Source: Moniliella sp. 'wahieum' (lineage: Eukaryota). Taken from it: a stretch of 64,000 nt of DNA. Where the stretch lies: assembly GCA_003971905.1 (NCBI GenBank), contig RSEE01000007.1:310001-374000 (forward strand), read 5' to 3'. Below the pieces are notes generated by a model. That model was not told the origin of the DNA and made no database searches. It was given only the letters and a program-made list of their open reading frames with translations. Position 1 is the first letter of the stretch; every line of letters begins with the position of its first letter. A program made the translations under genes and the position numbers. Positions 1-64,000 of this stretch are shown piece by piece.

Positions 1-414
1 AGCAAGACAGACGGGGTGGACGACAAGTCTTTGAAGGACGCCACCTTTCTCTTGTCTAAGTACCGCAAGATTCTGGAGGACTCGGCAGGGACAAGCAATA
101 ACAAGAAACGTAAGAGGCCACTCCCCAATTTCATCTCCGGGCCCGGGAGCTGCTGGATGAGTTCAGGAAAGACGTAATGGGACGTCGGCGGTGGAGCGCT
201 ACGTGCTTAACCACTTTGTCAACTGTGCCTCTCCCCACACCGCGACATCCTGTGCGACTTGCTGAATTTGCCTTTGCCACAGGACTGGCCGGTCGAGGGC
301 GATAATGTCCCATCGACGGACGACATTGTGCGGGCAGTATCGGCATATAGCGATGGAGATGGTTCCAAATGGGCTACGAATGATGTTATGATAAGTTCTT
401 GTATCCACCATTGA
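1..414 (+). other. Possible 3' end of an unidentified CDS or a decayed element
   Basis: Coding-like stretches across apparent frameshifts (SKTDGVDDKSLKDATFLLSKYRKILED..., DILCDLLNLPLPQDWPVEGDNVPSTDDIVRAVSAYSDGDG...). No family recognised. Confidence 0.25.
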
Positions 415-640
415 TGTATACTCTTCAAGCTTTTCACCATCAGAGTCTACAAGTGTTTTTGACGGCTCTTCGTGTTTAAACAGACGTACGAATATTGGGT
501 CAATTGATCGCGTCCACAGAGCTAGTGCTTTATGGTGAAACGGTCTAGGTGTCTACTTAGAGAGAACCGCAAGTTCGATTCAGCCTTCATTTTAACATGG
601 ATCGAGGCTGGCCGCTATTCACAATGTTGCGAAATAGAGT

Positions 641-711
641 GGCGGGCAAGATTGCGACTAGAAAATGGCGGACAAGGTTCGCTATACTAGAACGGCGGGC
701 AAGGTTGCGAC
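641..711. repeat. Three imperfect direct repeats of GGCGGGCAAGRTTGCGAC with about 26-27 bp period
   Basis: Units start at 641, 667 and 694, read directly from the sequence. Confidence 0.6.
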
Positions 712-1371
712 GAGCTTTATAGGGCACAATCTGGCAACAACCTCGCTGGGCAACCTTGGGACAACCTGGTCCAGCAGGTTGTGGCTAGCAGTCCTGGCGA
801 GGCGCGACAAGATTGTGCCCCTCAAATCTATCGGCGAGCTTATGGCGAGGCCCGCAAGGCCCGATACGTTGTGGGCCAGAAATTTCGATTAACTATGCTC
901 TCTGTGTTGTCTGTCTACCCTATATGGTTATCGGTCCCAGTGGCGCTGCTCCCCTGCGCCTTTCTGCGTGGAAGCTGTGCTTGGGCTGTATCTATCCGCT
1001 CTGTATAATACCTTTTTTCACCTTTTCGCCGTTAGGATGTGTACATTCCCCCCACTCTGAGATACAATAGGACAAGGAACGAGATGACCGTTACACCGTA
1101 CCCACGCCCCCAAAAGAGCAGGCCACCATCACACCTCTCATTGCCGGAGAGCGCTCACTTGTCGTGCAGCGTGCGCTATTAGTGCTACGAGCTACCGTGA
1201 CAGGCGGATTCGAGTCGCGTAGTGATATAAACCAATTCAAATGCACAGGGAAGCGTTGCTATAATGGGGGCGATGCCGGCAGGGAGGTATGGATGAAAAA
1301 CAGAAACATAAGCAAGCCCGCAAGGAGGCTAACGGAGATGAGGATGTTGAGGGGAAGAAAAAGGTACAAGG

Positions 1372-2160
1372 CTAGAGGATGGAGCAAATACCAGGGCCCG
1401 GAATACGGCAAATTATCATGCCTGATTTAACGGACAGAGCGGCGCGGGTGGCCGTTTCAAACACCTCGCGCACGCCCGTCCCCAACTTGGCCGAGCATTC
1501 AATGTAGGCGCGAGCCTTAATTGTGTGTGCCATGTTGCTGCCCTCTTCGAACGTGACTGGGCGTTGGTTGGTGCGTCGCAGTTCCTCCACAATCCGCGGG
1601 TCGTCCCGCAGGTCCTTCTTGCACCCTACCAGCAGGATCGGCAAGTTGACGGAAAAGTGCAGCACCTCCGAGATCCACTTTTCTTGCACATTTCCCAGCG
1701 AGTCGGGACTGTCGATGGCAAAGCAGATGAGAATCACGTGCGAGTCAGGGTAGGAGAGCGGGCGGACGGTCGTAGTCTTCCTGCCCAGCCGTGTCCCAGA
1801 GCGCAAGCTCGACGTGCTTGCCATCGACCTGCACTTCAGCCACTGCAGCCACAACAAGGCGAGACAGCGGGGGCAGAGGGGAGGGGAGGACGTTAGCTCG
1901 CGCGCAAGGATACACCGCATTCAGCAAGAAGCGATCGACTTGCCATAGTTCTACAAAGTCAGCCAGAGCGTGCGTCAGTCCTCTCTTCCCTGCATGCAGG
2001 CTAGTGGGCGCAGAGGCAGACAGGAGCGTACCTCAAACACTTTCGGGACGTTGGCCTCGGGGAAGGTGCCTTCGCTACAGACGATGAGCAAGCACGTCTT
2101 GCCGCAGGCACCATCGCCCACGATGACCAGCTTGCGACGGATATTATCGGTGGAGGACAT
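1372..2160 (-). CDS. RHO1: Rho-family small GTPase, Rho1-like with atypical switch I
   Basis: [70 protein letters not shown] and CAAX CSIL*. Exons 2160-2032, 1950-1944 and 1842-1372. One probable indel near 1765. Confidence 0.93.
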
Positions 2161-4217
2161 GAGGTGGTGGCGGGTGGTAGTGGCGGCGGGTGGTGGTGGC
2201 GGCGGGTGAGGGTGAAGGCAGAGGGAGCGAGGAGGTCAGGAGAGGGGATATATAAGTACGACTGCTCCTGGGTTTTTGGTCTGCAGGTGGGCAGCGACCC
2301 GCACCACTGATGCACCTTTATCCACAGCCGGCCACCCAGGCGACGGCGGCCGCCGGGTTCCCGTCGCCTGGGAGCTGCTGTTGAGACACCCCCGCACGGT
2401 GCCAGTGTGGCGATAGGGAGCAGCACGGGGCAGCTCGCGTGTGCGCCACCCGATGCGGCGGCAGCAGTGCTGCGTGGTGCTGCGAGGGAGAAAGCAGCAG
2501 TAGGATGCGGGAGGTGGGTAGGGGCATCATAATATATCAGCTGTCGCCTGCACTGCGCCAGCCGGCCGCAGCCAGTGGGGGCTGCATCTGCTGCCTGGCG
2601 TCTGTGTCTGTGGGGCTGCGGCAGCTTGGTGCCAGTGTGAGCATGAGCGAGCCTGCCCCCCTCCTACTTAGCCTAGCCCCCCCCCGCCTGTTACCTCCCG
2701 GGAGCGCGTCTGTGGGCCTTCTTTTCTTGCTTTCCTGACCGGGAGACAGGGTACCGTAGAACGAACCGAGCCAGTCATACTAGTCATAGCCAGCCTTCAC
2801 AGAAGAAGAAGCTTCCAGTTCCCGGAGGTGGTCTGTCCGGAGAACTACTATATTTGTGTAGAGCGAGGGAGGACGACACGGATTTCCGACATGAAAAGGA
2901 GACAAGAACAGCCGAGGCGAGGGAGACCCGAGTCGAGACTATAGGCCATGGGATATAGCAATCGTCCGTGGGGAGGAAGCAGGAACAGAGGATATGGTGC
3001 GAAGCAGAAGAACAGGGAATGAGCGAGATGCTCGGAACGAAGAATATTGGACATAGCTATAATCGAAATTTCTGGTTACAAGGTTGCCGCGGACCTTTTG
3101 CCGCGCCAGATTAAAAACGACACGTACCGTCTTTCTTGCCTAGGTGAACATGACCAAAAGCTGCACCTCAACGACGGCCATCAGTAAATTGCCTTGCACT
3201 CCACCCCGCGCGGAAACTCTTGGCTTACTGACTTCCATTATCCTGGCACGATATAGGCACGTGTGGGACGGGGAGGAAATGAAGAAGGGCATCAGCACCC
3301 TCAGTGCCACGGCCTGTGACCGAAAGAACTGGTCCGTCTCCAGCTGGAGGGATGGGCCAAATGGTTTTGGAGACAATGTGTCCAATTGGCCAACTCATGA
3401 AGTAAATAAGTCGCATGAGATGTGTTCCACAACTTATTTTGTGAGATGCGGTATCACGTCTGGATTGAGGTGTTGGAAGAGGATGCAGGAGAAAACATCG
3501 TGCAGTATGCGATAAATGGTAGGGGTTTATATTCATCAATAAGTCACTCGTCCGATCGTGTTCGCAATTCTTGTAGGATGGGAAGGCAAGGTTCGGACAT
3601 GAACAAAAAATGAGCTCAGATCATATAATGTGAGTCTCAAGTACTTTAAATGGAGTTGGTTCCTTGACCTTAGTGGCGCTTCCAAGTAACCCCCGCAAGA
3701 TGAACGGTTCGGTTTAGACGTAGCGTTTCCCCTGTCCCACAGCCTTAAGCTCTGTCAATGAAATGGACGCGATCTGGAGTATGGTGTGAGGGATAGTTCT
3801 AACATATACTAGTGGGAATGAAGGGAATTATTATACGCATCTTCTGGCCCATTTACTAGTATAGGTACTATGAAAGGTGGGGTCTTTGACCTTCTACTGC
3901 TCTCTATCCGGTCTTCTGACAAATATACGTCGAAAAGACGGTGATCGGCAGCATATGCAGTGGCGAACATCGGCGACAGTCGCCGGTCATGTGACAAAAT
4001 TTAAGCGGGAAAAAGGTCAGGAGAGAGATAGATGGCTAAGACATATTGCGTTCATCGAGACATCCCACAGACCCCCGCGTTAACCAAACACGCAGGCATG
4101 ACCCGGACATATACTCTTGCCACATGCGGGGCGCGGAAGGTCATTGGTTAGCCGAGGCCGGGTACCGAGTATCGACAGTTGCCTCAGTTCGTATACTCTG
4201 TGTTAAATTAAAAAGCT

Positions 4218-4260
4218 CCAAGCATCAAGCATCAAGCTTCAAGCTTCAAGCATCAAGCTA
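4218..4260. repeat. Tandem (T)CAAGCW heptamer repeat
   Basis: ccaagcatcaagcatcaagcttcaagcttcaagcatcaagc, upstream of the 4484 gene. Confidence 0.8.
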
Positions 4261-4389
4261 TAGGAACTTCCAGGAACTGTTACAGACACTGACCCTTTGC
4301 GACCGGCCGATGCACGGACCAACCGAGAGGGAAAACGCCGGTCTCGGCCGGAGTACGCTCAACATTCGCCACCATTAGCCAAGGAAAAC

Positions 4390-4404
4390 GTATATATATA
4401 TATA
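4390..4404 (+). promoter_or_regulatory. (TA)n TATA-like element
   Basis: TATATATATATATAT about 80-90 nt upstream of the ATG at 4484. Confidence 0.5.
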
Positions 4405-4483
4405 TCGCAAGGCTGGGGGCCCTCCCCACAACCCCATCGATTAGCCTCTTCGAACTACCACCCCCTTTCCCGCCCCCTGATCC

Positions 4484-4894
4484 ATGCTCTCCTCCATCCG
4501 CACCCCCATGTTCGCTCCCCTCGCCGTGCACGGTGGCTTGCGCGCCGTAGTCCGGCCTGCGATGCTCGCCCCCGCCATGCTTTCACCGCTTCGAGCGGTC
4601 CCAGTACGTCCACTCGAACAGCTCAAGGCGCTCCCCCCGTTCCGATGGTTGCATATGGCAACTGTGCTGATGCATATATACCGCGGGCAGATGTCGACTC
4701 TGCAAACGCATGCTCAAGCCGATGATCCCAATCCCCAGGAACCAACAGAGTCGGAGGCCGATCTACGTGGAGACCAAGCTGAGACCAACTTGTCACCAGA
4801 GGAGCTGGCGCAAGAGGAAGCCTTTGTTCGCAATGCAGAGGTGGGTCGTGATCAGACCGAGTCTGAGCAGGACTTGGATGCTGACAAGTCGTAA
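4484..4894 (+). CDS. Small protein (about 107 aa spliced) with a mitochondrial-presequence-like N-terminus and acidic C-terminus
   Basis: The N-terminus is Arg/Ala/Leu-rich and acid-free (MLSSIRTPMFAPLAVHGGLRAVVRP). Phase-0 intron GTACGT..GCTGAT..GCAG at 4604-4690. Acidic exon 2 (EPTESEADLRGDQ). Upstream TATA-like element. Confidence 0.65.
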   Translation: MLSSIRTPMFAPLAVHGGLRAVVRPAMLAPAMLSPLRAVPVRPLEQLKALPPFRWLHMATVLMHIYRGQMSTLQTHAQADDPNPQEPTESEADLRGDQAETNLSPEELAQEEAFVRNAEVGRDQTESEQDLDADKS

Positions 4895-5599
4895 CCCCCT
4901 TTTGTGTGCGTCCTCCTGCGCCGGAGCGGTACTTGGCGCGTTGTTCTTTCCCTCTCTCCATACTAGGCTTGAATTTGAGGACGCAGAGTTTTTGATGGGA
5001 CCGATGTATAGGCGTCTTCTGGATTTGTCCCTACGCGCTGTTGTATATCTCCTTGTAACCCAGAATCCTAGTAGCTCATTTATCCTTGCGTTTCATCGTC
5101 CACAGCATGTAATCCCCACCAGATTCTCCCGCTCTTCGCCAAACGCATCCGGGTCAATTCGCCCCAGCTTGTTATCCGCCTCCTCGATCATCGCCCTCCA
5201 TTTGTCTTGTTGGCTGCCGCGTAATTTATCTCTGTCGCGCAAATCCTACCAGCCGGTCTGTTTCCAACCCAAAGGTCACGTCTCTCATCCTCGATTCAAT
5301 GCATGCACCTGATCCATGTGATGCATCCCGACTCGACAACGTCAATCCCACGGGCCCCATTTGGAACCGGGGTTTACCGGGCGTTCACTGTCACCATCCT
5401 TCTCCCGTCCCACAGCGATCGAAGTGTGTGTGCATGCGATACTTGGATGGAAGTGGAGCAAGAGCAACTGGGGAAAAGAGAAACCGGGCGGGGAACGAGA
5501 ACAGGATTTATCAATGGTACATGAGCGCGGGAAGCGAGAAAAGATGACAGTAAAAAGGCACAACGTGAACAGGAGCCGAGCCATCGAGCGCAGTCAAGG

Positions 5600-8500
5600 T
5601 TACTTCTTCTCAGACGGGGAGGAGGTGGAAGCCGCAACCGATTGTTTCCGTCGACCCTTGTCGACAGTGGAGGTACGGTTGCGTTTGCGGATCACGTCCG
5701 ATTTGAGTGACAGCGGGCGAACCACGCCATGCAACTTGTAGAACAGCCCGCATGCGTTGCACAGCGGATGGCCCTCGGGATCGCGCCGCCACAAGGGCGT
5801 TTTGGTCGTGTGACAGTTGGTGCAGGTCATTTGGTCCGTTGCTTCCTCGCCCACTGCTTTGCCCTTGCGCTCGGCAAGCGGCTTGGAGCTGGAGGGGGCG
5901 CGACGGTGCTTGGGCACCGCCGCTACCGGAGCTGGCGCGGGCGACGGCGTGGTGACTCCCGTATTGGGCGTGCCGGGCTGGGACAACCCCGTGCTGCCGA
6001 GTAGGCCGCTGACTCCTTGTCTCTTCCCAACGGGTGCGTCGCGCCGAGCCCCGGACTGCCATGGCGCGAGCCCATCTCCTTGGGTTCGGCAAACAAGCTT
6101 CGTCCCCCGTTTCCGCGCCCCAGCGTCGGAGTAGTGTCCTTGGCCCGCGGGTGGTTTAGCAGCGAGGGGTCGACAGTCGCCATATCCGACGACGCAGGGT
6201 GCGAATGCGATGGCGTGGTTTCTGCCGAGGCCGGCTCGGACGAGAGGAGGGAAAGAAGCGTCGCAGAGGGATTGGCTTGCATCACCATACTCCTCAGACC
6301 TGTCAAATCCGGTACAGCGCTCGTCCCCTGTCCCAAAGGATCGGACGGCCAGAGCGACAGGAGCGAACCCGACCCTCCTGGGCCAGAAAGGGCCGTAGGG
6401 GTGGTGGCAGCCGTGTGGGCATCACTCGCCCCACTGCCGCTCGGACTCGCACGCGTACTACCACTGGTGGAGCCGGCGCTAAACCCACCAGTGGACGAGG
6501 CAGAGAGGGGCATAGAGGGAAGAGGACCCGACTGGGTCGAGCTGGGCATCCCAATCGGCTGACCGGCAGGCGTGTGGGAATGGGGTCGGCCAAATCGATT
6601 GAGACCGGCGGCAATACGTTGGTCGACGGTGGTCGGGAGATGACGCAGTGGCCTGGCAGCCTTGTTAATCCGCACCGCCGACGAGCCCATGTCCTCATCC
6701 AAGTCCATATCCATCGCCCCTCGGGAGCGCTTCCTCGTCGCCTGTGCGTGGGGTTCAGAGGAAGGCACGGGGAGGCCAGAAAGCGGGCCGTGTTTGCCCA
6801 ACGCGTAACTTTGGGCGCGCGTGTGGTGGCCTGTCCCAATAACAGGCGAGGCTACTGGGCTGGCTTGGCCTGACAGGGGTATGGGGGGCAGAGAGGCTTG
6901 TACAGGCGACGTAGCAGAGTATAGACTGTGGTCGAAACTCGTCTTGCGTACCAGACGAGGGAGGAAGTCCCAGTCTGGGTCATGGTTGATTGGTGCCTCG
7001 GCAAAGTCGTCCGGGTTGGCACCGGGCACACTCGCCAAGAGACGCGGGGGCGCACCGTACGCAAGCGCCTCTCGAGAGGCCGTGGATGCCTCGGGAGGGT
7101 GGAAGGAGGCAAATGGGGCCAGGTTTTCAAACATACTGAGATCCATCATCCCTATCCCTGTTGCGGAGGAGTGCCCATTCTCGTCCAAGTTTAGGAGACT
7201 CGTCGGCAGGTCAACAGCACGTTCCCAGGCCCATCTCCGTCGAGATGGCTCTGACCCGCTGTGGGTGTAGCCGGGGACATTGGAGAAGTTGCCTGGGTCC
7301 GCTGAGATCGATCTCCAGCTGTGGGAGACAAGAGACCAGCACGGTTGACCTCCAAGGCATCCTTGACCACCGCTCGACGGAATTCAGCTCGGATGCGCTC
7401 TTGTCGTTTTCGGCGCTCCCGTTCACCGTCGGAGGAATCGTCATCTCCATCCTCAATGCCAAACCGGGGATCGGGTGCCTTAAATCCTTCATCAAAGCCA
7501 GGGAATTGGCCAAAGGCCAGTGCAGTGGCCGCAGGAAGAGAGGCACTCATCATTTGGAGGTACCGTGATGGGTCGTCAGTTTCGTCGTCGTGGTCTTTAT
7601 CAAGATCAAGGAGCTGGGTTGGATCCTTGTCACCACTATCTAAACGGCGACGGGAACGAGAGCGTGCAAACCCGTCAGCCGCGCCAGCCCACCGGGTGGA
7701 GAGGGAGGCGATCGAGCGGGAGCGGGAGCGGATGGCGGATGTGAAGCCCAAGGGAGATGGGCCAGGGGGATGGAGCGTCTCCTGTGCGTTGGTGGAATGT
7801 GGACCGAGAGAAGGGGGTGCTGGGCTTGCTGGCTTGCTTGTCTCGTCATGCGAAGAGGGCGGAGCAGGATGAGCCGGTTGGGCGGGCTGGACCGGCGTCA
7901 TGAGCGAAGAAGCCGCGAGTGCATCGGGAGTAACGCCGCGTGATGAGCGGCGGCTGCGTCCGCGCGAGGGGAACGCGATGAGTTGGAAGCACGCGCCGCA
8001 GGCGTAAAGGGAGTCATGTGTGACGTGGACGGCGCGGACATGGGGGTGGCACCAGGCAAGTTGAAGGGGAAGCCTTCCATACCAAAGAGGGATGTCTGCG
8101 GCGTATCACGTTTACGCAAGTTAAGGTTCATCAGCCGCCACGTTAAATTCTACATGAACGCACGCAACCCGATTGCAACAGCAAATTCGTCAGCGCTTCC
8201 GTCCCTCGGTAATAGAGCAAAATGGGGGGGTGGGGGGAATTCGGTACACACCTCAATTCGCATGTTGTTGTCTGCCTCCAAAGCCTTGGCCTGGATCATT
8301 CGGTAGATTGCCTGGGGAAGCGCTACGTTTCCAGCCGCCATCGGGGACGTCAAGCCTGCAGTGGCGACCAAGTCGGCCGTCTCGCCTTGCTCAAGGATGC
8401 TGCGAAACGCGTACCAGTCGGGCTCTCCGGTTGTACGGGTCGCTCCGGCCAGCTTGGCAAGAGAAGTGAGCCAGGTGTACAGATCGGGGTCCTGCTCCTC

Positions 8501-9560
8501 GGGCTTGGTCCCACTGGCACCCAGCGGCGGTTGGCCATTGGTCCGGCCAAGCCACTCGGGCAACAGCAGATTACTCAGTGGGTTGCCCTGTGGAAGTGTG
8601 GTGGCGGGCGCTGCAGCTGAGCTTGGCATGGAGAAAGAAGCTGCGGGGAACTGGGCCTGCTGCTGCTGAGCCTGCTGCGCCAGCTGAGCTTGCTGAGCGC
8701 GGCTGGCCAAGAGTGCTACCATGGCGGCCATATACTGGTGCTGCTGCATGGCCGGGTTGAGAGGAGCCTGGTTGGGAAGCATGCCGGGCAGCAAGCCAAG
8801 GAATGGGTTGAACCCGGGAGCCGTCGCGGGCGCAGGGGCGCTACTGGTGGCTGTGAGGCAGGGTTGAGACCATTGAGCAAAGCAGCAAAGGGATTCAAGA
8901 CACTGTTGCTGGCCAAGTTGGGCAACGACTGGGGAAAAGGAAACCCCTGGCCTGGCTGTTGCATTGGTACAGAGGGCTGGTTCAGGTTTGCATCCATGGG
9001 TACTGGGCCCGGCGCATGAAGGGGCGTCACTGGAGTCGCATGGGAAGACGAGGGATGGAAGCTGTGCTGGCCTGGCATCCAGGCGGGGAAAGGGGCGGAG
9101 GCGAGGGTGCCTGAGGTCGGAGCTGCCGCGGAGGCTTCGGGATGGGTGTGTTCGGGCGGCGGAGGGGACTGCGACTCGTCCTGCTCGGGTGGCGGCGCCA
9201 AGCCAACATCCGTGTCCAGCAGATCGGAGAAGGACATGGTGCCAAACACGTCGTCCTCCGCCTGCCGGTCGGTGGCGGAGGGTGAGGCAGGCGAGGAGGC
9301 AGTGGCAGGAACGGAGGGTACGGACGAAGTCGCATGGGCGGCGCGAAGGGCGGCGGCGTGGTGCATGGCGCGCTCGAGAGCTGACGCTTGGACACGGGCG
9401 ACAGGCGGGAGCGAGAGCGAGAGGGGCGGGGGGCAGTGGCAGTAGCGGTGGCGGTGGCGGTGGCGGCGGTGGGGGCTGTGGGAGGAGGGGGTGCGGCTGG
9501 TGGAGATGCCGCAGGAGACGGAGCAGACGGGACAGATGGGGCCTGCGGGCCGGCGTCCAT
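5600..9560 (-). CDS. areA: Nitrogen-regulatory GATA transcription factor (AreA/Nit2/Gat1 family)
   Basis: C-terminal GATA finger [53 protein letters not shown]1752-type motif [18 protein letters not shown] split by an intron at about 8150-8250. Conserved [12 protein letters not shown]. Start approximate; several indels. Confidence 0.9.
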
Positions 9561-10228
9561 GGCAAGCTGGCGGAGGCTGTGGTGGGGTGGTGGGGGGTGG
9601 GGGACAAGTCCGCGGCACTCGCCCATTGCCGGCGGCGGGAGCAGACGGGCGGAGGCGGGCAGGCAGGCGGGCTCGGGCGGGAGCAGCTTGCAGGCTGGTG
9701 CAGTGCGTGGGCGCCGCCGCCCGGCTGCCCCCGTGCCGGGCGGTGGCGGGCGGAGAAAGAGACACTGACGCCATGCGACTGTGATGCTCTCGGTGGGGGC
9801 CGGGCCTGTGCTCGCTTGTGCCGCCCTGTGCCTGCCGGTGTCGGTTGGTGTCGGCCTGTGCGCCCCCGTGCCCGCCTGTGTGATACTCGATGCAGCGTGC
9901 ATCATGCATGCATCATGCGTCAAGCACCGTGGAGGCTGGGCTGTGGGCCAGTGGCCCTCCACGGGGGCTGCGTCGGCGGCCGCCCGACTCGGCCCGGAGT
10001 GCGCCCCAGTGCGCGTCCCAGGGCGCCTCGCCAGGCCCCAGGCTGCGCAAGGAGGCCGGCAAACGGCAAGTGCTGCGCCAGCTGAAAACCACATCACACA
10101 CATGCATGCGATCATCGATCATACAGGCCCCGCCCGCTGTCTGGTAGATTTCCCATTTCTCAGATGGCTGTCTCAGATGGCATCGCCACGACAACACAAA
10201 TGCGCCCAACGCCAGCTGGGAATGCCTA

Positions 10229-10240
10229 CTTATCTTATCA
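10229..10240 (-). promoter_or_regulatory. Tandem GATAAG sites (TGATAAGATAAG) upstream of the GATA factor gene
   Basis: CTTATCTTATCA on the + strand, about 670 bp upstream of the inferred start. Confidence 0.45.
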
Positions 10241-10859
10241 CCGTGCCTTTGCGACGTTTGCAACCCCCACACGGGTCCACCCACCCTCACTAGCTCACTG
10301 CGCCGGCGGCAGTGTGTGGTAGGCGGACGTGCTGCGTACCGCGTACCGGCAACTAGCAACTCCTCCCGACTGTCTTGCGCCGCGTCGGTTGCAGCCATTG
10401 TACTTAGTAGGCAGTCTCGGTCGCACGCGAGAGCAACTCTGGGCGCTGGGTACTCTCAGTCTGTACTCAGACTCAGCACTGAGACGCAGTCGGAGCATGC
10501 TCAACGTTCCATGCACTCAACGCTCCCGACCTACTACTTGCTGCAGATGGCCTTTCGCACAGGCCCTTCACATGTCACACGGCAATCATTAATCATTCCC
10601 AAGACAATGTATAGCCCACATGCAGTTTCTATGCGGCCCAGGGAAGCGCAAGCTTTATTGTGGGCGTATTGCTTGTGCTTTTTGCCCCCCGGCGGCTTTG
10701 CTCAAACAAGATCAATTAAGCAAAAAGCAGTACAACAAGAAGAAATTATCGCGCAGATACTTTTTGGAAGGACAGACCAGTGGTCATGTACTAGGGGTGC
10801 GCTCAAACGCGAGGAAAGTGTACCATCATACGCAATCAGGGGGAGAGCCTGCAGGGCCA

Positions 10860-11580
10860 GGTGTGGTAGGAGCAGGCGGGCGGTAGGAGCAGGGGGGGCA
10901 TAGGGAGAGGGGTGGTAGGAGCAGGGTGGGCGGTAGGAGCAGGTTGGGCCGGAGGGACAGGGTGGGTGTTAGGGAGAGGGGTGGTAGGAACAGGGAGGGT
11001 GGTAGGAGCAGGCTGGGTGGTGGGAGCAGGTTGGGTGGTAGGTGCAGGGGGGGCGGAGGGGCAGGGAGGGTAGTAGGAGCAGGGAGAGTGGTAGGAGGAG
11101 GGAGAGTGGCATGAGCAGGGAGGGTGTTAGGGAGAGGGTGGTAGGGACAGGAGGGGTAGGAGCAGGGAGGGTAGCAGGGAGAGGAGTGGTAGGGAGAGGG
11201 TGGGCGGTAGGTGCGGGAGGTGCGGTAGGAGGAGGGAGGGCGGTAGGAGCAGGGAGGGTAGTAGGAGCAGGGAGAGTGGTAGGAGCAGGTTGGGCGGTAG
11301 GAGCAGGGAGGGCGGTAGGAGCAGGGAGGGCAGTAGGGAGGGGTGGCAGGAAGAGGGGTTAGGAGCAGGGGGCGACCCGAGTAGGGTGAGTGTTAGGGAG
11401 AGGGGTGGCAGGGAGAGGGGTGGCGGGTGCAGGAGGTGCGGTAGGTGCAGGAGGTGCGGTAGGTGCAGGAGGTGCGGTAGGTGCAGGAGGTGCGGTAGGT
11501 GCAGGAGGTGCGGCAGGCGCGGGAGATGCGGCAGGGACCGGAGGTGGGTAGTCCAGGTAGGAGCAGGGTTGGGAGGAAAG
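10860..11580. repeat. Degenerate purine-rich minisatellite with GGTAGGAGCAGG core, including near-perfect 18-bp units GGTGCAGGAGGTGCGGTA at about 11426-11515
   Basis: Seen directly. Reads as PAPTAP/PAPT repeats on the minus strand. Confidence 0.9.
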
Positions 11581-14500
11581 GGGACGCCCGGAAAAGGAAA
11601 GTGCCATGTGTCTCCGTTGGCGGGCGGGAAGGGCAAGAGGGCGCCGGGGCCGGGCGACGCGCAGCAGGAGAGGGACGGGTCAAGGCCGGTGTGTGAGCAG
11701 GTGGTGGGGTGCTCTTTTTCGCAGTTCGGCCACAGTTCTGACATGCTCATCTTCGACGCGGTCCAAGCTGCTTGGGGTAAGATGAGATCCGCATCGTCAA
11801 CCAGGTGCAGCTTGTCGCTGATCTTTGTCCATCCGCCCCGGTTGGTGCTCAGCATCTGGAAGGCGATCTCGACCCTGCCTACAATCTCGGACGGGGTCAG
11901 TTTGAACTTGTAGGCTCGAATCAGATGGTCGATGCGGACGCCAATCTTGCGACGGGCGTTTCAAATAACCTTCTTGGACACTGCTGCTTGCCTTGAGGCC
12001 ACGCATTGGCTTTCCATTTGGACCGCGGTACGTGCTTTGAGGTGGAAAAAGCTGGTCCCGCAAGCACAGGACTCCATCCATCCCATTGTTCCACCCTCCC
12101 ACACTTGGGAAATGGAACTCACTCGCTTACACAACGTGAGTACGCTAGGAAAAGGGGGCGGCGGCGCTGAGGGATCCCGAGTCGCGCGATCAGTCGCTTG
12201 AAGCAGAGCATCGCACTCGGCCGCAACGGTGTTGTGCGGCGCAGGTGGGAGGGAGGCACCGGCAGCAGCATCGGGTTCCCCGCGACGTTCGGAAGGTGGA
12301 GAAGACCCATTGGCGCCTCCACCGTTGGCGGCGGCAACCCCTGGGGCCGGAGTTGCATCGGGGACCGGAGCGGGATGAACACTTCCCTCTGTGGCAGGCC
12401 CAGGGGGAGCCGTGCGTCCAGCTAGCCCGGGCGAATCATGCGTCGTATGCGGAGGAGCGGTGGCGGGAAATTGTGGCGCACGGGGACGTACACGGGACGG
12501 TGGGCCATTGCCCGCCGCCAGTGGAACGCCGATATGGTCCGCGATGATGGTCAGAAGGCTCTTGAGGTCCTGTACTTCGGTTCGAAGGTGTTCAACCTGT
12601 GTCTCGACTAATGGTCTCGTGCGCACAGCCGATTCGTCTCCTGAGCAAGGCTCACAATTGACGAATGAAAATTGGGAAGCGACTTGCCCACCACTTTTGC
12701 TGTCTGCTTCGTCAGAGATGCGTTTTTTTTTCTCCTCAATCACCTTCTCCAACCCAGTCTCCATCGCGCCCAAGCGGTTATTGACCAGCCCGAAACCATG
12801 CTGCACAGTGCCGTGATCTGAGGCATCTCCCGCCCAAAGGAAGGATTCACCGGCACAGGCTGCTGCTCGACGTATATCTTGATTTCCTGAGACCACTTCT
12901 GATACTCCGGCGACTGAAAGACACGCAGCTTGAGGATATAGCGGGTGCATCTGGTGTCAGACCAAAAGGGAGAGTCTTGAAGGATGACTCGTCGAAACAT
13001 TCTTAGCAATTTGGCAACTCTTTCGCCATCATAAGATGGTCTCGCCTCGTGTTGACCTCAGTGCCTTGGTGAGTACGCTTCTTCCCTCTTTCGGCGCCAA
13101 GGGGTGGTTCCAACTCCTTGAGTGCCGCATCAAGTTTTTTCTCCTCGTCGTCCAAGTCAGGAAAGATTTGGTTGAGCAGAACATCAGGGGGTCGAGTTGG
13201 GCGCGGGAGGAAGTAGGCACCACCTTTGGGAGCCCATCCATTCAAGGCACGTACAAAGGGCATGGACATGTTGTCAAGGTGAGCAAGGAGGGCGAGACAT
13301 TCCAGTTGCCAGCCTGCGAATGGAATCCTCGGGTACCCCCAGCATATCGGCAATGCGAACGGCGCTCCAACGGAAAATGTCAGTTTTCCTTCCACTGTTG
13401 ATGCCGGCCACCGTCAGGTACCGCAACACCCGAGAGTAATAACCGTGGTCCGTCATAATTGATTTGCCAATCGGTCGCTTGGACTTGGCAGTAGTAGTGG
13501 CTGCAACGTCCTCGGCCCCTCATGCGGGCCATCCTCCGTGGCGTCCTCTGTGTCGTCGACGTCTTGCATGCCATCCTCGGGGGCCTCGTCCGCGCCTTCC
13601 ACCCGATCATCCTGTCCATCGACCTCTCCATCGTCCTCCATTGCATCCTCCACAACGTCCTCCACAGCGTCCTCCACAGCGTCCGTCACACCGTTCCCCT
13701 CCAGAACAATGGAGGGAGGCGTGCTCCTGCGTCGCCTGCGGATTCGTTGCCCGGGAAAACCGGGCAGGTGAGCCACGACTCGGGTTCGGTTAAGGGCAGG
13801 CAGATCCCATCGCCCCACCCTCTAGGCCGGCGCTCCCTTACGACTTGCAAGCGAAGGAAAAAATGGCGCGCCAAAGACGAGATGCAACATATGTTGGCAT
13901 CCTTGTGACGCATCGTACCCATCGCTCGCTTCGAACCCCCCGGGTAGCCCTTCCCTTCGGCAACATAACTTGCAGTGCCTCGGCTGGCTCAGTGGGCCCC
14001 TCGGGCATAGGAAGAGTGAGAGGCAGACAGTCCATGAGCAGAATCCCGCGCACGTGCTCGCCGCGAAGCAGACAGTAATGCGACAGGCAGGCCATCGCGT
14101 GGTCCCGAATGCCTGCCGGATACGAGCGCGTGTTGTCCAAGCAAGTGGCCAGAATCGTCTCTAGCTCCTTGAGCGAGTAGCCATCGTGGGAGGAACCTGG
14201 GACACACGTTAGCATCAACAGCGAACAAAAAATTGGAGCGAGAAAACAACCTACCATTTGGTCGGCCGCCAACGATTTCCTTTTGAGCCTTGCCGTCCGA
14301 TTTGCGCTCGGCCTTGAGAGCCATTTGGGTATGGGGACCTTGACGCGGGCTGGGGGGGAAGACATCGAGCCACGTGAACCCCTCCTTGAGATCAAATAAC
14401 CTGCCCTGGTACTTGTGGAAGTACGTCACAGCTGACTCGATAGAGAGCAGTGACGCAGGTCCGTAATGGACGTCTGTTTGGGTCCCGGCGCCCGACCGGA

Positions 14501-15092
14501 AGGGTTCGGGCTCTTGAAACCCACCATCGTCTTGCGCCTCGGGCCGAGGGGACTGGTTGGCCTGCGTTGCTCGCCGCTTGTTCGGCCCGTCCGTCCCGGG
14601 GGGAGCATCCCTCTTTGAAAATCCAGGGGGGAAGCTGCGCCTGCGCAAGCTGCCCTGAGGAAATGCGATTGTCAAAGCAGGTGCTGAGGTACTCCGTCAG
14701 GGCCCTGCCGTGCTTGGCCTGCGCTTGGAGAAACGTGGCGAGGTTGAGGTCTGTGGCCAGTGTCCTGCCGAGTAGCGTGTCAATGGGCCGACCACGAACC
14801 ACGGAAGGCAGAACTGGTCGGGGCACGAGGAGGAGACGCACCGTTGCTCGAACTGTATTTTGAACTGTACGGGATCGTCGGCATACGCAGACAGGGAGGG
14901 CAGCTTGTCTTCGTGGATGGCGAGTTGAAGATTAAACTCGATGTAGCCACGCACCTTGGAGCGGTACATGTCGATGGTGCTGGCACCAACGCCGTTGGCG
15001 CCTTCCTTATGCAGCCGGCGCACGCTCTCCTCGTGCCGCGCCTGGGTGCTGGCGGGGAGACCCGGCACACTGAAGGGGGAGCGGCGCGGCAT
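10860..15092 (-). mobile_element. Crypton-F-type tyrosine-recombinase gene (NDC10_II + GCR1_C); transposon or domesticated derivative, apparently catalytically altered
   Basis: Motifs in order: STIDMYRSKVRGYIEF; TLATDLNLATFLQ; SIESAVTYFHKYQ; GSSHDGYSLKEL; RDHAMACLSHYCLLRGEHVR; PEGPTEPAEALQVMLPKGRAT; GTMRHKDANICCISSLARHFFLR; GINSGRKTDIFRWSAVRIADMLGVPEDSIRRL; GAYFLPRPTRPPDVLLNQIFPDLD; RMFRRVILQDS; GCR1_C-like LCKRVSSISQVWE.GWNNG..RRKIGVRI. Introns at about 14766-14842 and 14197-14254. The 3' end is uncertain. Confidence 0.85.
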
Positions 15093-15849
15093 GGCGTCCG
15101 CGTTGGGCGGGGGGTCTGCGCCGGGGCCAGGAGCGGGCGGCGGGGGGGGATGGCATCGCTGGGCGCAGGCGGTGGCCAGGACCCTGGGAGGACACGGGCG
15201 CGCAGACGATGGCGTGGGGGGGTGTTCTGCTGGTCGCAGCAGTAGGGAGGGCGTTCTGAGTTCTGAGTGTCCGGTGGCCGGCGCCCATCCGGCCATTGTC
15301 CGATTGTCCGTCGCCGCGACCATCACGCGCGCCCGTCACGCGTCCCGCGTCCCGCACGCGGCTGTTTCCGTACTCAGACGGCCCATTTGGCCAGCACAGC
15401 AGCCGCCCAGTGCCCGCCGCCGAGTGCGCAAGCGCGACGGATGTGTCCGTCGCATACGCTTGGTTTCAAATTGCACGCCAGCGACGCGACGAGTTTGGAC
15501 CAACATTTTGTTTTGGGCGCATTTTGGGCAGCACTTCGGGCGGATGCAGTCCACACCAACGAAAACACATGGTCAGGATTGAATGGCGACGCTTGAGCAA
15601 AGGAAAGAGTCCGGTTGTGGCGCTGCCTTCCGCACACCATGCCACCACGCCGGCACGCGCCCGATCCTGCCTTCTATATGCACCATCTCTGTCTCTAAGG
15701 TCCCAGCTCTCATAAGCCACCGCACGATGAGCAGAAAGGGTAAACGAAGTCATGCATGGATGAATCGAAGGGGACTAGGTCGGCGGGAGCAGGCCAAGAA
15801 AGCATACAACGCTTCGGCAATCCAGATATAATGAAGGACCAAACCCATG

Positions 15850-17011
15850 CAAGTAAGAACAAAAAGTCCAGGCGCGACGCATGCTCAGAAGCCACGCAAT
15901 TGGCCACCCGTTGGGCCTCCATCCGAGGAAATGTGCCAACACAACGATCGAGATGGTGGGGAGGCGGGCCGATCAAAGCAAAGAGCCCCAAAATAGCCCC
16001 GCCCACAATGCCGCCAACGATCGCTCCATTATTGTGTTTGTGCACAATCATAGGCTGCCCGTTGCCGGAGCGAATGCACTTCAAGCGCGGGTCCTGAATC
16101 AAGTAAAGGAATTGATCTGGTACACCGGGGGGAGAGGTGCGTGGCGGCAACACGACCACATCTTTCCCATCCGCATCGCGTTGGAGAGAAAAATGGCTCG
16201 GCCAGTACGGGAGGCTTCAACAAAGGCGCGGTTCAACCGCGCTTGCGCCTGAGCGAACGTTTCCGCTTGCTTGCGTTCCATAGCCTTGCGCTCTTTCCGG
16301 CCCATCTTACGCTTAGGATCCCCACCTGAGGCACGGTAGATGTCTTGCCTGAATGCAACGCGTCCTGAGCGTCACTGACAGCCGGGGTGGCGTGGCCAAA
16401 GAAGTGTCCACGCCCAGCTGCGCATCCGCTGCACAGTGTTCTCCCATTCGATTACCTTCCTTTGCGGGGGGGGAGCGAGGCAAGGTACTGTGGATCGAGG
16501 AAAGGGTGCACCCACGTGCTGCGACCTGCCATTGTTGCCGCGCTGGTCGACGTAAAAAGGATGCCCGCGGGGGGATCGAACTGGCGGATCCACCCAGACG
16601 GAAGCGGGCGCTTGTCTTCTCCGGGCCTGGAGGTGGGATGAACGGGCCAGAGTTTGCGCTGGGAGCAGGGCTGGGGGGGTAGCGACGCGGCCAGGGGTGA
16701 GGGGGGTGGAGCTGTGGGGACGGCGGGAGGGGTGGACGCTGGCAAGGGAGGCGGATGGGAGCTGCTAGCACTAGAGGCTTGAGCCGGAGCGGAGGCGGGG
16801 CGGAATCCAGACCAAGAGCCACCGACTCGTCGTAGGAGGGAGGAAGGTCGCTGGGCGGGGGCGCGCGGGTGGTGCCCGCGGGGGAGCAGGATCGAGGCGG
16901 TGCCCATGCTGGTGGTGATCGCAAGAGCAGGGGGGGGCGGTCGAAGCGAGGCGGTGGGCTGTGCTTTTGCACGGGGCGCGGGCACGGGGCCACGTATGGC
17001 GCAGAGGGCAT
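15850..17011 (-). CDS. WW-domain protein (Wwm1-like) with PPxY motif and Gly-rich hydrophobic C-terminus
   Basis: DKRPLPSGWIRQFDP..HPFYVD..GRSTWVHPFLDPQYLASLP across indels, plus LPPSYDE. Intron at about 16327-16456. C-terminal GAIVGGIVGGAILG. End approximate. Confidence 0.75.
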
Positions 17012-18191
17012 GGCGCCTGTGGGCCTGCCTCGTCTCGGAGCGCATGATGCATGATGCCGGCCATACGTCACGTCACACACCATCGGCTGTGCGTCACTTT
17101 CTCACCGCTCGCCCAGCTGTTTTGCGCAGTGTCTAGTGTTGTGGCCCGGCCTGGCTGCTGCGACGCTTGGGTCACGTGCGCAGCCCAGCAGGAAACTTCA
17201 ACACGTTATCCCTCGCGAGCCCGTCAAGCATCCCGACCTGCGGGGTGCGGTATCAAAAAGTAATCCGCCGCAATTTCGGACTTACCGACCGGCCACACAG
17301 CAGGGAAAAGCGGCAAGCAGCCTACACTTCCTTCGCTCCATACCAGACCAGCTCGGCGCCGTAGCGACAGAACTTGAACAAGTGTGCTCCCGACCAGGGC
17401 ACGCAGCGCTGAGCAACTGGCGCCCTTGCGTTTTTCTGCTTTACAGATGCCATCTCACCGTGTAACCCTGTCTGACACGACGCATATTGCCTCCGTCCAC
17501 AACCGCACGTAAGGCTGAACGCCACAGACCATATCCAGCTCATGCCGCCAAGGCAGTCAAAAACATCAGTCAGTACTACTTTATCTTCATGCTCATCGTG
17601 CGAAGAGACGAGATACACAACCCGAGGACGGGGGCTGGTGCGCTGATGTGCGATTATTTGTGCACCCAAGAAAGCGCGTCTTTGCATTTACAACGCACTG
17701 TCAGGCTGTGGCCAATTTTTGGAGGTGTCCACGCCCATATCTGTGCTGTCACTCCACCTGTTGGTGGACTCGGTCCGGGGCGATGGCGGACCCATCAGCA
17801 TCCCCAAGGAACAAGCCGAACCCACGTTGGGAAAAGTACGACCAGCGTGGACGCTGGTTGCATCGCAGCAGATTCCTGCCTTTGGCATGGATGGATCGGA
17901 AAGTACAGGCTACGTTCGAGGTCGAGTTTCTAGTTTCTGCACGAGATGGGGGTGTGAGTTACCGCTGGGATGGAAGTCCCCCCTGCTCCATGTCCTCTTC
18001 CGCTTTGGCGCTCCAGCGCTAAAGCAAGCCCACCAGTGCACGTTTACCACGTGTTTTACCTCGCGCACTGATCTGACCGGCCACCTTCGATTCAAGAGAA
18101 GCTGAGCGTGAGTGTCCCTCCTACCCGCCTTGCTCACTCTTCTCCCAGGCCTCTCCTTGTCTGAACCGGAGGATCTCGCATCCCCCGAGCG

Positions 18192-19958
18192 TCACAGATC
18201 GAGGGCCGCGAGGGCAGTCGCTTTCGCGCCGATCTGGTCGGATAAGCGCTCAACCCAGTGCTGATCTTCCCCGTCTGCAGAGCCCACGCCTCTCGCTAGT
18301 TCAGATTGGATTGACTTCTCATGATGCATATGGGTGGGGGGTAGATGATCGCCCGTCTGGCGCGAACGGCAGGACGGGCGCTCCGCAGGCAGGTGAGGCC
18401 CACCGAGCCGACCAGACCCGACCCTCCGCGCGGTCAGGGTCGACGTCAGACCGAGGCGAATCGGGCGGACTGGCACTCTTGCGCCTTGACACGGGGTGCG
18501 AGGGAGAGGGAGCCAAGAGGACGCCGGCCCTAGAGGGCAGAGGACTGGTGGGTTCGCCTGCGCCTTCCGCCTGCCTAGCCGCGTCCTCGTGGTCTTTGCG
18601 CGGTTCCCCCCGTGCGGCCGACAGCCGCCCACTGGCCCGCAACGGCGTCCAGCCAGTCAACGGAGAGGGCAGCGGCGCGCGCAGGGACAATGGCCCACCC
18701 GCTCCTCCTCCGTCTTGGCCTGCGGCACCGACGGGTTCCAGCGGGGCGTGATGAGCGGCGTAGGGAACGGGTGGTTGGAACGCGCAAACAGCGGCGTGCG
18801 TTCTGCGCTGCTGGGCGCATGGCGCAGCCGGTCCATCATCGCAGCTACCACGAAGAAACGTCAGTGTCCAACGTACGTTGGTACCACGAAAGAAAGAAGA
18901 AGAAGAAAAGACGTACCTGTAGGCCGGATGGGCGTGCGCTCGCGCAACGGCGATGCCTCAGCCAAGGCCAGCAACTGCGACGCCGCATCCGCTGTCTCGT
19001 CCTCGGGCTCTTCTGGTTGCCACGCTGTCCCACTAGCCGTTCGGAGGACCGAAGACGAGACGGGCGCGGGGCTCGATGGCCCTTCGACAGTGGGCGAAGG
19101 CTTGCCCCGCATCCGCGCCAGCATGGCATACTTTTCCGGTGGAGCTCTTCGAGCACCTCGTCGCGCGGGCTGTAAGCTGGTGGATACGGCGGGGGGAAGA
19201 TGGGCGGGTAAGGACTGATGGGGGGGTGCGCCAGCGAGGGCGCAGGGGGCCGGCGAAGGTGTGGGGGCGTGAACAGCGGTAGCTCATCCGCCTCATCCGC
19301 CTCTTCCTCCTGCCTCTCCTCCTTCTCAATGTCCTTCGGCTCGCTCTTCGCCGCTTTCTTCGACTGTCGCATGACCTGCAGTCGACGCGCGATGAAATCC
19401 TTATCCCGGTCATCCTCGCGGGCGGAAACGTGCGCGCCAGCGCGGTCGGGGTCTGGATCTTGTCAGCCTCAGCTGGCGGCGCAGGGTTGGAACCCATCTT
19501 GTCTGCCAGCCGCTTTTTGCGCCCACTTGCGCTTGCTCTCCAGCATGCGCTCCCGCCGCTCGTCGGCGTTTTTCGGGCGGTTCGCATTGCCATCCCACCG
19601 CGTCCGCGGCTGGAGCGCAAGCGGAATCTCATGCTTGCATTGCAGATGGCGCCGCCAGATGGAGCGAGCATGCTTGCCACTATACGACTTGGGGCAGTGC
19701 GGGCATTGGATCGTTTCGCCACGCGTAGCCTCGGTGAGGAGCAATGCCGTGCTCAGCGCTGCGGCCGCCGCGCCGTCCGCAGGCGACGCGACAGCAGGCG
19801 CAGAGGAAGAGCAGCCACGGGAACGACGGCAGGTGCTGGCGCGGCGGGGGCAGCGGGGGCAGTTGTGGGTGGCAGAGCGGGTGGAGGGGGCGGCGACAGG
19901 GAGAGGGGCGTGCCTGCGGAGGCGGAGGGCTGCGGGACGAGGAGGGGGGCTCGGCCAT
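18192..19958 (-). CDS. C2H2 zinc-finger putative transcription factor
   Basis: QCPHCPKSYSGKHARSIWRRHLQCKHEIPL..TRWDGNANRPKNADERRERMLESKRKWA, followed by low-complexity Pro/Ser and acidic segments. Probable intron at about 18860-18920. Ends approximate. Confidence 0.75.
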
Positions 19959-20627
19959 GGCGATGGCGAGGGCGAGGGCGAGGGTGGCGGCGGCGGGGGC
20001 ACGAGAGGCGTCGGCTGGGCGTCCTCCAGGCCGAGGATGGTGCGCTCGGAGCCAGCAGAGGAGCAGCAAGGAGCAAGGAGCAGCAAGGAGCAGCAAGGCG
20101 GAGGCCAACGACGACCCCCTCGCGGGGCGGCAAAAATCGGAAAAAGTGGCAGGAGAATCTAGGTCGACCCAAGTCTGGGCGTGCTGGGCGCAGCCAAGGG
20201 TGCCGACGTGCCTGCAGCGGCCGGCCAGCGAGCGACACCGGCCGCCGTGCCCGCTTCCACGCGGGCACCCTGGTTGCGGCCGTGGCGGGCACCTGGAAGC
20301 ACAGCACAGCGCCAGTCGTCCCATTCGACTCAGCGGACATCCGTATCAACGTTCAAATCACCCGCCACTAGTCACCGGTCACCCGCCACTGCTCCCACGG
20401 CACCCTGCACACGTAAGCAAGCATCAGTCGCATACCCCATGCCTCAGCATCCCCCTCGGCTGAATCGCCACAGCTGCCGAGATGTCCGCTGGGTCACGTG
20501 CGTCACTTGGTACTTACCCGGCCTTTCTGCCACCAACGACTGAACACAGCAACACAAATCAAGCTGATCAAGGCGTGTCTGAGGCATGATGCCAAATTTC
20601 GCACACCCGCGTGTACCCCCCCCCTTT

Positions 20628-22024
20628 TTACAGACCCACAAAGCCCACCGCCAAGGCCAGACCCAAGATGACGAGGACGAGCGCGAGGTGCGATAGTCGC
20701 GGTCGGCGTCCGGACGGATTCGCATCCTGCAACGCCATGGCTCGTCCAAACAGTTCCTCCAGCCCGGTCTGCTGGCCCTGGATCGTGCCCGGGGGAAATA
20801 GGTCTGGGGCCGCAGGACCGGAGCCGGGCGCCGTCGCCGCACAGTGGATCAGGCTCCCAGTCCATGGGCTCATCTGCCTCGTCTGGTGTGTCAGAAAGCC
20901 CCCAGGAAGTCAGCAACGGGTCGGCTGCGGGGGGCGGCGAAGAGGGCACAAGAGACGCCACAGGTTGTATTGGGTGCGAGACGAGTCGATCGGCCTGCGG
21001 TGGTGGCAGCGATGATGGTGGTGGTGGTGGTGGAGGCGGCAACGGTGACTGCTGACTAGGAAAAAATAAGGCCTGGACAAGCAAAAGAAATGTCAGTTAC
21101 CGAGGGAAGGATATGCGAATCAAACAGTATGGATGTACCCAGCCTTGAATCAACCCCGCGATAATGACCACCCACTCCAGGCCGGGAGGCAGGTCCGAAA
21201 AGTCACGGAGCCAGGCTGGGGCAGATGAAGCTCGTTGAATGGCACCATGGTACCAAAGGGGATCTGGCTGCGCCCATTGGAAGTACAGCTGCAGAACGTG
21301 TGTGGGCTAAAGAGAGCCAGGATCTGAACCAACCCAGCTCCAGCCACTAGAATTCGACGTCGGCTTCCCCGGCCCCCGTACAAGACGGCCAGACACTGGG
21401 CAGCAACAAGAAGTAGGTGGGGTTAAGCGGCAGATCAACCTTCACCCACCCGGCTTGGAAAGATGAGCGATCCAAATCAAGGTCAGGGCAAGAGGAAAGC
21501 CTTGCATGGCGAACCATGGAGAAGTAGTGCCCTCCTCCGCAGTCCAAGTAGCACAGGGCGGTCCGGCCGCTGTAGCGCGGCAGCGTACAAGGACATCTTG
21601 GCCCGGCGGGTATTTTGGGCAATGGCTTCCTGGACCAAAGGAGCACACGCAGAGCATACGGGCGGATAACTCGCCTCGAGTTGCGCACGGTATGTGGCAG
21701 CGGCTTTGCTGGCGTCGACAGGGTCGTCGGGTGGAACAAAGTCGGCGAGGAGGGCAGAGACAATCTGCTGGTTGCGAAGACATGTGCGGCAGAAGGGATT
21801 GGACTGGATACTCGTGCAAGGGTGGTATGGCGAGACTGGGGTGCAGACGCTTGGGTGGCAGGAGTCGAGGGGTCTAGGACGCCGGCCATGCGACGTGGGC
21901 CATTGGACTCGCCACAGGCAGTACAGACCCAGTCAACCACGTGGGCACCGACGATGGCAGGGGTGCGACAGAAAAAGCAGGCGACATGCTGCTGGCCTCG
22001 CAGCGTGTCGATCCAGGTGCGCAT
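20628..22024 (-). CDS. ima1: Inner nuclear membrane protein Ima1 (Samp1/TMEM201 family)
   Basis: Ima1_N cysteine pattern VACFFC..WVCTACGESNG..NPFCRTCLRNQ..YPPVCSACAP. Hydrophobic segments. C-terminal DEPMDWEP and TGLEELFG followed by a TM helix. Confidence 0.85.
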
Positions 22025-23147
22025 GGTGGCCAGGGACACGGCTGGAGGGGGTGGGGGGGGGGGTCGTTTAACGGCGCCCGGATGGGAGGGCAAGAGCAGG
22101 CCCAGGCAGCTGCGGAACGCGTGGGAAAGTGCAAGTTTCAACCTCGGACAGTTGGTTGCTGTGTCACTTGAAGCTTCAAGCTACAATTGAGTGGAGATGA
22201 ACGTTCAACACAGGATGGGACGTGTGACATGTGACATGGATCGATGACGCAGGCCATGGATGATGGGCCGCGGCGGGACACTGGCCGGGAGCGTGGGGTG
22301 GTGGAGCGGGCAGGCTCGGGCAGGGGCAGACGTGCAGGCTTGCAGCGGCATGCCGGCAGGAGCGCATGCAGCGGCCGCTTGAACTCAAGGCTGAACGGTT
22401 CAACGTTCAATTGAACGCTCCAAGGCGGGAGCGGGCGTGAAGCTTGGCGGGCGTGGGTAAGCCAGCTGGAGCGCTAGGCTCACTTGCCCTACTCGCGTGT
22501 TCCGCTGCTTGGTCCGCCCACGTCCCGCTCGCCTCGCCCTGATATTTTTTCCGCTGCCCCCCGCTCTCCCCCCACCACCGCCCCATGCCGCTCGAACGCA
22601 TCGGGCCCAGCGTTGCGTTCGATGGCCGGCCTGTGTCCGTCCCCTCGTCCGCCCACGTGCCCGCGCCGGCGTCGGCCACCCCCTCCTCCTCCGCCCCACC
22701 CGCCCCACCCGCCGCCCCGCCAGCCTAGATGCCGCTTCCGTCGGCCCGCATCCCTCGCGCGCTCCAGTAGCTCTGGCAGTGCCTACTCGCTCCGCAGCTT
22801 TGGCGGCCGCACCAGCGACATCCTCCGCCCGCTCGAGCCCGCCCGCGCGCTCGACTCCCCCGTCCCGTCCGCCGCTCCGCCTCGCGTCCCCCACAACCGA
22901 CCCGCCCTCGCCATTCTTTGCCTCTGCCTCGCCCTCGCCTGCTTCTTCGACGGAGGACACCCCTCCTTCCCCCGCCCCGCGCCGCTGCTTACCCGCGTCG
23001 TGTCCAGCATCGGCAATCCCCGCAGCAGCCAGGGAAATGTGGACCTCCTCCCCAGCCCGCCGTCCCTGTCCGCCCTCAGCGACTCAACCCGGGCCGCCAG
23101 ACCCGCAAAGCTTTCGAGACGATCGCGACCTCTTAGCCATACCCAGC

Positions 23148-25371
23148 ATGGTCCCCTCTCCCCCGTCCCTATCCCCGCCCCAGTCCTCCTCTCCCGCCTG
23201 CTGCGCAGCCCCTTCCCCCATCACGGCCCGCAGCGCCAAACGGGCCGCAACCCGCTAGGCTTTCGCGGGGACAGATCTACCCCAGGGTCATCTTCACTCC
23301 ATCCTTTCACCTCACCTCCACCGCCTGTGCCACCACCCCTACGACGCAAACGCCTGCCCAGTGAGCCATTGCTTCAGTCTCTCACACCCCTCTCCTCTGC
23401 ACCACCCACAACCGGACCGCGCATCCGTCTCGGCCAGCTCGGAGGCACATCCCTTGCAAGGTATGTATACACACCCCGCCCATTAGGTGTTTGATCGTTA
23501 CTAACTCCTCTGTAGTACCCCCTGCTTCTCGCCGCCGGCATTCGGGTCGGTTTTTGGCCCGCACCTTGTCTCAAACTCTCCGAGCCCCCCGCTTCCCTAC
23601 CCCCCGTGGGCCCAACCGTAGTGGACCCCTCTTCAGCGACATTCCACCTCGGGAGACTATCGAACAGCCAACGCCTGTGCAGGATACTGGTATTGCTCCC
23701 AAAGCGGATGGGAGGCGGATGCCCCCTGAATGACGCTTCCTCACCATGGGGCCATGTGTTCCGAGCCTGGGCAGCAACTTGACAGCCATCCCGTTAACCT
23801 CGCTCTCCACCCCGTCTGAATCGCCTTCGCGTCCGAGTTCCCTCAAGGACCGGGACCCAGAGAACCCCTTATGCATCGATTCGCTCATTGCTCGGCTGCA
23901 GGCCGCGGTGGCGGGTGGAGAGGAGGTGCCGCTTCAGCCTCAACCCCGAAGAGGAAGTCAGGGTCTGGTCCTTCGCACGCCCACTACCAGCGAACTGAGC
24001 ATGTTCCTGACACGGAAAGAGCCCCCTGCTCCTACCAAGTTGTCGGGTCCAACCAGTACACCACTGTTGGACAAGGTGGAAGAGGAGGACGATGCCAGGT
24101 CGTTAACCCATTGGAAACACCACACCCCTGACACACGCTTACCTGCGCCCCCTCCTCCCGACCCGCCTGCTCCCGTACCGGAGGGTGCGCAGGTCATTCC
24201 CTTTGTGGCCAAACCACCGGGGGAAAAGCGGGGAATAGGGGAGTACACGTTGATCAAGGAGATTGGTCGTGGAGCCTATGGTGTTGTTCAACTAGCTCGC
24301 CTAAGTGATCCCTTACGCGGGCAACCCCCTCTGCCCAAGGCGCGGTGGGGAGACCGTGGTGATCAAGTACATTGTCAAGAGCCGTATTCTCGCTGACTGC
24401 TGGCGGCGCCATCGTACGCTTGGCACCATCCCCACCGAGATCCATGTGATGGATCAGCTGCGACGACTGCCTTATCCTCCGCCTCGCTCCTGGCCACCCT
24501 GGAGCCCTGAGATGCTCCTGCCGAGCGTTTTAGCGAAATCCTCAGTCCTGCCGAGAGTTTGTCCCGTGCCCAAGGGGTGCAAGTGGGCGAGCCATTGTAC
24601 CCCCAACTTGACCCACATGCTCGATTTCTTCGAGGACGTCGAGTACTACTACTTGGTCATGCGTCGGTTCGGGGAAGGGCAGGATGTGTTTGACTTTATC
24701 GAATCCTCCGCCGGTGGGTTGGGGTTGCGGGAGGTGCGGTGCATTGCGGGGCAGCTGGCCGCAGCGCTTGTTTTTCTGCATGAGCATGGCATGGTTCACC
24801 GCGACATTAAGGACGAAAACGTGATTCTGGACGGTGCGCCGCTCCATGCGCAGCTGATCGACTTTGGTTCGGCCGCGCACCGCAGTCGGTCGCTGCGCAA
24901 GCGCTTCGACACCTTCTCGGGCACGCTGGAGTATGCTGCGGCGGAGATTTGCGCGGAGAAAGCTACGATGGCCCGGCCCAAGATATATGGGCTTGGGGGG
25001 TGGTGATGTATGTGCTGCTGTGTGGCGAATGTCCATTTTGGAACGGGGAGGAGGCACTGGGTGCGCTCCAGGATCCCACTCGCGCCCGGCTCAGACGCTA
25101 CGCAAGCGGGCGGGTCTGGGGGATATCGGCCATGGGCAGGGGGACGGGCGAGATGGGCAAGCTGATGGCGGAGGCACCGTGGCCGACGCGATTGAGCTCA
25201 TCCATCTCTGTCTCGCAGTCGACCCAGCGGCGCGGCCGAGCGCGCGGCAGGTGTGCACCCACCGCTTCTTTACCGGCCACCCTGGCTGGACCGGTGCCCA
25301 AGGGCTGGTGCCGGCTGGATCCCCACTGGGGCGAGCAATGGCTCGGCGTGCTGCCCGACACAGCCATCTAA
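23148..25371 (+). CDS. Ser/Thr protein kinase, PAS-kinase (Psk/Ppk6)-like catalytic domain
   Basis: EIGRGAYG, VVIKYIVKSRILADCWRRHRTLGTIPTEIHVM, HRDIKDENVILD, LIDFGSAA, FDTFSGTLEYAAAEI, QDIWAWGV. Intron 23461-23516 (GTATGT..TACTAAC..TAG). Start and end approximate. Confidence 0.88.
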
Positions 25372-25857
25372 CGAGAAATATGATGCTACGATACGATTGG
25401 GCGTGCCTTGCGCCTGCGTCCGGGCGCTGGGCCGAAGGAGGAGGTTGCGACCGGAGGAGGAGGTAGTGACGCTTGCTGCGGTGGGCAAATGGGCACGCAA
25501 GCGAGACAAGATGCAACATTGAAAGTTGAACTCATCGAGCCAGTTCGGGCTGCTTCGTCGCGGCTGCCGGGCGCGGGGGCAGTGTCTCCGTGTCGACGCG
25601 CACCCCCCGGCACTGCCCACCAACAGCGCCGCTGTGCCCGGGACAGGGGCAACCCTAGCGGTGGCCCAGCGCCGACGCTGGCCCAGAGCAGCTGGCAAGC
25701 CCAGACGATGCGTATGGCGCAGCCCACGCCCCGTTCCACCCACCACCACCACCCCACCACCACCACCACCACCACCTCTACCACCGTTGCTCGGACACTT
25801 GGAACGTACGTACCCCACCTGCGTCCTACCTGCCTCTGCCTGCGTGCGGCGATCTAA

Positions 25858-26520
<663 letters not shown>

Positions 26521-27024
26521 TGAGATAGCCCGCGAGTTACGTAAGGTCGATGCTGCTCGGCTGCGTGGCGCGTTGCAGCTGGGCAATTGGCGCCCTCGTA
26601 TCCACCAAGGCACAGTGGCTCCACATCGTGCTCCTCCGCCTCCTCTTTGCGCGGCATCTGATCATTTCGAGACGCATCTACCGCCTCACCCGCACGCCCT
26701 GGTTTCGCGTGACTGTCGTTGGCCTGCCACGGGGGATCTCGGATCTCAGATCCACTGTCCATACTGCGACGGGTTATACTAGCGGAAATGGCGACGGCTG
26801 GCCAAACAAAGGGGGTAAGGGCTGGCTGACCGCTGACGCTGATTGTCTGTAGTACATATCGCAAACACCGAAGAGGGCAGAATGCATGGATCCTGAAACG
26901 AAAGCAAGATACATCAAGATTCGGAACCGTGACATGGGACACGGCCGACCCAACCGGCAACCGCTTCGACGATGCGCGCCTGTCACTCCCAAGGGAGAGC
27001 AAGAGGGGCATGGCTGGTGCTTAT

Positions 27025-28686
<1,662 letters not shown>

Positions 28687-30931
28687 GGGGCAGAGAGAGG
28701 AGGGGGGGGGAGGGGGGGGAGAGGTGGGGGAGAGGCAAGAAGTGAGCAGGGGGTCGAGTGTTGATGGCTCGTGACGGGTGACGCATGACGGACTCTGCCA
28801 CGTGGAGTGGGCTGGTGCGAGCGGGGCGGTGGTGCTGTGCGCGTCAGGCCACGCTGCTGGTTCCGCCGCTGGTTCCGCTGCGGTGTCGCCGGGCACGGGG
28901 CGACTGGCGCAGTGGGAGGGGCCCGTGCGCGGCGCGTAGATGCAGATGGCGTGGTGTCTCTTCTTGCACACTTGCTACACCGGGATATACTCCAGATGCA
29001 CCCCATAGCTGCTGGTCCAATGTGGGTACACCATCGCTTGCTGCCGGGCTGTGGCAACCATCCCCGCACCCACCTGCCAAATCACCCGCCCATGCGAGAG
29101 CTGCCTCAACGATGTAAGCCCTCTTACGCCGTACTATACCATCACAGGCCATCCCCGCAACCCCAGGGCCTGGACCCACCCGCGGCTACATTGCCTCTCC
29201 TCTGGGACTTGGACGCTAGTGGCTCGACTACATGGCCAAAGGAGGAGATCATCCACACCATCAACGACTACTCATGGCACTCATGGGGCAGATATGGCTG
29301 CTGCCCGTTTTCTCTTCTTTTTGTGGGGTGAGAGTACGGGTCGAATAAGGATCCAAGCGGGCTGGATGCACACCCAACAGAACTGGCCGAACGCTGTTGA
29401 CCACATCATGAGATCAATAATCAGATCTCAGAGGTCTATAACCCTGCTGGTTCTCGTCATGTCTCTTTCCCCACCATGGTGGTGCACTCGTGCGGGTGTT
29501 GGATCGACTTTTCAATATTCTTCTCTAGCGTCTTTGATGTATCGATTGCACTCGCGGATCGCAGCCCACTTGGACCGGATGGGAAACCGCCCGCGCAAGG
29601 AGATATGGATTGGACCCCGCCCTCTGGGCCAAGTGGTCCAAGCCGCCGCCAACGTCGAGCGTTGACCCGACCAAGGCTGAGCGTCCATCCGTCCCGCGCC
29701 CCGAATCATGAATCACGAATCACGTCCCTCCGCCCCCCGCTTCTCTAGCGCAAACAGGGGAACCCAACCCTGCGGAACGCACAGCTGTATAGTAGTCCCA
29801 AGCTCACCCAGCACACCATAGGATCGGCATCAGCTACCACACTGCAGTCGGTCCACATGTGACCAACTCCGTCCAGCTCTCCACCTTGGTCCCGGGTGCC
29901 CTCCCGCGCGTGAGGGCTCGATCCTGATTCCATATTCACGGACCAACCACAACCGCGCTCGGGGGACATTTTGGTTGATTGGAATTCTGCCTGGCTGTCA
30001 TGCATCGTGTCTGCCTTGCGCGACCTGTGCCTTGCGTCCCACTATGACGCGAACCATTAATCGTAATCAACGACATCGACGACCGAACCAAGCCGAAACG
30101 GTGACGAGCCACCTGGCCCCGCGCGCCACCATTCATTCACCACGTCCGGGAGCTGCGAGAAGGGGGGAGGCGAAGAAAGTAACGAGAGTGAGTGGGAGAG
30201 CGAGCGCGGGAGGAGGAGACAGACACCAAAACACACACAGGGAGAAACGGTGGAGGGCGCTGGTACACTCTATCGGTTGAGAATGATGGTACCACCCAGG
30301 TCGGGGGGGGGTACCGGTGGGCCATCGAGCCACTTGGCCAGGCAGGGGGCGGGGGGGTACTAGCTGCGGGAGGGGAGAGTCGGACGCAGGTGGGTGCAGC
30401 TGGGACGTGCTCCGTTGCACCGCGTGCTCAGGCTCGAACCCACGCATTGGCTCGGGGGTGCGGGCCGAGGGAGGCTAATGGCTAGAAAGGCGAGAGGAGG
30501 AGCAACTAGGTGTATGGGGGTGATTATGCCAGGGGGAAGAAAAAGACAAAAGACAAAAGAGTGGGGCGTGGGGGGTCGTGGAAAATGGCGCAGCAGCTCA
30601 AACGAGGTGGTGGGGGGAAGTGGGGCAGGGCAAAGAGGGCAAAGAACAAGGGAGAGGCGGTGGGGGTGTAAAAAAAGGGAGGGAAACGGTCAACAGGCGT
30701 CAATGGCAGGGAAGGAAGGTAATGTCAGGGTCGCACACGCTGGGGCGCCGAGCTGTGGGTGGCCGGGGCCTTTTGGAGGCAACCCCGAGCGCGGCAAAGG
30801 GTGGGAGGCGGGTAGGGGGGAGGGGTCGTCTATGTTCCCTGTGGGAAGGAGCTGGTATCGGAACAACGATGCCCCCCCCCCCCGCCCACCGCACGGGTAC
30901 CAACCGGGGTTGGCACGCAAAAAAATGGAGG

Positions 30932-31030
30932 GCAAAGCAAAACAAAGCAAAGCAGAGCAGAGCAAAGCAGAGCAGAGCAGAGCAAAGCGAGGTGAGGTGA
31001 GGTGAGGTGAGGTGAGGTGAGGCGAAGTGA
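30932..31030. repeat. Compound pentanucleotide microsatellite (ARAGC)n then (GGTGA)n
   Basis: Seen directly downstream of the PP1-regulator gene. Confidence 0.85.
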
Positions 31031-31058
31031 GGCTGGGACATGGGCGCAAGACACGCAC

Positions 31059-31108
31059 CATGCGACGTCCGCCATGCGACGTCCGCCATGCGACGTCCGC
31101 CCTGCGAC
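31059..31108. repeat. 14-bp tandem repeat CATGCGACGTCCGC (about 3.5 copies)
   Basis: Seen directly, immediately 3' of the stop codon at 31110. Confidence 0.85.
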
Positions 31109-31109
31109 A

Positions 31110-33061
31110 TCAGACAAAAAACTGGGTAAAGATTCGGGACGAGGAGCGACGACCATCTCCTCCATTTTGAACGTGTTGAGTTCCTCCTTGATGCGCTGGG
31201 CGAGTTGGGGCGTGAGCAAGTTGCAGGTCGACGGTGCGCCGCGGCGATCGTACACGTCTGCTGGCCACGTGGCATGCGTCCGGTCCGCATCGGAAAACAT
31301 CACTTTGCCCCCGCTCGCACTCGCACTGGTCCCGGTACTCGTGCTGAGCGGTACGCCGAGCCGCGGCAGGAGCGCGCTGGCGACGTTGCTGGTGGAGCGA
31401 GCGCGCGGGTCGGGGTGCGCGAGCGATGGCGCGGCCGCGTCGGGCGCAAGCGCCGAGGTGGAGTTGGCGTGTTTCAAAATCGGTCGAGGCGGGGTGAGCT
31501 TAGCTTCTTCGGCGGCGCGGTGGCGGGAGAGGGCCAAGGCCTGCGCCCAGCGTTTCAGCTCGAGCGCTTGGCCCGCACGCTCCTCGTCGTGCGCATAGGG
31601 CGTGAGGGAGGACGAGGAGTGGGCCGAAGCACCATCGTCCCACCCTTGGTCCCACCCGCCTCGCGCATTCAACTCGTCCGCCACCTGGTCCAGGTCCACC
31701 TCCTCCTGTCCTGCCTGCAGCGCAGGCTCGCCATCCAGAGGAGGGTACGACTCGCCCGAGTCGGTCCTGCGGTGCCCGCGCAGCGGGAGCGCGAACCGGT
31801 GCGGGTCGTGCTCGCCCTCGGCTTGCGCTAGCGCACGCAGCGCAGCCGAGTTGAGCGGTACCGACCCGGCCAACGGATCGCCCAGCTCATCGTCCGAATC
31901 CTCCTCCTCCTCTGCATTCGGCACCTCGCCCCGCCTCGGCTCCACCCGTTCCCGTTCACGCACCTCGGTGTCCCGCCGCGGCAGGCCTTGGCCCAGATCC
32001 GTCCGCTCCGCCACTTGACGCCGGTACAGCTCCGCAGGGTCAAGCCCACGGGCGCAGTGCTGGGCGCGGTAGGCCCGCGCGTCGCACCGGCCGCGGCAGC
32101 GGCAAAGGATCGAGGTGCCTGTGCGCCGCTGGCCGAGACCGTGTGGGCCGGAGGTGAGACCGGCGGCCGGGGCAGAGGCAGAGGCAGAGGCAGAGGTACC
32201 AGCTTTGCGCAACGCTTTGGCCCACCGGCGGGGACCCTTGACCTCGGGCGCTGGCGCTGGTTGCGCCCCGGTCCCCGCTCGATCTCGGGAGGCATCTGGG
32301 ACCGCGTCGAGTTCCGCGTGCGGCTGGTTGAGCTGGGTGGTAGAGGCGGAGCGGAAGAGGCTGCGGGACTTTTTGGCGAGCGAGCCGAGCCGGGCGGCTT
32401 TGCGGAACGCAGCCGAGGCCGTGGAGATGGTAGAGCTGATGGACAGACGCGAGGAAAGCGATACATTGTCCGTCGACGCATTGAACCGCCGATCAAAGAT
32501 CCTCCTACCCGAGCTGGCGCCGGCCGGACGGGGGCTGCGCGCGCGTACGCCGATCCGTTCGGTGCGCCCAGTGGAGGCTCAGCTGAGGAGGTGGGGCCGG
32601 TGCGCGCCGGCTGCGACGGCAGCAAGTTCGGTGCGGATTGCATGGCAATTGGGGGGGCGGGCACGGTCGAGTCGGAGGAGGCGAGCGAGGGTGGAGGGAG
32701 GGCATGGGTCGGGGTCAGGGTCGGGGCCGGGAGGGGCGCCGGATGAGCGCGACCAGCAGCGACGGCGGCATAGGAGACGGAGGACGCGTGCGGGCCCGCG
32801 GCGGGCGGGCGGGGCGAGGGTGCGCGGGGGGAAGCGGAGGAGGAGGCGGGGGGGGGGGGGCGGAGGGGCAGGGGCGGGGAAGGGGCGGGGACAGGGGCGG
32901 GGGCAGGGGGCGGGGAAGGGGCGCGGGGCGGGGGACGGGGACGGGGACGGGGACGGGGACGGGACGGCTTGCGGTGGGGCGAGACGCGCGGCGGAGGGGG
33001 CCGAGCGGGGGGGGCGAGGAGGTGTGGCCAAGCCACGGCGGGGGCGGTGGAGGGCGGGCAT
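31110..33061 (-). CDS. Bni4/Phactr-like protein phosphatase 1 regulatory protein
   Basis: PRPILK and an RVxF-like KVMF, then HATWPADVYDRRG..TCNLLTPQLAQRIKEELNTFKMEEM..SRIFTQFFV*. Low-complexity N-terminus; start approximate. Confidence 0.8.
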
Positions 33062-33425
33062 GGCGGCGGTGGGGGTGGGGCGGCGGGCGGCCCAGACGCT
33101 GAGCGGGGCGGCGGGCGTGGTGAGGCTGGTGAGGCTGGAGAGGCTGGTGAGGTGGTGAGGCCGAGAGGAGGCGCGGGACGCGGAGACGCACACCGCCACG
33201 GGGCGGCGTCACCCGTCACCCATCCCACCGCCCCCGCCAGCCGCCCGCCGCCCGCACGGCGCCAGTGAGCCCACGAGCCACGAGCCAGCCCTGTGTCCCC
33301 TGTGCTTACCTAACGCGCCACCCGCATCACATCCCATCACCGTGCCCACATCCGCCGGGGGTCCTGCCTAATACACGCACGCCTGTCCGCCCCCAGCTTG
33401 CTCGGTTCGCAGTCTCATTCTCCAT

Positions 33426-36400
33426 CTACTCTCCTCCTCCTCCCCTCCCCCGCCCCGCACCTCGACGGGCTAGCGCTGCGCCACCGCCGCGTACCCACGC
33501 ATGCGCACGCGCGGTGTAAGTGGCGCCGACGCCGACGGCGCAGCGAGCCGGCAAGCTCGGTGCCATGGCCCGGGCGCGGGGGCGCAAAGCCAAACGGCGG
33601 CGGCGGCGGGAAGAGGCCCGGGGCCATGCCTTGCACCCTTGCATCCCTTGCATGCCCTGCATGCCCTGCATGCCGGGCAAGTTGGCCAGCGGCGGCAAGG
33701 GCGGCGCGAGGCGTGCGGCGGCGCCCACGTCGGCCGCGTAGGCCGGGTAGCCGTGCGCTTGGGCGTGCGCCAACGCATGCGCCTGCGCCACTTGCAGTTG
33801 CGCTTGCGCCGTCGCGATCGCCGCTGCGTACTCGGGTGGGACCGAGTACGCAGGCCCAGGCGGCGGCCCAAACGCTCCCCGGCATGCGCGTGGCTCCCAA
33901 CGGGCGTCGTGCTTGCCATGCCGGACGAGCGCACCGGTCCTGGCCCGGGCGGTGGGACTTGGGCTTGGGCTGGAGCTGGCCCTTGTGATTGTGATGTGCC
34001 TGTGATTGTGCTTGTGCTTGTGCTGGCGGCGGCACAGAGAGGGACGAGGCAGGTTGCAACGCCGTGTCGGGCGGGGCGGTGCCCAAGCGGTAGGCGCCCG
34101 GCCCGGCTGGCGGGTGTGCTGCAGCTCGTAGTACTCCACGTCCTGCACAACGACGTCTGGCCCGGTACTCGGCAAAGAGGTGGAGCATGGTGAGGCAGCT
34201 TGGGTCGGCAGTTCCTGCGTGTCGCGCGATTGGGTCACTGGCTTTTGCTCGGCCGTATTGGGTGAGGCGCAAGTGACGAAACGTGGCGTTGGGCACACTT
34301 CACCGCCGCCCACTCGACCGAAAACGTGCCTTTCCACTTATTCTCTGCGCCCACACCGTCGCTGACGTCTCGTAGTCCGGCGACCGCATCTCCGCCACGC
34401 CACAAAAGTGGCCCGACGCATTCACCGAAAACAAGAGCCAAATCGCGGGCCCGACCATCCACCTCCCCCGGCCCCGCCGCCGCTCCCCGCCTCGGCTCGG
34501 ACGACGCCCCGGCACCTGCACCCGCACCCGCACCCGCAGCGGCAACCGAAACCGGTCGCTTCGTGTCCCGGAACGCACGGTCCAAACGGAGGTTGCCCTT
34601 TTCGTGCTGGCCCAAATGCGATGGGTGAGCGATTTGGCCACATCGTCCTCGGTAAACGACTTGATCACAAAGTAGCGCGTTCCGGGCGGCTGCGGAGCGA
34701 GGAACCGTTCAGTTGCCGTGACGGGCCCTGGCCCTGTCCCTGGCCCGGGCCGGCCGTCGGGAGGCTAGGCGTCGCGGGCGGCAGCGGGGCGGTGACAGCG
34801 GTTAGAGGCAGCAGCAGCGGTAGAAGACGGTCCCAAAAGCGGGGAGCCACCGGCGACAGGTCCGGCGGGGTTAGTGCGGCCAGGCGCGGTGGTCGAGGGC
34901 GGAAGCAGGTGGCAGTGGGCCCAGGGTTGAGGCCACCCATCAGCGGGGCGGGTAGCGGTACGAGGGCGGACCAAGCCATACGGGTACGACGGGGCCGCAC
35001 TCGGTGCGGCCGACGTGACCGTGGCGCCCGCCAGGGGAGGAGCGTCGCTCAAGTTGCTAGGCATCTCGTCCGAGTGTGCGCGGGCGGTGGCGTGGAAGGG
35101 GAGACAGGCGGTGTGCGAAGGGGTGGGTAGTGCGATTTGCCAATCGGACCGTACGGTGCCTCTCCCGATTGGGGTCGGGCAGAAGCGAATGCGAAGGCCC
35201 AGCCGCGGCGGCCGACACAATTCCATGGCCGCCCGTAGGCAAATGGGAGGTGGTGAGCCGCATGCCAATCGCACGGCGCGCGTCTGCCCAGATCCGGGGG
35301 CCACCGACGCCGACGAAACAGGCGAAGGGAAGCACTCGACCCAAACCCATCCCCCCGCCCTGCCCGACGCCAGGCATGAGCGTGGCAGCATGTTGGGGCG
35401 GACGCGGTGGCGGCGGTCGGGACGAAGGGTAGGGCGCGACGGGCTGGCTGGTGGTGGTGGTGGTGGTGGAGGACGGGTGAAGCGAGTTGGCCCGTCGGAC
35501 CGCCTGGCGCGCCGCGCGCGGCGGCGGCGGCGGCGACGGCGTCGACCCCGCAATTCCGCCACTTGATCCGGCTCGGCCACCAAGCCGCCGTAGCCCGAAA
35601 GCGAACCGGGCGAAGGCGATCCTCCGTGCTGCACGGCCGACGCTCCGGACGGTCCCGAGGGGGTACGCCGCGAGGGCAGCCGCATCGAGGTAGCTCGGCC
35701 CAATCCCGGAATGGAGGCGCTAAGCTGACGCTGCCCAAGGCATGCACCAAGTTATCGGCCGAGGAGGTGTTGGAGCGTGCTGGCAGGGTCGGCCGGGGAG
35801 GTCAACCGGGAGCCAATGGCACCCATTCCACATTGGCACTGCTCGTCGAAGACGAGGGAGGCAGAGGGTAGCCACTAGGAGAGCGAGCGAGATCGTCGCC
35901 AGCGCGGGATGGGGACCGGGGCCGGGTGCGCTTCCGAGGCACTGGCGGCGGTAGCCGATGCTGATGCTGCGGCTGTCGCAGCCGCGCGCGGGAGAGTGTG
36001 GGGGGACGGGGTGTGGCTGTGGTATGTCAGGCACGGGCCATGGTGGCACGGGGCGGGAGCCGACGGGGGGGCGGGCCGGGCGCGGCCGACGAGGGCGTGT
36101 GGCGGCGGGGCGGGAGGAGAGGGGAGAAGGGGACGAGCCAGGGGCCGAGGCAGCGCCAGCGCCAGCGCCAGCGCCAAAAAGCATGTCGCCAGCCTCGTCG
36201 GGCTCGGCGGTGAGCATGGGGGGGCGGGGAGGGGCCCAGGGGAGATCCAAGGGGGCGGCGGGCGGAGGGGGGCGCGGGTGGAGGTCGAGGGTCTGGGGGG
36301 GTGGTGGACGGAAGAGGGGGTTGGTGGTGGTGGTGGTGTTGGGTTGGTGGTGCGGAGGCTGAAGCTGCTGCTGGCAGAATGGGCGGAGTGGGACGTCCGG

Positions 36401-36739
36401 GGCGCGGCCACTGGGTGGGCTGGCGGACAGGGTGGGGGCGGCGCCGGGGGTACCGAGGCGTTGCGGCGGCGGAAGGCCAGAAGGGGGCGGTGGGGATGTG
36501 GGCGCGGGTGGGGCGCGCGGCGTCGTAGGCTACGGCCAGTGCGGCGGCATCGGGGGATGGCGGCAAACGCAGCGAGGGGGGGTCGAGGGGGGCCGAGGGG
36601 GCGGGGAGGGGGGTGGGGTGGAAGGCCCGGGCGAGGGTGCGGGTGCGGGTGCGTGTGGGGTGCGTGTGCGGGCGAGGCAGGGGCGAGGGCAGGAGGAGGG
36701 GGCGTGGGCGAGGGTGGGTGCGGGGTGGCGGTCGGCCAT
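33426..36739 (-). CDS. YTH-domain RNA-binding protein (YTHDF/Pho92-like)
   Basis: RYFVIKSFTEDDVAKSLTHRIWAST.KGNLRLDRAF..FSVNASGHFCGVAEM..VWAQ.NKWKGTFSVEW..PNATFRHLRL..KPVTQSRDTQEL at about 34680-34200. The long Pro/Ala-rich flanks make the boundaries uncertain. Confidence 0.85.
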
Positions 36740-37880
36740 GGGGGCGGGCGCAATGGTGTGGCGGCGGCGGAGGGGCGGTGAGGATGACGGGCGGGGGTGA
36801 GATGGCGGCGAGGGAGAAGGAAATGGCGATGGCTAACCCACAGCCAAGCGCCCGTGGTGGAGCGCATGGGCACCCGGGTGCGGCGGGCGGAAAGAGGACG
36901 CCGAGGCCCGAGTGCGTGTGGTGCCCGGGGCGGATTTGGGGGGCGTGGGCGCGGGGGCAGTGTGAGGCTGCGCGCTGCGCACCAGCCGAGCGCAGCTGGG
37001 CAGCGCTGGAGTGGGCGTGTCGCGTGATGTGCTGTGTGCGCATGGCTGATGCGGAGGCCAGGGGCGTCGGCTGGGCGTAGGCATAGGCGGAGGCAGCGTG
37101 GCCGAGTGTGCTAGTGGCTAATGCCCTAATGGGGGCAGCCCAGGCCAAGCCCCGCCGTCGCAGCCGCACGAGGCCAGCGTAGGCAAATCGTCGGTTGAAC
37201 GTTGACGTTGACGCGTGGGCTGCCTTGCTGTCCGCTTTCTCGCCTCGTCCGCCTGGGCGTCTGGCGCCGTCGTTGCGTCGTTGCGTCGGGGCTCTCGACA
37301 GGCTCTCACGCTCTCGGCAGTCGGGCTGCCAGTGGAAGCTTTGTACGGTTTACGCGGCATGTTTCAACGGTGGCAAGTGTTATGGCCAGAGCGCGTTACA
37401 CGTTACACGCTATTTCTGTGCGGACGCTTGTACCAGCGGGAAGCACCCATCGACGAGCGTTTGGAACGTTGGAACGTGGCAGTGGGAGGCGTTGGACGAG
37501 GGGCGATGGGGGTGGGAGGTGGGAGGCGGGGGGCCAGGTGCGGTCGCGGGGGCACATGGGACAGGTGGCATGCCAGGGTGACACGGTGGCCAGGCCAGAG
37601 CCGGCATCACCACAGTGGCTGCCGCCCAGCGCGCATGCTCGCACCTGGCCACCGCTGATGATCAGCCATCCCAGAGCAGCAGCACACACAGGCGCGTGCC
37701 TGCGCCCGCCGTCTGGCAGTGGCCCCAACGCAGCCACCAGCTCACCTCAGCGCTCAGCCGCTCATCTGCCGCTCCCAAGTTCAGCTGCCAAGCCCACGCC
37801 TCATCCATCATCCATCCTCCCTCCTCCGCTCAACCATCCCTCCGTCCGCGTGCTGCCCTCCACGCCCCCCCCTCCCGGCC

Positions 37881-40800
37881 ATGCTCCCCCGCCGCCCGCC
37901 CCCCCACCCCCCCCCACCCCGCGCCGCCCCCGCCTCGCGCCGAAACGAGCAGGCCTGGCTCGCCATCGCCAGCGCCGCCGACGCCATGGCCGCCTCCGCC
38001 GAGGCGCTCGATGCGTACCAGCACGCGCTCCGCCACAACCCCCCACTCGGTCCCCGCCCTCAAGGCGTCGCCGCCGTCCACCCGCCAACGACGACTACCC
38101 CCTCGCCGTCGACGCCTTCCAGCAGGCCCTCGCCCTCGCCCCGACGACGGCGAGGCCTGGGGCGCCCTGGGCCACTGCTACCTCATGCTCGACGACCTCG
38201 AAGGCCTACATGGCCTACCAGCAAGCCTCTACCACCTCCCCAACCCCAAGAGCCCCGCCTCTGGTACGGCATTGGCATCCTCTAACGACCGATACGGCAG
38301 TCTCGACCATGCCGAGGAGGCCTTTGCCTCCGTCGTCCGCATCGACCCCGACTATGACAAGGCCACGAGATCTACTCCGCCTCGGCATCATCTACAAGCA
38401 GCAGGAGAAATACGCCGCTCCAACGAGTGCTTCTCCGCTACATCCCCCCAACCACCGCCTCCCTTGACCCAGGTCGACATTTGGTTCCAAATCGGCCATG
38501 TGTGCGAGATGGACCGGCAGTTTGTGGCCGCCAAAGAGGCGTACGAGAATGTGCTGGCCAGCATCCCGACCCATGCCAAGGTGCTCCAACAGCTGGGATG
38601 GCTCTACCACCAGCCCACACGGGCTTCACCGACCAAGACCGTGCGGTGGAGCTGCTGACTGCCTCGCTCGAATCGGACGCCGACGACGCCAAGAGTTGGT
38701 ACTTCCTCGGCGCCTACATGGCCTCGAACAACTACGAAAGGCTACGAGGCCTACCAGCAAGCCGTGTACCGCAACAACAAGGATCCCGAATTTTGGTCGT
38801 CGATCGGCGCATTGTACTACACACCATCCACCAGTACCGCGACGCTCGACGCGTACTCGCGCGCCATTCGTCTCAACCCCGACCCCCAGATCTGGGTCGA
38901 CCTGGGCCACCTGTACGAGTCGTGCAGCAACCAGCGCGCCGACGCGCTCGACGCGTACATGCGCGCTCTCAACCTGGACCCCAACAACCTTATATCCAGG
39001 AACGCATTGCTGCGCTGCGGCAGGGGGAGCCGGCGGAATCCACCTCGCCCTCGGCTCGGGCCACCGGCGTCGGTGCGACTACCAGTCCCCTGCCCACGGC
39101 CTCGGCCGCTGTGACCAATGGCCTGCATGCGTCGCCTGCCTCGCCGCCCGTCGGGCGCAACGGTCCTCTGCTCCCGCCTCCTCCGCGACGCTCCAACGGC
39201 TACGCTGCCTCTACCGAGTCGGACCTACCTCCTCCGCAGCCTGCGCCCCAGCATGGACCTGCACCGCTTCCCGCCGCCCGAGCGCGAATTTCGACCGGCG
39301 TACGCGCCGTCGGGACCGCCGGGCGTGTCGGCGCTAGGCGCGCCACGGCCGGCCGATGGATCTCATCGTCTCAGCTCGCACCCCATGGGCCCGCCCCCGC
39401 CTCCGCTCCATCCGCAGCCTGCCTACCCTCCGCCATACGGCTCTCCATCTTCCTTCCCGCCGCCGCCCTACCCGCGGGCTGGGTACGATGCGCCGCCGCC
39501 GCTCGACCCGAGCCGAGCCGACTGGACCTCGTCCCCTGCTCCGCCGGGCGGAGCTCGGTCAGGCGCGATGGGCCTTGGTCGCGCTCCTTTCTTCCCGCCC
39601 CGGCCGCCGGAGACGGAACCGGTGCACGACCTCCTTCGGCCGCCGTGTCGGTCGCCGAAAGCACGGAGCGAGCAGTGGGCGGTGCGTCGTCGCCCTCGCG
39701 CGCGGGTACCGGTACCGGCGCGGGCGCCGAGACGAAAAAGGACGATAAGGACAAAAAGAAACGCACGCGCAAAAGACCCCGTCCGGCCCGGGCGCAGGCG
39801 CAGGCGCAACGGAGCTTGGTCCCGCCTCGCCGGCGGCCGGCTCGGGGCGGAAGCGCAAACCGCGCGCTTCGGCCTCGGCCTCGGCCTCCACCCGACCCCG
39901 ACCGCACCCCCCGCCGCACAGGGCAAGAAGAAGACGGCTGGGCGCAAAGTCGGCGCCTGGGCCGGCTACCAAGCCCCGCGCCGGGTCCGAGAGCGACTCG
40001 GACACCCCGCTCACGTCGACTGTGCGTACCACGGCGCGCTCGCGCGAAGATGATGGTGCAGCGGCGCTCTTGGGCCTGGCTGCTGGCGGTGCGGGTATGG
40101 GTATGGCATTAGTGGGCAATGGGGTGGCACCGCCTCCCGGCTCTGGCTCCGGGGTCGGTCCGACCTCGACCTCGGCGTCGGGTCTGCCCCCGCCCGCTTC
40201 GGGGCCGGGGAGCAAGAAACGCGGTGCGTCGGATGCGGTGGCGTCGGGGGCGAGCGTAGCGAAGAAACCGAGGTCGTCAGGGGGGTCGAAGAGCAAGCCG
40301 CGTGGGTCCAAAGCGGCTGATCTGCCGTCCGTACCCGTGGCGGGCGTACCTACCGCCTCCCCGCCCCCCAAGCCCACCCCTAAGCCGAGCAAGAAACGCG
40401 CCACACCCGTCCCCGTCCCGCGCGGCCAGACGGAAGAGTCGGATGAGCTGCGCGACTCGCCCACGTTGGACCCGGAGCCAGAGCCAAAGCCAGAGGCGGA
40501 ACGTGAGCCGGAACGCGAGCCGGAACAGCAGCCAGCGACGCCGTCGTCACTGCCGCACGGCACCGGGGCTGACGACCGCGCGAGGGACGCCAGTCCCGCA
40601 GGGGACGCTCGAGGGCCGTCTGAGACCGAGGCAGCATCTCGGGACGCGCCTCGTGCCGCTGCGCCGTCGTCGGACATGCACGAGGACAAGCGAGAGGACA
40701 AGCAAGAGGACAAGCAAGAGGACATGGACATGGACGTTGACATGGACGTTGACATGGACGTGGACGAGGACGTGGGCATGGACATGGACCCGCCCTCGCC

Positions 40801-41637
40801 GCCGCGTTCCGCCGCGCCCGTACCGGCCAGCGAGGCGCAGCCCCCGCGGTCCTCGGTGCCGTCGCCATCGACGGAAGAGGGGGGCGAGCCTTCCCACGAG
40901 CAGGAAACTGCGCGCCAGCCGGAGCAGGAACAGGAACAAAAGCAGGAGCAGGAGAAGGAACAGGAGAAGGAGCAGGGACCTGACCAGCTGTCTGAGTCCG
41001 AGCATGGCCTTCGGTCTGAGCCTCCACCTGAGTCTGAGCCTGAGCCGGAGCCGGAGCCGGAGCACGCTCCAGAGCAGAAGCTGGAGCAGGAGCCTGAACA
41101 GGTGTCTGCGCCTGAGCCTGAGCAGGACCATGAACAAGAGCCCGAGCCTGAGCCTGCACAGGAGCCTGCACAGGAGCCTGACCAGGAGCCTGAACAGGAG
41201 CCTGCACAGGAGCCTGAACAGAAGCCTGACCAGGAGCCTGACCAGGAGCCTGAACAAGAGCCTGAAGAGAAGGCCGGGACTGAGCCTGAAGCTACATCCG
41301 CGCCCGTGGAAGAACAGACGGAGCAGGAGCCAACTGAGGAAGCGCAAGTGTCTGGGCAGCCTGAACCCAAAGGGGCTCCTTGTCTGAGACGGCAGCCAGT
41401 CCCTCTCCCGCCGCCGGGGCTGGGTCGTCGAGCGACACCCCTGACTCGCCCAAGCCGAATGGCAAAGCGCACGTTGCAACGCGCGCCCGCTCCCGCTCGC
41501 CCGTCCCGATCGAAACGGAGCCCAAAACGTTGGACCTGCCCCCGCCAGGTTCGGTGACTGCGTCTGACGGGATGGAGATGGCCGAGTCCGAGCCGGAAGA
41601 AGGAGAGGCAGAGGAAGGGGAATTGCTCGATTCCTAG
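37881..41637 (+). CDS. SSN6: General transcriptional corepressor Ssn6/Cyc8 (TPR) with long Pro-rich and acidic repeat tail
   Basis: NEQAWLAIA..YQHALRHNP, WGALGHCYLMLDDL, LWYGIGIL..DRYGSLDHAEEAF, DIWFQIGHV..HAKVLQQLGWLYHQ, FWSSIGALYY, LDAYSRAIRLNP, WVDLGHLYESCSNQ. Many indels. Confidence 0.93.
40916..41295 (+). repeat. Coding 12-bp tandem repeats (CAGGAGCCTGAA-like; QEPE/QEPA/QEPD)
   Basis: Seen directly in the Ssn6 3' region. Confidence 0.9.
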
Positions 41638-42169
41638 GCTGGCCGCTTTTTATTGCTGTGGGAGACGATGCTTGCCCCTCTCGCACTTGCTGGTTATCAC
41701 CCACTTAACCCACTTCCCTTTGTAAAGGTGTCCCCTCCTGTTTTGGTCCCGGTCGCACTGGCCTGCTCCTGTATCCTTGTTGTGAACATGATCTTCTCTG
41801 CCCTTCCCTTGCGTATGTGGAACTTGTATAGCCTAATGATTAGTCCTGCCTCTTTCCCCCCCTCCCCCCTCCCCCCTCCCCCACTTGCCCAGTCGTTGTT
41901 GGCTTGATGCTGCTGGTTCCCTTAATGCTAAGATTGCGACGATACGGTTCGGTGTTATCTACTGCCCTCTCTCGCCTGTCTACCACGTCTGTTGTAGATG
42001 GAGCCGCCAGCTCAGAACCGAGACAGACAAATAGGAGAAGAACGTCAACAACGAAAGCAGCTGTCACATTACCAATGGCTCCCCCGCTCGGGCTTGGCCA
42101 GATGTGAATAAAGTAAGTGGATAGAATAGCGTGAAGCAGTTGAACCAACAGTGCCGCCGTTCCCAAGCC

Positions 42170-43129
42170 TTACTCGACCTGCACCGTCTTTTTGTGAATC
42201 TCGACGCCCTTGGGTGCGTTGAGCAAGGCTGTGGTTTGCTGGAACAGCAAGAACTGGCCCGAGACGAGGCAGACGGTCATCACTGTACGTGCGCCCAGCC
42301 CGGCCCAGATACCAATCGGGCCAGTCTGCTTGGCCAGCACAAACAGACGTTTCAGTGCCGAGCCCGATCCGCCGCCGCCCTGGTTGATCTTGGACAAGAG
42401 CGTGTCGGCCGGATGGGAGAGCACGGCAGCCGCGATACCGGCCACGATACCACAGCCGAGTTGGATCGTCACCTGGCCCGCCTTGCCGCTCTTCTCGAGC
42501 TTGTCGAGCGAGGGCGTGTTCTTGACAATCTCGTGCGCCTGCTCGTTGACGGCAAACTGGCCAATCGCATAGGGAACTTGCTTGAACAGGATGGGCGTGT
42601 AGCCAGCGTAAAAGCCTCGGAACCCTTCTTCTTTGCCCATGCGCGTAATCGCGCCGACCAGGCCCGACGCATACGAAGGGTTGCTCACCAGCCGGATCCG
42701 CGCCGCTTCCAGCGGGGTCAGGGCAGTGGTCGCAATCACCTCAGCCGCCGAAGCGCCCAAGACGTGGATGGCGGTGCGGTACTCCTCGGCCTCTTTCAGC
42801 CCGCCGGCCAAAACAACGCCCAGGCGCTTAAAGTACTCGAAACCGGCAAACTTGAGCCCGCCTTGGACCATGTACCCGACGGCGGTGGGGCCAAAGCCAG
42901 TCAGAAGGCCGTGCGGGCCCTCGGTGGAAACAATGTGCTTCAGCATCTTGCCCATCGAGTTGTACGCCGATCCCTTGGGCTCGAGCTGGATGCGCGTCTT
43001 GATCACATCGACAGGAGTCATGCCACCGTGGGTCAGGGCGCAGGCAATGGCGCCCGCGGCGCCAAAGCGGGCGTAGCCGAGGGGCGAGATGTAGGGGATG
43101 GACTTGGCATCGTCGGTGGAGGCGGACAT
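42170..43129 (-). CDS. MIR1: Mitochondrial phosphate carrier
   Basis: Uninterrupted ORF with THGGMTPVDVIKTRIQ, GFGPTAVGYMVQGGLKFAGFEYFK, LTPLEAARIRLVS, PILFKQVPY and LSHPADTLLSKIN. Confidence 0.95.
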   Translation of the reverse strand: MSASTDDAKSIPYISPLGYARFGAAGAIACALTHGGMTPVDVIKTRIQLEPKGSAYNSMGKMLKHIVSTEGPHGLLTGFGPTAVGYMVQGGLKFAGFEYFKRLGVVLAGGLKEAEEYRTAIHVLGASAAEVIATTALTPLEAARIRLVSNPSYASGLVGAITRMGKEEGFRGFYAGYTPILFKQVPYAIGQFAVNEQAHEIVKNTPSLDKLEKSGKAGQVTIQLGCGIVAGIAAAVLSHPADTLLSKINQGGGGSGSALKRLFVLAKQTGPIGIWAGLGARTVMTVCLVSGQFLLFQQTTALLNAPKGVEIHKKTVQVE

Positions 43130-44168
43130 GGTGGTGGTGGGGAGAGAAGGGAGGGAGGGGAGGGGGCGGGAGGGAGGCAAGAGGCAAGGCACCAAGCAAT
43201 CAGTACAGCACGCAGTAAGAGGAGCTAGTAATCACCAATCACTAGTCACTGGCGCTCATAATCAGGGCTGGATATTGGATCGAGCAGAGCAGTGCACGGC
43301 CTGCGGCCATGCAGCCTGCGGCAGCGGCCACTAACTCAGCGTTGGTCAGCGGCTGAGCGCAGCGGGGCGGCGCTCAGCCGCCGCGCACTGGCCCAGTGTG
43401 TGCGCACGCGGTACTCAGCGCTGAGCTGAGCTCAGCACTCGGGCTGAGTCCGCTTGGGGCCCAGGATTCGCACTGTGACGTCACAGTGCATATTCACGCT
43501 GGCCCCGTGCGACGCGCACGGATGCACACCGAACTGGTGTAGACAGGGTCGGCCAGTGCGCCAACCACGCCTATCAACGATCGACTGCCGACGGCCAGCT
43601 GGGATGCTGGCCACCACCGCCGGCCGGCCGGGGCCCGTGTTGGCATGCCTGGGTCTCGCCCCTCGACCCCCCGCCCTTCCACGCCTCCCTCCACGCCTCC
43701 AGCCGCCCCCCGTGGGGGCGCAGCAGAGCAGGATCGCTCAGTATTCCGTCATCGTCATCCCAGTGTCCATGACAAACGACGGATTGGATGTTGAACTTTG
43801 AATGGACTCTCTCTGCATATTAGTAGCCGTCCCGCCGCGCCATGTCGCGTTTCGCGTTACTTATTGATCCTCGCGATTCCTTCGACATCCATCGACCATC
43901 CTCAACACACCCTTCCACTTGGAACACCTACGTCTCACCTTCAACGCGTAAGAACACTATACACTACTACCGGTGCTTCAAGCTTCGCCACACCTCTTTT
44001 GCAGTCTGGCACTCCATATCAAGCCTCACCTCACCACTAAGATCCGCTCCGCACACGAAAGAGAAATGCAGGACGTGACAACGTGATACAAATAAACACA
44101 GGCACCAAGAGAAAGAGAAAGTCCCAAGCGCAGCCTGGGCCTCAAACCGAGAGGAGTTGATACCATAC

Positions 44169-45455
44169 TCAAGAGAACTTCCACCTACAGGAGAATCAAG
44201 GAAGAAGCAGGGTGCACACGCAGGGAAATGCCACAAGGTCGGTCAGTATCTCTCGCAAGGAAACCGGGAAAAAGGACAGGAACGTAGCGTACCGGAAGTT
44301 GCAGTTGGTGCATGTGCAGAACACTCAACAAGGGCACACGTCAGCATCGTCATCGCACAACCAACCCGAGGAAAGAGAGAGGGCGTACCGGTCATGGGCT
44401 CGTCAGCACTTCGTGTTTGCTTCTCAAAGTAGCGCACCTTGCGCTGGTGGCAGCGAGAGCACTCGAACATATCCGTCTCGGCCTCCTGGGGCTCCGCAGC
44501 CCGGGCATTGAACAAGTTCTGCGCCTGAAGCCGCTGACGCTCGGCCTTGCGCGCGTCCGAGGCCATCGCAGCCGGTGACATTGTCACGAGCGCGGCAGGA
44601 TCGATTTGTCCATCCAGCACACCCTGGCGCAAAGCAGGGTTGTTCTTGTCCTTGAGGTTGAGCGAAAGGGACCGCACCTTGGTTCTGTACTCCCCATTCG
44701 TCTCTCCATGGCCGCATTTGGTGAAGACGGCCTTTTCAATCTCCAGTGCCCTCTCGTAGGCAACAACCTTGTCTGGAGAGCGGCAATCAATAATCGATCA
44801 TCCTCGTCAGTTTCTTTGCCACACTCGAGATGGGGAGCACAACATACCTTCCTTCAAGTCAACCTCGAGACCTTGAAACAAGAGCTTGAGGCACGCGTTC
44901 CTCACGCGGTCTCCAAGCACATCAAAGTCAATTTTCGTTGTGCTCCGAGCAGCAACAGGTTTGGACGTTGGAGCAGAAGGAGCAGGTGTGGCTGCTTCGA
45001 CTGGCGAAGCGGCTGTGGGGGCAGGTGATGGCTTGGAGGGCGAAGCGGACAAAGAAGGAGATCCCAATTTGGACTGATCTGTCTTGGAAGAGGTAGATGC
45101 TGCCCGCACATTGACCGAATCAGTATCAACGCAACAGACAGAGCAGGCCGGATAGATCGCTCGACGTACGCTTAGTTTCGTGCTTTTTCTTACCTTCTTT
45201 GGCCTTGTCAGCTTCCACCTTGTTACGCCACTTTTTGACAATAGCCTTGGCCAGATCGGAAATATGGGGCTCAGCAGACTTGCGCAGCGTGCCGATGGTC
45301 TTGCCCAACTTGGTGGAACGGATCTGGTCCTCGGTCGGCTCGGCATGGTCACGCAGGCGCTTGAGCAGCGCCTCTACGTCCTTCCACGCACCGGCGCTCA
45401 CACTCTTGCTCAGAGCGCTGGCGCTCTCGCGCATCTCCTCAAACGATAGCGGCAT
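44169..45455 (-). CDS. DST1: Transcription elongation factor TFIIS
   Basis: N-terminal domain LLKRL..RSTKLGKTIGTLRK..AKAIVKKW; central RSLSLNLKDKNNPALR; Zn ribbon AETDMFECSRCHQRKVRYFEKQTRSADEPMT|VFCTCTNCNFR|WKFS*. Several introns. Confidence 0.93.
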
Positions 45456-45720
45456 GGCAGGCGAGGTAGCAGGCCAAGGCACTGCCAACGCGGTGGTGAT
45501 GCAAACGAGGTCGCGTACCAACCAGGGCGGGACGACCTGAGACGACTTGGGCCAACGCGACCTGCGCAGGCCATTTTCTGGCTCGCCGCCCAATTCCGCT
45601 CCATGTGGTCCGCATTCCGCGCCGCCTGATCCTTCTTGGGCTTGGCCCCACAAGGCGGACGGCCGCCCGATTCGCTCCGCACCCCATCCCCCCCTTCGCT
45701 GGCGCGTGCGGTGCTCTGCC

Positions 45721-46188
45721 ATGCTGGCCCCCATTGCTGAGTTTGTCTTGCGCATTCAGAATGGTGCGCGGCGCGGTCCGCACGCTGCCCGTTGCTGCCA
45801 CCCACGACAACTTGGGCATGGCCATGGTGTTGCTCAACCAAGGCTTCCTCTCCAACATCTCTCGCGGCACCAACCAGGTCCCGCACAGCCCAACCGCCTG
45901 GATCCATGCGCCATCCCATGGCGACCGCAGGTTTTGGATCGACCTCAAGTACCGTGCGGATGACCGCGCCGTGCTCGAGTATTTCAAGATGGTTTCCAAG
46001 CCGGCAGGAAACTTATTTTTGAGCGGGACGAGTTGATGAAGCTGGCTACGGGGCGGCGCGCCAAGTATATGCCTCCGCTCCGCCTTGGTGAGGTTGGCAT
46101 TATCAACACGGGGCCAAGAGGGTTTATGGAGATCAAGGACGCTGTGCGCGTTGGCTGCGGCGGTGAGTTGGTGGCCAAGGCCATGTAA
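45721..46188 (+). CDS. MRPS8: Mitochondrial ribosomal protein uS8m
   Basis: RIQNG..NLGMAMVLLNQGFLSNISRG..RRFWIDLKYR..VSKP.RKL..LGEVGIINTG.GFMEIKDAVRVGCGGELV. Divergent from TFIIS across 265 bp. Confidence 0.88.
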
Positions 46189-46290
46189 CTATATGTCTCG
46201 GTTCCCATCCTTCCTTGGTCCAGGCTGGATTGTGCTTCATCCATCATCATCTCTGCTCACTTCTACTTTCCGGTTCCCTTGGGCTGTTGT

Positions 46291-46321
<31 letters not shown>
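46291..46321. repeat. Poly-G tract (31 nt)
   Basis: Seen directly. Homopolymer length may be unreliable in this consensus. Confidence 0.85.
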
Positions 46322-46323
<2 letters not shown>

Positions 46324-46911
46324 TAGACCGCATGGCCATTGCGTACGCTTTCTCTTCAGGGGAGCGGACATGTTAGCTATGGGTGAGTTGTCACCCCGTT
46401 CACCAGGTTCTTTGCCTCAATATCGTTACTGACCTCCTATACCTGGACGCGGGTAGCCGCTCCGTGCCACTTGTTCATGAGCGTGATGCATAACAAGATA
46501 TGGGATTTCTGTATTGAAGCTGTCCAACCTCCGGATGGTGAAAATGGTGGCCTCCCAGGCCCTGGCCCAACGCCTTGATCATGCTTTCTACTACACTGCG
46601 TACTCTCCCCTAAATGATACACCTTCACCTCTGTGCTTCGTTTGATACGGGCGCACGTTCGATGAGCAGTTTCCTTAAGAGATGCCAGCGAGCCCCGGGT
46701 AGCGAACGAAGTAACACAAGCGGCGGCCACACTTATTAAATCGTCAGCTCCAACAGACAGGCGAGCGGACAAGCGGATCAATTTAAACGGTTAAGCCAGC
46801 GCAATTCCGCCAACGAGCGGAACATGGACAGAGAGGCCGCTCCAATAGCTGGCCAATCGACAGCCAGGTGTATTAGCTGCCTCCATCTCCCCGACGCTCA
46901 CGTTAGTGGCC

Positions 46912-48329
46912 ATGTCCGCTCACCCACCTACCAATGCGGCTCCACCACAGCCGTCACTGAGCGCCTGGCCGACTCGAGTGCCAAGCGCGCCCGCATATTG
47001 TTCTCTGCGTCCGTGTCGGCGGGGCCTTCGGCCGAAGAAGGTGCCGTGCGAGCCCAGCTGGGCAGCAAAATTGGTTCCGAGTGGGCGTGGGCGCAAACAC
47101 TCCCTCCCGCTCTGTTGGCCCAGCAGGCCGCCGCAGGACGCGGCCCCGAGTCCAACAACAAGAAGCGCAAGGCGTCCTCCTCGGATAATACTTCTGCCCT
47201 TTCGCAGCCCACTTCGGATGCGTTGATCGCACCCTCCGCCCCACCTCCCTCGGACGCACTTGTTGCCTTCCGCAGCGAAGAGAGGTTGGCTAGCAGCAGT
47301 GGCACGCGCTTGTCCACTGCCCTGGTGCGCAAAAAGGAGCTCGAGGCGCGACACGATCAGCCTGCCTTCCACCCCGACTGGAGGCTGATGCGCGTCCTCT
47401 CTGGCCACAACGGCTGGGTACGTGCGGTGGCGGTGGAACCCAACAACCAATGGTTTGCTACGGGCGCAGGTGACCAAATGATCAAAGTGTGTACCTGCCT
47501 CTCCTCCCTCTGAACGACCATACTGACATGCTGAACCAGATTTGGGACTTGGCCTCGGGCGAGCTCAAATTGAGTCTGACAGGCCACAAGGCGACGGTAC
47601 GTGGATTGGCCATCAGCTCGCGGCATCCTTATCTCTTTTCAGCTGGAGAGGACAAGGAGGTGAAGTGCTGGGATTGGAGACGAACAAGGTAATTCGCAAG
47701 TACACGGGCCATCGCAGTGGGATCTACTGTCTTTCTCTCCATCCGACGCTGGACGTCCTTGTAAGTGGTGGCCGAGACAGTGTGGCGCGGGTATGGGACA
47801 TGCGCACCCGTTCCGAATCCATGTACTTCGTGGGCACACCCATGCGGTGACAAGTACCGTGTGTCAAGAGGCGGATCCGCAAGTGATCACTGGTTGGTGG
47901 ACCAGACAGTGCGCCTTTGGGACTTGGCGGCGGGCAAGACGTTCAAGACATTGACGCAACACCACAAGTCGGTTCGAGCCTTGGCATTACACCCTACCAG
48001 TTCTCCTTTGCTTCCGGGTCCGCCATGGGAAGCAACATCAGACATGGCAATGTCCCGAGGGAACTTCCTTAACTCTGTGGCTCATGGCGCCATTGTCAAC
48101 AACTTGCGTGCAATGCCGATGGCGTTTTGTTTGCCGGAGGCGACAATGGGCAGCTCAAGTTTTACGATTATGATACGGGGACTCCCTTTCAAGCGTTGAT
48201 GATGTTCCGCAACCTGGCTCGCTCGATGCCGAGGCTGGTGTCTTTTGTTCCACGTTTGACCAATCAGGCACGCGGCTCATCACCGGCGGGGCAGACAAGA
48301 CCATCAAGGTGTATCGTGAGGTCGCTTAA
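46912..48329 (+). CDS. PRP46: Pre-mRNA splicing factor Prp46/PLRG1 (WD40)
   Basis: [104 protein letters not shown]. Intron at about 47487-47539. Confidence 0.95.
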
Positions 48330-48690
48330 CTGGTTTTTTCTCCCATTCTGTGTAAGAAACAGTAGAAAGACAGACTGTTGGGCCCGCTGTCCTGCACGTA
48401 GGCCAAGGCGCCCTATCACCCCTTTGTCCCTTTTTTGACCTCCGATGCCTCCACCTGCATGCTGCTGTTGGAAGCCCTGTCTTCGATTGGATCGCTCTAC
48501 ATCTGCAGAAAACCTCCACCCCACTCCCTTGGATTCCTCTGGACTCCCGCAGACTAGCAACAAGTATTGAGGGGAAAGGAGGGAGACGTTGAGTGAGCCA
48601 AAAGATAAAGACATGCAGGAAAACGAGGTGGGAATCTAGAGGGGTTGTCGCTTCCTACTGCGACCAACTGGGATGGCAGGTGAGGGGGGT

Positions 48691-50104
48691 CTATTCCTCC
48701 TGAGGCTCGGCCTCGTATTCACCTTCCTCCTCCAAGTACTCGTCCTCATCGTCAATGCCAGCCTCAGCGTATGTTGGTACTCAGACACGAGGTCTTGCAG
48801 GTTCGACTCGGCTTCCGTAAACTCGAGCTCATCCATGCCCTCGGAGGTGTACCAGTGGAGGAAGGCCTTGCGGCGGAACATGGCGGAGAACTGCTCGGAC
48901 ACGCGCTTAAACAAGTCTTGAATCGCCGTCGAGTTTCCAATGAATGTGACTGCCATCTTCATTCCGTGAGGAGCAATGTCGCAGTGCGCGGTCTGAACAT
49001 TGTTGGGAATCCACTCGACAAAGTAGGAGGCATTCTTGGCTTGAGTCGCCTGCATCTGGTCCTCCACCTCCTTCATCGAGACAGCACCGCGGAAGTAGGC
49101 AGCGACAGTCAGGTACCGGCCGTGACGCGGATCGGCAGCAGCCATCATGTTCTTGCTCTCAAACATTTGCTGCGTCAGCTCGGGCACGGTGACGGCACGG
49201 TACTGTTGGCTGCCGCGTGCGGTAAGCGGGGCAAAGCCGACCATAAAGAAATGGAGACGAGGGAAGGGGACCATGTTGACAGCGAGCTTGCGCAGGTCCG
49301 AGTTGAGCTGCCCAGGGAAACGGAGACAGGTAGTGATACCCGACATGACAAGAGAAACGAGGTGGTTCAGGTCATCGTATCCGGGCGCCTTGAGCTTGAG
49401 GGTGCGGAAGCAAATGTCGTACAAGGCTTCATTGTCAATGCAGAACGACTCGTCTGCGTTCTCAACGAGCTGATGGATCGAGAGGGTAGCGTTGTATGGC
49501 TCGACAACCGTGTCCGACACCTTGGGCGAAGGAAGGACGGAGAAGGTGGCCATCATACGGTCCGGGAACTCCTCCCGGATTTTGGAGATGAGGAGGGTAC
49601 CCATTCCGGCACCGGTACCACCACCCAGGGAGTGGGTGATCTGGAAGCCCTGCAACATGTCGCACCCTTCCGCCTCTTTGCACCACGTCAAGCACCGAGT
49701 CGACAAGCTCAGCTCCCTCCGTGTAATGGCCCTTGGCCCAGTTGTTGCCTGCACCCGACTGACCAAAGACAAAGTTGTCCGGGCGGAACAGGCCGCCCAT
49801 CGAGCCGGACCGGATGGAGTCCATGGTGCCAGGTTCGAGGTCGACGAGCACGGCACGGGGGACAAAGCGAGAATTGCTTGCCTCGTTGCTGGAGAGATGG
49901 GAAGCGGTGAGCAGGGGACGCCGAGGGAAGCGGAGGGGCGGGGGGGGGCGTACTAGTAAACATCGATGCGCTCCAGCTGAAGGTCCGAGTTGCCGACGTA
50001 GGCACCGGTACCATCGATGCCGTGCTCATCCGAGAGGACCTCCAGAACTTGGTGCCAATCTGGTTGCCGCACTGGCCGGTCTGCAGGTGAACGATCTCGC
50101 GCAT
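48691..50104 (-). CDS. TUB2: Beta-tubulin
   Basis: [49 protein letters not shown], acidic tail [13 protein letters not shown]. One intron at about 49890-49953. Confidence 0.98.
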
Positions 50105-51532
50105 GGTGGGGGTGGGCGGTGGAGGACACGGGACGGCGTTGCGGAGGAGGCGAAGGGGGCGCAGGCCGAGGGCGCCAAGACGGGGCAGGGGTGCCTTATT
50201 AATTGCGCGCCCAGCTCCACGCGGGCGGCTGGACAGCTGGCTGGCGCTGGGCGCTGCGCGGGACCGCCACACTGCGCCCGCGCTCCCGCTGCCCGGCGAG
50301 CGCCCTCCCACGGCGCCAGTCACCCCCGCCCCCCACCAGCGTGCGCTTTCCCCGGCAGAAGGGCAGCCGTGTTGGACTGGACGCAGGCGCATCCGCACGG
50401 GGGCAGCCTCCCATCCGCACCCATGTACCAGCAACCCAGAACCCAACTGCCTCCAGCTTCACGCTTCCAGCTTCACGCTTCCAGCTTCAAGCTTCAAGTC
50501 CCTCTGGGTTTGAAATGAGCTCGATAGGTTTGAGTACTCCGTTCGCCTCGTCGGCATGTCGCGCTTCAAGCATTAAGCACCAGTCCATCCGCTCGGACGC
50601 CCATCTTCAGCCTCGCACATCTCGCATCTTCCCATTTGCACCAATGGTTTGCACCGGATTCGGCGGAAGCGGAATGTTGGTTCGCCGCGCGGAAAATGCC
50701 CTGTGGAGGTATTCCGCTGCTGATTTTTTCACCTCTGCAGCTTTGCACCGATTTTCCGAGCGGGGCGGATGCATATAAATAGTTCCAGCGACAGCCGTTG
50801 GCTTTTCCCCCCCAAGGGGCCGATAGGGGTTGGGCTGCACCTGGTTATTGGTGTTGGCCTGGCCTCGTTTCTGTCTGATTGGGAGGTGTGAACTCAGGTA
50901 GCCGCTCTTCGGAGCGGTGAGCGAACGTGTACACCTTGTTTTACGGCACACCCGGGCGGCGGCCTCCAGATTGATCCCCCCCACCTCGACGTGCGACCCC
51001 GGCGTCATGGTCACGCGATTTGTTGATCGCGGTGTCTGCTGGTCACTGCTTTTTCTCTTCGGAGAGACTGCGGTATCGCGAGCTCCGCTGATCCAGGTCG
51101 TGGGACGTGCGACCGAGGTGGGAGCTTGGGAACCCTCTAATTTCAGAGCAGTTGGGCGATGCGGCTCTGCCGCCGTTGCTTGAAGGCATAACCTAGAGGG
51201 GAACATTGTAACAAATGGATTAATTCCTTCTCACTCTCATCTACTATGCTTGACTCTTTTAGACGACTGGTGCCTTCCTGATGTGCCTCGCTGGGGTCTG
51301 CCAGCTGCACCCGTCGCCGCTGCACGCTGAACCCTTATGTCTACAGGGAGTGGTACGTCGAGCGTAGTTCTGCTATGGACAGCGGCAATGAGACTGTGAG
51401 GGCGAGGGTGGCCAACGCAACGCAAGGGAAGCCTGTATAATTCATTGGGGTAGTGCTGACTTGGCAAGGAGGATAAGGCAGGTTAGCAGAAGGGCAGAGG
51501 AAAGATCTGATGCGGCTTGGCCGAATGGCGCT

Positions 51533-52395
<863 letters not shown>

Positions 52396-53547
52396 GGTGG
52401 GTGGGGAGCGGGCAGCGGGTGTGAGATGGTCTGCTGGTGGTTGGATGCTATCAGCCTCGTCTGACCCCGTCGCCGCGTGGCTGGAACGCAGCAGGCGGGG
52501 GCTGGCTAGGTGCTCCACAAGCTGAGGTAACAACCCTGACATCCACGTGGAAGGGTATAGGATGTGGCATGTCGCCAGTGTAGCCGGCTCAGGTGACCGG
52601 TGACCGGTGACCAGCCGGTGACCATCTAACCTCCTGTGGGGAGCCACGGTGTGTGGCGCAGGTACCAATTACTTCAAATACATCCCTGGAACCAAAGAGA
52701 AATTGCCAGTGCCATCCCGTCGCTGACCTCGCCCGGGAGCAGGCAATTTCTCCAGGGGCACCAACTAGTGTAACATGGTCGGTGCCGGCAGACCACCCGG
52801 AAAGAGATGAATGTGGTCACGACGTAGGAGCAAGAAGCAAGTATGGCTCCAAGCTTAATAGGATTCCAACATACGCAAAACTACCGCTCTGCGCCGCCGG
52901 AGAGGCCACTAACAATAATACTGCCGGTCTCGTGCATGACACAAAACCCAAATATTGGTGGTGGGAATAACGAGAACTGCAAGGTCGCGCTCCAAGAGGC
53001 CATCACAAAATCATATAGAGTTTGAGAAGCGGGTAAACGCCCAGATGAAAGACGATGTCAGCGAGATGAACTCACGAACACCCGTCGTCATGATCATGAA
53101 GGGGAGGCAATACCTGGTATAAAGAACTTGATCATGACAGTCATTCCCTCCCTCCCGCTACCTTCATCATCACGATTTCGTGGTGTGCTCGCAATCCTGG
53201 CAACGGGGGACGATAGGAGTGCCTGGCAGCCGACACATACATCTTGCCTCCTCGCTTGCCCTCTCCTATATTATGGACGCTACCCTAATCGTTCTCACCT
53301 GTCTACTCCGCACGTAGGCAATGCGGAGTCAGATGACATCAAGAAGAAAAGGTCCGTTATGATGTTGATCGCCTTTTTTGGAAATGGGAATGTGAATAGC
53401 ACTTGCGTATGAATCCGAGTAAACTTGCCATCCACCGTCATGGGATGCTGAATGCAGAGTTTCACTACCCGCGTGTCTACCATACGCTGGCAAATGACCC
53501 ATGCTCAGATCCTCGAACAGTGATGCGTAGATATGAACGTGGCAGCG

Positions 53548-55991
53548 TTAAATGTGCATCGGAAGTCCGCACAAGAAGCACGTATCGTTCGAGACCGGGT
53601 TGAGGACGGTACAAGTAGGGCAAGCCACCTCACTGGGTTGGTGGTGGAGGCGCAGATGGTGCTGCTTCGTCCATTTGAATATCATCGTTCCCCTCCACAT
53701 CCACATGGGATCGAGAATGGGGTTCCCATGATGCGTGGCTTTGAGAGTCTTCAAAACCGCCTCGTCGTCACTGTCGCTCACTGCACCAAAGCCACATCCT
53801 CGTTCCCCCCATATAGGAACGCATCGTCCTCTGGCACAGCCCGCGTGCGGGACGAAGACGCGATTGGAGGAGGATGGAACGAGCTGGCTTCATCTTTAAC
53901 TTCAAAGGGCGACGCACGACTACCGGTTGGTAGGTTGGAAGTGGAGGGCGTGGCGATGTGACTCGCTTCAGTGCTAGCAATGATCGCCGCAATTTCCTCT
54001 GGAGTCAGCTCGTCATCATCCACCAATCCGCCGCCGGAAGTGGTAGGGGCATGTTCCCTAGCCAACGTAACCAACGTCTTCCACCCCGGCGTGGCCAAGA
54101 GTTTGTTCAAAGCCGCATGACTGTCGTGCGACACAGCGACCTGAACCATATCAGCGAACTCTTCTCGTGAGAGAAGACCCGTTGAGGGAACAAATGCCAA
54201 CAGATGCCAGTCGCTGAGGAAGGCAACCAGCTTGCGCCGCAGCCCATTGTCCGGTTCGATCGAAGAGGATGCGTCAGGCGATGACGGCTCTAGTTCCGCA
54301 TTTCCGAGCACCTTGTGGATTCGGTTGAAAAGGACCTCGACTGATTGGTCTTCCAGTCCGGGCCGGTTCTCGATAGGGAAATCGGTGCTCTCGAAGAGCG
54401 GGTTAGGGGTAATGGGGAACCCATTGGTAACGTTGACCAATAGGTACTCGACGGGGAAAGTGGGCTTGGCCGACTCTTTGACGTCCAGTCCGTACTTGTT
54501 TTTGTAACGGAAAAAAACTTCGGGGATGTAGGGCTTGACCGGTGCCACCGTCTTCCCCCAGGAGCGTCATCAGGGGGCGCGCACTCTTGGCAGCGCTCTC
54601 ATTGGACGCAATGCGCATCGTGTTAGGCTGTACGGTTGGCTGAACCATATTGGCCCGAGCAATAGCCTCGGCCTGGAGGGATACCTGGTAGGCCTCGACC
54701 CCAATCTCCCCCTGCCTGGCCCGAAATTACGCAGGTGACAAAGCGACTTCCAAAACGTGTGCCCTCAGCAAACTTGGTGTAGTAGTGGAACATGTTTTGC
54801 ATATGAGCTGCAAAGAGAACCTCGTTGCCCGACAGAAAAAAGCTCTTGGCATGCCGCTTCGTTAATACCTTCCCCGTTGGGACCGGGTTAGGGTCTTCCG
54901 ACCCATCCTCCCTCTTCCCTCTCTCGGCAGTTAAATCAGTGTAGATCATACCCACCACTTCCAGGCCACATTCAGCTGCCAATTTCGTCACCTCGTCCTT
55001 CCCGGTCCAAGGCCAGCCAAGCGTAAAGCCATCCAATTCGCCCTCTTGAGGGGGCTCGTGGATGGCCTCGACTTTGGCCTTGATCCCCATGGGAACGACC
55101 GGGTATGGCTCGTATTTGCCCAACAAAAACCCAAATCGCTGCGAGGCAGTAGAGCGCCAGAAGCGAAGCAAGTTCTCAATCAGCGAAGGATGAGAGAATT
55201 CAACGTGATCAACCATGCGAAAAGGCTGACGCTGTAGCGTAATCGCAGAAGGCTGGCACTGGTGCAAATACCTGCCGGCCAATCGGGGTGCTGTCCCGAT
55301 GGACAAGGGACTTTGACCCGGTAATCTTCCTCCTCCAAAGGGGCGATCCAGGAGGAACCTTGCGCCTTGTTGGCCGCCGCATCTTTCTGTTTGAGCAGGG
55401 CGTGGAATGAAATGTGCTTGATGTTGTGTTCTTGTTGGTACTTAGCGTCGTACGGCTCAAGCGGCATGCAATAATCGCACATGCCCTGAGGGCCATGGCG
55501 ACAAAAGTTAGGGTCTCGCTTGCGTACGATCTTTCCATCTTGTGCGTCCCAATACTGATCCACAGGTGCCTCGGCGGGTTGAACTGCGGAAGGCAAAGTT
55601 GCACTAGAGGAAAGAGGGCCGGAGGAAGAGGGAGCGGCAGGAGCAGATTCAGACTGGGGTACCGGTGCACCGGCTTCTTGGTAGCTTGCATAGAGCATAT
55701 GGCCATGGCTGTGCCGAAGACATGTTAACATGTGGGAAGCTAGCAGCAGGGAGAGACGATATGATGTAGAAAAAATTGTACTCACGATAATCCCAGGTCA
55801 GCGATACTGGTTCCGGCCAAATCCTGGAGCTTCATCTCAGGTGCCCCGCGAGGCTGGTTGGAGAGAGTGAGAGTGGCGACGTCAATCTTGGGCAGCTGTT
55901 TGACCAGCTCAGAGCCCAACTTGGACGCGTCGTCGGAAGCATCGACAGTGACGCGAAACTGTCCATCCTTGGAGCGGATTCGGATGATCAT
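53548..55991 (-). CDS. NPL4: Cdc48 cofactor Npl4 (UBX-like N-domain, zf-NPL4, MPN-like, C-terminal NZF)
   Basis: MIIRIRSKDG, CRHGPQGMCDYCMPLEPYD, HPDWPAGIC..CQPSAITLQRQPFRMVDHVEF, QRFGFLLG, VGMIYTDL, PTFPVEYLLVNVTNGFP, FPIENR. Ends in CPTCTVLN..CFLCGLP. Confidence 0.96.
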
Positions 55992-56691
55992 GACGCTCCC
56001 TGGCTGGACCACTGGTAGCGTTTGGCGGTGGAGGTGGCGGTGGTGGTGGCAACGGCGGTGTCCTGCGCCTGTCTTGCTATGCGGGGCCCAGAGCACACCC
56101 GCTGTGCCGCTCGTGCGGCTGGCTTGTCGCCGGACAAGGCGGAATTCCTGCTGAACCCGCGATGCACGTGACTTCCCCTGATTTGGTCTTGCGCAGTACT
56201 AGCATTGGAGTGCTGCTCGTCCCCCGCATGGTTACATGGTTACATGGCTACATGGGTACAACAGCGCATTCTGTCCCCCCCCCCGCCGCCCACATAATAG
56301 ACCAGCGAGAAGGACGTCAGTATTTAAGGCGGTAGAAGTAGAGGGAGGTCATAGGAGAATCAAACGAGTCTTAGCCAGGGACAAGGAGACAGAAGCGGAT
56401 CCGCAAAAGGGATCGGGGAACAGAGTTTAGGATGGGATGTCGGTCACAGTTGCACACGGCTCTGGTTGATGATATTGAATGGCTTAATGAACCAGAATGA
56501 TATAACACGCCTGTGCGGGATTGATGGAGTAGCGATGAAATAACGAGACGAGGTGTTCGTTCCTTGAACCAAAAGAAGAAAGTCCGGGTGCAGGGTGGTG
56601 AAGTAAAGCCACAGCCTTCCGTTCAACAACACCTGGGAATCTTGGAAGATGTGTTCTCCAAGTATAAGGGAGGGAAAGGCCCCGTGGATTC

Positions 56692-57252
<561 letters not shown>

Positions 57253-60088
57253 GGATGTGGGGTGTAGGTGCTCGGAGAGTGGGGTGGATTGCAGGTGGTG
57301 GTGGTGGCGATGAGGCGGGACGGAGGGAGTGGGCGGGGGAAATATTAAATGGACGTGCGTGGACATGGCAGGCTATCTAATCGGGCCCCAGGCGCCACAA
57401 GGCGCCACCGCCTCCTGCTTACGCCAGCAAAGGTGGCTTGCTTGAAATTTCATACCCACAGTGGTGGCACCCCCCAACTCCGCCGTGTGCGGGATAGACC
57501 TCGCGCCGCTCGGCCACAGCGCCGGTGGTTCGGTAGCCCATATAGGCCGTTCCCACTGGTGGCGACGATAGTAACGATAACGATCGCCTCTTTGTCATTC
57601 GCTACGCGGCATCCCATTCCACAGAGGTCTCTTCTCCACTGCTTCCACACCCAAACCTTCTTCTCTTCTTTCATTATTGTTTAGCCCGTCCCCACACCCC
57701 CTTCCCGGTGTCTTCGGATGCGCTCCACATTTGCAGTAGCTGCTCCCGCCACCCGACTTCTGAGAGTGTCCCTGTACCACTTACGGTGGCGTCAGGACGC
57801 TGCGGGGGCCGACTGGTTCGGCTACAAGGAGGGCCACAGCAAACACTGCACACAAGCGCCCGCAAGCGCTCGCAAGCGCTCGCACAGAGGTGGCGGTGTG
57901 ACTGACAGTCTTACCTCCTTAGTTGGGGCGTAGGCATTTGGTATACTTCCGCGCTTTTACCCCCCACACCGCCGCGATGAGGGAGGGCCATGCAATCGTT
58001 CATCACGGAGGAAAAAAAAGTGGCGGAGATGAGGCGGTGGAGCGGCACCGATATGATGACCGTCTGGCGACAAGCCATGGGAACAGGTGCTTGAAGCGAG
58101 GCAAACACGATGCCTGGAGAGTGTGCCAATCGGTAAGGCGTCTCCACGACGACCTAATCCCATGCGTTCCATGCCTCCTGTTGCCAACCATGTCACTCTG
58201 CCATAAATACACCTAGCAAGCTGTAGGGCTTGAATCAGTTGTACAGACCACGTGATCCGTTCCGCTTATCCGCCCCACCCTAACCCTTTTTTTCCTTCCG
58301 CCTCGTGCGCAACCAGCAGCCCACCCGCTCGTCCATCGTCCGCATCACAGGGATATCGATCCCCCGAAGCTCATGAGCTCGCCGGTCGAGCGCTTGGCGG
58401 CGCTGCTTGCGGTCCCGCATGCCGAGGAGACACGCAGCGCATGGACGGAGGGGAAGCTCCCGCATCGGCGGGCGTACCGCAGCTGGCGGTGGCGGTACCG
58501 TTGAGCGTTGTGGCGCGTGGTTTGGACCGCGGCAAGACGACACGCTTGCCGCTCTCGATCGCGGTACGTCGATGACGAGACAGAAGCCGTGGCCCGAGAT
58601 GAGGGTAGGCGTGGCGGACAGGTCTGCCATTTGGGGTTGTCACCACCATCTGACCCACGTTTTGATCCTTTCTTTCCCACATTACTGCTGGCGCACCACC
58701 CATCCCATAGGTCAAGGTGCTGAAAGCGTCTTGGCACGCCGACGGGTCTTGGCCGCTCGTCGCCTGCGACGAGGCTGCGCCTGGGCTCCCTCCTCACCTT
58801 GGCCAGCCTCCGAGCTGCTGCGACCCCCACCCGAGATGACTGGACAAGGCCAAGGGTGCCTTTCAGACGACCCGACCCCGGCCCACCCGCGCGCCCAGAC
58901 CCTGACCCCGAAGACGTTGCTTGCCTCTACGCTCGCCTGGCCCTGCAGCAGCCGAGTCGGCGGCGGAGACCGAGCACGAGCAGGCGAGAGCATGCAGGGC
59001 TCTGAACGCTGAGCCTCAGCTCTAAGGCTCAAAGCTGGGTTGCGCGCACCACGAGGTGACGGTGACGTGGCTGTGTGATCTTGGGACAGGCCCACTCTCG
59101 CCCACCCTGGGATCGCAACAGGGCCGTCCAACCATGAATCCTGAACGTGAACGTGCATGGAACGTTGAACGTGTTGAACGTGGGCCGTTGAACTTATGAA
59201 GCAGCCCGCGGTCCCACCCACTCGGGAGCCTGGGCCGAGCCAACCTAGCGGTTTAGCCAGCTTGAAGCTTGGCGCCTGCCCCGTTGAACGTTGGCATGCA
59301 ATTGACATGCAGTTGCCACTCCAGTTTGACAGGTGGGGGTGGAGGGTTACTACGGTGGCACGAGCCTCGGTACTATCAGGTCATTTGTCGTGTCGATCCA
59401 GCACCTTGGTCACGCTCGTCACGCTCGTCACACTCGTTACACTCGTTACACATCGTCACGCTCGTCACCAGCACTTGCAGGCACTTCCACAAGCCCATGA
59501 GCATGACGTTCATAAACGTTCAAAGCTCGCGCTCGACGCCGAGAGGCGATGCTCCTGCGCACACTCCGCCGCGCAGCCCTCCGACGCCTTCGGCCCAGCA
59601 TGCATGCCTTGCTGCGTATCCAGTGCCTCCGCACCCCTCAGCATCCGGTTGGTGGGCGCCGCGGGCGCTGGGCATGTGAGAGACGAGCGCATCGAGGCGT
59701 TTCTGACAGCTGGCTGGCTGGCCCAAACTGCCGCCCGTTGCCCTTGGTGCGCGGCCGATGTGATGGAGTGGGCTACGTGGTGGGCGTGCCTGTGGGTGCG
59801 CGCACCCACCACACGTGCTGCCTTCGCCGTCACACACGTCCCCGCCTTAGCCACCCGTCTTTTTCCGCTCGCCGCCCAACGCAGACCTCCGCAGCTCCAT
59901 CCCCCGCCCCACCGAGCGTCACCCAGTGTCTTCCCCTTCCGGCCCATCCCGCCGCTTTCAACCAGGCGCTGACACGCCTCCCTCTCCCTCTCCATCTCTT
60001 CGATCCTCATTTTCATCTCCATCTCGTCTCCCTCTCCATCTCTTCGATCTCCATTCTCATCTCCATCTCCATCTCCATCTCCCTACTC

Positions 60089-61141
60089 ATGCCGTCTAAC
60101 AAGCCCAACGCTTTCACTCGTCTCTTTCATGGCGGGCATCGTCGTGCGGCCTCCGTCTCGACGTTGCTGCGGCGCCGTTCCGGCCCAGTGCCCGATCCGG
60201 TCGATGCGAGTGTCCACACGCGCTCCTGCTCCACCTCCGTCTCTGCATCTGCATCTGCCTCTGCCTCTGCATCTCCCTCTACCTCTATTTCTCCTTCGTC
60301 TTCGTTGGCTCCGCCTGCCCCCCCTCCATTTGTCCCCGATGACTCAGGCCTTCACCCGCCGCCATCACAACCATACTGGTTGAGTCTCGATCCATATGCC
60401 ACCTCGACTCCACGAAGACGCTCCCGGCGCCCGGCGCTCCCGCACCCACGCCCGCGCACCGCGGACGCAGGACCGCAGGCGGTATTCATGTTACCTTCCT
60501 CCTCCATCTCTTCCGCCGAGTCCGCATCCACTTCCCCTCCCACCTCGTACTCGGCCTCCACCAGCACCCTGCCTCTCCCCAGCCAGTCAATGGTGCCGTG
60601 GGCGCTGATGCCGGGCGCCACGGCCCCCGGAGGGGTGCTGCCGATGGACTGCACGCCCGTTGGGAAAGCGTGGACATCGGATCCCAGCTACAGCATGTTG
60701 GTGCCTTGTTTCTCTGACCTCCCCCCGCCCGACCCTTCCTCCTGCCCAGCGCCGACGGCTGCGTGCCATGCTTCTTGCACCTCGCTATCTCTCTCCCCCG
60801 AGCCGCTGTCCGTCGCTTCCCCTTTGGAAAGTGAAGCTGGCGCGCACGAACTGGCTGCCCTGCCCGCCCACTCCGACCAAGCCGACCAGCCCGACCAGCC
60901 TGCACAGCCCGACCAACCTGCACAGCCCGACCAACCTGACCAGTTCGAGCCGAAGCAAGCGCCGAGGGAGGAAGAGCCGGTTCCGTCGTGCCAGCCTGTG
61001 CTCGGTTGCAGTGAGTCGGATGCGGACCCACACCCCAGCCCACCACGACACAGTACATTTTCGCTTCATCCCATCTGGGTGCCCTCGATCGATTCCTTAT
61101 CGCCGCTACCGCCGGCGGTCGACGAGTGGGTACCCTACTAA
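60089..61141 (+). CDS. Hypothetical Ser/Pro-rich protein
   Basis: About 350-codon uninterrupted ORF after a pyrimidine-rich (CTCCAT)n leader, with DQPAQP repeats. No domain recognised. Confidence 0.55.
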   Translation: MPSNKPNAFTRLFHGGHRRAASVSTLLRRRSGPVPDPVDASVHTRSCSTSVSASASASASASPSTSISPSSSLAPPAPPPFVPDDSGLHPPPSQPYWLSLDPYATSTPRRRSRRPALPHPRPRTADAGPQAVFMLPSSSISSAESASTSPPTSYSASTSTLPLPSQSMVPWALMPGATAPGGVLPMDCTPVGKAWTSDPSYSMLVPCFSDLPPPDPSSCPAPTAACHASCTSLSLSPEPLSVASPLESEAGAHELAALPAHSDQADQPDQPAQPDQPAQPDQPDQFEPKQAPREEEPVPSCQPVLGCSESDADPHPSPPRHSTFSLHPIWVPSIDSLSPLPPAVDEWVPY

Positions 61142-61412
61142 TTGCATCATTCTCGTTTGCACCGTCGTACCTCTTGCCTTTGGCTAGTAACTTGGGAGGT
61201 GGCAGCAGGGGCGGAGCCAAGGCTGGTGCCTCATCGTCGGTTTCCTACCCTGCCAAATGTTATAGGATGATGAGGGGATTGCGCATCCCGTTCCCGCTCT
61301 GGCGTGTTAACGGTATGCAATGGGACTAGCACTATGGTAATGGTACATTTGTGATCAGCGAGCCATGCACAGACGTATTCGGAGGGAGCCTGCCACCCCC
61401 TCTCTTCCCATT

Positions 61413-64000
61413 TCACAGCTCCACCATCTGCACTGGCTCGTCGTCCGAATCGGCGTCCGAGGCAGGATCCTTGGCTTGGGTTTCGAGCCACGCGGGGGAG
61501 AGGGAGAGGATGGTAGACCGGAGTTCGCGCCGCTTATCGCGCACCTCGTCGGCGTGCCAAAACGGATCCTGTTCATCGCACCGGCGCAGCGCCCGCAGCG
61601 CCCCATTGGGGTCCATGACAAACCGATGGAAAAAATGAATAACATAGATCCCGCAGTCCCACCAGTTGGGTTGCTGCGGGATGATGGCATCCAAGTACTT
61701 GCAGTCCACCGGCAGCGGTGTCACACCGGCCTTGTGTTCCGCTTCGAGCCGAAGCCACGACGATAGGTCCCGATTCACTTTGACGTGCCCGTTGCGGTTG
61801 CGCAGCGAATCAAACGTGATCACCACGGGCAACTCGTCCTGGTCCAACGCATCGTGCGCCTTGCCTTGCCGAATCAACAATGCCTTGCTCGGCCCGTCTT
61901 TGAGTTTTTCTTTCTCCTTCTCCTCTCCACGGGCACGGGCGCGGCACGTTCTTGCCCTGGGCCGCGTCGGCCAGCAGCGCCACAGGCGACACGGACCGGC
62001 GGGGGGACCGGTGCGACGACGGCAGCTCGTCCGTTTCCTGCCGGGCGCGCGACTGCATCGCCTGCCGATGCGCAGCACCAGGTACGATTACCTTGCCTCC
62101 GCCGCTCAGCGCGCGGGGTGTCGATCCGGCTGGATCTTCGTCGTTGTCCTGCGGCGGAGGGACAAATACATCTTTGCCCCCCTCTTCCAGCGTGGTTGCA
62201 CGCGGTGAACAGGACGGAGCTGCCTCGGTAAGCGTGGGCAACGTCTCGGATGTCTGGGCCAGGGGGCTCGCATGCTCCTGGTCCGGGGCACGAGGCGGCG
62301 GGGACGAGGTGCCAACGGGAGGCGTTGGGGTGGGAGGGGTGGTGGATCGGAGCAGGGCTCAGTTGGGTTGGTAGCGTGTTGGGGCAAGGAGGAAGAAGAG
62401 GGAGACTCTCGTGTGGCGGCAACGTGGCGCAGGATGCGTTCGGGATGGAGGATGATGGCGAGGTACCAATGCAGATGTTCGTTGATTGGCACGACAATGT
62501 ACCGTTTTTCAAATGCCAGCGGGCCCTTGGTCCACTTGCGTACCTTTTCGTACCCTTGCAACCTGTCGTTTCTCTTGGCCGAAGTCAGCTGGGAATAGAA
62601 AAAGGGGGACAGGACTAGCAGGTCTTTCGCCTCCGCCCGCTTGGGCAACGGCAAGGACGCCTCGACCTGAGCATGAAGGTACTTGAGCGCAAAGTCAATG
62701 ATGGTATCGTTGAGCCATTCGCCTTCGTCCAACTTCAACAAGTCGGACTTTTTCAGCGTCACACTCCCCCGGCCGCCCTGGGGCGGGAAGCGGAGGATGG
62801 GCACGTCTTGTTCGGGGAAGTGTGCGTGCCTTGCGCACCATCTGGATCGCACGCTCCACCTCATCGTCCGATGAGTCGTCAACCACCGTGCGCATCCCCT
62901 TGGAGGCCCTCGGGGGTTGGACCTTTCTGTAGGAGGAGGAAGCGGCCGAGGCGGGCGACGTGCCATAGAAGGAAGAGGCGGTACTGCCAAGCGTGAGTTG
63001 CGTCTGGGTCGAGCGCGGCTGGCCAAAGGCGGTGATGACCTTGGCACCGCGGGCCATGTCATCCAGCTGGCGGCGCAGCACACTGGAATCTTTGGCCAGC
63101 ATGAATTTGGGCGGGGAGATGGCACGTTGGTCCAGTCATGCAATGTGGCTATGAGCACGTCCCATTCATTGCCGGCGCTGGAGGCAAAGTGGAGCGCAAG
63201 GTCGAGAGAGGGTGTTGCGGCGGGTCTCGGAAGGCGCAGGTCGAGCTTGGGGAGGTAGCGAGGTAAGGCCTGGACACCACTCGCCTTGTTGCCGCCTTGG
63301 TTGGACTGCGAGCTTAAAGTGAATAGCAAAGTACTTCTGACTGTCTGAGAAGCAAAGGGAACAAACGTGGGGTCAGCTGCGACGCGTATATAGCGGAGCA
63401 GGGGGAGCGAGCACGCACGATTTCGATGGCTAGCACGTCCATGGGCGGATGATCCAGCCATCTTCTTTGGCCAGCGAAAGGGGGATGAGGGTGAGGTGAT
63501 GCGGGTGGCAGATCATACGTCCGGTCCTGCGCTTTTGGGCCTTCCAGACCAGGACGCGGGGGATGGTGATGCCAGTGAGAGGCAGAGCGAGCGGGAGGGG
63601 TGTGAGGAGGAGCGGATGGGGGTGCGTGTGGGGGGGGCGAGCGGGTTTCTTGGCGGCGGGCGGCGAGGGTGGGGGGGAGAGGTGATGTTTTGCGGGCGCA
63701 GAGGGAGCCGGACGGCGGCTGGGGCGAGGACCAAGGTGGTCGCGGGGCGATCGTCGTCTTCGTCTTCGCTGGAGGGGAACTTGATTGTCTTTCTGATGAG
63801 CGCGAGCGGCGGTGGGTCCGCACTGGCGTCTGCACTGGCGTCTGCACTGGCATCGGCGAAGGCACCGGTGCTGGTGTCGGCGCTGGTGTCGGCGCGGGCC
63901 GCAGGTGGAGGCTCGTCGTCGGAGAGGGGGATGGGGTGGCGGGAGCGGTAGCGGGGGCGGACGCGGGAGGGGGTGGGGGGCGCGGGCGGGAGGGGAGGGT
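61413..64000 (-). CDS. ULP2: Ulp2/SENP6-like SUMO protease (peptidase C48), 5' end outside the window
   Basis: LDEGEWLNDTIIDFALKYL, FFYSQL, VRKWTK, IVVPINEHLHWYLAII (His), ITFDSL (Asp), QQPNWWDCGIYV (Gln/Cys). The catalytic domain is split by a long insert. Confidence 0.92.

Follow-up and report, generated by a model that had tools for sequence, protein, structure and literature searches.

A Crypton-F-derived gene with an altered recombinase active site among housekeeping genes of Moniliella sp. 'wahieum', possibly retained as a non-catalytic protein

A lone CryptonF-like gene lies on the minus strand of the 64-kb stretch of Moniliella sp. 'wahieum' DNA that we analysed (the window), running from an ATG at 15090-15092 to about 11790. 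Its neighbours in the window are housekeeping genes, coding for beta-tubulin, NPL4, PGM, UBC, a mitochondrial carrier and a kinase. A first-pass annotation of this DNA had placed a Crypton-type gene at 11800..15092 in housekeeping surroundings, and both statements hold. CryptonF elements, as described by Kojima & Jurka (2011, PMC3212892), are DNA transposons that occur in fungi and oomycetes. When the six-frame pieces of the window were searched with a family HMM, only 4 of 1466 matched at E<1e-6, all within 12743-14425, and a 14-sequence HMM recovered five collinear pieces of the core in three frames (E = 1.6e-12, 2.3e-9, 0.017, 2.3e-9 and 7.6e-10 among the 1466 pieces). The first family HMM had been built from 11 of 20 proteins, those of at least 520 aa among P0008-P0026. 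Homology with the CryptonF tyrosine-recombinase core was also found by tblastn against P0008, and a frameshift-tolerant alignment, with L001c as its sole reference, follows the recombinase core. No second Crypton-type copy occurs within the window, and none of its 33 perfect 7-bp duplications falls inside the gene body. Frame c%3=2 is open as far as 11127, crossing the adjoining tandem array. A piece of the mitochondrial carrier had no match in the PDB at E<=1e-10.

Table 1. Features of the Crypton-F-derived gene, in window positions, and the evidence on which each was placed
Feature	Position	Strand	Evidence
Crypton-F-derived gene	11790..15092	-	five collinear HMM matches, tblastn against P0008, frameshift-tolerant alignment to L001c; C-terminal end uncertain
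Intron 1, 58 nt, phase 1, GTAGGT...GCTAAC...CAG	14197..14254	-	sequence read directly; joins ...GRPN-G to SSHDGY
Arg-I codon CGC in SHYCLLRGE, kept	14063..14065	-	invariant column R46 of alignment A1
Catalytic-Lys motif with frame break	13936..13963	-	abutting HMM matches in two frames; repeat and homopolymer listing
Acidic (AVED)n-like insert within the core, open in frame c%3=0	13524..13686	-	12-nt tandem repeat, GC1/2/3, intron enumeration
GAC (Asp) at the His position of HxxR	13379..13381	-	RKTDIFR against THIFR in L001 and KtHinR in the family
Arg-II codon CGT of HxxR, kept	13370..13372	-	HMM match, sequence reading
AGNWNVS, frame c%3=2, counterpart of the AGRW motif	13293..13313	-	alignment to L001c; entered via a 1-nt gap at 13313
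Nucleophile-Tyr position	13278..13281	-	better-scoring frame: Thr, ACC 13278-13280; frame of the first-pass annotation: His, CAC 13279-13281
Candidate intron 2, 59 nt, GTACTC...AG, phase 1	13018..13076	-	joins ...GAERGKK to LAKLLRMFRRVILQDS; inferred
GCR1_C-like remnant (LTLCKRVSSISQVWE ... ARRKIGVRIDHLI)	11790..12140	-	by-eye resemblance to the L001 and L002 C-termini; not significant

The gene had been credited with a complete Crypton-F architecture. This is statistically supported for the recombinase core; the N-terminal domain is matched by eye, with no statistical detection, and GCR1_C gave no hit. Pfam NDC10_II (PF16787) matches collinearly with 20.3, 15.3 and 13.6 bits (profile positions 85-119, 208-267 and 277-317), against a cut-off of 26.3 that no single piece can reach because the domain is split over frames. 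Since active Crypton proteins also carry NDC10_II (P0008-P0026 do), such a match means 'Crypton-type', not 'Ndc10'. The GCR1_C profile search (PF12550) proposed in the first-pass annotation returned no significant match: none of 13 pieces matched at E<=1 or at E<=5, 40 frame-joined versions of the C-terminus were not significant on the family HMM, and the frame-corrected tail scored -1.3 bits. The GCR1_C-like remnant contains an in-frame TGA at 11961-11963, unless reading runs via frame c%3=1 (SKWKAN). The earlier label 'Ndc10/Gcr1-like' stands as an analogy, not as membership.

As to the intact GT-AG introns previously reported, intron 1 is clean; it is host-like and accounts exactly for the change from frame c%3=2 to c%3=1. 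A second GT-AG intron at 13018-13076 is plausible from the sequence: HMM positions 389 to 405 span it with the correct spacing, and it is without a clear branch-point motif. Within the core, the acidic insert has a 12-nt tandem repeat. Its GC1/2/3 values (0.91/0.32/0.70) show that frame c%3=0 has a strong coding periodicity, and enumeration found six possible GT-AG introns of 181-283 nt that could cover it. The insert may be coding, which would take two further frame breaks, or may lie inside one of these six introns. Given the strong periodicity, a GT-AG intron is no more than a candidate explanation for the change from frame c%3=2 to c%3=1 across the insert.

Our results show that the full catalytic set R-K-HxxR-(W)-Y is not present in the gene as assembled: both Arg and the Trp are kept, the His is an Asp, the Tyr position holds Thr or His, and the Lys is ambiguous. 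The retention of Arg-I in LLRGE and of the second Arg had been noted before, as had the replacement of the His of HxxR (KTDIFR), and we confirm all three. The His to Asp change is a clean substitution, with flanking residues identical to those of the intact relative L001 and no indel nearby. Judged from its sequence, the recombinase has lost at least one residue needed for DNA cutting. At the Lys motif, the matches to HMM positions 137-214 and 211-274 meet in different frames, too closely for an intron to fit. The Lys survives (AAG 13950-13952) when the motif is read in frame c%3=2 as EGKGYPGGSKRAMGTMRHKD; in frame c%3=1 the reading is KGRATRG (AGG 13949-13951). Two features lie at the break, a run of six G (13936-13941) and a 5-nt unit, AAGGG, perfectly duplicated in tandem (13948-13957). 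The duplication has the look of a true mutation, not of an error in the consensus. Three placements of the break yield K, K or R. Because break, run and duplication all sit on the motif, Lys and Arg cannot be told apart, and the earlier claim that GKTN reads GRAT is not upheld as stated.

The position of the nucleophile Tyr lies close to another such break. The better-scoring path reads AGNWNVSPSLLTLTTCP, and as assembled neither frame has a Tyr. The Tyr had been reported as replaced by His (AHLDNM, CAC); its absence from the assembled sequence stands, and the His is not confirmed as stated, the better-scoring path giving Thr. Two frame breaks separate IRR (ending at 13313) from PFVRALNGW (starting at 13260), and one of them must fall in 13261-13292, within ~32 nt of the Tyr position. 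Given this nearby break, the loss of the Tyr is not certain on the sequence, and a 1-nt assembly deletion exactly in this codon could hide a Tyr. The annotation had further held that the Lys, His and Tyr losses are substitutions and not indels, which is right for the His, whereas the Lys and Tyr calls hinge on indel placement. The adjacent AGNWNVS retains the Trp (TGG 13302-13304) and has Asn in place of the Arg, L001 having IRRAGRWDMS; this motif was also compared by eye with the CGlo, PI and PS elements (PMC3212892 supplement). Other conserved motifs are altered too (GRW to GNW, RGS to RWS, LAGF to LNGW, LPRE lost). Could this be a still-active Crypton whose catalytic losses are assembly artefacts, a deletion hiding the Tyr codon and a substitution error at the His codon? 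In an error-prone assembly, a single nucleotide lost precisely between 13281 and 13280 would account for the frame change and at the same time make room for a Tyr codon, and the Lys is present in two of the three readings. However, rescue of the Tyr needs the break at one of ~32 positions, the vicinity of the clean His to Asp substitution is free of indels, and several further conserved residues are changed, so that we regard an active element as very improbable.

Following the gene through requires 8-10 frame corrections in 2.93 kb. In the same window, beta-tubulin, traced in full, has three frame breaks in 1.34 kb (2.2 per kb), and breaks were also seen in the genes for NPL4 (at least two), PGM (at least two), the kinase (one) and a WD40 protein (at least one); '-1' and '+1/-2' breaks occur in similar ratios, 6:3 in the Crypton-derived gene and 4:3 in the neighbours. 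Because breaks of the same kind and density occur in essential neighbours, those of the Crypton-derived gene are most simply explained as assembly errors, which they probably are, the comparison of rates being rough because long homopolymers are commoner in this gene. An earlier remark that the consensus suffers from indels is thus borne out by the housekeeping genes. Frame breaks were dropped as proof of a pseudogene, since NPL4, PGM, the kinase and beta-tubulin show frame changes without a gap, and an apparent excess (~3 per kb versus ~1 per kb) was abandoned once the fully traced beta-tubulin gave its higher value. The practical lesson is that in this assembly frameshifts are no guide to pseudogenes, and that residues beside a frame break are not callable.

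With breaks allowed, the frame-corrected path contains no stop in 976 codons. This path is partly our own choice, as two bypass segments (14614-14808 and 11966-12118), selected on by-eye homology, avoid stops at 14697-14699 and 11961-11963. The gene has a GC3 of 0.65, above its GC2 of 0.51, as in host genes; in the second bypass segment GC3 is 0.49, below GC2. In simulations of neutral decay (400 runs per divergence level), stops averaged 2.5 where divergence was 3% and 7.7 where it was 10%, compared with the 0-2 seen in the gene. At no divergence level did the joint probability of at most one stop with at least two of six catalytic residues changed exceed ~0.015. The stop-free path fits a retained non-catalytic protein better than plain neutral decay.

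A dead, decaying Crypton-F copy, in which at least some of the frame breaks would be real lesions, the catalytic changes neutral damage and nothing selected, nevertheless has to be weighed seriously. Most fungal Crypton-like sequences are transposon copies, so this would be the common case, and it would be in keeping with the number of breaks, the possible TGA in the C-terminal remnant, the duplication exactly on the Lys motif, the many altered motif residues besides the His and Tyr, and the undetectable GCR1_C and N-terminal domains. Decay that had changed two of six catalytic residues should, however, have left several stops, essential genes show similar breaks, and neither intron 1 nor the codon periodicity is disrupted. 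We consider such a copy quite possible, short of probable.

Which are the relatives of this gene? When the 82-aa exon-2 piece was compared in full by HMMER with 1.84 billion representatives, seven hits came back at E<=1e-3. Three (P0004, P0005 and P0007) were discarded as repeat proteins without a Crypton motif, and only four are Crypton-like, all fragments with 43-51% identity, at least two of which (P0002 and P0003) keep GKTNQ. A word-indexed protein search with the piece 13006-13413 found no hits among 1611 candidates. Neither search returned an orthologue, which counts in favour of a decaying copy. In the ESM Atlas, the exon-2 piece lies beside DUF3504 and DUF3435 clusters, its sole look-alikes there, which we take as a lead only. 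Intact relatives occur in metagenome contigs, L002 as a tandem pair and L001 as an inverted pair, showing that the group is mobile. The locus might then belong to a transposon lineage whose protein was already non-catalytic, either as an element-encoded regulator or as a non-autonomous Crypton that an active relative mobilised in trans. Its insertion would be fairly recent, and its ORF therefore still open; an open ORF with lost catalytic residues would suit a recent copy of a defective master. Against this, the window has no similar copy, no look-alikes of the locus, the exon-2 piece or the piece 13006-13413 came up in an index of scanned DNA stretches, and the locus is very divergent from all relatives found, with at most 51% identity in its best exon. 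We judge this origin improbable.

Compared with CryptonF transposons, for which L001-L003 and P0008-P0026 served as intact relatives, the locus shares a collinear core (LLRGE, the G-x-...-MRHKD hairpin region, KT-x-IFR, IRRAG-x-W, FLPR..PP..L..IFP and LLR..RRV.LQDS), spliceosomal introns and, by eye, a GCR1_C-like C-terminal tail. It differs from them in the Asp for the HxxR His, the Asn for the GRW Arg, the lack of a visible Tyr, the statistically undetectable GCR1_C and the single copy in the window, and its pieces score 26-43 bits on the family HMM, versus 117 bits for metagenomic fungal relatives over the same region. Several domesticated descendants of Cryptons are known. Cbf2/Ndc10, a CBF3 kinetochore subunit of Saccharomycetaceae, is described as CryptonF-derived with a core devoid of the catalytic site (PMC3212892); our locus likewise has a recombinase-like core with an impaired catalytic site, and its NDC10_II matches stay below the cut-off. 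Gcr1, Msn1, Hot1 and Cdg1 all keep GCR1_C, given as the sole domain common to them and Cryptons (PMC3212892). By analogy, the event we propose would be of the same kind, in which a Crypton protein is retained to bind DNA without catalysis, whereas at our locus GCR1_C is not detected and the recombinase core is the best kept part. The animal DUF3504 genes (ZMYM2-4, QRICH1, KCTD1 and WOC) derive from CryptonA; in them the domain has outlived the His and Tyr and is presumed to bind DNA or protein (PMC3212892, PMC13465315). They resemble our locus in a recombinase-derived domain that lacks the catalytic His and, at our locus as assembled, the Tyr, but belong to Crypton group A and not F, and are conserved across vertebrates and expressed.

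With confidence just short of even, we favour the reading that the locus codes for a retained, non-catalytic Crypton-F-derived protein. The first-pass annotation had interpreted it as a basidiomycete domestication; the Crypton-F origin, the loss of the His and the stop-free path agree with this, while neither an orthologue nor GCR1_C was found. The gene is descended from a Crypton-F transposon. We propose that it is a single-locus gene whose recombinase core, with the HxxR His changed to Asp and no nucleophile Tyr seen, would be unable to cut DNA. Its reading frame was apparently maintained, possibly by selection on the ORF, and the transposon-derived protein may have been kept by the host for a non-catalytic job. 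This could be DNA or chromatin binding through the recombinase fold without cleavage, as thought for Ndc10 domain II and DUF3504 proteins. A wider version, which we consider doubtful, is that a smut-lineage basidiomycete has kept three or more divergent and catalytically disabled Crypton-derived genes, this locus among them. The CryptonF recombinase fold would then have been domesticated independently, and in several genes, outside Saccharomycotina, with the core and not GCR1_C as the part retained at this locus, in the role of a transcription, centromere or chromatin factor.

Domestication of Crypton recombinases has happened repeatedly, as Ndc10 and Gcr1 in yeasts and as ZMYM and other DUF3504 genes in animals (PMC3212892), and fungal Crypton domestication is presented as little explored in a 2026 paper (PMC13465315). 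The titles and abstract openings in our literature search, whose coverage leaves out most subscription journals, indicated no case in Basidiomycota. If verified, and found to be expressed and conserved, a dead-recombinase gene in a basidiomycete would be an additional independent case of Crypton domestication, and if true, it could point to a new DNA-binding regulator.

A Crypton-type gene on the minus strand (start ATG 15090-15092, end about 11790), as proposed by the first-pass annotation, is confirmed by five collinear pieces matching an HMM of 14 sequences, namely 11 oomycete-type proteins and the metagenome contigs L001-L003. An HMM from the 11 proteins only matched four of the window's 1466 six-frame pieces, all on the minus strand within 12743-14425. 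This is the single Crypton-like locus within the 64-kb window, where no second copy or repeat of it was found. Against Pfam, nine raw ORF pieces gave NDC10_II (PF16787) matches of 20.3 and 13.6 bits, and a further piece reached 15.3 bits; the three are collinear along the profile and below the cut-off of 26.3. None of 13 locus pieces matched GCR1_C (PF12550), and the C-terminal tail, with its frames joined in 40 ways, scored a non-significant -1.3 bits against the family HMM. Of the complete Crypton-F architecture originally described, the recombinase core is supported by the HMM, and the N-terminal domain and GCR1_C-like tail are resemblances by eye.

Features of the Crypton-derived locus
Feature	Positions	Strand	Details
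Intron 1	14197-14254	minus	58 nt; GTAGGT...CTAAC...CAG, clean
Intron 2, plausible	13018-13076	minus	59 nt
HMM match, profile 137-214	13841-14425	minus	E 1.6e-12
HMM match, profile 211-274	13689-13988	minus	E 2.3e-9
HMM match, profile 281-325	13277-13519	minus	E 0.017
HMM match, profile 340-389	13006-13413	minus	E 2.3e-9
HMM match, profile 405-472	12743-13057	minus	E 7.6e-10

With the 82-aa exon-2 piece as query, a full HMMER search across 1.84 billion representative proteins returned seven matches at E<=1e-3, four of them Crypton-like fragments (P0001, P0002, P0003 and P0006; 43-51% identity) and three unrelated repeat proteins. A profile built on the four fragments led to one full-length protein, P0008, carrying PF16787 and PF12550, and from it to 20 CryptonF proteins, four with source-given Phytophthora names. 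The metagenome scan found four loci; three of them, L001-L003, encode intact elements whose motifs read THIFRGS or KTHAARGS, RRAGRW, and YYLTTLP or CYLSQLP, arranged in L001 as an inverted pair (62-1276, plus; 2317-5666, minus) and in L002 as head-to-tail tandem copies (1-2122 and 3556-4420). L001 reads DDKTNQ where the others read GKTNQ.

The locus path requires 8-10 frame corrections over 976 codons. The introns, previously called intact, comprise one clean and one plausible, and the remaining frame changes leave no space for an intron; profile positions 214 and 211, for example, abut in two frames at 13955-13960. The neighbouring genes share the defect: beta-tubulin, otherwise aligned ungapped to solved tubulins across 303 residues, has three breaks (near 50041, 49677 and 48772) in 1.34 kb of coding sequence with no intron-sized gap; NPL4 (54715, 55259) and PGM (28409, 27438-27536) have at least two each, a kinase gene has one (24950-24997), and a WD40 gene has one or more (47674-47686). 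These are 1- or 2-nt indels, such as TGG[G]AGG in tubulin and ACC[C]GG in PGM, their directions are similarly mixed in locus and neighbours, and assembly indel errors run at roughly 2 per kb of coding sequence. Since essential neighbours carry the same breaks, those in the locus are uninformative, and the first-pass annotation was right to set them aside. A perfect 5-nt tandem duplication, AAGGG (13948-13957), lies exactly at the Lys-motif break and may be a real exception. The strand opposite beta-tubulin holds a 408-codon ORF (48684-49910, plus); because non-coding strands of this GC-rich genome often carry long open frames, the length of an ORF is by itself weak evidence of coding here.

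Both catalytic arginines are retained, as first reported (Arg-I in LLRGE, 14063-14065; Arg-II, 13370-13372). The reported loss of the HxxR histidine also holds, as a clean substitution to Asp (GAC, 13379-13381; RKTDIFR vs THIFR in L001); CGlo, PI and PS elements read KTH here in the supplement of PMC3212892. The Lys motif reads KGRATRG, matching the GRAT originally given as a replacement of GKTN, if the break lies in the G6 run 13936-13941, and EGK-GYPGG if it lies upstream or is the 5-nt duplication; lysine retention or loss depends on this placement. From IRR (end 13313) to PFVRALNGW (start 13260) the best path uses a third frame and reads AGNWNVSPSLLTLTTCP in agreement with AGRWDMSSMTQYYLTTLP, so that Thr (ACC) occupies the Tyr position, in place of the His (CAC) of the earlier frame; as assembled, neither frame has a Tyr there. 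A frame break necessarily falls within 13261-13292, near this position, and a 1-nt deletion located precisely at that codon could conceal a Tyr; that assembly errors mask an active element is very improbable. Between the Lys hairpin and HxxR, the recombinase core contains an acidic repeat (13524-13686; 12-nt period, (A/V)ED-like) not present in any relative retrieved.

Is the locus a decaying copy? The corrected path has no stops in 976 codons, whereas simulated neutral decay (400 runs per divergence level) gave means of 0.8, 2.5 and 7.7 stops at 1, 3 and 10% divergence, and the joint probability of finding no more than one stop together with changes at two or more of six catalytic residues peaked at about 0.015. 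Two path segments skip stops on by-eye homology; were both stops real, the figure would be roughly 0.03, a rough estimate outside the simulation. Intron 1 has stayed intact, GC3 is higher than GC2, the pattern of host genes, and the gene has none of the window's 33 perfect 7-bp tandem duplications, against 1.7-3.4 expected. Together these features favour a frame held open after the loss of catalysis. Against retention, protein searches, including that of the 1.84 billion representatives, found no orthologue, and GCR1_C is not detectable, whereas passages of Kojima and Jurka (2011; PMC3212892) describe it as retained by all known CryptonF-derived yeast genes. Decay is somewhat less probable than retention; membership of an already-defective mobile lineage is unlikely.

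Two of the 7-bp duplications lie just upstream of the ATG (15253-15268, 15339-15355). Directly downstream of the gene is a G-rich tandem array (10841-11553; repeat unit 18 nt, with further periods of 36, 54 and 69 nt), whose minus-strand frames give Pro/Thr/Ala-rich hexapeptide repeats and through which the gene's last frame stays open to 11127; it may encode protein, belong to the element or be a minisatellite. A Ulp1/C48 peptidase gene (61416-63512, minus; catalytic-domain halves about 600 nt apart) looks like a host gene: passages of PMC3212892 place a C48 peptidase within some oomycete CryptonF elements, whereas this one is 46 kb from the locus.

A literature search of titles and abstract openings gave no pointer to basidiomycete Crypton domestication. 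The first-pass observation is partly confirmed and its interpretation, an independent domestication, partly supported: with a likelihood approaching an even chance, the locus would be a retained, non-catalytic Crypton-derived protein.
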